From Macrostomum hystrix (taxonomy: Eukaryota; Animalia; Platyhelminthes): DNA of 64,000 nt. Position numbers and translations under genes: made by a program. Below, piece by piece: positions 1 through 64,000 of the stretch; positions within the stretch are counted from its first letter, which is position 1; the number at the start of each line of letters is the position of its first letter. Location of the stretch: NCBI GenBank assembly GCA_950097015.1, contig CATNEN010000038.1:34844001-34908000 (forward strand), in the 5' to 3' direction. The notes under the pieces were generated by a model that saw only the letters and a list, made by a program, of their open reading frames with translations, was not told the DNA's origin and ran no database searches.

Positions 1-811
1 TGACACTGATGTCGAAGCACCGAATCCTCCGGATTTTCAAACCCAAATCCTCTTGATTTCGAACCCCAAATCCCCCTGATTTCCATTAACCAATTATTGC
101 TCAATAGCATAGAATTCCGTTGTTAGACTTTTGCAGGAAATTCGTTGCGTATTTCACCACGCAGGTGATCTTGATATATTTTCACCTTTCACCCGAACCT
201 GCAATTCACCTTTCTAACCGCAATCGCAATCAGGATATAGAACAGGCACTTTGCCTCCGTCATCACTGATTTAACAGTGCAATATCGATATAACATTAAC
301 AATTGTTGCAACTAATTGCATTTACAGGACGAGACGAGTGCAAAAGCACTAAAATATTGCACAAAAAGGTTTTGCCATTGCGCTGTCTATACAAAATCAA
401 CGGTCACAAAATTTTTGTACTGTTAGTTAGAGTGCGCGCCGTACTGATTATAAAAGTCTTCAATACAACGAATTAGCGAGCACATGAATAATACATAAAA
501 TGATCAGAGCTTGAGGCGACTTGCATGCACAAGAATAATAATCCAGACCCTGGTTTTAACTTACTCACTTCCGCTGAGAATTTCTCTTAAGCTATGAAAT
601 TATTCTGTATTCCAACATTGGTGTGCCACAAAAGTCTAGCGTATTTTATGCTGGAAATGCAAAACTCTACTTATAGTATTGAGTAGAGAATGAGCCAATC
701 AATCAAAAGGCTGCGTACATAAAGATTTTCAGTTCATGCGTGGCGCCAAACTTAATTAAATTTCTGTCCCAGCAAATGCTAACAGCAAATGGGAATTAAG
801 CATAGGCTGGA

Positions 812-1264
812 ATTGCCGACCAGCCTGTTCCCCGCAGCCTTGTACAGCGATCCCTTGAACTGGCTGCCACTGACGCCGCTCACCCATCGATAGTCGGCTG
901 GACACAGTCGGCCCGGCTCGAGACCCTCCGACTACTTGACGAACACTCGGAGCCTCCTGCTGCCGCAGCCGCTGCTCCACGAGCTGGGATCGAGCAGCAG
1001 CTGCGAGCTGCAAGCATCGAATGCGAACAGCAGGCAGAGCTGCTGCGTCGTCGGAGTCGACGGCTCCATGGCGAAGGCTCGGCACCTCGGAGCTGTCCGA
1101 CAGCGGAGTGCGCATGCAGCGATGTCAAGATTGAGCAGCTGCAGGTGCTGATGGGACACGCAGTTCGAGGTCCAAATCGGGTGGAATGATGTTCTCGGTG
1201 TGCAGCCGCTCACCGCATTGCAGAGCAGCTGGAGAAGCAGAAATATTCTCCAAGACGACAGCAT
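812..1264 (-). pseudogene. Truncated copy A of the PAN/apple + C-type lectin-like gene
   Basis: Near-identical to 3022..3864 from the ATG at 1264. CAG>TAG nonsense change after ...RVFVK (932-934). Homology continues to about 812 (YKAAGNR) and then stops, so most of the lectin domain is missing. Confidence 0.85.
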
Positions 1265-3021
1265 TTTCTCAATGTCTCACAATATACTACTCAGCGCATA
1301 CAGAACAACTCTGACATTATTGTTTCTAAGCAATTTTGGTTAAGTTTATTGTCTCTTTGTCTCAAATCTTCTTTTAATTTTCACACGGCTCGCAAAGCTT
1401 AGAACGTATACCCCGGTGAGGATTGTAACTGTTTTGAGCTCCCTAATGCAGCATTATTTGCTTACTGACGTTAACGTGTATAAGTCAATCCAAAAACGAC
1501 ATATTTACCTAGTTTAACTCCATTACACTAATGCATAGCTGATGTCAGGCGTTTGCACTCAAAGCAGTTTGTGAAATATGCTCTTAGCTCGTGTTTAAAC
1601 AAAACAAGCAAGCTTCGATAAGCCGACAAAGTTCTAAGAATATTTCTGGAAAGTTATTTCGTTATTTACCACAATAAATAACCGAACCAAAACAGCGAAC
1701 CCGTGTTACTTTTGAGCTTTTCACGTTTTTCACATAAAAATGTCAATGAAACGAAAATAAAATGAGGATCAATCATTCACAAACGAAGCTTTCTAGAATT
1801 CATTGCAGCAACATGTTTTGCAAGATATATTAAAAGAACAGCATTGGATCTACTTCCAATTGAAAAGTTAGCAACCTTTTTTGTTAATGACGTGAAAAGT
1901 TCCTATCTCACTAGTGTATTTATCCGTGAAAATCTGCCTTTAATAAATTTTCCGAGAAACGAAGTGTCCCGTCCTTCTTCTTCAAGTGGTGCTTGAACCC
2001 AGCATTTTCATATTCGAGTTGGCCATAGACAGCAGTCACTGTATGGCGCTCAGTGTCCAATTTAAGAGCCCGCTGTCCCCAGTAGACCGTAAAAACAATT
2101 ATTATTCGAGTACAATGCACATAACGTTGTACGCTCGTAGTTGTTGCGAACTGTGGTGTTTAAAAAGTTTTGCGGGGTACGTTACCAAAAATGCATAGAA
2201 AACTAAAGCACCTATTTAGTGTCTCATTCCATCAACGTGCGAGGTGTTGGATGCTAGAAAACGACAGATTTCAATTTCGAGAACAGCCAGAAGTCGAGAA
2301 GCCAGGGTGGGACATCGAAGTGATGTAGTCAAGGCCAGGCCGTAAGAGATTTAAAACGAGCGAGAGGAATCATGATTCGATTTGAACAAATCAAATCATT
2401 GTGAGCTTATAATGATCGGCACAGGAGCGGTATAATCTTTCTAACAGTATTTTTAATTATCCCAAACCAGCAACAGTGATTAGGCGATGCCTATTTTAAC
2501 TGTTTAATTTTCTTTCTGCCTCTCAGCGGGCCAATTATCCCTGATGGGGATCGCTAAATAAGCCCGTTAGTTTGAAATAGAGCGTCCTCTGGCGAGCTTG
2601 GAGCAGATAAAACACATAACAGTCAGAATCGCGTCCTTGGCAACGGATATGATGCATGGCCGCGTCCCTCCCATCATCATGACACGCACAAACTGGCTGG
2701 TTCTCTAAAAAGAAAAAATATTTTGCACTGCAATGCCCGATAACGTAAATTTAAATTTGCTTAAGTTATCGTAAAACTTTTATTTCCCAACAACGCATTT
2801 GGGGTTGAGTTAACAGATCAAATGGCAATGGTCTCGCAGTCTTGCCTCAGTGATTACAGAAACCTATTGAAGTATTGCGCCATTGCGAACAAGTTATCTC
2901 ACGCGAGCAAACTAAGTAGATCAGTAAGCCAACAAGGACACAATTGAAGAAGAAAACAAGAACATTCAGCTGGGTAGCAGCCTCCTTAAGTCCTAAGCTT
3001 GAACGGCTTGATGACTGCTCT

Positions 3022-3864
3022 TCATAGGCCAGAAGTAGTGAAGAACGAAAACGGATCAGAGCACTCGCAGGCGCCGTAGAACTGCAAACTGGCGGGTCGG
3101 TCCGAGAGGCCCGAGCTCATAATCCTGGCCCTAATGTCGCCGCTGTTTGCTTCGTTGGGCTCGTCAGTGTTCCACAGTCCGCCATTGCCGGTGGTACTGA
3201 GAGGCAGCGGCCAGCCGCAGTCAGACCAGGCCCAGCTGCCGTTGCCCAGTGGCGTGGCGCCAACCCAGATGTCACCACTGGCGAGTTCAATGGACGTCCT
3301 CACATCCTGGAGCTCCTGGACGCTGCTCAGATCGGCCAGCTTCGTCAGCGGCATGGCGGAGCCGTCCGAGATGTTCAGGAAGCTCCGGCAGCTGACAGCC
3401 TGGGCGTTCCAACTACCGACTTCCCTGTTCCCCGCAGCCTTGTACAGTGATCCCTTGAACTGGCTGCTGCTGACGCCGCTCACCCATCGATAGTCGGCTG
3501 GACACAGTCGGCCCGGCTCGAGACCCTCCGACTGCTTGACGAACACTCGGAGCCTCCTGCTGCCGCAGCCGCTGCTCCACGAGCTGGGATCGAGCAGCAG
3601 CTGCGAGCTGCAAGCATCGAATGCGAACAGCAGGCAAAGCTGCTGCGTCGTCGGAGTCGACGGCTCCATGGCGAAGGCTCGGCACCTCGGAGCTGTCCGA
3701 CAGCGGAGTGCGCATGCAGCGATGTCAAGACTGAGCAGCTGCAGGTGCTGATGAGACACGCAGTTCGAGGTCCAAATCGGGTGGAATGATGTTCTCGGTG
3801 TGCAGCCGCTCACCGCATTGCAGAGCAGCTGGAGAAGCAGAAATATTCTCCAAGACGACAGCAT
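3022..3864 (-). CDS. Secreted PAN/apple-like + C-type lectin-like protein, copy B (intronless)
   Basis: Signal peptide MLSSWRIFLLLQLLCNAVSG from the ATG at 3864. PAN-like Cys pattern ACALRCRTAPRCRAF...LCLL. CTLD-like motifs CPADY, KLADLSS, IWVGA, WAWSD, LW..DEPN, CEC. Confidence 0.8.
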   Translation of the reverse strand: MLSSWRIFLLLQLLCNAVSGCTPRTSFHPIWTSNCVSHQHLQLLSLDIAACALRCRTAPRCRAFAMEPSTPTTQQLCLLFAFDACSSQLLLDPSSWSSGCGSRRLRVFVKQSEGLEPGRLCPADYRWVSGVSSSQFKGSLYKAAGNREVGSWNAQAVSCRSFLNISDGSAMPLTKLADLSSVQELQDVRTSIELASGDIWVGATPLGNGSWAWSDCGWPLPLSTTGNGGLWNTDEPNEANSGDIRARIMSSGLSDRPASLQFYGACECSDPFSFFTTSGL

Positions 3865-4752
3865 TTTCTTAATGTTTTTAGTTTCTAAATATGCCAAAAG
3901 CTAGTAACTGCCAAAAGCTAGCAACTAGTTAGATGAACATTGAGAAACGGAATTTAGCCTTAATCCAATGCCTATCTTGTGTGCTTGACAGAACTGTTGT
4001 TTCATTGGTCCTACTGGCTCCATTTGCCATTTTAATGATCCCAGCTATCCAATCACGCAACATGGTCAGCCTTCAGACAGTCACGTGATGGCATGATCGA
4101 ATTTCGCTCAGAATTTGAGTCTGAGTAGGCCTAATTAGTAGGCCAATACGGCACTTCTAAGCAGGCCCATAGAGTTCCTTGAGAGTCAAGACAGTCTCAT
4201 AATTTTAGTGCGGAAACAGGGGCAAGAGAAAGTGCTTTTCAGATGCAGAGAATTCCAAGTGGTTTACGTAAAGCGACATCTGCCGCAGCAGCATCAGCAA
4301 GTGCCATTATGCATCGCTTTCTAAAAGATGCTAATTGACTCCAGAAGCCAGGTCGATTCTAAGGTAACCAATGGCCTGCCCTAGAATCTCAGCTGGCACG
4401 TTGTGTAAATAGCGAGGCTCTACAATGACAACAAATTATAGGTACCAAAATTAGAAATTGTAGCCGAACCACAGATAATATATAACTGTATATATTATCT
4501 GTGAGCCGAACCACTGAGTTAACTAAAAGACATAGGCATTATTCTAAGCTCGTAAATAATAAAATATTATATAATAAAATTAAAAAAATAAAAAAAAATA
4601 ATAATAAAAAATAAAAAACATTTTTTTTATAAAACGTAGGACCATTGACATTGAGCAGTACACTTAACTCCTTAGTCATTTAAGTTCGTCCAAGCTGAAA
4701 AACCGTTAACAGCATAGAAATTTTGCTGGCGATGAAATTTGCAGGTGTAGGA

Positions 4753-7702
4753 TTAGATTTTTGCTGATCTGCATTAGATTCTTGCTGAACTGCATTAGAT
4801 TCATGCTGAACTGAATTAGATTCACACTGAACTGCATTAGATTCTTGCTGAACTGCATTAGATTCTTGCAATACTGTATTGCATTCTTGCTCAACTGCAT
4901 TAGATTCTTGCTGATCTGCATTATATTCTTGCTGATCTGCATTAGATTCTTGCTGAACTGCATTAGATTCTTGCTGATCTGCATTAGATTCTTGCTGAAC
5001 TGCATTAGATTCTTGCTGAACTGTATTGCATTCTTGCTCAACTGCATTAGATTCTTGCTGAACTGCATTAGATTCTTGCTGAACTGCATTAGATTCTTGC
5101 TGAACTGCATTAGATTCTTGCTGATCTGCATTATATTCTTGCTGAACTGCATTAGATTCTTGCTGAACTGCATTAGATTCTTGCTGAACTGCATTATATT
5201 CTTGCTGAACTGCATTAGATTCTTGCTGAACTGCATTAGATTCTTGCTGAACTGCATTAGATTCTTGCTGATCTGCATTAGATTCTTGCTGAACTGCATT
5301 AGATTCTTGCTGATCTGCATTATATTCTTGCTGAACTGCATTAGATTCTTGCTGAACTGCATTAGATTCTTGCTGAACTGCATTATATTCTTGCTGAACT
5401 GCATTAGATTCTTGCTCAACTGCATTAGATTCTTGCTGAACTGCATTAGATTCTTGCTGAACTGCATTAGATTCTTGCTCAACTGCATTAGATTCTTGCT
5501 CAACTGCATTAGATTCTTGCTGAACTGCATTAGATTCTTGCTGAACTGCATTAGATTCTTGCTGATCTGCATTAGATTCTTGCTGAACTGCATTAGATTC
5601 TTGCTCAACTGCATTATATTCTTGCTGAACTGCATTATATTCTTGCTGAACTGCATTAGATTCTTGCTGAACTGCATTAGATTCTTGCTGATCTGCATTA
5701 TATTCTTGCTGAACTGCATTAGATTCTTGCTGAACTGCATTAGATTCTTGCTGAACTGCATTAGATTCTTGCTGAACTGCATTATATTCTTGCTGAACTG
5801 CATTAGATTCTTGCTGATCTGCATTATATTCTTGCTGAACTGCATTAGATTCTTGCTGATCTGCATTATATTCTTGCTGAACTGCATTAGATTCTTGCTG
5901 AACTGCATTAGATTCTTGCTGATCTGCATTAGATTCTTGCTGAACTGCATTAGATTCTTGCTGAACTGTATTGCATTCTTGCTCAACTGCATTAGATTCT
6001 TGCTGAACTGCATTAGATTCTTGCTGAACTGCATTAGATTCTTGCTGAACTGCATTAGATTCTTGCTCAACTGCATTAGATTCTTGCTCAACTGCATTAG
6101 ATTCTTGCTGAACTGCATTAGATTCTTGCTGAACTGCATTAGATTCTTGCTGATCTGCATTAGATTCTTGCTGAACTGCATTAGATTCTTGCTCAACTGC
6201 ATTATATTCTTGCTGAACTGCATTATATTCTTGCTGAACTGCATTAGATTCTTGCTGAACTGCATTAGATTCTTGCTGATCTGCATTATATTCTTGCTGA
6301 ACTGCATTAGATTCTTGCTGAACTGCATTAGATTCTTGCTGAACTGCATTAGATTCTTGCTGAACTGCATTATATTCTTGCTGAACTGCATTAGATTCTT
6401 GCTGATCTGCATTATATTCTTGCTGAACTGCATTAGATTCTTGCTGATCTGCATTATATTCTTGCTGAACTGCATTAGATTCTTGCTGAACTGCATTAGA
6501 TTCTTGCTGATCTGCATTAGATTCTTGCTGAACTGCATTATATTCTTGCTGAACTGCATTATATTCTTGCTGAACTGCATTATATTCTTGCTGAACTGCA
6601 TTAGATTCTTGCTGAACTGCATTAGATTCTTGCTGATCTGCATTATATTCTTGCTGAACTGCATTAGATTCTTGCTGAACTGCATTAGATTCTTGCTGAA
6701 CTGCATTATATTCTTGCTGAACTGCATTAGATTCTTGCTCAACTGCATTATATTCTTGCTGAACTGCATTAGATTCTTGCTGAACTGCATTATATTCTTG
6801 CTGAACTGCATTAGATTCTTGCTCAACTGCATTATATTCTTGCTGAACTGCATTATATTCTTGCTCAACTGCATTATATTCTTGCTGAACTGCATTAGAT
6901 TCTTGCTGAACTGCATTAGATTCTTGCTCAACTGCATTAGATTCTTGCTCAACTGCATTAGATTCTTGCTGAACTGCATTAGATTCTTGCTGAACTGCAT
7001 TAGATTCTTGCTGATCTGCATTAGATTCTTGCTGAACTGCATTAGATTCTTGCTCAACTGCATTATATTCTTGCTGAACTGCATTAGATTCTTGCTGAAC
7101 TGCATTAGATTCTTGCTGAACTGCATTAGATTCTTGCTGAACTGCATTAGATTCTTCCTATAATGCATTAGATTCTTGCTGATCTGCATTAGATTCTTGC
7201 TGAACTGCATTACATTCTTGCTGAACTGCATTAGATTCTTGCTGAACTGCATTAGATTCTTCCTATAATGCATTAGATTCTATCTGAACTGCATTAGATT
7301 CACACTGAAATGCATTAGATTCTTGCTGATCTGCATTAGATTCATGCTGAACTGCATTAGATTCACACTGAACTGCATTAGATTCTTGCTGATCTGCATT
7401 AGATTCATGCTGAACTGCATTAGATTCATGCTGAACTGCATTAGATTCATGCTGAACTGCATTAGATTCACACTGAACTGCATTAGATTCTTCCTATAAT
7501 GCATTAGATTCTTGCCAAACTGCATTAGATTCTTGCTGATCTGCATTAGATTCTTGCTGATCTGCATTATATTCTTGCTGATCTGCATGAGATTCTTGCC
7601 GAACTGCATTAGATTCTTGCTGAACTGCATTAGATTCATGCTGAACTACATTTGATTCTTGCAATACTGTATTGCATTCTTGCTCAACTGCATAATATTC
7701 TT
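4753..7702. repeat. 21-bp minisatellite (TTCTTGCTGAACTGCATTAGA)n
   Basis: Direct tandem array of about 2.9 kb; accounts for the 855-aa and 772-aa repeat ORFs. Confidence 0.97.
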
Positions 7703-8224
7703 ATGCCTAAATTAGGTAAAAATTGAAAAAAAAATTATCTGACGACTGACATGCAGCTAGACGCCCAATTCCCTAGTCATTTGAGCTCATCCATGCAGCT
7801 GTGAGACTCGGGCAGCATATAATTTTGCAGGTTGATATTTGCACGCTGGTATTCTTCTAGAAATCTCTCATCTATATGAGAGATACAGTTCAGACATTCA
7901 CAAAAGTAGTAAAGTACTAAAACACAGCCACAAAAAATTGGAAGAACACTATCAGAAAAATCGGTGCCCATTAAGTGTGGCGGGAGACGATTGCTTGTGG
8001 CAATGCCTGACGAACGAAGCAAATAGGCCGAAAGCCGCTGTTGATCTGCTAGCCATTAAAATGTCTTTACCAAATGACAATATTGCACATTGTCCTCATT
8101 CGTACGCTTAAATGTTGCTGCTTTGATGGCTTGAAATTTTTGATGCAGACCTCCTTCGACCCGACTTAAACTGCGTGTCTCCTCAGCACCTGAAGCGGCT
8201 CAATCATGACATCGCGGCCTCCGC

Positions 8225-10551
8225 GAGACAGGAGAGATAGGACAGGACAGGGGAGATATAGGACAAAAGAGATATGGGACAGGGGATATATGAGACGGAA
8301 GAGATATGGGACAGGAGAGATGGGACAGGAGAGATATGGGACAGGAGAGATATTGGACAAAAGAGATATGGGACAGGGCATATATGAGACGGAAGAGATA
8401 TGGGACAGGAGAGATGGGACAGGAGAGATGGGACAGGAGAGATATGGGACGAGAGAGATATGGGACAGGAGAGATTTGGGACAGGAGAGATATGGGACGA
8501 GAGAGATATAGGACAGGAGAGATGGGACAGGAGAGATATGGGACGAGAGAGTTATGGGACAGGAGAGATGGGACAGGAGAGATATGGGACAGGAGAGATA
8601 TGGGACAGGAGATATGGGACAGGAGAGACATGGGACAGGAGAGAGATATGGGACAGGAGATATGGGACAGGAGAGATGGGACAGGAGAGATGGGACAGGA
8701 GAGATGGGACAGGAGAGATGGGACAGGAGAGATGGGACAGGAGAGATATGGGACGAGAGAGTTATGGGACAGGAGAGATGGGACAGGAGAGATATGGGAC
8801 AGGAGAGATATGGGACAGGAGATATGGGACAGGAGAGACATGGGACAGGAGAGAGATATGGGACAGGAGATATGGGACAGGAGAGATGGGACAGGAGAGA
8901 TATGGGACAGGAGAGATATGGGACGAGAGAGATATAGGACAGGAGAGATGGGACAGGAGAGATATGGGACGAGAGAGATATGGGACAGGAGAGATGGGAC
9001 AGGAGAGATATGGGACAGGAGAGAGATATGGGACAGGAGATATGGGACAGGAGAGATGGGACAGGAGAGATGAGACAGGAGAGATGGGACAGGAGAGATG
9101 GGACAGGAGAGATGGGACAGGAGAGATATGGGACGAGAGAGTTATGGGACAGGAGAGATGGGACAGGAGAGATATGGGACAGGAGAGATATGGGACAGGA
9201 GATATGGGACAGGAGAGACATGGGACAGGAGAGAGATATGGGACAGGAGATATGGGACAGGAGAGATGGGACAGGAGAGATATGGGACAGGAGAGATATG
9301 GGACGAGAGAGATATAGGACAGGAGAGATGGGACAGGAGAGATATGGGACAGGAGAGATATGGGACAGGAGATATGGGACAGGAGAGACATGGGACAGGA
9401 GAGAGATATGGGACAGGAGATATGGGACAGGAGAGATGGGACAGGAGAGATATGGGACAGGAGAGATATGGGACGAGAGAGATATAGGACAGGAGAGATG
9501 GGACAGGAGAGATGGGACAGGAGAGATATGGGACGAGAGAGATATGGGACGAGAGAGATATGGGACAGGAGAGATGGGACAGGAGAGATGGGACAGGAGA
9601 GATGGGACAGGAGAGATGGGACAGGAGAGATATGGGACAGGAGAGATATGGGACGAGAGAGATATAGGACAGGAGAGATGGGACAGGAGAGATGGGACAG
9701 GAGAGATATGGGACAGGAGAGATGGGACAGGAGAGATGGGACAGGAGAGATGGGACAGGAGAGATGGGACAGGAGAGATGGGACAGGAGAGATGGGACAG
9801 GAGAGATGGGACAGGAGAGATGGGACAGGAGAGATGGGACAGGAGAGATGGGACAGGAGAGATGGGACAGGAGAGATGGGACAGGAGAGATATGGGACAG
9901 GAGAGATATGGGACAGGAGAGATATGGGACGAGAGAGATATAGGACAGGAGAGATGGGACAGGAGAGATGGGACAGGAGAGATATGGGACAGGAGAGATG
10001 GGACAGGAGAGATGGGACAGGAGAGATGGGACAGGAGAGATGGGACAGGAGAGATGGGACAGGAGAGATGGGACAGGAGAGATGGGACAGGAGAGATGGG
10101 ACAGGAGAGATGGGACAGGAGAGATGGGACAGGAGAGATGGGACAGGAGAGATGGGACAGGAGAGATATGGGACAGGAGAGATGGGACAGGAGAGATATG
10201 GGACAGGAGAGATATGGGACAGGAGAGATGGGACAGGAGAGAGATGGGACAGGAGAGATATGGGACAGGAGATATGGGACAGGAGAGATATGGGACAGGA
10301 GAGATGGGACAGGAGAGAGATGGGACAGGAGAGATATGGGACAGGAGAGATGGGACAGGAGAGATATGGGACAGGAGAGATGGGACAGGAGAGATATGGG
10401 ACAGGAGAGATATGGGACAGGAGATATGGGACAGGAGATATGGGACAGGAGAGACATGGGACAGGAGAGAGATATGGGACAGGAGATATGGGACAGGAGA
10501 GATATGGGACAGGAGAGATATGGGACAGGAGAGACATGGGACAGGAGAGAG
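8225..10551. repeat. Purine-rich 13/15-bp minisatellite (GGGACAGGAGAGAT[AT])n
   Basis: Tandem array with length variants; the same family occurs inverted at 18643..18960. Confidence 0.97.
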
Positions 10552-11024
10552 ACTAGACCAAGATGTTGTGTATCGTGTGCTCGTTTAGCTTTCGGTACGC
10601 TCACTACAATGTGCATTGCTAGACTGTAGATGAACTGATTGTCTATCGCTCTCAAATATACATTCTATCGATTGCCAGCTTTGCCAGCTTTGACTTACTT
10701 GACTGCCGAGTCAAGTAAGTCAAGTAAGTCAAGCCAGCTTTGGCTCTACAGTCTCCCATCGGAACTAATATTTTGCATAAGCTAAGCTACTTTGCGGTAC
10801 CAACATGTCAATTGTTAACAGCTAAATGAAAAATTTTCACTTTTAATTGCTTGAAGCACAGCTGATTAGGTAAAACAGTCAGACACTCAAGCTGCAGCTG
10901 AAATGTTTTTCGCTTGTAGCTAAACATAACTAGCAAGTTTTGCCCCCTTCGGGGAGCAGAAATATTTTAAATTTGTCTAGTATATACTTCTTAGCAGCTG
11001 TATTTTCAGCTTTTTTAAAGATAC

Positions 11025-12909
11025 AATGATCCCAAGTTAAAAATGATCACCCGGTTGACAATGATCACCCATTTGACAATGATCCCCCAGTTGACAATGA
11101 TCACCCGGTTGACAATGATCACCCACTTGACAATGATCCCCCAGTTGACAATGATCCCCCAGTTGACAATGATCCCCCAGTTGACAATGATCCCCCAGTT
11201 GACAATGATCCCCCAGTTGACAATGATCCCCCAGTTGACAATGATCACCCACTTGACAATGATCCCCCAGTTGACAATGATCCCCCAGTTGACAATGATC
11301 CCCCAGTTGACAATGATCACCCATTTGATGATGATCCCCCAGTTGACCATGATCCCCCATTTGATGATGATCACCCACTTGACAATGATCCCCCAGTTGA
11401 CAATGATCACCCACTTGACAATGATCCCCCAGTTGACAATGATCCCCCATTTGATGATGATCCCCCAGTTGACCATGATCCCCCAGTTGACAATGATCCC
11501 CCAGTTGATGATGATCCCCCAGTTGACCATGATCCCCCAGTTGACAATGATCCCCCAGTTGACAATGATCACCCACTTGACAATGATCCCCCAGTTGACA
11601 ATGATCCCCCATTTGATGATGATCCCCCAGTTGACAATGATCCCCCAGTTGACAATGATCCCCCAGTTGACAATGATCCCCCAGTTGACAATGATCCCCC
11701 AGTTGACAATGATCACCCACTTGACAATGATCCCCCAGTTGACAATGATCCCCCAGTTGACAATGATCCCCCAGTTGACAATGATCACCCATTTGATGAT
11801 GATCCCCCAGTTGACCATGATCCCCCATTTGATGATGATCACCCACTTGACAATGATCCCCCAGTTGACAATGATCACCCACTTGACAATGATCCCCCAG
11901 TTGACAATGATCCCCCATTTGATGATGATCCCCCAGTTGACCATGATCCCCCAGTTGACAATGATCCCCCAGTTGATGATGATCCCCCAGTTGACCATGA
12001 TCCCCCAGTTGACAATGATCCCCCAGTTGACAATGATCCCCCAGTTGACAATGATCACCCACTTGACAATGATCCCCCAGTTGACCATGATCCCCCATTT
12101 GATGATGATCCCCCACTTGACAATGATCCCCCAGTTGACCATGATCCCCCATTTGATGATGATCCCCCAGTTGACCATGATCCCCCAGTTGACAATGATC
12201 ACCCAGTTGACAATGATCCCCCAGTTGACAATGATCACCCAGTTGACAATGATCACCCAGTTGACAATGATCCCCCAGTTGACAATGATCCCCCAGTTGA
12301 CAATGATCCCCCAGTTGACAATGATCCCCCAGTTGACAATGATCCCCCAGTTGACAATGATCACCCACTTGACAATGATCCCCCAGTTGACAATGATCCC
12401 CCATTTGATGATGATCCCCCAGTTGACCATGATCCCCCAGTTGACATTGATCCCCCAGTTGATGATGATCCCCCAGTTGACCATGATCCCCCAGTTGACA
12501 ATGATCCCCCAGTTGACAATGATCCCCCAGTTGACAATGATCCCCAGTTGACAATGATCCCCCAGTTGGCAATGATCCCCCAGTTGAGAATGATCCCCTA
12601 GTTGACCATGATCCCCCAGTTGAAAATTATCCCCCAGTTGACCATGATACCCCGTTTGATGATGACTCCCCATTGATGATGATCACCCACTTGACAATGA
12701 TCCCCCAGTTGACCATGATCCCCCATTTGATGATGATCCCCCAGTTGACCATGATCCCCCACTTGACAATGATCCCCCAGTTGACCATGATCCCCCATTT
12801 GATGATGATCCCCCAGTTGACCATGATCCCCCAGTTGAAAATTATCCCCCAGTTGACCATGATCCCCCGTTTGATGATGACTCCCCATTGATGATGATCC
12901 CCAGTTGAC
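11025..12909. repeat. 18-bp minisatellite (ACAATGATCCCCCAGTTG)n inside the Helitron
   Basis: Tandem array of about 1.9 kb; 2-3 units of the same motif lie at about 16775-16822 in the short Helitron copy. Confidence 0.97.
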
Positions 12910-13137
12910 TATGTTCCTCAGAAGAACGTAATATATTTTTATATTAGCTGCTTTTGTAGAAAACTGAGAAGAACAACATTAAATGAATAGTAGACGAAAA
13001 TTATTATCCTACAAATATATAGCTCGTGTCATTATGACGTTATAAGATAACAAAACTTTAATGTAGAGAATTCGATTCAATGAAAAAAGAAAAATTTTGC
13101 CATGATTCACACCCACCCTGGTTTTGACATGAAACAA

Positions 13138-14162
13138 ACTCTGGTTTAGCTATGATTCAAGCTCTGGTTTAGCCATGATTCAAACTCTTGGTTAGCCATG
13201 ATTCAAACTCTGGTTGGCCATGATTCAAATTCTGGTTTAGCCATGATTCAGACGCTGGTTTAGCCATGATTCAAACTCTGGTTTAGCCATGATTCAAACT
13301 CTGGTTTAGCCATGATTCAAATTCTGGTTTAGCCATGATTCAAATTCTGGTTTAGCCATGATTCAGACTCTGGTTTAGCCATGATTCAAATTCTGGTTTA
13401 GCCATGATTCAGACGCTGGTTTAGCCATGATTCAAGCTCTGGTTTAGCCATGATTCAAACTCTGGTTGGCCATGATTCAAATTCTGGTTTAGCCATGATT
13501 CAGACGCTGGTTTAGCCATGATTCAAACTCTAGTTTAGCCATGATTCAGACTCTGGTTTAGCCATGATTCAGACACTGGTTTTGCCATGATTCAAGCTCT
13601 GGTTTAGCCATGATTCAAGCTCTGGTTGGCCATGATTCAGACACTGGTTTAGCCATGATTCAGACTCTGGTTTAGCCATGATTCAGACTCTGGTTTAGCC
13701 ATGATTCAAACTCTGGTTTAGCCATGATTCAGACACTGGTTTAGCCATGATTCAGGCTCTGGTTTAGCCATGATTCAAATTCTGGTTTAGCCATGATTCA
13801 AATTCTGGTTTAGCCATGATTCAGACTCTGGTTTAGCCATGATTCAGACACTGGTTTTGCCATGATTCAAGCTCTGGTTTAGCCATGATTCAAGCTCTGG
13901 TTGGCCATGATTCAGACACTGGTTTAGCCATGATTCAGACTCTGGTTTAGCCATGATTCAGACTCTGGTTTAGCCATGATTCAGACTCTGGTTTAGCCAT
14001 GATTCAGACACTGGTTTAGCCATGATTCAGACTCTGGTTTAGCCATGATTCAGACTCTAGTTTAGGCATGATTCAGACTCTGGTTTAGCCATGATTCAGA
14101 CTCTGGTTTAGCTATGATTCAAACTCTGGTTTAGCCATGATTCAGAAACTGGTTTTGCCATG
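13138..14162. repeat. 23-bp minisatellite (GCCATGATTCAAACTCTGGTTTA)n
   Basis: Tandem array inside the long Helitron. Confidence 0.95.
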
Positions 14163-14652
14163 CAAAAGTGAATTAAAAGTTTCCCCTTTATTTTCAAAAA
14201 AAAATTTTTCTTTTGCATCCATCACTACTGACTGACAATTTGTTTAAATGATTTGACGCAGTGCAGAATCGAACCCTAGCCTAGCCTAACCTATTCCTAG
14301 TGCCTACACATCGGCTATTCCGACTGTTGGTTAGTGGGTGCAAATATCTGCCTTATAAAATGAATTCTCAAAGTTCTGGCTTTGTACAATGAAGTAAGAA
14401 AATAGAGTACACTCAGTCTCGCGGTTGGTTGCGTACATTTATTTCCAATTTGTCTCCAGAGTGCAGGCTTCAAATTCAATCAGCTAGGGTTTGTTGCGCA
14501 ATTTGACGATGCAATTCTAATTCAGTGGCAGTGAGTAAAATTCACAATAGGCCAAGATGGTTTGACCTTTGAAAAAATCTTGTTTTTCGAATATTTAATC
14601 CCCTTAGCAATAAAGTTAAGCTTAATAAAAATACGTGTAAAATTGTCCCCAT

Positions 14653-15055
14653 GTTAGCCATGATTCAAACTCTGGTTTAGCCATGATTCAAACTGTGGTG
14701 TAGCCATGATTCAAACTCTGGTGTAGCCATGATTCAGACTCTGGTGTAGCCATGATTCAAACTCTGGTGTAGCGATGATTCAGACTCTGGTTTAGCCATG
14801 ATTCAAACGCTGGTTTAGCAATGATTCAAACGCTGGTTTAGCCATGATTCAAACTCTTGGTTAGCCATGATTCAAACGCTGGTTTAGCCATGATTCAAAC
14901 TCTGGTGTAGCCATGATTCAGACTCTGGTTTAGCCATGATTCAAGTTCAAACGCTGGTTTAGCAATGATTCAAACGCTGGTTTAGCCATGATTCAAACTC
15001 TTGGTTAGCCATGATTCAAACGCTGGGTTAGCCATGATTCAGACTCTGGTTTAGC
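14653..15055. repeat. Second block of the 23-bp minisatellite
   Basis: Same unit as 13138..14162; flanked by a direct duplication of about 44 bp of Helitron sequence. Confidence 0.93.
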
Positions 15056-15328
15056 TTAACCAAGTTAAGCTAGCTAATAAAAGTTAAGCTTAATAAAAAT
15101 ACGTGTAAAATTGTCCCCATATTTGGCATCTTTTGGTGAAGAAATGGTGAAAATCGTTTCAGCCGTTTTTTCTCTAATCAAAAGTGAACCCAGCACAAGA
15201 TTTTCATTTTAGTATAGTAAAGATAAAACTTGCTGCTTCACTCGAAAATACTTATATTATTTTCTGAGAGCGAGTACAGTAATAATAAATCTAACAAATA
15301 TCTGCTTCGACAGTAGCTAACCAAAAGC

Positions 15329-16107
15329 GCTTTTGTCGCGCTATGTGGAACAGTGGACATGCAAAACGGAACGGCCCATGGAATTCTGTGGCCAAGCGTT
15401 TGAATTCACACGAGAAAGTAAGCCATAGACAACTCAATTTGTCATGCTATGTGGAACGATAAGGTTTTGTGTGGTTTTAATTTATAAAACCAGATTAGAT
15501 TTCATTTGCAGAAAGAATAAAAACAAGCAGAAACAGAACATTTTTCTCAGTTGCATTCAAATGAATCTTATTTTAAGTCTGAAATTGAAGCATCAAAGTT
15601 AAAAAAATTCAACCCCTAAAACAGATGTCGCTGCAAACACAATCCAAACAATCGATTGCAGCGCAGCTCCCAACCAGCGCAATTGTCAGCAGTGATTGCT
15701 TGACCAACAGCTTCAGTCGCCTCCCGTTCAAGTAGCATGAATCTCCACTGCTCAAGTGTACTGTCACTCCTTCTGGTGGAACTTGCTCATCCTCAACCAT
15801 GCCGGCTTCCGCCAAATGGTTCTTGAGATTTGACTTTAACGCAGAGTTAGCAAATGCGCTGTCGATCACGTACAGCAATTTGGGGCGCCATTATTGCTTA
15901 ACTGATCAAACGAAAGAAAATGAAAGCGTGTTGTCTCTGTGAAAAGCTAAAATCGTTCCTGATCTATTCTGGCTCATCGTTCCACATAGCATGACAATTT
16001 GAGTTGTCTATGGCTTACTTTCTCGTGTGAATTCAAACGCTTGGCCACAGAATTCCATGGGCCGTTCCGTTTTGCATGTCCACTGTTCCACATAGTGCGA
16101 CAAAAGC
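15329..16107. mobile_element. Fold-back / MITE-like element with 132-bp inverted arms
   Basis: 15329..15460 is the near-perfect reverse complement of 15976..16107; no clear target duplication. Confidence 0.65.
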
Positions 16108-16678
16108 AATATTTATACTCGAACCAAAAAATGGCCAATAAAAAATACTAATAAACAGTAACTTACGTTTTTAACTGTTAATGATAGAAGATTTGAAGAA
16201 AAAGAAGAGTAACAAAGCTGATGCTGAAATTAGATCTGCATTCTGCAAAATAATAAAAGTACTTTACTTCGGAGCTAGATAAAAGAGAGCGGCACAATGA
16301 TCGAAGTCGAGATAAGGTTTGACAATAGAAAGGTTGCAGTTTTATGGATAGAAAAGAGGAGGAGAGGTCTCGCTAGCATTGAGCATCATAAAAGCCCAAT
16401 CATGAAATCTGCTATGTACGAGATTACGTTTTACTTATTCAAATCAAATCACTCAATCAGCCAAGAGACAAATTTATAAACGCACGTACGGGTCGAAAAG
16501 CAGTGACGCAATCCTATTCAATTGAGAGTATCGGGCCCTGTTCTGGCGCTATACCAATGCACGCGCGGGCGAGAAAAAGCACCGATGCAATCTAATAAAA
16601 CTGACAGTGTCCGGCCCTATTCTAATTTAATCTTAACTTAATTAATCTTAATAATCTTAGACATTTAGTATAGTAGGA

Positions 16679-17104
16679 CTAGCAAGTTTTGCCCCCCTTC
16701 GGGGAGCAGAAATATTTTTAATTCGTCCAGTATATACCTTTTAGCAGCTGTAGTTTCAGCTTTTTTCTAAGCTACAATGATCCCCCAGCTGACAATGATC
16801 ACCCAGTTGCAATCACCCAGTTCACGCAGTTCCAATTTGTCTCCAGAGTGCAGGCTTCAAATTCAATCGGCTAGGGGTTGTTGCGCAATTTGACGATGCA
16901 ATTCTAATTCAGTGGCAGTGAGTAAAATTCTCAATAGGCCAAGATGGTTTGACCTTTGAAAAAATCTTGTTTTTCGAATATTTAATCCCCTTAGCAATAA
17001 AGTTAAGCTTAATAAAAATACGTGTAAAATTGTCCCCATATTTGGCATCTTTTGGTGAAGAAATGGTGAAAATCGGTTCATATACTAAAATTTAGTATAG
17101 TAGA
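16679..17104 (-). mobile_element. Non-autonomous Helitron, short copy (426 bp)
   Basis: Minus strand: A|TCTACTATACTAAA ... GCTCCCCGAAGGGGGGCAAAACTTGCTAG|T. Canonical TC / hairpin / CTAG ends at an AT site. Confidence 0.82.
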
Positions 17105-17506
17105 TATATCTGAGCATCTGTTTGTCATGCATATAATGTTTCATCATTAAAACTTGCAAATGAATTACAACTGACGAAAATTTTCACCTCTCAACTGTCA
17201 GCGACAGCTGTCACTGTTCACTCGCAGACAGTCTGCCGCTGCCGCTTTTTCAATAACTTCTCGAAAAAATGCTGATAAGACAATATCATCACAGGCCTCT
17301 CCAAAACATGTGTTCGTGTCAGTAGAATCTTTCAACTACCCACGCTTGTGAAAAAGCTGCCAAGTAAAAGGCAATTATCCAACAAAATAAGCATAGGATT
17401 TTTGTGAATTGGCAAACAACTATATAAGCACACCAGGAGCGAATCTTTAGATTTTCAAGCTAGAAAATAATCACCTGCCTATTCGATACAACAACTCAAT
17501 AGCAAA

Positions 17507-18400
17507 ATGGTTCGTCAAAACGTAACTTTAAAAACGACTTCTAGCATTTTTCTGCTACTACTAATGCTGCTGCTGCTGTTGCTTCGAGGTGCGATGAGCT
17601 GCCGGCCGCGGATCTCCTTTCATCCTGTGTGGACCTCGAACTGCGTGTCGCCGGCCTACCAAAAGGCCATTCCGGTGGGCCCGGGTCTCGCATCCAGTAC
17701 CGTGGCCTGCGCACTCCGCTGTCGGACAGCTCCGAGGTGCCGAGCCTTCGCCATGGAGCCGTCGACTCCGACGGCGCAGCAGCTCTGCCTGCTGTTCGCA
17801 TTCGATGCCTGCAGCTCGCAGCTGCTGCTCGATCCCAGCTCGTGGAGCAGCGGCTGCGGCAGCAGGAGGCTCCGAGTGTTCGTCAAGCAGTCGGAGGGTC
17901 TCGAGCCGGGCCGACTGTGTCCAGCCGACTATCGATGGGTGAGCGGCGTCAGCGGCAGCCAGTTCAAGGGATCGCTGTACAAGGCTGCGGGGAACAGGCA
18001 AGTCGGCAACTGGAACGCCCAGGCTGTCAGCTGCCGGAGCTTCCTGAACATCTCGGACGGCTCCGCCATGCCGCTGACGAAGCTGGCCGATCTGAGCAGT
18101 GTCCAGGAGCTCGAGGATGTGAGGGCGTCCATTGGAATCGCCAGTGGTGACATCTGGGTGGGCGCCACCTCTCTGGGCAACGGCAGCTGGGCCTGGCCTG
18201 ACTGCGCCTGGCCGCTGCCTCTCAGTACCACCGGCAATGGCGGACTGTGGAACACTGGCGAGCCCAATGAAGCAAACAGCGGCGACATTAGGGCCAGGAT
18301 TCTGAGCTCGGGCCTCTCGGACCGACCCGCCAGTTTGCAGTTCTACGGCGCCTGCGAGTGCTCTGATCCGTTTTCGTTCTTCACTACTTCTGGCCTATGA
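17507..18400 (+). CDS. Secreted PAN/apple-like + C-type lectin-like protein, copy C
   Basis: 297-aa intronless ORF with a Leu-rich signal peptide, the same core as copy B, and an EPN motif. TATA-like TATATAAG at about 17421. Confidence 0.8.
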   Translation: MVRQNVTLKTTSSIFLLLLMLLLLLLRGAMSCRPRISFHPVWTSNCVSPAYQKAIPVGPGLASSTVACALRCRTAPRCRAFAMEPSTPTAQQLCLLFAFDACSSQLLLDPSSWSSGCGSRRLRVFVKQSEGLEPGRLCPADYRWVSGVSGSQFKGSLYKAAGNRQVGNWNAQAVSCRSFLNISDGSAMPLTKLADLSSVQELEDVRASIGIASGDIWVGATSLGNGSWAWPDCAWPLPLSTTGNGGLWNTGEPNEANSGDIRARILSSGLSDRPASLQFYGACECSDPFSFFTTSGL

Positions 18401-18642
18401 CGACGAATTTTCCTAAATAAAACTCAAGACTAGAATGAAAATTACAACCAAGCAAGCAAGCAAGCAAGCAAACATTTCATTTTTAGTATAGTAGAAGTCA
18501 TTGATGAGACACACAACTTAGGCAACCTTAAATTGGTTGCTGAAAAAATGCATAATAGCAGAGGCCAAGGAACCGAGAATATACGAACTTATACAATATA
18601 GGTCACTATGAGGCTCGAATGGATGTCCTCACATCCAGCAGC

Positions 18643-18960
18643 ATCCCATCTCTCCTGTCCCATCTCTCTCCTGTCTCATCTCTCTCCTGTCCCATCTCTC
18701 TCCTGTCTCATATTTCTCCTGTCCCATCTCTATCTTGTCCCATATCTCTCCTGTCCCATCTCTCTCCTGTCTCATATTTCTCCTGTCCCATCTCTATCTT
18801 GTCCCATATCTCTCCTGTCCCATCTCTCTCCTGTCTCATCTCTCTCCTGTCCCATCTCTCTCTTGTCCAATAACTCTTTTGTCCCATCTCTCCTGTCCAA
18901 TCTCTACCTGTCTCATATCTCTCCTGTCCAATCTCTACCTGTCTCATATCTCTCCACTCT
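18643..18960. repeat. Inverted block of the GGGACAGGAGAGAT minisatellite
   Basis: (ATCTCTCCTGTCCC)n with degenerate units; reverse complement of the 8225..10551 unit. Confidence 0.9.
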
Positions 18961-19629
18961 TCCTATAATATAATCTCTGTCTGCCTCATATTTATGCTCT
19001 CTTGTCTCTCTCCTAGTTATCTTTTTCTAAGCTAAAAGTTGTAAAATATGTATTGAAATCTTGCACATTGACAATAATATGTATAAATCGACATTCTCTG
19101 TCGTAGGCAAGCAGCAGTGCGCGTAAAATATTTAAATTAACTTCTCTTTCGTAGCTTTGCAGAAAGTTTAAGAACTTGTTTGCCACTTGGTGTGCATCCG
19201 CCTACACAGATTCAGCGTTTTATATTAGAGATATAAAAAACATATTATATGAAACTTTTTGTCCACACAGAATTCAATAGTTTGTGCAAATGCAGTCTTC
19301 TCATAAAACAACAGCTACGATTATGCAGAGGCGGGTTTAAACAGAAGAGACCGTCATGACAACGGGGATGATGCATGGCTAGCTCTCTATCTACATTAGA
19401 CCCTGATCGTAGCATAAATGATGCAGCGAAATTTAGGCATTTTCTCATTAGACCTTCTCTACTAGTTACAGATAGGCAAAATATATAATATGACTGTAAT
19501 GACTGACTGTTTATGACAGTATAAATTAACGAATCAGAGAGCTCTGTTGCACATAATTTACTTTCATACTAACCAGAGTCAGCTATGATAAACAGGTGGT
19601 CTTTGAGAACAGAAGAGTTAGGACAAAAT

Positions 19630-19708
19630 GAGTGACGTAGCCAGGATTTTTTTCTATTTTGGAGCCCAGCATAGAGGGGGGTGCGCGGCTCCCATGGCTA
19701 CGTCCCTG
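19630..19708. mobile_element. Tiny hAT-like MITE relic
   Basis: Imperfect inverted ends GAGTGACGTAGCCA / TGGCTACGTCCCTG; the flanking 8-mers GACAAAAT and GCCAAAAG match at 6 of 8 positions. Confidence 0.4.
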
Positions 19709-19784
19709 GCCAAAAGTACATCAGACTTTAGTCCAGCAGGCCTCACTAACAGTAGTAAGTTCTCACACTAGGCAGGGCTTCAAG

Positions 19785-19889
19785 TCAAGCAAAGTGCCAA
19801 AACGGGTCCGAGCACTCGCAGGCGCCGTTGTACTTTCCGGATTCAAAATTGTCGAACAAAGCAAGATCGCGAATCCTGGCCCGCGAATC
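19785..19889 (-). pseudogene. 3' relic of a divergent fifth lectin paralog
   Basis: Translates to DSRARIRDLALFDNFESGKYNGACECSDPFWHFA*, homologous to DIRARILSSGLSDRPASLQFYGACECSDPF in copies B-D. Confidence 0.75.
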
Positions 19890-20003
19890 TCACGCAAGCA
19901 AACTAAGTAGATCAGTAAGCCAACAAGGAAACAATTGAAGAAGAAAACAAGAACATTCAGCTGGGTAGCAGCCTCCTTAAGTCCTAAGCTTGATGACAAC
20001 TCT

Positions 20004-20897
20004 TCATAGGCCAGTAGTAGTGAAGAACAAAAACGGATCAGAGCACTCGCAGGCACCGTAGAACTGCCGAGTGGCGGGTCGGTCCGAGAGGCCCGAGCTC
20101 AGAATCCTTGCCCTAATGTCGCTGCTGTCTGCTTCGTTGGGCTCGCCAGTGTTCCACAGTCCGCCATTGCCGGTGGTACTGAGAGGCAGCGGCCAGCCGC
20201 AGTCAGACCAGGCCCAGCTGCCGTTGCCCAGTGGCGTGGCGCCAACCCAGATGTCACCACTGGCGAGTTCAATGGACGTCCTCACATCCTGGAGCTCCTG
20301 GACGCTGCTCAGATCGGCCAGCTTCGTCAGCGGCATGGCGGAGCCTTCCAAGATGTTCAGGAAGCTCCGGCAGCTGACAGCCTGGGTGCTCCAGTTGCCG
20401 ACCTGCCTGTTCCCCGCAGCCTTGTACAGCGATCCCTTGAACTGGCTGCCACTGACGCCGCTCACCCATCGATAGTCGGCTGGACACAGTCGGCCCGGCT
20501 CGAGACCCTCCGACTGCTTGACGAACACTCGGAGCCTCCTGCTGCCGCAGCCGCTGCTCCACGAGCTGGGATCGAGCAGCAGCTGCGAGCTGCAGGCATC
20601 GAATGCGAACAGCAGGCAGAGCTGCTGCGTCGTCGGAGTCGACGGCTCCATGGCGAAGGCTCGGCACCTCGGAGCTGTCCGACAGCGGAGTGCGCAGGCC
20701 ACGGTACTGGATGCGAGACCCGGGCCCACCGGAATGGCCTTTTGGTAGGGCTGCGACACGCAGTTCGAAGTGTAAATCGGGTGAAAAGAGACGGGCTCGC
20801 AGCAGGAATAGTTCTTGAACTGCAGTAGTACATGTAGCACTATCAACATAAATTGCTTGAGAAGAGAGTGACAGGACCTTCGCGTTGGTGAGTTCAT
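20004..20897 (-). CDS. Secreted PAN/apple-like + C-type lectin-like protein, copy D
   Basis: 297-aa intronless ORF with its own hydrophobic N-terminus and the same core; its 3' flank matches that of copy B. Confidence 0.8.
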   Translation of the reverse strand: MNSPTRRSCHSLLKQFMLIVLHVLLQFKNYSCCEPVSFHPIYTSNCVSQPYQKAIPVGPGLASSTVACALRCRTAPRCRAFAMEPSTPTTQQLCLLFAFDACSSQLLLDPSSWSSGCGSRRLRVFVKQSEGLEPGRLCPADYRWVSGVSGSQFKGSLYKAAGNRQVGNWSTQAVSCRSFLNILEGSAMPLTKLADLSSVQELQDVRTSIELASGDIWVGATPLGNGSWAWSDCGWPLPLSTTGNGGLWNTGEPNEADSSDIRARILSSGLSDRPATRQFYGACECSDPFLFFTTTGL

Positions 20898-21911
20898 TCC
20901 AGCAGGATGAATATTTCAGATTATAACTGACTCTGATTAGTAGTTGACAGTTGGAGAGAAAGAATTATGTTACTAGCTCAGCTAAGAAATACTGGAGTCA
21001 CTTCGTTCTCAAATAATTTATTCTTTGATGAAAAAGTTTGAGGAGCCATGCAGCTATTTTATTAAATTAGCATACTACCATGTACTCCTATCTAGATATC
21101 TCTAGCTTAAAAGCGTAGATTGAAAACGATTGGTGGATTTTAAGTGACACAATGTGCTCTCGCTAAACAACGTACATTTTTTGATAGGTTGGTAGATAGA
21201 AAAAGGGAAGGGTTTTGACAAATTTTTGTCTTTTTAGTTAAAATATAACGACGGTTTATTGGACTTCATTTTTTGGCTACAATTATAAGCAATTTTAGGC
21301 GTTACACTGACCATACGTCCAACGCGTCACCACCATAGGCACGCTAGTTTCGCTATGAAGACTAAAAAAGTTATAAAATTGAAATTGCTACACCTTTTTA
21401 CTTTCTATTTTAGAAAAGTTGCACTCGATATTGACATCGTTGCATCCAATTTTGAGGGTCTGTGGCAGCGCTAGCAAAGATTTTCAACATATTTCGACAA
21501 ACTTTGGTTCACTTCTGACAATTTGCATCCGATATTGACAATCTTCAAGCTTTGTTGACACTTAGCAAGCAACTATGACATCGGGCAATCGATTCTGACA
21601 CCGGGTTACAAACCAATACCTTTGTTTCGCTGTCTATGGGAACAAGTCTGCTCATATGATGAATTGATGAATGATGATTGATGAATGAATGAAGCTGATT
21701 AATGAATGAATGAATGAAGAATGATGAATCAAGACAAACGCAATATCTATGGTAAATCCCACCCGATCATCTTCGCAAGTGTTTTATATTTTAGCTAGAC
21801 TAATAGACAATCAGTGACAAAGAAATCAGTTTTTTCATCGACTTCTGCCTTAGCTACAACTTGATAAAGTGCATCAGCCACAAGAACCCAACAAATGGCA
21901 GAGCGGCCTAA

Positions 21912-22437
21912 CAGGTTGTCCCTCATCCTCCCTACTCCCCAGACCTGGCGCCAGCTGACTATTTCCTCTTCCCAACGATCAAGGGGGAGCTGGGGGGCGT
22001 CTCCATCAGCGGAGACACCTTCAAGGTGGAGCGGGAGCGAGCCTGCAGCCGCCTTTCGCCAGGTGCCTTCGCCTCAGTCTTTGGCAAGTGGATCGAGCGG
22101 CTCAAGAAGTGTGTCGAGATGAAGGGCAACTACGTCGAGAAGGGCTCGAAGATAGCAGAGGACGAAGATGAGGCCTTTTCTGACGTTGACATTTAGAAAA
22201 TTGAAGAAGCGACAAGAACATCCAATATTTCTGGGCAATAGTACACCATTTTTTGGGTCTCTCGACCTGTACTTTTGTTCAATGAGAAAGCGTACAGTTG
22301 TTGCTAGTTTTTTAACCAAAGTTTTGCTAATTGTATGTTAAAATTCATGCTCTTTCAGAATAAATCATCTGCTTTCCTCTAAAGTGTTTAAAAACGAGGC
22401 TGCCGAGACTGTCTCACTTGAACTTGACCGCACCTCG
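21912..22437 (+). mobile_element. Mariner transposon relic (transposase C-terminus and right terminal repeat)
   Basis: Frame 21912..22196 reads VPHPPYSPDLAPADYFLFPTIK...KWIERLKKCVEMKGNYVEK (mariner YSPDLAPxD motif). The element ends ...CACCTCG|TA. Confidence 0.85.
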
Positions 22438-22596
22438 TACCAAGCAATATTGCTTTTAAAGAAGATAGACGTCTGGTTATGACAAAGAACAACTTATATT
22501 ACTCAAAATTGAACTGATTTAGACAAATTCAAACGAACAAATTGTGAGAATTTATTCGCTACCATTAAATTTTAATGGGATTCACGAACTACAAAT

Positions 22597-23340
22597 CTAT
22601 CTGCTTAGCAACACAATTTGCTCTGATCCGGGATAGCTGGGCAATTGCAGGTTCAACTTGGCCGCCAGCTCCGGCGGTACGCAGCGACCGCCTAAGAAAT
22701 GAAACTGGCCGTTAAAGTATGCGGCACACATCTTAGGCGCAGTCAGCGAGACCAGACAGTGTGGCTGGATTGACGGACACTCGAGCAGCGGGCCTAGTTC
22801 CACATCCCAACCGCTGGGTACATCTACACTAACAATGGGCACCTCAGTGCCGGCCAGAGCGGACATCACCGCTTCGAATTCCGGGCGTACCGGCGGCTTA
22901 AATGAAAAGCCAAATAAAGCATCAACAACTAAATCATATGAGGCCTTGATGCAGTCAGCGGTGGGATCTGAATCCACTAGAGGAACGCCAGACCGAAGGC
23001 ACTGCTTCAGAAGGCTACGATAGAGCGGCTTGTCTGTGCGCTTCGGATAATAGACAGCTGGCGCGTAGCCGAACTGGCCTAGATGGCGAGCGCAGACTAG
23101 GCCGTCGCCGCCGTTGTTGCCAGGCCCGCAGCAGACCAGAACACGCGGCCGGTGAGCGTTGCCGTCTAGCTTAGAGGCTGGCGGATACGCCCGGTGCACG
23201 GCCTGGGCGCAGGCTAGTCCAGCCAGTTCCATCAGCTGTTCGACGCTGAATCCATACTCGGTGAACAGCTGCTCATCGACGCGTATAGCGGACGCCTGGT
23301 CTAAATAAGTCCAGCTGCTGCTGCTTTTGCCACTGCTCAT
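22597..23340 (-). CDS. NAXE: NAD(P)H-hydrate epimerase (YjeF_N / AIBP)
   Basis: Motifs EYGFSVEQLMELAGLACA, VCCGPGNNGGDGLVCARHL, VVDALFGFSFK, SVDVPSGWDVE, LVSLTAPK, HFLGGR. First ATG at 23340; a 17-codon in-frame extension reaches a splice acceptor at 23391. Confidence 0.95.
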   Translation of the reverse strand: MSSGKSSSSWTYLDQASAIRVDEQLFTEYGFSVEQLMELAGLACAQAVHRAYPPASKLDGNAHRPRVLVCCGPGNNGGDGLVCARHLGQFGYAPAVYYPKRTDKPLYRSLLKQCLRSGVPLVDSDPTADCIKASYDLVVDALFGFSFKPPVRPEFEAVMSALAGTEVPIVSVDVPSGWDVELGPLLECPSIQPHCLVSLTAPKMCAAYFNGQFHFLGGRCVPPELAAKLNLQLPSYPGSEQIVLLSR

Positions 23341-23560
23341 TGCTCTTCTAGCCACAACTGGGAGGAAGTAAAATGGGTAGCCTAGTCGGAGCTGCAAAAT
23401 GGACAAGGATATGGGACTGCGGAGGTCATTGTACAGTGATAAGTAAATTGTCTTCAAAAGAAAAAAATTACTTCTTTAAATAGTTGTTAAGTGGTCATGA
23501 CCGATCCTTCTGTGACTTGGATTTTTTGCCATCGAACTTGTGTAAGCACTGGCAGCTTAA

Positions 23561-24123
23561 GAGTAGAAAGATTGCGCTATTTTTCCGCTGGGGGATATTT
23601 CAAATACCCACTGCCTGCTTCATGATTTCTTCTAAACCGAATGACCGATTTTCATGAAAGTCTACCATGAACTAACTTTCAAAGCCGTCACCATCGTCGA
23701 GATATTCAGCGATTCCTGTCGAAAACCCGGGTGAAGGACAACTAACATTGCTCTGGATAGCCTGTATGGTCCAATAGTCTGAGTCCATCTGTCGTGGGAA
23801 CCTAAGTTCTCAGCACCGCAGGCACCAGGGTCCCCTTTATCGCCGTTTGGAGAATCGGCGGCGACCGTCGGGACCTTCAACCAAAGCTCCCGATCGGCAT
23901 CACGGGTGACTGTGCCTATATTGGCGGTTTTTGCCACCTGACACCCGACAAGAATCGTTGAATATCTCGACGATGCCGATGTTTGTGGTTGTGGAAGTAG
24001 TTTCATCGGATAGAGCGGAAATGTTGAGCCCGTGGTCTGGATTTCAATGGCGATTTGTTGAATATTTCGGGAGATCATAAATAAATGTGGGCATTTGAAA
24101 TAAGGCCCGTGCCCTTTCTACTG
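23561..24123. mobile_element. MITE with TTAA target duplication (Kolobok/piggyBac-type)
   Basis: TTAA|GAGTAGAAAG ... CTTTCTACTG|TTAA, plus the subterminal inverted pair TATTTCAAATACCCAC / GTGGGCATTTGAAATA. Confidence 0.7.
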
Positions 24124-24290
24124 TTAAGGACCTGAACTGGCTAGGGGCCGCAACTGCTAATAATCGACCAGCGGGTCACGAGCATTTTCGCACCTGGCCA
24201 TTGCGGCTGCAAATATTCGAACCAACACTCCGAGAAGGTTATCTGAAGGTAATATTCTGAACATTAGAAGTCGGATATGTTTTACACTCT

Positions 24291-24540
24291 AATTAATAAT
24301 TAGTGATTGATTACACCAGCCTCAATTGGGTCACAGCTGCAGCCATTGCGCGGCGCATCTGAAGGCTGCGTACAGCTGTTCAGTCCATGGACTGGGGGAC
24401 GCCACACCCACTTTCAATTATCCCAGCTGATGCTGGTACCCATTTAACAGCTGGGTGAACTGAAACAATGGAGAAATAAGTGCCTTGTTAAAGGACACAA
24501 ATCGTTCCAGTGGAGTCGGGAATCGAACACCCGACCTCTT
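24291..24540 (-). mobile_element. tRNA-derived SINE family 2 (Deu/Nin-like core), 5'-truncated
   Basis: Reverse complement is homologous to 43536..43866; B box GTTCGATTCC and core CACCCAGCTGTTAAATGGGTACC. Confidence 0.7.
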
Positions 24541-24889
24541 AAACAACCTCTTTACAGTCTGCAAGAACTATTAAATCAGTGTAAGAGGCAGACGCGGAGA
24601 AGAAGCAGGCACCCCTTAATACTGCTACGAGTAGTAGAAACAAAAAATTTAGTAATCATGATAAAAAAATAAACAATTCGGCTGAATTTAGCGAACCTGT
24701 TCTGTATTTAAAAATTGAAAACATGATAAAAGCTGTTAAAGCAGAATTATCATACTAGAAACATGATAGACACACAACAATGCACAAGTTTGTTTGGTGT
24801 TGTGCGACAAAGCAAAACATGATGCAAAGTGAATGTTAGTAAAACTCGATGGTCTTGACCATGGAGTGCACACGTGGCCAGTAGCAGTA

Positions 24890-25869
24890 TCAATGCAGGT
24901 CCGGCTGACGAGTGCGCGACTCGCGATCGTCATTCCGCACGAATTCAATCATAGCGCGTGACACCTCGTTGTCATAGCGACTAGGCAGTGGCTTGGCTCC
25001 GGTTAGCCAATAATAAATGTCCCAATCATTTGAAGGCTCGTTGATTAAAGCATCGTACATGTCTAACTGACTTGCAGACATGCTAGCCAAGTGTCGATCT
25101 GCGAAGCAGCTTAAAAGTAGGCCGTTTTCAAGCATGCCTCGCTTCCTGCTCTGATAGAGAAGCCGCTGACGCTGCTGTTCAACAGACTCCGGCTGCAGCT
25201 GCTGCTGCTGTTGCTTTTTGCGACGCAGTGGAATCGGCGGCGACCTATATGCGAAATATAGTGTGAAAACACGTTAATTGAATGAAGATGGCACATGAAT
25301 GGGCGCAGGATGGGGTGAAGATGGCACATGATGGGGTGAAGATGGCGCAGGATGGGGTGAAGATGGCACATGATGGGGTGAAGATACAGGAGTCTGACTA
25401 ACCTGGCGAACTCGGCCAGTTCTTGAAACACGCTCAGCCCAGCCAGCTGCGGTGGCGGAGGCGTGAGCACGCCGTGAGCATAGGCCAGCAGGTCCTCGTC
25501 AGGCAGTCGAAGTCGCAATAATTTGTCGAACTCGTCAGCTTCCAAGGCCGTCATGTCGTACAGGCGATCGTCGGCAAAGGCGTGCAGGAGGCCGGCGCAG
25601 TCGGGCAGTTGACGCTGGCGACTCTGGAACAGCAGGCGAGCCTTCTTATCTGGCAGGCTCTCCAGACCGGACGGCTCCGGATGCACTGGCTGTGGTGGCT
25701 CAATGCTGGCGTCCTTGCCTAGCGGCGGGTCGAAGTAGCGCGACCAATAGGTGGACGGCCGGCTCATCACAGGCTGCAGAATTGGCCGACGAAGCAGCGA
25801 GGCGGCTAGGCCGCCACAGCGAATCACGTGCCGACTGAATGGCAACTGAAACAGGTGGGAGAAAATCAT
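24890..25869 (-). CDS. SDHAF2: Succinate dehydrogenase assembly factor 2 with two tandem Sdh5 domains (2 exons)
   Basis: Exons 25869 (or the acceptor at 25845)..25403 and 25244..24890, joined by a phase-2 GT-AG intron. Exon 2 encodes [18 protein letters not shown]...[14 protein letters not shown]...RQPDL. Exon 1 has a presequence-like N-terminus and a degenerate copy of the same domain. Confidence 0.9.
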
Positions 25870-25875
25870 TCAAGT

Positions 25876-26465
25876 GAGGATGGGGTGGATAGAGGAGGAT
25901 GGGGTGGATAGAGGCTGGGGTGGATAGAGGATGGGGTGGATAGAATATGGGGTGGACAGAGGCTGGGGTGGATAGAGGCTGGGGTGGATAGAGGATAGGG
26001 TGGATAGAATATGGGGTGGATAGAGGATGGGGTGGATAGAGGATGGGTGGATAGAGGATGGGGTGGACAGAGGCTGGGGTTGATAGAGGATGGGGTTGAT
26101 AGAGGATGGGGTGGATAGAGGCTGGGGTGGATAGAGGATGGGGTGGACAGAGGCTGGGGTTGATAGAGGCTGGGGTGGATAGAGGATAGGGTGGATAGAG
26201 GCTGGGGTGGATAGAGGATGGGGTGGATAGAGGATGGGGTGGATAGAGGCTGGGGTGGATAGAGGATAGGGTGGATAGAGGATGGGGTGGATAGAGGCTG
26301 GGGTGGACAGAGGCTGGGGTTGATAGAGGCTGGGGTGGACAGAGGCTGGGGTTGATAGAGGCTGGGGTGGATAGAGGCTGGGTGGATAGAGGATGGGGTG
26401 GATAGAGGCTGGGGTGGATAGAGGATGGGTGGATAGAGGCTGGGGTGGATAGAGGATGGGGTAGA
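25876..26465. repeat. 16-bp G-rich minisatellite (GGGGTGGATAGAGG[A/C]T)n
   Basis: Tandem array abutting the SDHAF2 5' end; degenerate units also at about 26925-27020. Confidence 0.95.
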
Positions 26466-27214
26466 TTAAGCGGTAAACAGTGGACTGCTTTATCCCCACA
26501 ATTGCTATTCAACGACTCTTTGAGCATGAAAAAAAATTGACAAATTAGAAAAAGTTAGTTTTCAACTAACAATTTGAAGCTAAACGAAATCTACGATCAT
26601 CTTATGTATTTATTCACTAGATAAAATGAACTTATGTAGCAATTGTACATAAACAGTTGATTATTAGTAATCAGGCAGACAACTAAATAATGAAGATACA
26701 TTTCTAATGTAGTTTTCCTGCATAGTGACGAGTACTATACTTCGTATAAGATAGTATTCGTTAATTATTAGCTGTGCAGGCAGTGCATATTTATGTTCGC
26801 AGTAAAATGTAGTCATGAAAGACTTTTGTAACGGCTTGACACAATTTCTGTGATCACGTGGATTGTAAAAATTGACAACTAGCCCAGTTAAGCGAAATGT
26901 TCTGCCAGGGGCACAGCCATAGTTGAGGATGAGGTGGAGGGATGATGATGGGGTGGATAAAGAAGGATGGGGAGGATAGAGGAGGATGGGGTGGATAGAG
27001 TTGGATAGGGTAGATGGGTAGACTTCTTGCTCATGGACAGACATTGTTTTTACTTAGGCTGAGATTTGAATTCCAGATCCCTCGTCCTCGGTTAGAAATC
27101 TTAAAGCTATTTTCAACTACTCTACATAACCACGTGAACCCAGACGTCGAATAATTGATTATTAAAACATATGCTATTGTAGTGACATTTCAAACACGCT
27201 TGACTGTTGCAGGT

Positions 27215-30200
27215 TCACTTGTGCCCAGAAGCAGCAGCAGCAGCAGCAGAAGCAGCAGCAGATTGTTCATTGTCGCCAGTTCTCGCCGGCAAGCAGCCAA
27301 GCTGAGCCAGCTGATTGCGCAGTTTGGCATCAATATCAGCGCAGCTGCGCTGAAGGACGTGCAGGCCCGTGACAGTCAGCACTAGCAGCTCGCGTACCCC
27401 GTCGCCAGTGACGTCTGCCTGAGCTACGCACTGCACTGGCGTGTTGAACAGCCGCTCGAAGATGAGGGTGTACTCGCCTGGATTGAGAGGCCGGGTAGGA
27501 TATGGGAGAAGGGGATAATAATAATAGTAATTGCGGGAGTGCTGCGGGAAATGGCACATAATTTGGTGACACTAGACCCGCAGACAGCGAGGACGCAGTT
27601 CTGCCCATTTCGCTGACTCCTGAGCACACTGTCCTGTCCTGACTTTCTTATCGTCAGGCAGTGTACACTCTCACTGTGCCTTGGAGGTTGGCCCTCATGG
27701 GCGTAAATTGCACGACAAGCCCCCAAGCCTTCTCTCCGCGGCTGCGCCCCAAATAAATGTGGCCTCGCCGCGGAATCGAGCTCAGGGACCGTGGTGCGAG
27801 AGGCAAATGCGTAAACCGCTCTGCCACTCGCCCCCCTAAGGAGATAGTCATAAAGATCATTATGAGGATGGCCATAGCGATCATTATAAGAATGGTGGAA
27901 GAGAGGGATCAAACATGTTACACATCAATGACAGGATAATATGTGAGATATGACCAATCAGGATAATATGAGGATAATATGTGAGCTATGACCAATCAGG
28001 ATAATATGTGAGCTATGACCAATCAGGATAATATGTGAGCTATATTCTCTCGTCAACCCATCAGCAACTCACCAGTGTCAGGCTGCTTCTTATAAATTCG
28101 TATTCTCTGACAGAAGCTGCCAACAACAATTTCGTCTTCGCCATCCTCGTCAACGTCTAGCGGGCACAGGAAGGCCGGACAGTCTAGTTCGCTGGTGCCA
28201 GGCAAGGCGACTTGTTGCCGGGGCTGACCACCTGCCGAGAACAGGTCGGTGAATAGCATGACAGGCTCTGTGATGGCCGACACTAGCAGGCCTAGTTGCG
28301 GATCGCGCCAGTCGCGATTCTTAGCCGAAGTCGACCAGCAATTTGTCGACGACAGAGTTGACCCGGGAGTTGGCCAGAGCAGGCGGCAGTTGAGAATGCT
28401 GACATCGTATTCCAGACTGCAGCTGGCCAGAATGTCCAGGCTGCACAGGTCGATGGCGCAGACCCGCAGGTTGCCGGTGTCGGTGCCCCAGGCACTCAAA
28501 CGGACTGCGCCGGAGTTGGCTAGAGCGAACTGCGCCTGGAAGACGCTGCGGAGTCAATTTATTAGGAAAGCTTTTGAGAACAAATTATAGGCTTCGAACT
28601 ATAACTATAACTACTTTAAACTCGCTTAAAATCCCGAAGATTGGGATAACGACAGCTTAAATCCCTAAGATTGGGATAACAACTATTTTAATCCCACTTT
28701 AAATCCTCAAGATTGGGATAACAACTATTTTAATCCCGCTTAAAATCTCTAAGATTGGGATTACGACAGCTAAAATCCCTAAGATTAGGATAACGACAGC
28801 TTAAATCCCTAAGATTGGGATAACAACTATTTTAATCCCACTTTAAATCCTCAAGATTGGGATAACAACTATTTTAATCCCGCTTAAAATCCCTAAGATT
28901 GTCATAACGACAGTATAAATCCCTAAGATTTGGATAACAAATGTTTAAATCCCGCTTTAAATGCCCAAAATAGGGATAACGACAGTTTAAATCCTCATAT
29001 TTGGATAATAGCTGTTTAAGTCCCACTTTAAATCCTTAAGATTGGGATAATAACTATTTTAATTCTGCTTTAAATCCCCAAGATTTGGAAATTATTTTTC
29101 CCTTTACTGCATGAAACCCCTAAGACTTTGGCAACTACTATTCGCGACTTACACTAAATAATTTTCCTAGAATTGGAACAACAGCGTGAAAGGATTTAAA
29201 CCTGAAAAAAATATCTTTCGATTGGAAATCAACAGGTCAAAACGCCAATTGTAAAGTACTCACTTTTTCACTTGGTGCTCAATTTCTGGAAAGTACTGTT
29301 GCCTTAAGTTCTCCTTCTCGTGCTGCAATGCAAAAAAGAGGTGGCACCAGACATGAAAAATACGTATTGAGAATTACGTAATTTTTAGGCAAAAAATCAC
29401 AAAAACTGATGCCATATCAGATTTTACTACTCATAACAGTAGCTAAATTGCGAATGTCTTGTTCTTGAGATGCGTCTGTTGATTCGCAATAAAAAAGCTG
29501 GAGAGATTGCTGGTTTAGCTTCATCAGCTTACCTAAAGCGCACATAGCAAAGCGAAAATCACAGAAAACTGATGGATGTTTGTTTTGTTTCATTTGTAAC
29601 AACGTAAAAATCAATAATAGGGTAGGTAGTGTAATTGAGATTTTAGCATAGTTGTTTACACTTGTTACCTTGACACTATTTGGCTGAAATATTTATAAAA
29701 ATGAAGATAGTTAAATAGAAAGCACAGATTTAAGAAAATAATGTTTAATCTCTAATGTCCCTCAACAACGTAAAACATGGGATAGGCGAAAAACTACCCC
29801 ACTAAATCTGTTAAACTTCTTATTCGTAGATCTTTTAAACAAAACACGGGTCGCTTATTACCTGATTGAGAGAGAACACTTCGCAGTCGCAGCCTTTGTC
29901 GTGACGAGATTTTTCGAAGCAGAAGCAGACAAACACGTCCTCCAGCTTGCTTTCGTGTAGCCGGTAGATTCTGAAAAGTTTTAGGAAACGCTATGCTTGT
30001 GCTGATTCTCGCAAACATTTGATTTATAGGGCAGTCAGTTTTAGTCCCCATAAAATTATCGAGGGGATATTCTTTGTTAAAAAAACAGAATAAAGACTTT
30101 GCGAGCATAACTGGCATGTGATTATATCCAAAATGTGGCGCCTAAATTCATTCGCCTACTCGACATTGAATGTACAATCGCACTCGCCACAACAAAACCC

Positions 30201-31529
30201 TTTAAAACAACCGCCACATCCCTCATATCGTTATAAGTCAAGCAACAGAGTTCCATAAGTGAAGTTTTCTCACTTAGTGTGGGTGAGTAATGACGGCATA
30301 TATTGCAGGCTGTGCTTGAATAGATAAACCAGCTCCAATTTCTTATTCTCGGTCGAGCGGACTAGCTCAAATAATGCGAAGCCGTAGGACACCGACTCTG
30401 TATTATCAGGCTTCCTGGTTGTCTGTAGTTTAAAAAATATTAGTAACATTTTTTCAATAGGTATGCATGATAACACAACTATCTCGAAGGCATAAATACA
30501 AACCTTGGAAAATGTGAGGCCGACAAAAGTCTTGCCGTTCGCTTGCAGCGAGTCAATAGCACAGATTTCCACATTAAAAGTGGCAGATTCGTCTGGGGTG
30601 AAAACGAAAATATGGATCAGAGTTTAAGTTATTAGAGTTACTTTCAGAATGTTTAACCACATTACTAATCCACTGCACAAACACTCACAACCAATTCCCC
30701 TGACCCAGATGTATTCACACACACTCACAACCAATTAATTGATCTAGCACCAATGTACACACTCACAACCAATTAATTGATCTAGCACCAATGTACACAC
30801 TCACAACCAATTAATTGATCTAGCACCAATGTACACACTCACAACCAATTAATTGATCTAGCACCAATGTACACACTCACAACCAATTAATTGATCTAGC
30901 ACCAATGTACACACTCACAACCAATTAATTGATCTAGCACCAATGTACACACTCACAACCAATTAATTGATCTAGCACCAATGTACACACTCACAACCAA
31001 TTAATTGATCTAGCACCAATGTACACACTCACAACCAATTAATTGATCTAGCACCAATGTACACACTCACAACCAATTAATTGATCTAGCACCAATGTAC
31101 ACACTCACAACCAATTAATTGATCTAGCACCAATGTACACACTCACAACCAATTAATTGATCTAGCAACAGTCTACACATTCAAACAAGCGATTCCTCCG
31201 AACAATTATTAACACTTGGATCACAAAAACACCAAGTACAGTAACAGATGTAGCCGATTACCAAACAGCTTCTTTTTAACGTGAAATTTGGACTTCCAAT
31301 CAAGCAGGCTGTACCGGCTGACAACTAGAGGACTGCGGCGACGCCGGTTGTCAAGATCAACAAATCGCAGAGCATAGACGGTGCAGCCAGCAATGGCCAC
31401 AAGGCAGACGGCCCGATCAGCGTTAGGGCCGAGCGGTTCTGAGCCAGCAGCGTCCGGTTCAATGAGACACAGGCTGTAGGCATTGCCAGCGCTGTCTAAC
31501 GGCGAGAACTGCAGCTCATTGTAGTGCAT
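27215..31529 (-). CDS. KPTN: Kaptin (KICSTOR subunit), 7 exons, about 469 aa
   Basis: Exons 31529-31262, 30592-30504, 30422-30274, 29970-29862, 29322-29264, 28545-28073, 27477-27215; all GT-AG with consistent phases (total 1410 nt). Kaptin-like motifs EICAID..FVGLTFSK, YFPEI, RLSAWG..GNLRV, LDVDEDGEDEIVVGSFCQ, DVTGDGVRELLVLTVTGLHVLQ. Confidence 0.85.
27516..27836 (-). mobile_element. tRNA-derived SINE family 1
   Basis: A box GTGGCAGAGCGG, B-box-like GAGCTCGATTCC and an (ATT)n tail; homologous copies near 33.5, 38.6 and 62.7 kb. Confidence 0.8.
28625..29090. repeat. Intronic minisatellite, about 30-40 bp (AAGATTGGGATAAC...AAATCCC)
   Basis: Degenerate tandem array in KPTN intron 5. Confidence 0.85.
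30721..31166. repeat. 38-bp perfect minisatellite (ACACTCACAACCAATTAATTGATCTAGCACCAATGTAC)n
   Basis: About 12 identical units in KPTN intron 1, with no spacers. Confidence 0.95.
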
Positions 31530-31689
31530 GCTAGTTGGTACAATTTCACCGACCCGATATTGCAAATAAGGCACAGAAAGCTGGACCTCTGCAAGTTATT
31601 ATCAGGCAAATCATTGATAGCTTAGACATTGTGGGAACAAGTCTAGTCACATAAAATAGGACAAGCAAAATGTCATTTATGATGGCAGA

Positions 31690-31975
31690 TGCGAAATCTC
31701 ACTCATGAAATATGAGATAGAAATCATATTCTTAGAATCGGAGACACTGAAATCTCATTCTTGGAATAGGAGAGGCCGAAATCTCATTCTTAGAATAGAA
31801 CACACTGAAATCTCATTCTTGGAATAGGAGAGGCCGAAATCTCATTCTTAGAATACAGGAGACGAAATCTCATTCTTGGAAAAGGACACACTGAAATCTC
31901 ATTCTTGGAATAGGAGAGGCTGAAATCTCATTCTTAGAATGAAATCATTCTTAGAAAGAACGAAATCTCATTTTT
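31690..31975. repeat. About 29-bp minisatellite (GAAATCTCATTCTTGGAATAGG...)
   Basis: Degenerate tandem array upstream of KPTN. Confidence 0.8.
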
Positions 31976-32473
31976 TAAATAGAAGACACCTAAATGTATT
32001 TTTTGGAAAATAGAAGCACTTAAAAATAAAATTTTAACCTCCAAATTGATTTCAAGTGAAGCTAAAATAACAAGTAATTAGTTTTATTTATTTCGTTTCA
32101 GACGACAATTGTTTTAAGAGAATCAAAATCAATCAACAAGCGCAATTAAACGAAACCAATTTTCTGTCGATAAAGCAAAAACTATGTGTATCAACCAATT
32201 GCAAATAAAACAGAAATCTTTTTTCATCAAGAAAAATAACTCACATTTTCTTTTCTTTTCTTATCTTTGAAATGTAGTCAATTTTACAGTCATTAGTTAG
32301 TATTATCGAATAGAAGTAGGTAATTATTAAGCAAGAGATAAGAAAAAATCCAGATTACCAACATCAGATTACCATGTTATAGTAAAACATTGTAATATAA
32401 AATGTCATTACAAAGCTTGACAATAGAATGTATATTATAAGATTAGGATATAACAGTGGTCGTCTTGTCTATA

Positions 32474-32893
32474 CCCTGTAAAAAATTCGGCTGCTTCTTC
32501 GGCGGGTTTTTTGAGCAAAAATAGGAGCGGAATCTACCAAAACCCCCCCTATCTCGCAAGAGTTAAAGAAACCACCCAGGAAGCAGCCGATGTAACCGTA
32601 AATTGTGCGGAAACCGCCGAAGAATCACCCGAACCAGTGGCCCATGGGACAACCAGAGAATTATTTACGGGCGATTCCTCGTCGGTTTCTGAGCATGGAA
32701 TCTTCCGAACTGGAGGATTCTTTGGGTGATTCCATTTCGCCACCAAGAAGCACCGAGAAAACGCCCATTTGGGTAGATTCTAAGCATGGAATCATCCGAT
32801 TGGTATGTTTCCAGTGTTCGGCTGTTTCTTTTTCTGGAAACACCGCAGATTCCAACTGGAATCACCCAAAGAAACATCCCTATTTTTAGCGGG
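32474..32893 (+). mobile_element. CACTA/EnSpm-like non-autonomous element, copy 1
   Basis: TA|CCCTGTAAAAAA ... TTTTTAGCGGG|TA (2-bp duplication); second copy inverted at 61843..62263. Confidence 0.75.
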
Positions 32894-33271
32894 TAGAAAG
32901 CACCAAAAAATCTATTAATGCTTTATGTAGTGTGCAATAATATGATATTTATGAGAAAATGGAGGATTGTGCAATAATTTGTTTTGACGATTGGTCACAG
33001 CACATAATTAAAATGTATTTAATATTAAAAAACAGATTTTCACAACACCTTAGCAAAATACAAATGAATAATAAGCCATTTAAATGACAAAAAAGCATAC
33101 AAGATAGATTTAGATTATGAAGACAATTAACCAGATATTTTGTCTAATTCAATCAAATCTATATGGTTCTTTATTAGTATGAATCTATTAATTAGTAGGG
33201 TAATAGTACGAATATTGTAGCTTTTTAAGGACACAAAAATAGTAATGAAAGTATGAAATTAAACCAACTCA

Positions 33272-36200
33272 TTACTGCTGCTTCTTATGTTCCCGTTTTT
33301 CTACTTTCAGAGCCAGTTTTGGCCTGTCGACAAACTCGTAACCGTGTCGCAAAATGGCGTAGATTGACAAGACTAGCAGGCTGAGGAATAGCAGACAGTG
33401 CAGGGCCGTGTCTGTCCAGCGATCTGCAGGAGCGAATAATCATCATTGATTATAAAACTAAAGAAATAATAAAAAATAATAATGTTAATAATAATAATTG
33501 TTGTAATAGTAGTAGTAGTAGTAGTAGTAATAATAATAGACCCAAACTAGAACCGCAGCCAGCGAGGAGGCAATTACGCCAATTTCGCTGACTCCTGAGC
33601 ACACACGCACACAGGTACTGTCCAAAGGCACACGCACACATGGGCGTACATCTGCCCCGAATGTAGATGAATGTGGCCTCGCCGTGGAATCGAGCTCGGG
33701 ACCTTGATGCGAGAAGCAAACGCCATAGACCGCTCTGCCACTTACCCCCATAGTAGAAGTAGTGCAATAGCACGCTCGTAGTATCACGTATTATAACACA
33801 TGTTGGGTCGGTGGTGTAGGCGCCAAGTGGGCGCGCGTTCATTTAGCCGTGTTAGCTGTAGGCCCTGAGTTATATCGTAGTGTGCGTGGAGTTGCGAGCG
33901 ATTAATGTACATCTGCACCCATCGGCCGCACGTTGCATGTTCATCACCAAATATCAAATATAATCGATTGCTCAGAGCCTACTTCGCTTTAGGCTTTTTC
34001 GTCTACACAAATCATCTCTCGGCTCAGCACTCCTTACAGTGGCATCGCAAGCCGCCTACCGCGCGGTAAAAAAATTACAGCCAACTTTCTCTCACTGCCC
34101 CCGCCTGAGCCATTCGCAATATCAGCAGACCCACACAACGCGGGCAAGCGCTGGAATCAATGGGCGTCTCGTTTCGAAGACTTCATTGATGCATCAGGCA
34201 TCACCAACGAGAAGCAAAGATGCAAGCTACTGAGCTACACAGCTGGCAAGGAAATCGCCGACATCATCCGTGAAAACGCCGACCTGACAGCGAAAGCACA
34301 GGCCGGCGAACTCACCCTCTCGCATACGCTTGACGCTCTAAAGTCTCACTTCAATGCTCGAAAAAACGTAGTCTTCGCTAGATACCAGTTCCGCCTCAGC
34401 ACACAGGCAGCTGGAGAATCTATTGACGCATGGTACGCCAGATTGCGCACAGCTGCAGAGCCGTGTGAGTTCGAGAATCTCAAAGACTCCCTCATCAGGG
34501 ACCAGCTCGTGGCAACTTGCTCATCCGACAAGCTTCGCAGGCGGCTGCTCCAGGAAGCGAACATCAGCCTTGACGAGGCGCTACGGAAGGCTAGGGCGTT
34601 TGAGGCAGCCGATGAACAGGCCACCGAGATGGAGAAGTCGGAGACGCATGTGGCGAGCGTTGCCCATGGCGATAAGGTGAAACCTGACAGAAGAGGCGCA
34701 ACTCTGACGAGCAGCAGGTCCGGCGATCAGAAGCAGCTCACGTGTTACCGCTGCGGCGAGAAAGGCCACGCCACCTGTGACGCAGCCAAAGGTAAAATCT
34801 GCCGCAACTGCGGCAAACCCAACCATCTCGCTTTGGCCTGCCGCCAGCCTCGACAGATGCACAGCAACCGGACCCAGCAGCAGAGAATCAGCACTAATGC
34901 AGTCTTCAGTTCGGCTGACGGCTCCACGGAGGAAGATGTGTTTGCTCTGTACGACGGCGGCGACTACCCAGCCGACGTCTCGCTGTCCGTACAGGTGGCA
35001 AATCGACAACTGCCCATGATGATTGATAGCGGAGCCAGCTGTAGTATCATGAGTCTCAAAACCTTCAGGACTCTTAATCTACCGGACCTTCGTCCAACAA
35101 GAACAGAAGTCCGCGCCTACGGGGTACCGACACCTCTAAAGATTGCAGGGGTCGCCGAACTCCACATCAAAGTTGGAGCAGCCAAGACTACCGCGACATT
35201 TCACATCATGGACGGCGACGGCCTGACTATTCTGGGACGCCAGCCTGCATTCAAACTTGGAGTGCTGAAGATCCAGAGGCCACAGATCTCCGACGCGCAG
35301 GAAATTAGCGCAGTCTCTGACACGCCGTCACAGCAGTCAAACGATCCTCAACTCGACGCAATTCTGCACCGGCACAAAGAGGCATTCAACGGCATCGGCT
35401 GCATCAAGGGCGTAGAGGTCAAAGTCCAGCTATCCGAAAATGCCATTCCGGTATGCCAGGCGCCTTCCCGGGTAGCTGCTCACCTCAAAGAAGCCGTAGT
35501 TAACGAACTCCGGGCACTAGAGAAGCAGGACATTATTGAGGCCGTCAAAGGACCAAGCGCCTGGGTATCCCGTATGGTAGTAGTGCCCAAGACCGACGGG
35601 GGCGTCAGAATCTGCCAGGATCTCCGCGACCTCAACGCTTTCGTTATACCGGAGAAACAACAGATCCCCACGCTAGAAGAGATCACGGAGGAGATGGCCA
35701 ACGCTAAAATTTTCAGTGAACTAGACATCCGCAAGGCGTTCTACCAGATTCCAGTTCACGAAGACAGCCGCCACTACTTCACCTTCAGCACGCCTCTCGG
35801 ACTAATGCGACTTAAAAGACTTAGCATGGGGTTCACGAATGCCTCGGAGATTTTGCAACGGATCATGCTGGGCATCCTCAGCGACATTGAAGGCGTCCGG
35901 TGGGCGCACGATGACGTGGTGATCTACGCATCTGATTTAAAGCAACACCATAAGAGACTGGACGCGTGCCTTCAGCGCCTGCGTGAGTACGGCATCACCC
36001 TCAACAGGGACAAGTGCAGGTTCTCCCGACCGTCCATCGAGTTTCTCGGCATGCGCCTGACTGCTCGGGGCATGGAGCCAGCTGCTGAGAAAATTGAGGC
36101 CATGCAGAGCTTTCGGCAACCTGAAAACGTTTCCGACGTCCGCTCATTCCTCGGCACCGCGAACTTCTTGTCAAAATTCGTCCCAAACTTCGCTCACCTC

Positions 36201-39200
36201 GCCGGGCCCCTACGTCAATTGACAAAGAAGGGCCAGGTCTGGGAGTGGACGGATAAGCACACTGCGGCATTCGAAAGCATTAAAAAAGCAATAGGCGCCG
36301 CGGAAACGCTCGCCTTCTTCGACCGCAGGCGGCAAACCGAGCTCCTAGTGGACGCCTCCCCGGTCGGACTGGGCGCCATCCTCACGCAGAGGCAGCCGGA
36401 CGGCAGCAGCAGACCCGTGGCTTACGCCAGCAGAGCCCTTTCAGCAGTGGAACAGCGTTACGCGCAGATAGAGCGAGAAGCTCTGGCCATCAAATTCGGG
36501 TGCTTGAAGTTTGAACACTACCTAGCCGGAGACCCAGGCTTCACTGTAGTAACAGACCACCGACCACTCGTGCCGCTGTTCAAGCCTGGCTCTCGTCCAC
36601 CGCCACGAATCGAACGGATGGCATTGCGCATCCAGCACCTCCGCTTCCATCTGATTTACCGACCCGGGCCGACCAATCCAGCCGACCTGCTAAGCCGGCA
36701 GCCACTGCCAGAATCAAGGAGGAACGTTGGTGAAGAACTTGACACCGCCTTCGTCAACGCCGTGTCGGCCGGAGCTGTGCCAAAGGGCTTCAGCCTCGCT
36801 CAAGTGCGGGAAGCGTCGCGCACCGACAGCGGCATCCAGGCGGCGCTAAGCGCCATCCGAACCGGTAACTGGAATATCCGCGACCCGGCCCAGCGCTCCT
36901 ACAAGACCGTCAGCAACGAGCTCTCAGAGAGTGACGGCGTCCTGCTAAGGGGCGACCTCATCGTCATCCCGGAGACACTGCGCAGGCCTGTCCTCCAACT
37001 AGCGCACACCGGCCATCTAGGCGCTGACCGAACCCTGAAGCGGCTGCAAACGAAAGTCTGGTGGCCTCGCATGCGCAGCGACTGCGAGAGCTTTGTTCAG
37101 TGCTGCACGCTCTGCCAGGCCGCCTCCACTGGAGCGCGTCAAACGCCTCTTAAACCAACGCAGATCCCAGACGGTGCCTGGCTCACTCTAGGCATGGACT
37201 TCTACGGACCAGTACAGGGCCAGATGCTGCTAGTCATCACAGACCTCTACTCAAAATATCCAGAAGTCAGCTTCCTGAACTCATCGACAGCGGAGAGCGT
37301 GAGCCCGCACCTTCGCCGACTGTTCGGTAGATTCGGCGTCCCTATCGAGGTGGTCACTGACAACGGCCCGCCATTCAATTCAGCCGCTTTCCGCAGCTTC
37401 CTCACCACCTATGGCATTCGACATCGCCTTATCTGCCCGCTCCACCCTGAATCCAATGGAGCGACAGAGCGAGTCAACCGGAGCATTGGAAAAGTCATCC
37501 AGACGGCTGTGGCCGAAGGGCGTAACTGGAAGGAGGCCATCGAGGACTGGCTGCTGGCTTTCCGCACAACACCGCACCGAGCAACCGGCCGCGCACCCGC
37601 TGAACTCCTCATGGGCAGGAAGATGAACGATGGCATCCCGACCACTAAGCCGTCTCAGTCGGTCGAGGTGAATCATGAAGAAGTTCAAGACTGGCACCGG
37701 AATTACGTGCAAGATATGAAATCAAGATTCGATGACCGCAAGGCTGCCCAGGAGCACGGCATCATTGACGGCAGCAAAGTTCTACGAAAGCAGCAACCGC
37801 GCAACAAGCTTCAACTGCCTTTTGAGCCTTCTCCGTGGACTGTCAAGCTGGTCCAGGGAGACACGTGCGTCCTTCAACGCGGCGAACAATCGTGCATGCG
37901 ACACGTCACTCAACTGCGGCCCCTGATAGAGTCCGCCGGCCAGTCCGCCGGCCAGTCTGCCGGCCACTCTGCTGGTCAGTCCGCCGGCCAGTCTGCCGGC
38001 CACTCTGCTGGCCAGTCTGCCGGCCAGTCCGCCGGTCAGTCTGCCGGCCACTCTGCTGGTCAGTCCGCCGGCCAGTCTGCCGGCCACTCTGCTGGTCAGT
38101 CCGCCGGCCAGTCCGCCGGCCAGTCTGCCGGCCAGCCAACCGCTAACCCTAGCGATTGTGTCGCCACACGACAGCATCCCAGGGCTGCGCGTAGCAAAGT
38201 GCTTAGCTACAAACAATAACTCATTTTGCGTGCGGCCGTATTTTCTCAAATGAGTTGCTATGGACTGTCTTGCGTTCTATGGACTTTTTCCGCTAGATTG
38301 TTGCAACAATCCCTTGCTCTAAAGCTTTGCTTTTTTCTCTTTTATCCCCCGGCAATCTCTCTAGTTGGGGAGAAGTGTAGGCGCCAAGTGGGCGCGCGTT
38401 CATTTAGCCGTGTTAGCTGTAGGCCCTGAGTTATATCGTAGTGTGCGTGGAGTTGCGAGCGATTAATGTACATCTGCACCCATCGGCCGCACGTTGCATG
38501 TTCATCACCAAATATCAAATATAATCGATTGCTCAGAGCCTACTTCGCTTTAGGCTTTTTCGTCTACACAAATCATCTCTCGGCTCAGCACTCCTTACAG
38601 GTGGCAGAGCGGTTAACGCGTCTGCCTCTCGCACCAAGGTCCCGAGCTCGATTCAACGGCGAGGCCACAGTTAAATTGGGGCGCAGCCGCGGAGAGAAGG
38701 CTTGGGGACTTGTCGTGCGATTTTTACACCCTTGAGGGCCAATCTCCAAGGCACAGTGAGTGTACACTGCCTGACGATGAGAAAGTCAGGGCAGATGGAC
38801 ACACCTGTGTGAGCGTATGCCTGCGTACGTAGTCTGTGTGCGTGTGTGCTCAGGAGTCAGAAAAATGGGCAGAATTGCCTACTCGCTGACTGTGGGTCTA
38901 GTGTCACCAAGTGATGAGCCATTGCCCACAGTCCTCCTGCAATAATTATGATTATGATTATACATGAGCGGTGGACTTTAAGAGGGCCGTTTTTAACATG
39001 TAAAGTCGCTGTCAAATGCTATAAAGTTCTTAAAATAATATATCAAAAAGTTACTTTTCGAAAAAAATGCTTAACCACTTAAAACATGCACCGTGTATGA
39101 ACGTTTTACACATAGGGGTTAAGAGCTTGAATAAATGGCGAAGCCGTTGGGAAAACGGCAGGAGTAACTATGACCCAAATGTACGTCATGTAATTAGTAC

Positions 39201-42200
39201 GCGGCGTACCGGCAGGTAGTAGGACTCGCATTATCAGCAGCGCTAGACAAATCAGAGCCGACAGTGGCAGAACCCGCCTACGCCAGCTGCGCGCAGCGGC
39301 CGCAGTTTCAAACGGACTGGCGGAGCCGAGCTCCGGCTGGTAGTTTCCTAGAAACAGATCAATCGCATCCTGACGAAAGCCGTCGTAGAAATTGTTCTTG
39401 GCGTAACGGACTAGACTATTATAGCCGTCCATTAGGGCGCCGTATTTAGTTCGCTTGCCGGTGCGAGTGAAATCCGCTTTCAGCGCCCCGGTGCCAGTGT
39501 ACTGCTGGGCCAAAGTGTCCGCATTATCCGCCCACACATTCTTTAGAAAGCGTTCAACATCGTCAGATAGGCGAGCTTCACTAGACGAATCTAGCCAGCC
39601 TAGACTGCGGAATTGTTGCAGTAGGACTCGCCTAGCTAGCATGCCCTGGACTACGTTGGTTCGATCCAGACAGTCGATGCAGTTAACACGGAATACGGAC
39701 TTCTGCTGGAGAGCAACTGCGCCTGGGGTTTGGAAACAGATTGGAAGCGTAGGGAAGATTGTGATATCACTGTGATTGTGATTGGAAGATTGTGATATCA
39801 CTGTGATTGTGACTGGAAGATTGTGATATCACTGTGATTTTGATTGGAAGATTGTGATATCACTGTGATTGTGATTGGAAGATTGTGATATCACTGTGGT
39901 TGTGATTGGAAGATTGTGATATCACTGTGATAGTGATTAGAATATTGTGATATCACTGTGATAGTGATAAGAATATTGTGATATCACTGTGATTGTGATT
40001 AGAAGATTGTGATATCACTGTGGTTGTGATTGGAAGATTGTGATATCACTGTGATTGTGATTGGAAGATTGTGATATCACTGTGATTGTGATTGGAAGAT
40101 TGTGATATCACTGTGATTGTGATTGGAAGATTGTGATATCACTGTGATAGTAATTGGAAGATTGTGATATCAGTGATTGTGATTGGAAGATTGTGATATC
40201 ACTGTGATAGTGATTGGAAGATTGTGATATCACTGTGATAGTGATTAGAATATTGTGATATCACTGTGATAGTGATAAGAATATTGTGATATCACTGTGA
40301 TTGTGATTAGAAGATTGTGATATCACTGTGGTTGTGATTGGAAGATTGTGATATCACTGTGATTGTGATTGGAAGATTGTGATATCACTGTGATTGTGAT
40401 TGGAAGATTGTGATATCACTGTGATTGTGATTGGAAGATTGTGATATCACTGTGATAGTAATTGGAAGATTGTGATATCAGTGATTGTGATTGGAAGATT
40501 GTGATATCACTGTGATAGTGATTGGAAGATTGTGATATCAGTGATTGTGATATCACTGTGATAGTGATTGGAAGATTGTGATATCACTGTGATTGTGATT
40601 GGAAGATTGTGATATCACTGTGATTGTCATTTTTACAGTGAGAATTCGTCTGAAATAAGGAAAAAATCCAGGGATAATTAAATTCCCAATCTGGTACCGT
40701 CGGCTCCAATGTGAAAATATCCCATAGCCCGATGATCCGCATCGGTGCGATCCATCAGCAGGGACAGTCGGTCCCAGCGCATACGGCTGCACTCTCGATG
40801 AAAGTCAAAGTGTTCGTATCGAACCTCGGCAGCACCCAGCACCTCGGGCTGCCCGCAGGCCCGGCCAAAGCTAGAGCACAGCTCAAGCTCGACACCTTTG
40901 CCGTCTAACAAGTTGATGACTATCTGCTTGCCGTACTTGTGCGTAAACACCTGTGCGTGAAGTGAAACATTTAGCAATGAGAACTGACTACTAAGAACAA
41001 GCGGCGAACACAACTGTTTGTCAGCAGCAGATAAGAATCCAGCAAGTAGCTGACAAGAGTCATCTAGTAGCTGACAAGAGTCATCTAGTAGCTCACAAGA
41101 GTCATCTAATAGCTCACAAGAGTCATCTAGTAGCTGACAAGAGTCATCTAGTAGCTGACAAGAGTCATCTAGTAGCTGACAAGAGTCATCTAGTAGCTGA
41201 CAAGAGTCATCTAGTAGCTGACAAGAGTCATCTAGTAGCTGACAAGAGTCATCTAGTAGCTGACAAGAGTCATCTAGTAGCTGACAAGAGTCATCTAGTA
41301 GCTGACAAGAGTCATCTAGTAGCTGACAAGAGTCATCTAGTAGCTGACAAGAGTCATCTAGTAGCTGACAAGAGTCATCTAGTAGCTGACAAGAGTCATC
41401 TAGTAGCTGACAAGAGTCATCTAGTAGCTGACAAGAGTCATCTAGTAGCTGACAAGAGTCATCTAGTAGCTGACAAGAGTCATCTAGTAGCTGACAAGAG
41501 TCATCTAGTAGCTCACAAGAGTCATCTAGTAGCTGACAAGAGTCATCTAGTAGCTGACAAGAGTCATCTAGTAGCTGACAAGAGTCATCTAGTAGCTGAC
41601 AAGAGTCATCTAGTAGCTGACAAGAGTCATCTAGTAGCTGACATTATACTGGGAGACAAGGCTGTCAACTCTCTCATTGCTGCCAAAAGAACTTACCTGA
41701 TCATTGAAATGAGCTGAGATCACAGCGGCCTGTTGCTGCGCATTGCTAGCTAATTCTGGCTTAGGTTTGTACTTCAAATTCGGATATTGCGACCAACTAA
41801 GCGGCACTGAGCCGCGCGTCACAACGAAGCTGAACTTTTGACCCTGGGCCTGCATCAGCTGTTCGGTTTCTACGAAATTGGCCACGCAGCCGAATTCGTC
41901 CGCGCCGCGCATGTAGAAACGGACGCCGGCGCGAAATCGAGAGCGCCGGGATATCAGGGCGTAATCAAAGGCCCTGTCCTGCATGAAAGGTAGTTGGGGT
42001 GAAGTGGGAGATTTCTACTGCCTTTCCAGCCAAATTATAAAGAATGGTACAATTCACAGCAAAGAAACAGACTGGCTGACAGCAAACAGACAGTAGGGTT
42101 GACAGCAAACAGACTGGCTGACAGCAAACAGACAGTAGGGTTGACAGCAAACATACAGCAGGGTTGACAGCAAACATACAGCAGGGTTGACAGCAAACAT

Positions 42201-45200
42201 ACAGCAGGGTTGACAGCAAACATACAGCAGGGTTGACAGCAAACATACAGTAGGGTTGACAGCAAACATACAGCAGGGTTGACAGCAAACATACAGCAGG
42301 GTTGACAGCAAACATACAGTAGGGTTGAGAGCAGACAGTAGGGTTGACAGCAAACAGAAAATATGGTCGACAGCAAACAGAAAGTATGGTTGCCAGCGAA
42401 CAGAGAGTAGGGTTGACTGCAAACAGACAGAATGGTTGACAGCGAACAGACAGAAGGGTTGACAGCAAACAGAAAATATGGTCGACAGCAAACAGAAAGT
42501 ATGGTTGACAGCGAACAGACAGTAGGGTTGACAGCAAACAGACAGAAGGGTTGACAGCGAACAGACAGTAGGGTTGACAGCAAACAGAAAATATGGTTGA
42601 CAGCAAACAGACAGCAGGGTTGACAGCGAACAGACAGCAGGGTTGACAGCGAACAGACAGTAGGGTTGACAGCGAACAGACAGTAGGGTTGACTGCAAAC
42701 AGACAGTAGGGTTGACAGCAAACAGACAGCAGGGTTGACAGCAAACAGACAGCAGGGTTGACAGCAAACAGACAGCAGGGTTGACAGCAAACACACAGTA
42801 GGGTTGAAACCAACTCTTTACCCGATAGACGGAGCTCCAAATGCTAACAAAGCCGTGCATAATGGGCAGAGCGAACCGGGAGAATCCTCTTAGATCGGCC
42901 AGTAATTGATGATTCCACACGAATCTTTCGTCGGCCCGTTCAGCTAGGGCCAGGCCGCGAAATTCCGGACTAGTATCGGCTAGGCGCTGGGCAGAGTGGG
43001 TCATGTCTAAAGAGTACGAATAATAGTAACTAGGCGTGCTCAGAACCTCTCGCATCATAGCCAGGTAGGTTTCATAGTCTGATAGTTGCTGGCCAGTCAT
43101 ATTAGCCGGTTGGCGCTGTTGAAATGGCAGTAAATCGGTGTCGCCAACTCGCCAGACATAGTGGCCCCACAGATTGCCAACTAGAATCCGAGAGCGCACC
43201 GTTAATAGGAGTGGCCCAGCTGGGGCTGGCAGGCGAAGCACGCCCCACAGGCCATAGACAGTTGTGGGCTGGGCGCCGGATGCGGCGGCCAATGATACAA
43301 TAGAACGGTCAGCTGGGCGAATTGGGAATAAATTGAATTAAAACTTCTACATAATTTTTTAAAATTACAATTAAAACTCACTAGTGATTGATATGTCTGT
43401 TGTCTGCCTGTCAATAACAAGAATTTCCTGTCCATCTGTGGGCTGCACAATGAACTTCTCTGGCGTGGAATATCTAAAAAGAAATTTTTAATAGCAAATA
43501 ACATGTTAATCGATATTTTTATTTTCGTTATAAAAGGGGGTCGTAGCCTAGTGGATAGAGAGTTGGACCTAGAACTTAAAGGTTGGGGGTTCGATTCCCT
43601 ACTCCACTGGTAGTTTTTTTCCTTTAGCAAGACACTTAAATCTGCTTTGCTTCAGCTCACCCAGCTGTAAAATGAGTACCAGGAATTTGAGCATGAGTGT
43701 GGGTAGGGTGATGAGGGTAATTGAGGGTGAGTGTGGCATCCCTCAGTTCATGGACTGAACAACTGTATGGAACCTTCAGATGTGCTGCACAATAGTTTTG
43801 CTGTCAGCTGCTTATCTAACCCAATTGGGGCAGGTATATTTCATTATTACTATTATTCTGTTATTATTTGGTTCTAATAGCAACAAAAAAAATTTAGGAC
43901 CTGCACTATGCATGTAGAATATTTTTTATGCATGAATGCAGCACAAATTAGAAGACTATATATACTCTGAACATTGCATTTAATATATATAATATTTTAT
44001 ATAGCATACGATAACTTATAGATATATAAAGGATGCCTATTTTAACTAATGACTAGTTGCTTCAACTACACCAACAAGAGTTTTAATAAAAGTAGCAAAT
44101 GACTGAAAGAAAAAATCTAATTGCCATCTCAATGTACATTTTTTAAAGTGAAATTAGCCTAGCAACATCAACTAAGTACAATCACCTAGACATTGTAATA
44201 TCTAGGTGAAATTATACATGAAATTAGCCCAGGTTAAGGTTTAAAAAATAGGTTGCTTGTGATATATTACTATGCTAGTTGGCAAATAGCAAACAAACCA
44301 ATTTAGCCTAACTTTATTTATTTGAAATTCATTTTCATCTAGAAAATATGTTATGAAGATTTTTTAACTTATTTAAAGTCAAATTGGGTTTGTGTTTATT
44401 GTACAACTTTCTGTATATACTTTAGGGGCCACCATTTTGTTACTAAGCTATTTTTTCAGTGTCAAAGTGGAAAACCAGCTTTAAAAGTTATCAATAAAAG
44501 TATTTGGCAATATTTATGTGGACTTAGTCCTAGCAATTAATTAAAATACAACAATCAAGTGCAATAACTTTAAAGCAAGACCAGGTAGCACAAAAAGTAT
44601 AAACATAACAAAGCCAATAGGCCTAGTATAGGCTAATTGCAGGTGATACAGTGATATAATTATGGTATATAAGTCTTTAATGTTGGTATCCTTTGGTCCA
44701 TTCAATGCCTCTCTCTTTTAATTAAACAAGGTAATAAGCAAGAAGCTTAATTGACAAAAGACTGTGGTAAAAAATTGTGCTTACTAATATGCCAAAAGTG
44801 TATAGAAAATTGTGTACAATAAGTCAGGCTAAATACATACAATGATTGATAGATGTGTGGCTAGCAATATTTGGTTGAAAAAACTAGTTCATAAGAACTA
44901 GTTTCTGCACAGTTCATAAGAAAATTAAAGCAAAAAGCTAAACAAAATAATTTTAATAGGCTAGATATTTCATATAGTGACTAGAATTTTTGGATTGATT
45001 TTTGGCTTTTCTTAGGCTCTATACAAAAGAAAGCAGCCTAATTAGAGCCAGCTTGCTTGATATCATAGAAGACAAATAAAATGGTTAGATGACAATGCTA
45101 ATGCAGCAATTCAATCATAGTAGGCCCCTAGTGGTAGGCCTATGTTCAACTTGTTAAAATTGTATTTTCCTATAATATTAACTCATTAAGCTCCTGTATG

Positions 45201-45373
45201 AGCCTAAGAAAAATCAATAAAAAATCTATATACATTAGACAAATGATGTTTTGTTTGATGTTTACAGGTCAATTGTTAAATGTGGATCGAACAAGGAATA
45301 CTCGAGTCTGTGAACGCAACATTAGTAATAGTTAGCAAAATATGGCTTACAATTGAAGCTGCTCGTAAATCAT
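33272..45373 (-). CDS. SACM1L: Phosphatidylinositol-4-phosphate phosphatase SAC1, 7 coding exons, about 601 aa
   Basis: Exons 45373-45351 (MIYEQLQL), 43473-43382 (YSTPEKF), 43312-42822, 41978-41697 (LISRRSRFRAGVRF..RGAD..ANFVETEQ), 40950-40698, 39722-39210 (catalytic RVNCIDCLDRTNVVQ), 33423-33272 (second TM segment, FVDRPKL, terminal KKQQ ER-retrieval motif). Phases are consistent (total 1806 nt). Confidence 0.93.
33465..33750 (-). mobile_element. tRNA-derived SINE family 1 (internally deleted) with TAG/TAA microsatellite tail
   Basis: Head GGGGGTAAGTGGCAGAGCGG; body homologous to 27516..27836. Confidence 0.75.
33815..34038 (+). repeat. 5' LTR (224 bp)
   Basis: Identical by eye to the 3' LTR. 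Confidence 0.95.
34074..38219 (+). CDS. Gag-Pol polyprotein in a single frame; start codon uncertain
   Basis: Frame is open from 33993. Gag-like PPPEPF..W.QW..RFE, two zinc knuckles, protease IDSGAS, RT (CQDLRDLN, AHDD), RNase H (VDASPVGLGA, TDHRPL), integrase (HHCC, DFYGP, TDNGP, NGATER). Confidence 0.92.
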   Translation: MTANFLSLPPPEPFAISADPHNAGKRWNQWASRFEDFIDASGITNEKQRCKLLSYTAGKEIADIIRENADLTAKAQAGELTLSHTLDALKSHFNARKNVVFARYQFRLSTQAAGESIDAWYARLRTAAEPCEFENLKDSLIRDQLVATCSSDKLRRRLLQEANISLDEALRKARAFEAADEQATEMEKSETHVASVAHGDKVKPDRRGATLTSSRSGDQKQLTCYRCGEKGHATCDAAKGKICRNCGKPNHLALACRQPRQMHSNRTQQQRISTNAVFSSADGSTEEDVFALYDGGDYPADVSLSVQVANRQLPMMIDSGASCSIMSLKTFRTLNLPDLRPTRTEVRAYGVPTPLKIAGVAELHIKVGAAKTTATFHIMDGDGLTILGRQPAFKLGVLKIQRPQISDAQEISAVSDTPSQQSNDPQLDAILHRHKEAFNGIGCIKGVEVKVQLSENAIPVCQAPSRVAAHLKEAVVNELRALEKQDIIEAVKGPSAWVSRMVVVPKTDGGVRICQDLRDLNAFVIPEKQQIPTLEEITEEMANAKIFSELDIRKAFYQIPVHEDSRHYFTFSTPLGLMRLKRLSMGFTNASEILQRIMLGILSDIEGVRWAHDDVVIYASDLKQHHKRLDACLQRLREYGITLNRDKCRFSRPSIEFLGMRLTARGMEPAAEKIEAMQSFRQPENVSDVRSFLGTANFLSKFVPNFAHLAGPLRQLTKKGQVWEWTDKHTAAFESIKKAIGAAETLAFFDRRRQTELLVDASPVGLGAILTQRQPDGSSRPVAYASRALSAVEQRYAQIEREALAIKFGCLKFEHYLAGDPGFTVVTDHRPLVPLFKPGSRPPPRIERMALRIQHLRFHLIYRPGPTNPADLLSRQPLPESRRNVGEELDTAFVNAVSAGAVPKGFSLAQVREASRTDSGIQAALSAIRTGNWNIRDPAQRSYKTVSNELSESDGVLLRGDLIVIPETLRRPVLQLAHTGHLGADRTLKRLQTKVWWPRMRSDCESFVQCCTLCQAASTGARQTPLKPTQIPDGAWLTLGMDFYGPVQGQMLLVITDLYSKYPEVSFLNSSTAESVSPHLRRLFGRFGVPIEVVTDNGPPFNSAAFRSFLTTYGIRHRLICPLHPESNGATERVNRSIGKVIQTAVAEGRNWKEAIEDWLLAFRTTPHRATGRAPAELLMGRKMNDGIPTTKPSQSVEVNHEEVQDWHRNYVQDMKSRFDDRKAAQEHGIIDGSKVLRKQQPRNKLQLPFEPSPWTVKLVQGDTCVLQRGEQSCMRHVTQLRPLIESAGQSAGQSAGHSAGQSAGQSAGHSAGQSAGQSAGQSAGHSAGQSAGQSAGHSAGQSAGQSAGQSAGQPTANPSDCVATRQHPRAARSKVLSYKQ
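37932..38135. repeat. 12-bp coding repeat (SAGQ/SAGH) in the integrase tail
   Basis: About 17 tetrapeptide units, in frame. Confidence 0.9.
38376..38599 (+). repeat. 3' LTR (224 bp)
   Basis: Identical by eye to the 5' LTR; preceded by the polypurine tract. Confidence 0.95.
38600..38962 (+). mobile_element. tRNA-derived SINE family 1, split at its A box by the Gypsy element
   Basis: GGTGGCAGAGCGGTTAACGCG...GAGCTCGATTC..., ATT-type tail; its first bases (GGGTC) remain at about 33805. Confidence 0.85.
39750..40627. repeat. 31-bp intronic minisatellite containing the palindrome GTGATATCAC
   Basis: Fills most of SAC1 intron 5. Confidence 0.95.
41045..41643. repeat. 21-bp intronic minisatellite (AGTAGCTGACAAGAGTCATCT)n
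   Basis: Near-perfect array in SAC1 intron 4. Confidence 0.96.
42065..42807. repeat. 23-bp intronic minisatellite (GGGTTGACAGCAAACAGACAG[C/T]A)n
   Basis: Array in SAC1 intron 3. Confidence 0.94.
43536..43866 (+). mobile_element. tRNA-derived SINE family 2 (Deu/Nin-like core)
   Basis: A box TAGCCTAGTGG, B box GGTTCGATTCC, CCTTTAGCAAGACACTTAA, CACCCAGCTGTAAAATGAGTACC and an ATT tail. Confidence 0.75.
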
Positions 45374-46237
45374 TGTATTGCAGCGCAGAAGAAAAAAACT
45401 ATTATAGACAATCTGTCGCCGTTGAAATTCAGTAAGTCGAAATGTTAGTCCTAAAGTTATCCTCTAGTGTTAGTGCCGTTATATACGTTAAATAAATTTT
45501 TAATCTGTAAAACAGATCGTATATATATCACAGGTAGATCGATCGTTCGATCGACCACAATCGTAGAGCACGTTATCTAGGAAAATTGACGGACTTACCT
45601 TATATGTAGTACTTGTAACATTTTTATTCGCAAAAAGTTAGCTTCTATATTAAAAGAAAAGATATTTTGCAAATATTTAAAATTATTTGTTTAAGTTTCT
45701 ATGTTTTAAGTGCGTACTACTTATTTCGTAGAAAAAATAATAACCTTTTTATTTACACAAAAAGTGGGCATAATTAGCTTCTTAAGTTCTTATATTAATC
45801 AACTGAATTGCTAAGTCGATATAGCAATTAAAAGTTTTCTCATTCTTTTTCCATCTGAGGAATTACCTAGTTTTGACATTAATGAGGTGCCCCAAGCACT
45901 GGCTTAAAACAATAAAAAAACTCTTTAGCTAAATGACATACATCATACATGCACTTTTCATTTTTAGTATAATTGGGATCACTCATTCAGTTATTTGCTA
46001 TGGGTGGATTGTGTATTTTTTAGACCAGCATGTTAAATCATGCATTTGGTTGTAACAGTCCACTTTGATATCAACCACTTTGGTCACAAATTCTAACTAC
46101 TTCTGTAACAGTAACAGCCACTACCAAAGTGACTTTGGTGTGTAAATTATTTTATAAATATACTGATAGGATCTGATTAGGGCCCATCTATTGTTTTTAA
46201 CACAAAAACATAATTTTTAATCCTTATGTGATATGAA

Positions 46238-46720
46238 GGGTCCCAGGTCATTTTGGTGACAAGACATTTCGGTGACAGTCATTTCGGTGACAACTCAAGT
46301 CATTTCAGTGACACAATTAGTCAGATTGGTGACAACTATTTTTGCACCTAAATATGCTAAAAACAGCCTTTCATTTTAACTATGCACACTTATAAAGTAT
46401 TAATTAAATAATGCTATAAGTATTAATAAGAAGCTGCATTGCTCTGATTTAGTCTGGGTTTTACTTTAAATGAGTTAAATTATTAAATTATTTAATAAGT
46501 AGTCAATAGGCCTAGTTTCAATAGTTATTCGTTCCTAATTAAATGTGTATAATAATCATTTTTCAAGTTTTGGATTGACAAGGCGAGTGTAGCTGCTAGA
46601 TCGTGGAAGGCTGTTTTTTCAGCATATTTAGGTGCAAAGATATTTGTCACCGAACTGACCAATTCTGTCACCAAAATGACTGGCACCAAAATGTCTTGTC
46701 ACTGAAATGACCTGGGACCC
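46238..46720. mobile_element. MITE with long inverted termini and a 6-bp target duplication TATGAA
   Basis: TATGAA|GGGTCCCAGGTCATTT ... AAATGACCTGGGACCC|TATGAA; internally repeated CATTTCGGTGAC motif. Confidence 0.85.
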
Positions 46721-48832
46721 TATGAAGTAACTATGACTATGACCACGTAATTCACCACCTATGTACATTTTCTGAAAATGAGATTTAGCTAGCAATGTTT
46801 AAATAAAAATTACTTGGCCACATGGCCTGAAAGTTTCTGTTTACATGAATGTTAAAATGCTAGGCCCCTAATTCTTGCAGAGAGAACATAATGAGTTTAG
46901 TTTTTTTCTAAAAGCTAGGCCAAATAAATATTATAGCTTTGTCCTCTATACACAAATTAAATAACCATATTAATACTTTTTTATTTTATTGTAATCCTAT
47001 CCAATATAAGGATATATATTCTCTGATAAAAATAAAAATATTAATCAATGGCCTTATTGCTGCCATAGACCATAGTTGTTAGCTATTCAACCCATATTTT
47101 AAGTTTTTTTATCGATTGAAGTGCATCTGACTAGTAGACTTAGTACTCTGTTAGTGTTCTGTTCTTATTTAAGTAAATATTTGTGATTGCATCAAGCCTA
47201 ATGTAGCAAGTTCATTCATGAATATTACTAATCTAGTCTTGTGTTGAAAAGTCAACTTATTTGCCAATGCACTATAGTATGCCTAGTAAGCTTGGCTTCT
47301 CTTTAAGTTATTTGCATGATTATGTCAATAAGCACTTTCCTAGTAAAAATAAATATATGGAATGCAACTCTCTAATTTCACTTTTCAGCCAATAGACAAG
47401 AAACTGACCTATTCTATTGTCTAGATCATGTTAAGTATATGCAAAAAATTAGAAGGCTAGAGTAGTAAGCCTAATATCCCTAAAATGGTTTTCTGAATAA
47501 TGTTAATAAAAAGTTTACTCTAAGTTAAAAAAGTCTATTGCATAGCATACATTTTAACTGTGTTTAGCCTCTTACTTGTATGTAGCACCAATATATGACC
47601 ATTTTTGGGCAGATACTAGGTCCTTATTGGGACTATGGTATTCACACTAAGTGATTTGAAATTAACAAATTTTGTGGTGTTCTTCATTGTATGCTAATTT
47701 TTTTAAAGTTAAGTTTTAGGTATGTGCTAGCTGTCCATAATGGGCTTGACAATAAATTTATTAGTTTGTAATAAATAAATAAAGAACTCAAAATTTTTTT
47801 ATAGAAAACCATTCAATAAAATAATATGCCAATAATTTAACAAATTTGCTTATAATATTCAGCTTAGATTGTCCTATCTTACCTTTTTGGCTTCATTGTT
47901 CATTGACATAAGCTGTCTAAACCAAACCCAAGGCTAAGTAGAACTAGTAGGCTACTGGTGTTACATAGTAAAAGTTTAGCTATTTGAAAATAATATTTGT
48001 ACTTACACTAAAATAATATTCTAATATTCAAATTTGTTTATAGCTAAAATAAAAACTAGCTTATTGATATTCTTGCTAAGTTTATCAGTTAATAGCTTGT
48101 TGAGATATATATTTTTCGTATTGTTCTATTGTTCATAATTTATATTTATCTTTTACCTATAAAGTTATAATTCTTACAAACAGATCAACATATATCTATT
48201 AATAAGCTAACTACACTTGTTAGTTCAAGTAAATTGTATTGTTTGTCACCTTTGGATGACAAAAAGCATGTAACTAATTTATTTTGCTTTGCTTTTGACC
48301 TTTGTGTTTGTAATGTTATGTTATATGTTTATATGTTAAAATGTCAGACATTTTTTAAAAAGCCTTATATAAAATTGCTAGCTGCTAAATTTCTTGTCAC
48401 AATTTTTTTTTATGTAGAACTAATTGCACAAATCACATTACAATACATTCTAACAGCAGCAAAATTTTAATTCTGCAAAGTTGATATCATATAAAAAGTT
48501 AATTATAATACATATCAGTCAGTTGTGGTTTATATGTTGATATTTGTGTAGGGTATTAAATGAACTAATTTACTAGTTAATGAAAAGCGAATTAAATTAC
48601 GCCATCTTCATCTTTAACTTGCAGCCAAATCAAGAAAGCTACCCTTACTGGTCTTTGTGTCACAACGTGCATCTAACTTAATATAATTTTTTAACAATGC
48701 AACTTCTAGGCTAATTATGAGTATTAGTTAGTTGACCAATAAATTCTTAATAGATTCCTGATTGCTTAGTAGACCAAAATCTGGCCTTAAGAAATCACAT
48801 CTAAACTTCTTGGCTAACTAATAGAACCTGTC

Positions 48833-51800
48833 ATGGACAGTTCTATTAGCGATTTGGCTTCCCTGCAGCAGCAGCAGCCGGTGATTGCGAGCCTGCCAGA
48901 CAATGGCTCAGCCGAGCAGCTGCCCAGTCCCCAGCTAATGCCGCCGCCTCAGGCTCCTCGCATTATACGCGTCTGTCCACTGCCGCCGCAGCCGTCGCCG
49001 ACGACAAAACAAAATCGTCGACGTCAGCAACAACAGCAGCAGCAGCAGCAATTGTTAGAACAGCCAAATAGTCTAATGGAGGCAGACAATGAAAAATGTT
49101 CCGCTGGTGTCGCCACTGTCAGCTGCGACTCTGATGTCGTATCGCGAAAATCAAATAAAAAGAAGAAAAAGAAATCAAAGCGTCGACGAGAGTCCCTGGA
49201 CATTGACGGCGACTGCGACAGCGAAGGCGACGGCGCGGCTGGGAAAAAGTACAAATCTAGAGAATCCGGGGCTTCCGCCTCGGCTTCGGCCGATGAAGAC
49301 GACGGCTTGGCAGCGAAGGACAACAACTCGAAAAAGAAGAAAAAGAGCAAGCGAAAGCAGAAGCGCCAGTTTGATGTGTTCGATTTTGACGAAACCGATT
49401 GCGATGCTGTGGTTATGCGGCCTAAACTGACATCCAGCTTGGATGACGTCATCGATGGTGTCTGCGCCGAGGCTCTGCTAGCGTCAGAGGAGTTGCCAAC
49501 TTGCTCGGAGCCTGCAACTCCGACTGCGGCCGAATTTAATCGGAATAAGTCGAAGAAACGGCCAGCTTCAAAAGGACTGCCCTCCAGTGTGTCGCCTGGC
49601 AGTGGTGCCGTCTCATCCAAGAAAAAGAAAAGGTAGATTTTGCTTTTTACCATAGACAATTAGACATTTATACTTTCACTAAGCTTTTTTGGGCGAGTTG
49701 TCTATGGCTAAACTGGGGTGTTGAAACAATGTCATTTGTTAGCACACAGGCGCCTACATCTTATGGACTTTCTCAGCGCCAGACATTGTGAATTGTCACT
49801 GTGATATGCGGTTGGATATTATTGGTGTAAACTGCATTAATTTGTTTCTGCGCCCTAAAGGAAACCGCCTCGGCGAGCCGGGCGTGTCGCTGTGTTCCGA
49901 AGGTTATTAAAAATGGCAAAATAATGATTATTTTAGGTTTGCGTAGCTCAGTCCATAGACTAATGGGCCGACACATTAACCTAAAGTGTCTTGTTGAAGA
50001 ATATAGATCGCACTGAGCTAAGATTCGAACTCTTGACGTCCATTTCGAAACACCTTTCAGCGAGCAAGCTGGCAGTGACAGCGCCACGGCAAGCAAGCGA
50101 AGCCGTGGTAAAAAGTTGCCCTCAACAGCCAGTCGCCAATCGTTGAATGGAAGCGGCGTCGGAGACTCGTCAACGCTGGGCGATGATGTTAGAAAGAACG
50201 GCGACACTGACCAGGCCGATTTAGCCGACTTTAATGCGGACGAGTCATCGTCCGCCGACGGACTGTCTCTGTTGGCCGCGGCTCGACGACGGGCAGCCAG
50301 CTTCGCGGGCAGCAGCGAAGCTGAAGAGTCTGATTCGGTGAGCCTCGGAAACTTTTTCAAGGTTTTGATTGAATACTGATGACCTTCTGAAGGTCTAGAT
50401 CATGTACTGATGACCTTCTGAAGATCTAGATCAAGTACTGATGACCTTCTGAAGGTCTAGATCAAGTACTGATGACCTTCTGAAGGTCTAGATCAAGTAC
50501 CAGGATGATTTTCTGAAGGTCTAGATCAAGTGCTGATGACCTTCTGAAGGTCTAGATCAAGTGCTGATGACCTTCTGAAGGTCTAGATCAAGTGCTGAAG
50601 ACCTTCTGAAGGTCTAGATCAAGTACTGATGACCTTCTGAAGGTCTAGATCAAGTACTGACGACCTTCTGAAGGTCTAGATCAAGTGCTGAAGACCTTCT
50701 GAAGGTCTAGATCAAGTACTGATGACCTTCTGAAGGTCTAGATCAAGTAACAGGATGACCTTCTGAAGGTCTAGATCAAGTACTGACGACCTTCTGAAGG
50801 TCTAGATCAAGTACTGATGGCATTCAGTTAGGTCTAGATAAACTCAAATTTGTTACATTCGCAGCTTTTTTGTACGTAAAAGTACACACCATCTCTAGGG
50901 CTTTTCATGATTTTCTGGATGCCATTCCACTTTTTAAAGCTATCTACAATTACTTTCAGGCATCCACATGTATGTTACAATATCTGTGCCCACCAGTTCT
51001 TGAATGCAATTGTTAACCGCGCCTAGCAGAAAAGACAGGTTGCAGTTCTATTGGTATTTAGCCTCATCTTGCATTGTACTGCGCAGATACAAAAACTGTA
51101 TTTATTTCCTCAAATCGACAGCGAGTTGTAAAAAAGGCTAATGGTCGGGTATTGAAGGGAGAATTTGCCAGCATTCTGTCCTTGCCTCCCAGGAGTGAGT
51201 TGAGTTGAATGAGCTTAGCTTCGGGTGTGGGGTTGGTCGCTTGGTATGGGTAGAGATTGAAACAATTTCTGTTCGCTTCATCTTTTGGTTCTCTTTTTCT
51301 GGTTTGCCTGTGTTTTTTCTTCTCTCTCTCACACTCTGTCCCTACGCCCCGCCTCCCAAGTATCCTTTTCTAAGCTGCCAACCAGCGAAATCTCCCCATC
51401 CCCATCCTTATTTTTGTCCCCCTTACACTGCCCACCCCCCCCCGTTAAACTCAGTTACCACCTCCCTTAAAATCCCTGACAGAATCGGCTGCCTTCCTAC
51501 CCTTGCCTCACAGTCACTTCTCATCCGCCCTCTGCCACACCATTTCCTGAGAGAGAAGATATTGATTAGTTTGAGAATTAGAAACGGTTCGGTGCCAAAG
51601 TCCTTCATTTTCTACTACTAAAACCAGCCCTTTGGGGCAAGAGGACTTAAAGCAGTAAACATTTTTTCAAATATCTGAAAATCAAGGATCCCATATCTGT
51701 AGCATCAAAAATCGCATATTTGTAGCATCAAAAATCCCATATCTGTAGCATCAAAAATCCCATATTTGTAGCCTCAAGAATCCAATATATGTAGTCTTTT

Positions 51801-54800
51801 CTAGCTGACCCTACTGATATCCCCTGTGTTCTAGCTGACCCTACTGATATCCCCTGTGTTCTAGCTGACCCTACTGATATCCCATGTGTTCTAGCTGACC
51901 CTAGATACACCCGTGTGTTCTAGCTGACCCTAGATACACCCGTGTGTTCTAGCTGACCCTAGATACACCCGTGTGTTCTAGCTGACCCTAGATACACCCG
52001 TGTGTTCTAGCTGACCCTAGATACACCCGTGTGTTCTAGCTGACCCTAGATACACCCGTGTGTTCTAGCTGACCCTAGATATACCCGTGTGTTCTAGCTG
52101 ACCCTAGATACACCCGTGTGTTCTAGCTGACCCTAGATACACCCGTGTGTTCTAGCTGACCCTAGATACACCCGTGTGTTCTAGCTGACCCTAGATACAC
52201 CCGTGTGTTCTAGCTGACCCTAGATACACCCGTGTGTTCTAGCTGACCCTAGATACACCCGTGTGTTCTAGCTGACCCTAGATACACCCGTGTGTTCTAG
52301 CTGACCCTAGATACACCCGTGTGTTCTAGCTGACCCTAGATACACCCGTGTGTTCTAGCTGACCCTAGATACACCCGTGTGTTCTAGCTGACCCTAGATA
52401 CACCCGTGTGTTCTAGCTGACCCTAGATACACCCGTGTGTTCTAGCTGACCCTAGATACACCCGTGTGTTCTAGCTGACCCTAGATACACCCGTGTGTTC
52501 TAGCTGACCCTAGATACACCCCGTGATACACCCCGTGTAATTATTTCATATTGTATTAATTAATTTTTTTATGAATTGATGAACTACAGAAACAAATCTA
52601 GTTTTTAAAAATAATATTTGGTCTTAAATTAGAATATAGAAGATGCTTATGTTAAGAATTCAGCCCTTCCTATTCAGTTAGGCTGTTTTTTCAGTAGTAT
52701 GTTCGGTAATTTAGCAGCAAAAATATTCTCCATCGACAAGTTCAAAGTTGCTACAGAATCCTAGTCTCTTTTCACTTAGAAATATGTCTAGGTAATTAAT
52801 TAAATCTGAGTCTTTTATCTATTCTTTCTTCTAATCTAGGCCTAATATATTATTTTCGACGTCGGGAACTGTCGTTAATCTCCTTAATATTCTTGTGTAG
52901 GGCTTGTCAATATTAGTATGACAACTATTCTATCTAGTTGCTAGATAAATAGTATTGATTTAACTTCTGAGTTCTTAGACTTGGCGCATGCACGCATGGG
53001 AAAACTAATTCCCATCCACCCCAGCACCCATAGCACCCTGGCACCACATCCCTTCATCACTTCTCTCTCCTCTCTGTCGCCCCGCCTACTGCTCTATTGG
53101 ATCAATTCTCTTGAGCAACTCGGTAAAACAATTTTCGCGTACAAATCTTCACTTTGGGCCTGGCCTTTACCTTCCTGCTCGTTTGATCACGCACTGGTGT
53201 GTGTGCGTGTGTGTTTTCTTCTCTCTTCCTATCCGGTGTGGATTTACGTTTATTAGTAGCTTGTGTAATGAATGTGCATATTCTTTTTTTCACTGTAAGC
53301 CAGCCTTCTTTTAAGAAATTGTTCTTCCTCCACTCACTGGGAGATTAGCGTGTGCTTGCTGAAGTACTGGGAGATTAGCGTGTGCTTGCTGAAGTACTGA
53401 AGGATTAGTGTGTGCTTGCTGAAGTACTGAGGGATTAGCGTGTGCTTGCTGAAGTACTGAGGGATTAGCGCGTGCTTGCTGAAGTACTGAGGGATTAGCG
53501 TGTGCTTGCTGAAGTACTGAAGGATTAGTGTGTGCTTGCTGAAGTACTGAAGGATTAGTGTGTGCTTGCTGAAGTACTGAAGGATTAGCGCGTGCTTGCT
53601 GAAGTACTGGGAGATTAGCGTGTGCTTGCTGAAGTACTGAGGGATTAGCGTGTGCTTGCTGAAGTACTGAGGGATTAGCGCGTGCTTGCTGAAGTACTGA
53701 GGGATTAGCGCGTGCTTGCTGAAGTACTGGGAGATTAGCGTGTGCTTGCTGAAGTACTGAAGGATTAGTGTGTGCTTGCTGAAGTACTGAGGGATTAGCG
53801 CGTGCTTGCTGAAGTACTGAGGGATTAGCGTGTGCTTGCTGAAGTACTGAGGGATTAGCGTGTGCTTGCTGAAGTACTGAAGGATTAGTGTGTGCTTGCT
53901 GAAGTACTGAAGGATTAGCGCGTGCTTGCTGAAGTACTGAGGGATTAGCGTGTGCTTGCTGAAGTACTGAGGGATTAGCGTGTGCTTGCTGAAGTACTGA
54001 AGGATTAGTGTGTGCTTGCTGAAGTACTGAGGGATTAGTGTGAGCTTGCTGAAGTACTGAGGGATTAGCGTGTGCTTGCTGAAGTACTGAGGGATTAGTG
54101 TGTGCTTGCTGAAGTACTGAGGGATTAGCGTGTGCTTGCTGAAGTACTGGGACATTAGCGTGTGCTTGCTGAAGTACTGGGACATTAGCGTGTGCTTGCT
54201 GAAGTACTGGGACATTAGTGTGAGCTTGCTGAAGTACTGGGACATTAGTGTGAGCTTGCTGAAGTACTGGGACATTAGTGTGAGCTTGCTGAAGTACTGG
54301 GACATTAGTGTGAGCTTGCTGAAGTACTGGGACATTAGTGTGAGCTTGCTGAAGTACTGGGACATTAGTGTGAGCTTGCTGAAGTACTGGGACATTAGTG
54401 TGAGCTTGCTGGAGTACTGGGACATTAGTGTGAGCTTGCTGAAGTACTGGGATTAAACTTTGCTATCTTAAAATATGTAAAATGTACAGAAAAGTGAGTC
54501 GGAGTATGCTCGAGAGTTCGGCTAAAGGCAATGTCAGGCAAAGAGCCTAGATTAGAATTGGAATAAAATTAGTGTACACACGGTTCTTCTCTCTCCCTCC
54601 CTTCCTCTTTTAGCAGCAGCATCTGCAGCATTTATCTGCGTGAAGGCCAATACTGCTAGTTAATATAGGATAGTGGAATTCAGTGGATTAGAAAGACGGT
54701 GACTGGTCTATAGGAGCTAGTAAGGATGTGAGCACAGTGTGAGTGTGTGTATGGACGCACGCGATCATTACAGGTTATTACGGACACGAGCAACTGGCTT

Positions 54801-57800
54801 GAGGGTTCGCCTATCTCTCACTTTCTATCTGTCTGTCTCTCTCTCTGCCTTCTTTTTTTCTAATTCTCATTCTCAGCTTTGCTGATATGGTTGGCGTCTT
54901 CTGTTAAACAGTGTGCGCGTGTATTTCTAGTACTTCCACCAGCTTTCCATACGGCATTTCTGCCCGCCCTACTCCTCTCACCCCTCTACTCTCGGTTTTC
55001 GCCGCCACCCTGCTGTGCTCATCCTCACTCCGCCTCAATTCCTCGTCCCCCTTCTCATCCCCCCGATCCTCAACCAACTCTCTACACTAGACTATTAAAG
55101 CCGCTCATTTTACTTAGTCTCTTTTACTCCGCCTATTCAGCAACCCGGCCTTCATCTGCCCTACCCCACCGCAGCTGTGAAATTCCCCTACCCATTCTTG
55201 ACAAAAAATTCTCAAGAGAGTCTATTACTCGGACTCTGTCACACACACCCATACTCTGCCCCACTACCGCTGCTTACGGTAGAACAGTCCATGGACTGGG
55301 GCGCACCCACCATCGGGGCGATCTGAAGCAATACAGAATTAAATTAATACAATGGAGTCTAGAATCGAACCCCGGACCTTTTCAATAATTATCACAGTTT
55401 CTCTCTCTCTCTTTGTATGTCTGTTTGTGTAATTGCACTGGCTTTTGAAACGTGTGAAACTGGACTACTTTTCAACATACGAGCAATGCCCGGGATGGAG
55501 TTGAGATGGATGTCGGATGGAAGCTGGATTGAGAGGGAAAATGAGACTGTGGATGGATGGGGTTTTTTACTGGGTGGCGTGGGGTGGGCGCACGATAGAC
55601 CAGTGAGCTGATAGAAGATGAAGTTGTGTGTGAGTGTGTGTGTGCCCCTTAGCCATAGGATGGGAGAATTGTGAGTTGGGATTTTAGATCGCGGCGTGAG
55701 CTTGTGAGTGGAGATGTTGCTTTACAGAGGGCGGGGTAGCTGAGACTGGGGACGGGTCGGAAAGAGTTTAAAGGGGATAGAAAAGCGTAAAATGAGGGAT
55801 GAATATTTAGGAAAAGGAAAGGCCGTTTGCCTACAGTCACCCAGTCTCATATCACTCCTGAAATCCTGCTTACTCAAAGATTACAATTCAAAAAAATGAC
55901 CAACAGCAGATTGGTTGTGATTTAGATTTTAAAAAATCTCAGTTCGAGCTATTAAGCGTTGTCAAATAATGAGTGTAGTAGCCCCGGTTATTGCTAGCAA
56001 TAAAGGCGGTATTTATCGCAAAAGAAATCGTTCCAAACAAACTGAAAGTGCTGAAAGTTCTGTGCCAACAAAGAAGTGCACAAAAATTAAGCAGAAAATC
56101 AGAAAAAGTGGAATTACTAGCTTTTCCAGCGTCTGTTGCTATGACGACGACCATAGAGAGGCCAGCTCAGCTGATGAACAGCCGCAGTCGTTGCCAACAA
56201 TGTCAGCTTCATCTTCGCCAACTTCGTCATCCTCTTTGTTGTTGCAGCAGGCGCCGGCATCAAAGACAGCCAGACGATCCGGCAGAGCCTCGGCGCGTCG
56301 ACCGGTGTCTTACGGTGGCGGCGGCGCCGGCGCGAGCTCGAATACGAGAGCCGACAACAGCGAAGATGACGATGAGAATCACGATGACGATTTTAAAAGC
56401 GAGGATGGCGACGGAAAGGTATGTGGAGCTAATTAAAAGATTAATAATAATCGTCTGACTAACCCCATGATCCGTAATCCTCATACTAACCCCATGATCC
56501 ATAATCCTCATACTAACCCCATAATCCATAATCCTAATACTAGCCCAATGATCCATAATCCTCATACTAACCCAATGATCCATAATCCTCATACTAACCC
56601 CATGATCCGTAATCCTCATACTAACCCCATGATCCATAATCCTCATACTAACCCCATAATCCATAATCCTAATACTAGCCCAATGATCCATAATCCTCAT
56701 ACTAACCCAATGATCCATAATCCTCATACTAACCCCATGATCCGTAATCCTCATTGTAGCCCAATGATCCATAATCCTCATACTAACCTCATGATCCATA
56801 ATCCTCAAACTAACCTAATAATCAAGTATCATTCTTACTAATCCAATAATCAATTTTCCATTGTGAATTTCATTGTAAAATCCACAAGAAGCGTACAATT
56901 CGCATCATCTTTGACTCGAAAATGAAATACTTGTACTTGTATTCAGCCTAGTGATAAATACCGTCTCGTTAAAAAATCGCTATGAAAAACTTATTAAAAA
57001 AAAGATAATTAGCTGCACGAATGCACTACTTGAATTGCGTGTTTTAGTAGTACAAACGGTTATTAAGTTTCTAGCTAGATTTCTAGCAAATTGTTCGATT
57101 TCCGACCCAACTGGAACAGTTTTTGCCCTTGTCGGGTGCACATATAAACTGATAGGACAGGTCTAATCAATTATTATTTTAAATAATTCATCCTAACAAC
57201 TGCAGGTCTCAGCCGAAGAAGAAGACAATCGAGTTGTTGAAAAGATTCTGGGCATTCGAATGTCCACTAGACCGGTGAAACGACCCGCCACTTCGATAGC
57301 TACTGCGGCGCCGGCTACTTCAACATCGGCGTCCGCCGACGTAATGGATGCCGATATTCCAATGTTGACGGCGCCTTCAACTAATGCCGATGCTAATCTA
57401 ACTGCGCCAATTGAATCCAATGCTACTATCGACAAGACACCTGAGCCCTTAGCAACCAATGACGATGACTTGCCAGCTGATAAGAATAAAGATGAAGAAG
57501 CGAAGACTGTATCAGAGGCTGCTAAGTTGGTAGAGTCAGTTGAAATGTCAAATACTGTTGCGCTAGAGTCTACTACTGTTGTTAAATCTGACCAGCCCGA
57601 GGAGGCTGCAAATCATCGCGACGATGAAGAAGAAGAGGAGGAAGAGGAAGTTGAAGAGTATTATGTGAAGTATCGAGGAATGTGAGTTATTGGTTGAATT
57701 TTCTGGTGTAGATTCATTCATTTAATAATTGGCATATTTAATCGTATTCATAATGGGTTCATATTGCGTTTAAATTGTGCTAAAAGTATGCTTATATTGT

Positions 57801-60800
57801 TCTCAAAATTCTATGAGTAGTTTCTAAGTGTTCTCATTGTGCTCATTGTGTTCTTAAAGTATGCTTAAGTGTGCTTAGAGCGTGCTCAAAGTGTATTTAG
57901 TGGGTTCAGACTGTATTCCGTTTGCTCAAAGTGTATTCAGTGTGCTCATAGTGTGCTCAAAGTGTATTCAGTGTGCTCATAGTGTGCTCAAAGTGTATTC
58001 AGTGTGCTCATAGTGTGCTCAAAGTGTATTCAGTGTGCTCATTGTGTGCTCAAAGTGTATTCAGTGTGCTCATAGTGTGCTCAAAGTGTATTCAGTGTGC
58101 TCATAGTGTGCTCAAAGTGTATTCAGTGTGCTCAAAATTGCACAGGATCTATCCCCGCCCATCCTCCAACCGGCAGGTCTTATCTGCACTGCGAATGGCG
58201 CACAGCCAGCGAAATAAGCGACCCCCGTTTCGCTCAGAAAGTCAAACGACACAAGCTGACTAAAATGACCACCTGCAAGGCAATCATGTTGACACCTTCG
58301 TCGTCTACTTCGTCGCTAATGTCGATGCAGCAACAGCAACAGCAGCAGCAGCAGCAGCAGCAGGCAGTAGCGGAAGATGAAGACCTATTTAATCCGGATT
58401 ATATCGAAGCCGACCGAGTCTTAGATTGTCAAACGGTGAACGACCTGACCTATTATCTAGTTAAATGGCGCTCATTATCCTACGAAGACGCCACTTGGGA
58501 ATTAACGGAGGACGTCCCGCCGGCTAAGATTAAAGACTATTTAAAAAACTCTCGCCCTCCACCGGAAGTCGAGCGTCGACGGCGCGTGGCCCGACCGGAC
58601 GATCCGGACGCTTGGCTGGGCCGAAAAATCGAAGCCGGCCGAATCTACAAAGGCGGTAATCAGCTCAGAGACTACCAATTGGAAGGTGTTAATTGGCTAA
58701 CCTACTGCTGGTATCACAGCCGGAACTGTATACTGGCTGACGAGATGGGACTGGGCAAGACTGTGCAGTCCATCACCTTTCTCAACGAGGTATGACATTT
58801 CGAGTGGAATTTGTACGTTAAATAGCTCGGAGATAAAAAGAGAAAACGTTCTTCAGAAAAAATATGAAAGATTACCAATTTCTCACCAACACGTAGGCAT
58901 TTCTGTTAACGAGATCTAATCCCGAAAACAACGATTTTTTAATCCGAATTCTCAAAACGTATTGGGATTTCTGTTATCCCAAATGATCCTCAGAGCAGGT
59001 TGGGATTTCTGTTATCCCAAATAATCCCCAGAACAGGTTGGGATTTCTGTTATCCCAAATCCCCAAAACAGATTGGGATTTCTTTTATCCAAAATCCCCA
59101 AAACAGATTGGGATTTCTGTTATCCCAAATGATCCTCAGAACAGGTTGGGATTTCTGTTATCCCAAATGATCCTCAAAACAGGTTGGGATTTCTGTTATC
59201 CCAAATAATCCTCAAAACAGGTTGGGATTTCTGTTATCCCAAATGATTCTCAGAACAGGTTGGGATTTCTGTTATCCCAAATGATCCTCAGAACAGGTTG
59301 GAATTTCTGTTATCCCAATCAATCCTCAAAACAGGTTGGGATTTCTGTTATCCCAATCAATCCTCAAAACAGGTTGGGATTTCTGTTATTCCAATCAATC
59401 CTCAAAACAGGTTGGGATTTCTGTTATCCCAATCAATCCTCAGAACAGGTTGGGATTCCTGTTATCCCAAATAATCCTCAGAAATGTTTTGGATTTTACT
59501 ATTTATAATCCTGAGAACAGGTATGATTTTTTATCCCAGATGTTCTGAACTGTGCTTGAAAATATACTTTCCCATTTTTCGCCACAGGTTTTCAACTACG
59601 GCATCAAAGGTCCATTCCTGGTTATTGTGCCGCTGTCCACCATTGGTAATTGGCAGCGCGAATTCGAAAACTGGACAGACATGAACGTTGTGGTCTATCA
59701 CGGCTCAACAGCATCCAGGGTGATGCTCCAGCAATACGAGATTCACCACCGCGACGCTAAGGAGAAGATTATCAAGCACTGTTACAAATTCAACGCACTC
59801 ATCACCACCTACGAGATTCTCATGACAGACATTGAATTCTTTGGCCAAATCGAATGGCGAGTCTCAGTCATAGACGAAGCTCATCGATTGAAGAATAAAA
59901 AGTGCAAACTTGGCGAAGGCTTGCGCTATCTGAGCTTGGAGCATCGGGTACTGCTCACTGGCACACCGTTGCAGAACAATGTCGAAGAGCTGTTCAGTTT
60001 GCTCAATTTTCTCGAACCGGAGAGTTTCTCGTGCTCACAGGTGAGCTAAGATCATGCGAACTTTGGGAGTTTCCTAGAATCATGAGGATCTTTGAGATTA
60101 AGAGTTTCCTCGAATCATGAGGATTTTTTAGATTAAGAGTTTCCTAGAATCATAAGGATCTTTGAGATTAAGAGTTTCCTCGAATCATGAGGATCTTTTA
60201 GATTAGGAGTTTCCTAGAATCATGAGGATCTTTTAGATTAGGAGTTTCCTAGAATCATGAGGATCTTTTAGATTGGGAGTTTCCTCGAATCATGAGGATC
60301 TTTTAGATTGGGAGTTTCCTCGAATCATGAGGATCTTTTAGATTGGGAGATTCCTAAAATTATGATGATTTTTTAGATTAAGAGTTTCCTAGAATCATAA
60401 GGATCTTTGAGATTTGGAGTTTCCTAGAATCATGAGGATCTTTTATATTGGGAGTTTCCTCGAATCATGAAGACCCTTGAGATTAGGAGTTTCCTAGAAC
60501 CATAGGGATCTTTTTTAGATTGGAAGTTTCATAGAATCATGGGGATTTTAAGGTTCGGGAGTTCTAGATAGTATTTTTCAATAAAATAATTAGGTTTTTT
60601 AGAAAAGTACAGGATTTTCTACAGAATCTAAACTAATTGTAATCGTATATTCAAAACTTTCAGGCCTTTCTAGCCGAATTTGGCGATCTCAAGACCGAAT
60701 CTCAGGTGGAGAATCTCAAAGCCATTCTGAAACCAATGATGCTGCGCCGCCTGAAAGAGGATGTAGAGAAATCCATCGCGCCAAAGGAGGAGACCATTAT

Positions 60801-61727
60801 CGAAGTGGAACTAACTAACATTCAGAAGAAGTATTACAGAGCCATTCTAGAAAGGAATTTCACATTTCTAAGCAAAGGTGCCACCTCCAGCAATGCGCCA
60901 AATCTCATGAACACAATGATGGAATTGCGCAAGTGCTGCAATCATCCGTTCCTCATCAAAGGCGCCGAAGATAACATCATGTCAGAGCTGCGGCATCAGT
61001 ACAAGGACATGGACACTCAGGAGTACCAGTTCCAGGCTATGGTCTATGCCTCTGGCAAACTGGTTCTAGTGCATAAACTCCTGCCCAAACTGCTGCAGGG
61101 CGGTCACAAAGTGCTCATGTTCTCACAGATGGTCAGAGTGTTAGATATCTTGGAGGACTTTCTAATCCACATGCAGTATCAGTACGAACGCATCGACGGC
61201 CGCATTCACGGCTTGCAGCGTCAGGAGGCTATCGATCGGTTTAGCAACGATCCTAATAAGTTTGTGTTCCTGCTTTGCACCAAGGCTGGCGGTTTGGGTA
61301 TCAATCTGACAGCCGCTGATACTGTTATTATCTACGATTCGGATTGGAATCCACAGAATGATCTGCAGGCTCAGGCCAGGTGTCACCGGATTGGACAGGA
61401 GAAATCTGTCAAGGTTTATAGGTGAGTTTCTCTTGTATTTGTTTTCTATTCTGTGTGGTTATTTAGCTGCGGAAATCTGATAGCGAGGTCGGAAGTTCGA
61501 ATCTCAAGCCAAGGGACCCAATTACTGTTTTTAGCCCATACTTAACTTAACATATGTAAAATAAGTACTACTACTTCTACTACTACTACTAAGATTACTA
61601 ATACTACTACTGCCACTCAGTTGTGAGTAGTACTAGCTCGTATGCTTGCTAGTTTTGTAACTACTATTATTTTATAAAGCTACTACTATTGCTAAAATTG
61701 TTATTACTACAACTGTACTTCTTCTAT

Positions 61728-61774
<47 letters not shown>

Positions 61775-62280
61775 ATACTACTACTACTACTACTACTTCT
61801 AATACTACTACTACTAGCACTATTACTACTACTACCACTATTCCCGCAAAAATATTTGGGATGTTTCTTTGGGTGATTCCAGTTGGAATCTGCGGTGTTT
61901 CCAGAAAAAGAAACAGCCGAACGCTGGAAACAGGCTAATCGGATGATTCCATGCTTGGAATCTACCCAACTGGGCGGTTTCTCGGTGCTTCTTGGTGGCG
62001 AAATGGAACCACCGAAAGAATCATCCAGTTCGTGAGATTCCATGCTCAGAAACCGCCGAGGAATCGACAGTAAAGAATTCTCTGGTTGTCCCATGGGCCA
62101 CTGGTTCGGGTGATTCTTCGGCGGTTTCCGCACACTTTACAATCACATCGGCTGCTTCCTGTGTGGTTTCTTTAACTCTTGCGAGATAGGGGGGATTTTG
62201 GTAGATTCCACTCCTATTTTGCACAAAAAACCCGCCGAAGAAGCAGCCGAATTTTTTACAGGGTTACTATTACTACTACC

Positions 62281-62338
<58 letters not shown>

Positions 62339-64000
62339 ATCCCGCTACACCCCTGCATCACAGGCTGATTACTCGCAACACTTACGAACGGGAAATGTTC
62401 GATCGAGCCAGTCTAAAACTCGGCCTAGACAAGGCCGTACTGCAGAACATGGGCGCCAGCAGCGGCGGCGCCTCCGGCCAGCCGTCAAAGAAGGATGTCG
62501 AAGATCTATTAAAGAAGGGAGCCTACGGCGCCCTGATGGACGACGACAATGCCGGGGATAAATTCTGCGAAGAGGATATCGACCAGATCCTCATGGGCCG
62601 GACAACCACCATTCAGATTGAGTCCGGGGAGAAGGGTAGCACGTTTAGCAAGGTGAGTTTCGCACCTGTTTTGGCCTCTGACCTTAATTATAAAAGAATT
62701 GCAGGAGAGCTGCAGGCAATGGCACATTATTTGGTGACACTAGACCCGCAGCTAGTAAGGAGGCAATTCTGCCCATTCCGCTTACACGCGCACAGATGCC
62801 TCTGCACTGACTTTCTCATCGTCAGGCAGTGTACACTCTCACTGTGCCTTGCACGACAAGCCACCAAGCCTTCTCTCCGAGTCTGCGTCCCAAATGAATG
62901 TGGCCTCGCCGCGGAATCGAGCTCAGGGACCTTGGTGCGAGAGGCTAACGCGTCAGACCGCTCTGCCACTCATTTGTCGGTCTCTGGCTTAAAAAATCGT
63001 GTGTACTTTTAGCCACTAAACTCCCCCAAATCTGCAGGCCAGCTTCTCCATGACCGGCAATCGGACAGACATCGATCTGGACGATCCGGAATTCTGGCAC
63101 AAATGGGCCCAGAAGGCCGGCGTCGACGAGAGCTACTTCAGCGCCAACAAGGACCTAATTGTCGACGCGCCGCGTCAGAGGCGTCAGACTGCTCGCTATG
63201 TGGCTAACGAGGGCGCCGATACCGCCGGCCTGGGTGCGGCTAGCCTCGCCAGCAGCTCCGCTGGCAGCGGCGTCGGCGGCCCAGGCGGCGGCCCAGGCGG
63301 AGGCTCCGATTCGGAGGCTGACTCTGACGATTCCGCTGGCGGTTCCACAATTGCCTACGGGCCCAACGGTCAGCCGCTGCCGCATTCGCTGCATCGTCGG
63401 CGACGTCGGGACAAAGCGATGGGCGAGCTGGAGCGAACCGACCTGTTCCGCCTGGAAAAAGGCCTCATGGCGTTCGGCTTCGGACGCTGGCGAGAAATCG
63501 CCGCCAGATGTGCTTCGCCAGCCAATTCATCGACATCGGCGACCGCCATGTCACTGACGGCGACATCACCGGAGGCTGAATCAGCTGTTGAACGCCTGAG
63601 CCGCGCCCTGCTGTCGCATTGTCTGCGATTCTACACCGGCGATGCCCGAATCCGCGCCTTTGTTAGCCACCTGCTCAGTTCCAGCAGTCCCGCCGGCGAC
63701 TCCGCCTCGGCTCTGCGACACTCCGGCCTCAGCGCGCCGATCGCTCGGGGCCGGAAAACGCGCCGAGTTGAGCCTGCGCCGCTGTTGGGCGCCGGCGGTG
63801 CGGCTTCCACATCAGCCGCCGCCGATGCCGCCGACGCTGCCGCAGCCACGACGCCAGCTTCTGTAGCAGCCGATGACTCGTCCAGCAACCAGCAGGCTCT
63901 AGATGATGCTTCCGACCGGATAGTGAGCTGTCCCAGCTTCCTTCGCCACCTGGAGAAGGCGGGCAATAAGCTGCTGCATCGCATTCGACTGCTCTACTTT
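48833..64000 (+). CDS. CHD7: CHD6-9/kismet-subfamily chromodomain helicase; 3' end beyond the window
   Basis: Exons about 48833-49632, 50061-50337, 56248/56251-56418, 57206-57681, 58177-58789, 59588-60040, 60664-61421, 62364-62652, 63038->64000. Two chromodomains; SNF2 motifs [31 protein letters not shown]; subfamily signature [40 protein letters not shown]. The symbol denotes the subfamily; the first three exons are less certain. Confidence 0.9.
50374..50819. repeat. 31-bp intronic minisatellite with hairpin GACCTTC-T-GAAGGTC
   Basis: Tandem array beside a CHD donor site. Confidence 0.95.
51798..52525. repeat. 29-bp minisatellite (GTGTTCTAGCTGACCCTAGATACACCCGT)n
   Basis: Near-perfect array. 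Confidence 0.96.
53336..54451. repeat. 30-bp minisatellite (GATTAGCGTGTGCTTGCTGAAGTACTGAGG)n
   Basis: Array with a gradient of variants along its length; accounts for the 363-aa repeat ORF. Confidence 0.96.
56458..56816. repeat. 27-bp minisatellite (ACTAACCCCATGATCCATAATCCTCAT)n
   Basis: Intronic tandem array. Confidence 0.93.
57922..58135. repeat. 31-bp minisatellite (GTGTGCTCAAAGTGTATTCAGTGTGCTCATA)n
   Basis: Intronic tandem array before an acceptor site. Confidence 0.9.
58962..59538. repeat. About 38-bp minisatellite (TTGGGATTTCTGTTATCCCAA...)
   Basis: Intronic array; each unit contains a TTGGGAT...ATCCCAA inverted repeat. Confidence 0.92.
60047..60565. repeat. About 35-bp minisatellite (GAGTTTCCTAGAATCATGAGGATCTTTTAGATTAG)n
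   Basis: Intronic degenerate array. Confidence 0.9.
61843..62263 (-). mobile_element. CACTA/EnSpm-like non-autonomous element, copy 2, inside a (TAC)n microsatellite
   Basis: TT|CCCGCAAAAA ... TTTTTTACAGGG|TT; reverse complement of 32474..32893; (TAC)n on both sides (about 61565-62340). Confidence 0.78.
62697..62971 (-). mobile_element. tRNA-derived SINE family 1
   Basis: Homologous to 27516..27836; lies in a CHD intron. Confidence 0.78.

What the first reader, a model, noticed from the sequence alone, without database searches (positions are those of the whole stretch)
23340..25869. Two adjacent mitochondrial genes whose presequences start at AUG-less phase-0 acceptors: spliced-leader AUG as initiator?
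Seen in NAXE: a pyrimidine tract and CAG (CCTTGTCCATTTTGCAG|, exon start 23391) lead into 17 in-frame codons LRLGYPFYFLPVVARRA before the first ATG (23340, MSSGK). Seen in SDHAF2: TTTTCTCCCACCTGTTTCAG| (exon start 25845) leads in frame into [21 protein letters not shown]; the ATG at 25869 lies in the acceptor tract next to a satellite. Both extensions are Arg/Leu-rich with no acidic residues, like presequences. Established: flatworm spliced leaders end in AUG, which can initiate translation, and NAXE makes mitochondrial and cytosolic forms from alternative starts. Inference: adding the leader gives M-LRLG... and M-LPFS..., so trans-splicing would build the targeting signal and could control NAXE localisation. 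This depends on the flatworm assignment.
Basis: partly seen in the sequence, partly recalled or inferred. Interest (0 to 1): 0.85.

Follow-up and report, generated by a model that had tools for sequence, protein, structure and literature searches.

The report
Spliced-leader AUG starts two mitochondrial presequences
In the flatworm Macrostomum hystrix, the NAXE and SDHAF2 messages are cut exactly at the two predicted splice acceptors, so their presequence-like N-terminal ends most likely start at the AUG that ends the trans-spliced leader; this is a further example of a flatworm habit known since 2006.

Summary
Both genes lie on the minus strand. Each begins at a pyrimidine tract plus CAG (exon starts 23391 and 25845). 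Each is followed, in phase 0, by an Arg/Leu-rich, acid-free stretch with no ATG (17 and 26 codons) before the first internal ATG.

The genome is the published M. hystrix assembly. Its spliced-leader (SL) genes end ...TTGCATG|GTAAG.

Assembled RNA from three runs, plus one run of a second study for NAXE, stops matching the genome exactly at both acceptors. It carries 5-23 non-genomic letters there. No RNA covers the outrons, including ATG 25869, which is in frame but is spliced away. I could not read those extra letters, so the leader's identity at these two sites is inferred.

The M. lignano orthologues are Met-less "partial" models that begin at the same codons. The M. lignano SDHAF2 has no Met where ours has its internal one.

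SL-AUG initiation is therefore well supported. Mitochondrial targeting is plausible: strong for SDHAF2, moderate for NAXE. Control of NAXE localisation by trans-splicing is not supported; leaky scanning to the widely conserved internal AUG is more likely.

The mechanism is published (Cheng 2006). This scan already noted the same design at other genes of this genome, including the partner enzyme NAXD.

The parts
23392..23408 (-). NAXE trans-splice acceptor tract CCTTGTCCATTTTGCAG. It fits the M. lignano SL-acceptor motif [T/C]TNCAG.
   Evidence: Sequence; motif from PMC8629364; RNA contigs stop matching at 23392 in X5, X6, X8 and X1.
23341..23391 (-). NAXE AUG-less extension of 17 codons, LRLGYPFYFLPVVARRA. 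It is in phase 0 with the acceptor and is presequence-like.
   Evidence: The M. lignano partial models P0001 and P0122 start LRLG at the same codon.
23338..23340 (-). NAXE internal ATG (MSSGK...), with G at -3. Probable start of the cytosolic form.
   Evidence: Of 94 long NAXE homologues, 81 keep a Met 26-31 residues before LMELAG.
22597..23391 (-). NAXE (NAD(P)HX epimerase, YjeF_N). Single coding exon including the stop codon.
   Evidence: Pfam PF03853 at 4.4e-40. An unbroken RNA contig covers 22411-23392 with 0 differences. Identity to animal NAXE is 52-76%.
25846..25865 (-). SDHAF2 trans-splice acceptor tract TTTTCTCCCACCTGTTTCAG.
   Evidence: motif; contigs stop matching at 25846 in X5, X6 and X8.
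25867..25869 (-). Genomic ATG, in frame with SDHAF2, lying in the outron. It is absent from the assembled RNA.
   Evidence: Depth over 25847-25900 is zero in all four runs (bin arithmetic in the report).
25768..25845 (-). SDHAF2 AUG-less extension of 26 codons, [26 protein letters not shown]. It is presequence-like. The next ATG is at 25765-25767.
   Evidence: It aligns with M. lignano P0121 from that protein's first residue (ISRHLIR...), and P0121 has Phe where ours has the internal Met.
25403..25845 (-). SDHAF2 exon 1: the extension plus a degenerate first Sdh5 domain.
   Evidence: Pfam PF03937 at 6e-9; contig pieces cover 25401-25846.
25245..25402 (-). SDHAF2 intron, 158 nt, GT..AG. It contains a 21-nt minisatellite.
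   Evidence: A joint 25242>25401 (cut +2) is present in all four runs; TRF.
24890..25244 (-). SDHAF2 exon 2 coding part (intact Sdh5 domain, stop TGA). The 3' UTR runs to about 24680.
   Evidence: Pfam at 6.4e-25; 85% identity to P0121; contigs end at 24679-24682.

Best explanation
Both pre-mRNAs are trans-spliced. The roughly 43-45-nt Macrostomum spliced leader, which ends ...UUGCAUG, is joined to the first base of the exon at 23391 (NAXE) and at 25845 (SDHAF2). Both acceptors are in phase 0, so the leader's own AUG becomes codon 1.

The predicted products are:
- NAXE: M-LRLGYPFYFLPVVARRA-MSSGK...
- SDHAF2: [32 protein letters not shown]...

These N-terminal stretches are basic, acid-free and hydrophobic. 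They most likely act as mitochondrial presequences. SDHAF2, a matrix assembly factor, would need one.

In NAXE the leader AUG sits in a weak context (U at -3, C at +4). It is followed 18 codons later by a better-placed AUG (G at -3) that most animal NAXE genes keep. Leaky scanning would therefore give a long mitochondrial form and a short cytosolic form from one mRNA.

The in-frame genomic ATG 25869 is removed with the outron.

Shown: the anatomy, the leader gene, the RNA break points, and conservation of the extensions. Inferred: that the tail is the leader, use of the leader AUG, import into mitochondria, and leaky scanning.
For: 1. The organism has an AUG-ending leader.
- There are 218 matches within three mismatches (27 of the 100 listed are exact), many of them in rDNA-unit arrays.
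- One gene reads GCCGTAAAGACGG...TTATTGCATG|GTAAG. It folds as an SL RNA: three hairpins plus a U-rich single-stranded site, z = -4.2.
- It equals the published M. hystrix SL (PMC10468722 supplement).
- G000 has 220,453,370 bases in 42 contigs, with a longest contig of 35,345,953. These are exactly the published M. hystrix figures.

2. RNA contigs.
- In X5, X6 and X8, one contig per gene covers the whole mRNA. The SDHAF2 intron is removed.
- These contigs stop matching at 23392 and 25846. They carry 23/15/23 extra letters (NAXE) and 22/22/22 extra letters (SDHAF2) at the mRNA 5' end.
- X1, from a second study, ends at 23392 with 5 extra letters.
- The depth in bins 23389-23509 and 25809-25900 is exactly what the exon bases alone give. 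The outrons therefore have zero coverage.
- The match running one base into the acceptor G is what a leader ending in G predicts.
- Tails of 22-23 letters fit k=31 graph contigs that break inside a sequence shared by thousands of mRNAs.

3. Both acceptors fit the M. lignano SL-acceptor motif [T/C]TNCAG.

4. Conservation in M. lignano.
- NAXE models P0001 and P0122 are flagged partial and start LRLG at the same codon. Their extension keeps frame, charge and the internal Met.
- SDHAF2 P0121 starts Met-less at ISRHLIR, which aligns with our residue 3. Its first Met lies about 100 residues in, inside the first domain. The extension must therefore be translated from a start that the exon does not encode.

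5. There is no ATG inside either extension. NAXE's other two frames and one of SDHAF2's are closed by stops.

6. Composition matches the presequences of NAXE homologues. Net charge per residue is 0.17 and 0.15, against a median of 0.13. Acidic residues number 0, against a median fraction of 0.02.

7. The mechanism is established. In S. mansoni the SL AUG is in frame in 28% of trans-spliced transcripts, and more than 40 cDNAs need it (Cheng 2006, as cited in PMC9851317). In E. granulosus the SL AUG is needed for conserved N-termini, including a putative NADH-ubiquinone oxidoreductase and a COX6B-like protein (PMC3510090).
Against: - The letters of the non-genomic tails were never displayed. That the tail is the leader is therefore inferred.
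- All RNA evidence comes from assembled contigs, which drop rare isoforms. A minor unspliced or alternatively spliced form cannot be excluded.
- There is no translation or localisation evidence.
- The NAXE extension is short (18 aa) and proline-rich. It is less amphipathic than typical homologue presequences (maximum hydrophobic moment 0.45 against a median of 0.63).
- No dedicated targeting predictor could be run.
- Kozak rules are borrowed from vertebrates.
Confidence: 0.75

Rival explanations
1. The leader is added, but ribosomes ignore its AUG. Translation starts only at the internal ATGs (23340 and 25767), and the extensions are merely 5' UTR that happens to be open and in frame.
For: The leader AUG has a weak context, with U at -3. 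Both internal ATGs have G at -3. Open frames of 17 and 26 codons are not rare by chance, at 0.44 and 0.29. PMC3510090 notes that not all in-frame SL AUGs need be used.
Against: M. lignano SDHAF2 has Phe at our internal Met, and no Met for about 100 residues. Both extensions are conserved as protein, in frame, between species that are only 71-76% identical. A matrix protein starting at [21 protein letters not shown] would have zero net charge over its first 30 residues. The leader AUG is the first AUG on the mRNA. For NAXE this rival is really one half of the dual-start model.
Confidence: 0.1
2. The NAXE extension is a secretory (ER) signal peptide and not a mitochondrial presequence. This would parallel the secreted vertebrate AIBP form.
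For: The extension is hydrophobic and short, and its amphipathicity is below the homologue median. That vertebrate NAXE/AIBP is also secreted is my own recollection, not something I tested.
Against: Two Arg lie at the C-terminal end of the stretch, and prolines sit within the hydrophobic core. The M. lignano version (LRLGNALLSAALATSRAA) looks like a classical presequence. Mammalian NAXE isoforms are reported as cytosolic and mitochondrial (PMC11715087).
Confidence: 0.12
3. The non-genomic contig tails are not the spliced leader. They could be library adaptor at a true transcription start, or a tiny cis 5' exon. In that case SDHAF2 would start at its internal ATG or use other isoforms.
For: The tail letters were not seen.
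Against: Both break points fall exactly after canonical pyrimidine-CAG acceptors. They are the same in runs of two studies for NAXE. The tails have near-constant lengths under 30 nt, as expected for a sequence shared between many mRNAs. M. lignano models start at the same codons. About 20% of M. hystrix genes are SL trans-spliced (PMC10468722).
Confidence: 0.05

Closest known systems
[quoted passage not shown]
   Same: The leader ends in AUG. It is joined in frame to an exon that lacks its own start. The N-terminus matches orthologues only if the leader AUG is used.
   Different: Those cases come from parasitic flatworms (Schistosoma, Echinococcus). Here it is a free-living macrostomorph. The codons opened by the leader AUG form a targeting-peptide-like extension, and in NAXE they lie ahead of a widely conserved second start.
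Echinococcus granulosus thioredoxin-glutathione reductase: mitochondrial and cytosolic variants from alternative trans-spliced mRNAs (Agorio 2003; described in PMC2873472)
   Same: A flatworm gene. One gene gives mitochondrial and cytosolic forms, and both mRNAs carry the leader.
   Different: There the two forms come from two transcription starts or acceptors, and the leader peptide lies in an upstream exon. Here a single acceptor was seen, and the choice would be made by the ribosome between two AUGs on one mRNA.
Trypanosoma brucei isoleucyl-tRNA synthetase: dual targeting by alternative trans-splicing (PMC3273800)
   Same: SL trans-splicing decides whether a mitochondrial presequence is part of the ORF.
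   Different: The trypanosome leader supplies no start codon, and two acceptor sites are used.
Mammalian NAXE and NAXD isoforms (Marbaix 2014, as cited in PMC11715087 and PMC9804276)
   Same: The same enzymes. A long form carries a mitochondrial propeptide, and a short cytosolic form starts at a downstream Met. The internal Met is conserved in 81 of 94 long homologues.
   Different: In mammals the upstream AUG is encoded in the gene (for NAXD, in exon 1). Here it is not in the gene at all but comes with the leader.

Membership tests
SL trans-spliced mRNA of Macrostomum | The genome has an SL RNA gene with the leader exon, a GU donor, hairpins and an Sm-like site | tested here: met
   Identical to the published M. 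hystrix SL.
SL trans-spliced mRNA of Macrostomum | An acceptor of type [T/C]TNCAG at the first exon base, with no upstream cis donor in use | tested here: met
   TTGCAG|C at 23391 and TTTCAG|T at 25845; motif. No joint into either acceptor is listed, and outron depth is zero.
SL trans-spliced mRNA of Macrostomum | The mature RNA carries the leader sequence directly 5' of the acceptor | tested here: inconclusive
   Contigs carry 5-23 non-genomic letters exactly there in four runs. The letters were not shown, and no tool was left to read them.
SL-AUG-initiated ORF (Cheng 2006 type; 'slORF') | The leader AUG is in frame with the main ORF, with no intervening stop or other AUG | tested here: met
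SL-AUG-initiated ORF (Cheng 2006 type; 'slORF') | The codons between the leader AUG and the next AUG are conserved as protein, or are required for a full-length N-terminus | tested here: met
   M. lignano P0001, P0122 and P0121. P0121 lacks the internal Met.
SL-AUG-initiated ORF (Cheng 2006 type; 'slORF') | Translation demonstrably starts at the leader AUG | not testable with these tools
   Needs ribosome profiling, N-terminomics or reporters.
NAXE / NAD(P)HX epimerase (YjeF_N) | A full-length YjeF_N domain and orthologue-level similarity | tested here: met
   PF03853 at 4.4e-40 over profile positions 2-169 of 169. Identity is 76% to M. lignano and 52-58% to the five other animal NAXE proteins aligned.
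SDHAF2 (Sdh5 / flavinator) | An Sdh5 domain | tested here: met
   PF03937 occurs twice, at 6.4e-25 (intact) and 6e-9 (degenerate). It is single-copy in G000.
Mitochondrial matrix-targeting presequence | An N-terminal stretch with net positive charge and no acidic residues, able to form an amphipathic helix | tested here: inconclusive
   Charge and composition fit for both proteins. The maximum hydrophobic moment is 0.62 for SDHAF2, typical of presequences, but 0.45 for NAXE, near the value for mature protein.
Mitochondrial matrix-targeting presequence | A call by a trained predictor, or demonstrated import and cleavage | not testable with these tools
   TargetP and MitoFates are not available offline, and there is no experimental data.

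The most novel reading that the evidence does not exclude
In Macrostomum the leader AUG may be a systematic device for organelle targeting. The proposal is that a weak-context AUG, supplied in trans, opens a presequence ahead of a conserved, better-placed internal AUG. One trans-spliced mRNA would then yield both mitochondrial and cytosolic enzyme. Both enzymes of the NAD(P)HX repair pathway would be built this way: NAXE here, and NAXD at G000:C39 (CTGCAG|CCG..., extension PPLNRSLSLLASRRLLSV, then ATG). SDHAF2 has the same extension design, and this scan noted the same for several other enzymes (earlier notes that I did not check). Presequence start codons would thus have been lost from many genes and handed over to the leader.
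Probability: 0.35. Interest if true: 0.6.

Novelty: new member of a known kind. Interest (0 to 1): 0.35.

Why it matters
These are two further well-documented cases, plus NAXD in passing, in which a flatworm gene has no start codon of its own for its long form. Gene predictors will therefore truncate such genes or flag them as partial, as happened in M. lignano. For SDHAF2 the truncated model would lose the very signal that takes the protein to its workplace. For NAXE and NAXD, the design offers a simple, testable route to dual localisation in a transgenic-capable model (M. lignano). If the pattern is genome-wide, mitochondrial import of a set of proteins would depend on trans-splicing. That would be a new functional reason for keeping the leader's AUG conserved across flatworms.

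Tried and rejected
- Reading the tail letters.
- Protein searches found no M. hystrix RNA-derived proteins that would show M-LRLG or M-LPFS.
- I looked for DNA fossils (retrocopies) of the leader-exon junctions, using two short typed junction patterns against the genome. There were none.
- I looked for a second NAXE or SDHAF2 gene with its own ATG and presequence. SDHAF2 is single-copy. The only close NAXE relative is a broken fragment that starts 12 nt after ATG 23340, so it says nothing about the extension.
- The cis exon 'ATG|GTAGAC at about 23666' is rejected. That region is a multi-copy repeat, and no listed joint links it to 23391. Ten joints were not displayed.
- Unspliced use of ATG 25869 is rejected as the main form, because depth over 25847-25900 is zero.
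- Pfam on the upstream ORFs (27218-27559 and 28056-28499) and on the spacer ORF (23665-24078) gave nothing.
- The supplement of the genome paper holds no per-gene list of SL sites.
- The joined models (leader Met plus exon, and exon 1 plus exon 2) were never sent to a search or fold tool. Exons were searched separately by reference. The M+extension peptides were used only for composition counts in a script.
Full report
**What is in the sequence**

Both genes lie on the minus strand.

- NAXE is a single exon. The tract CCTTGTCCATTTTGCAG (23408-23392) is followed at 23391 by CTC CGA CTA GGC..., which reads LRLGYPFYFLPVVARRA. The first ATG comes at 23340 (MSSGKSSSSWTYLDQ...). The ORF then runs to TAG at 22597.
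- Pfam gives a full-length YjeF_N domain for NAXE (4.4e-40). The protein is 52-76% identical to animal NAD(P)HX epimerases.
- SDHAF2 has two exons. TTTTCTCCCACCTGTTTCAG (25865-25846) is followed at 25845 by TTG CCA TTC..., which reads [26 protein letters not shown]. An internal ATG follows at 25767.
- Exon 1 of SDHAF2 ends at 25403. A 158-nt GT..AG intron (25402-25245) follows. Exon 2 runs to TGA at 24890.
- Pfam finds two Sdh5 domains in SDHAF2. One is degenerate and lies in exon 1 (6e-9). One is intact and lies in exon 2 (6.4e-25).
- Neither extension contains an ATG in any frame, nor any acidic residue.
- ATG 25869 is in frame with the SDHAF2 ORF (MIFSHLFQ|LPFS...) and lies just after a stop codon. 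A plain genomic start therefore exists on paper.
- In NAXE no in-frame ATG lies between the upstream stop (about 23460) and 23340.

**Organism and leader**

- G000 has 220,453,370 bases in 42 contigs, with a longest contig of 35,345,953. These figures are exactly those of the published Macrostomum hystrix assembly (PMC10468722).
- The M. lignano leader from PMC8629364 matches G000 218 times within three mismatches (27 of the 100 listed are exact), many of them in arrays spaced about 11.7 kb apart.
- One copy reads GCCGTAAAGACGGTCTCTTACTGCGAAGACTCAATTTATTGCATG|GTAAG. It folds into three hairpins with a U-rich single-stranded site (z = -4.2).
- This copy is identical to the leader published for M. 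hystrix, whose authors mark the terminal ATG as a start codon.

Runs X5, X6 and X8 belong to one study. They hold only the exonic 57% of the stretch and lack the SDHAF2 intron, so they are RNA-derived.

- One contig per gene covers the whole message. For NAXE it spans 22411-23392 with no differences. For SDHAF2 it spans 24680-25242 joined to 25401-25846.
- Both contigs stop matching the genome exactly at the acceptor. They go on for 23/15/23 letters (NAXE) and 22/22/22 letters (SDHAF2) that do not fit the genome.
- X1, from a second study, ends at 23392 with 5 extra letters. It also shows the SDHAF2 intron joint.
- The depth of bin 23389-23509 is 1.12 in X5. This equals 4 exon bases x 33.8 / 121.
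- The depth of bin 25809-25900 is 28.5. This equals 38 x 69.1 / 92.
- The outrons, including ATG 25869, therefore have no coverage at all.
- No listed joint enters either acceptor from an upstream exon.

Two small points fit a leader tail:

- The match runs one base into the acceptor's G, as expected if the foreign letters end in G.
- Tails of 22-23 letters are what k=31 graph contigs give when they run into a sequence shared by thousands of mRNAs. The break comes once another mRNA shares the first 6-7 exon letters, and about 7,000 genes are trans-spliced.

That the tail is the leader is therefore a strong inference, not a reading. Contigs also cannot exclude rare isoforms.

**Comparative evidence**

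- The M. lignano NAXE proteins P0001 and P0122 (NCBI, flagged partial) begin LRLGNALLSAALATSRAAMSSWTHL. They have no Met at the start, and their first four residues are the same as at our acceptor. Their extension has the same length class and character, and the internal Met is kept.
- The M. lignano SDHAF2 P0121 begins ISRHLIRGSASLPQLLPLRLRPNFRFSRQSTYW and aligns with our residue 3 onward. Where we have VMSRPS it has RFSRQS, and its first Met lies inside the first domain.
- In that species, therefore, no exon-encoded AUG can open the conserved N-terminus.
- Both acceptors fit the M. lignano trans-acceptor motif [T/C]TNCAG.
- A fused M. lignano model (P0123, SDHAF2+NAXE) shows that the two genes are neighbours there too.
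- About 1.29 kb lies between the SDHAF2 3' end and the NAXE acceptor. Most of it is multi-copy repeat. By the repeat-adjusted 1-kb rule of PMC8629364 the pair would count as an operon. This is not shown here.

**Targeting**

- With the leader Met, the NAXE extension has net charge +3 over 18 residues, and the SDHAF2 extension +4 over 27. Neither has an acidic residue.
- Presequences of NAXE homologues have a median net charge of 0.13 per residue and an acidic fraction of 0.02.
- Amphipathicity is typical for SDHAF2 (0.62) but lower for NAXE (0.45, against a median of 0.63).
- From the internal Mets, the first 30 residues have net charge -2 (NAXE) and 0 (SDHAF2).
- SDHAF2 is named a mitochondrial protein in the source record of its M. 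lignano orthologue, and that it works in the matrix is general knowledge. It therefore needs such a signal.
- For NAXE, 81 of 94 long animal homologues keep a Met 26-31 residues before LMELAG. Mammalian NAXE and NAXD are reported to have cytosolic and mitochondrial isoforms (PMC11715087 and PMC9804276).
- The leader AUG has U at -3, while the internal AUG has G at -3. Leaky scanning is thus the simplest route to two forms.
- Nothing indicates that trans-splicing itself is regulated here.

**Comparison with what is known**

- Use of the flatworm leader AUG as initiator is established. Cheng et al. 2006 reported it in frame in 28% of S. mansoni trans-spliced transcripts and required by more than 40 cDNAs (as cited in PMC9851317).
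- It is conserved in Echinococcus, including for a putative NADH-ubiquinone oxidoreductase and a COX6B-like protein (PMC3510090). It is also noted as a general flatworm feature (PMC12582326).
- Trans-splicing linked to mitochondrial and cytosolic variants is known for E. granulosus TGR and for T. brucei IleRS. Both use alternative acceptors or alternative starts.
- What is particular here is that the presequence start codon is absent from the gene and is supplied in trans.
- This scan already noted the same design at other genes of this genome.
- I followed one of those leads, NAXD. At G000:C39 the first exon follows CTGCAG| in phase 0 with PPLNRSLSLLASRRLLSV before ATG (MSTDS...).
- The M. 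lignano NAXD models are again Met-less. They start PALSRS..., or LQPALSRS when read through the acceptor.
- Both NAD(P)HX repair enzymes thus share the design in two species.

**Verdict**

A mitochondrial role is likely for SDHAF2 and plausible for NAXE. Regulation of localisation by trans-splicing is unsupported. This is a new member of a known kind.

**Procedural notes**

- Exons were searched separately by reference.
- For SDHAF2 exon 1, the query was the ORF reference 25114-25869, scored on residues 9-155 only.
- The joined models were not sent to any search or fold tool.
- Searches used short typed junction patterns.

Noticed in passing
window 24890-25845 (minus strand): SDHAF2 carries an internal duplication. 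A degenerate Sdh5 domain lies in exon 1 and an intact one in exon 2, about 30-33% identical to each other. The arrangement is conserved in M. lignano P0121.
   Followed up: partly
window 25876-26466; also 26947-27015 and 25302-25385: A 16-nt satellite (GAGGATGGGGTGGATA, 36.9 copies) abuts the SDHAF2 acceptor tract. Two shorter arrays share the GATGGGGTG core: one further upstream, and a 21-nt array inside the SDHAF2 intron.
   Followed up: partly
window 23510-24600, peak at 24357-24477: The spacer between the two genes is made of multi-copy repeats. Their summed RNA-contig depth reaches about 5,900, against 30-80 for the genes, with many 90-95% matches and messy joints. It looks like a highly expressed interspersed element. 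An ORF at 23662-24078 has no Pfam hit.
   Followed up: partly
L008 (G000:C38:32721424-32724678), about 1480-1900: This is a broken NAXE fragment (74-80% identical as protein, far closer in DNA over its first ~180 nt, with the middle of the gene missing). It begins 12 nt after the position of ATG 23340. It is joined directly to the same repeat family (..SPNGDKGD..) that lies upstream of NAXE at about 23840. It may be a gene piece captured by a mobile element, or a segmental duplicate.
   Followed up: partly
M. lignano protein P0123 (447 aa): A UniRef model fuses SDHAF2 to NAXE. The two genes are therefore adjacent and on the same strand in M. lignano too. Together with trans-splicing of the downstream gene, this suggests a conserved two-gene operon.
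   Followed up: partly
L013 (G000:C39:12891781-12895035), exon start at 1893, minus strand: NAXD, the partner enzyme of NAXE, has the same design. CTGCAG| is followed in phase 0 by PPLNRSLSLLASRRLLSV and then ATG. The M. lignano models P0124 and P0125 are Met-less at the same place. Its first intron holds a long minisatellite that stays open as VNFLQTNL(T/P)Q repeats.
   Followed up: partly
window 22300-22439: A second set of RNA contigs overlaps the NAXE contig end (22411) by 29 nt. An ORF on the opposite strand ends near 22210. The two look like convergent transcripts with overlapping 3' ends.
   Followed up: no
window 27226-27261: A (CAG)12 run encodes an Ala/Ser-rich tail at the end of the upstream minus-strand ORF (27215-27559). 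That gene lies about 1.4 kb upstream of the SDHAF2 acceptor, and much of the gap is satellite. It may be a third member of the same transcription unit.
   Followed up: no
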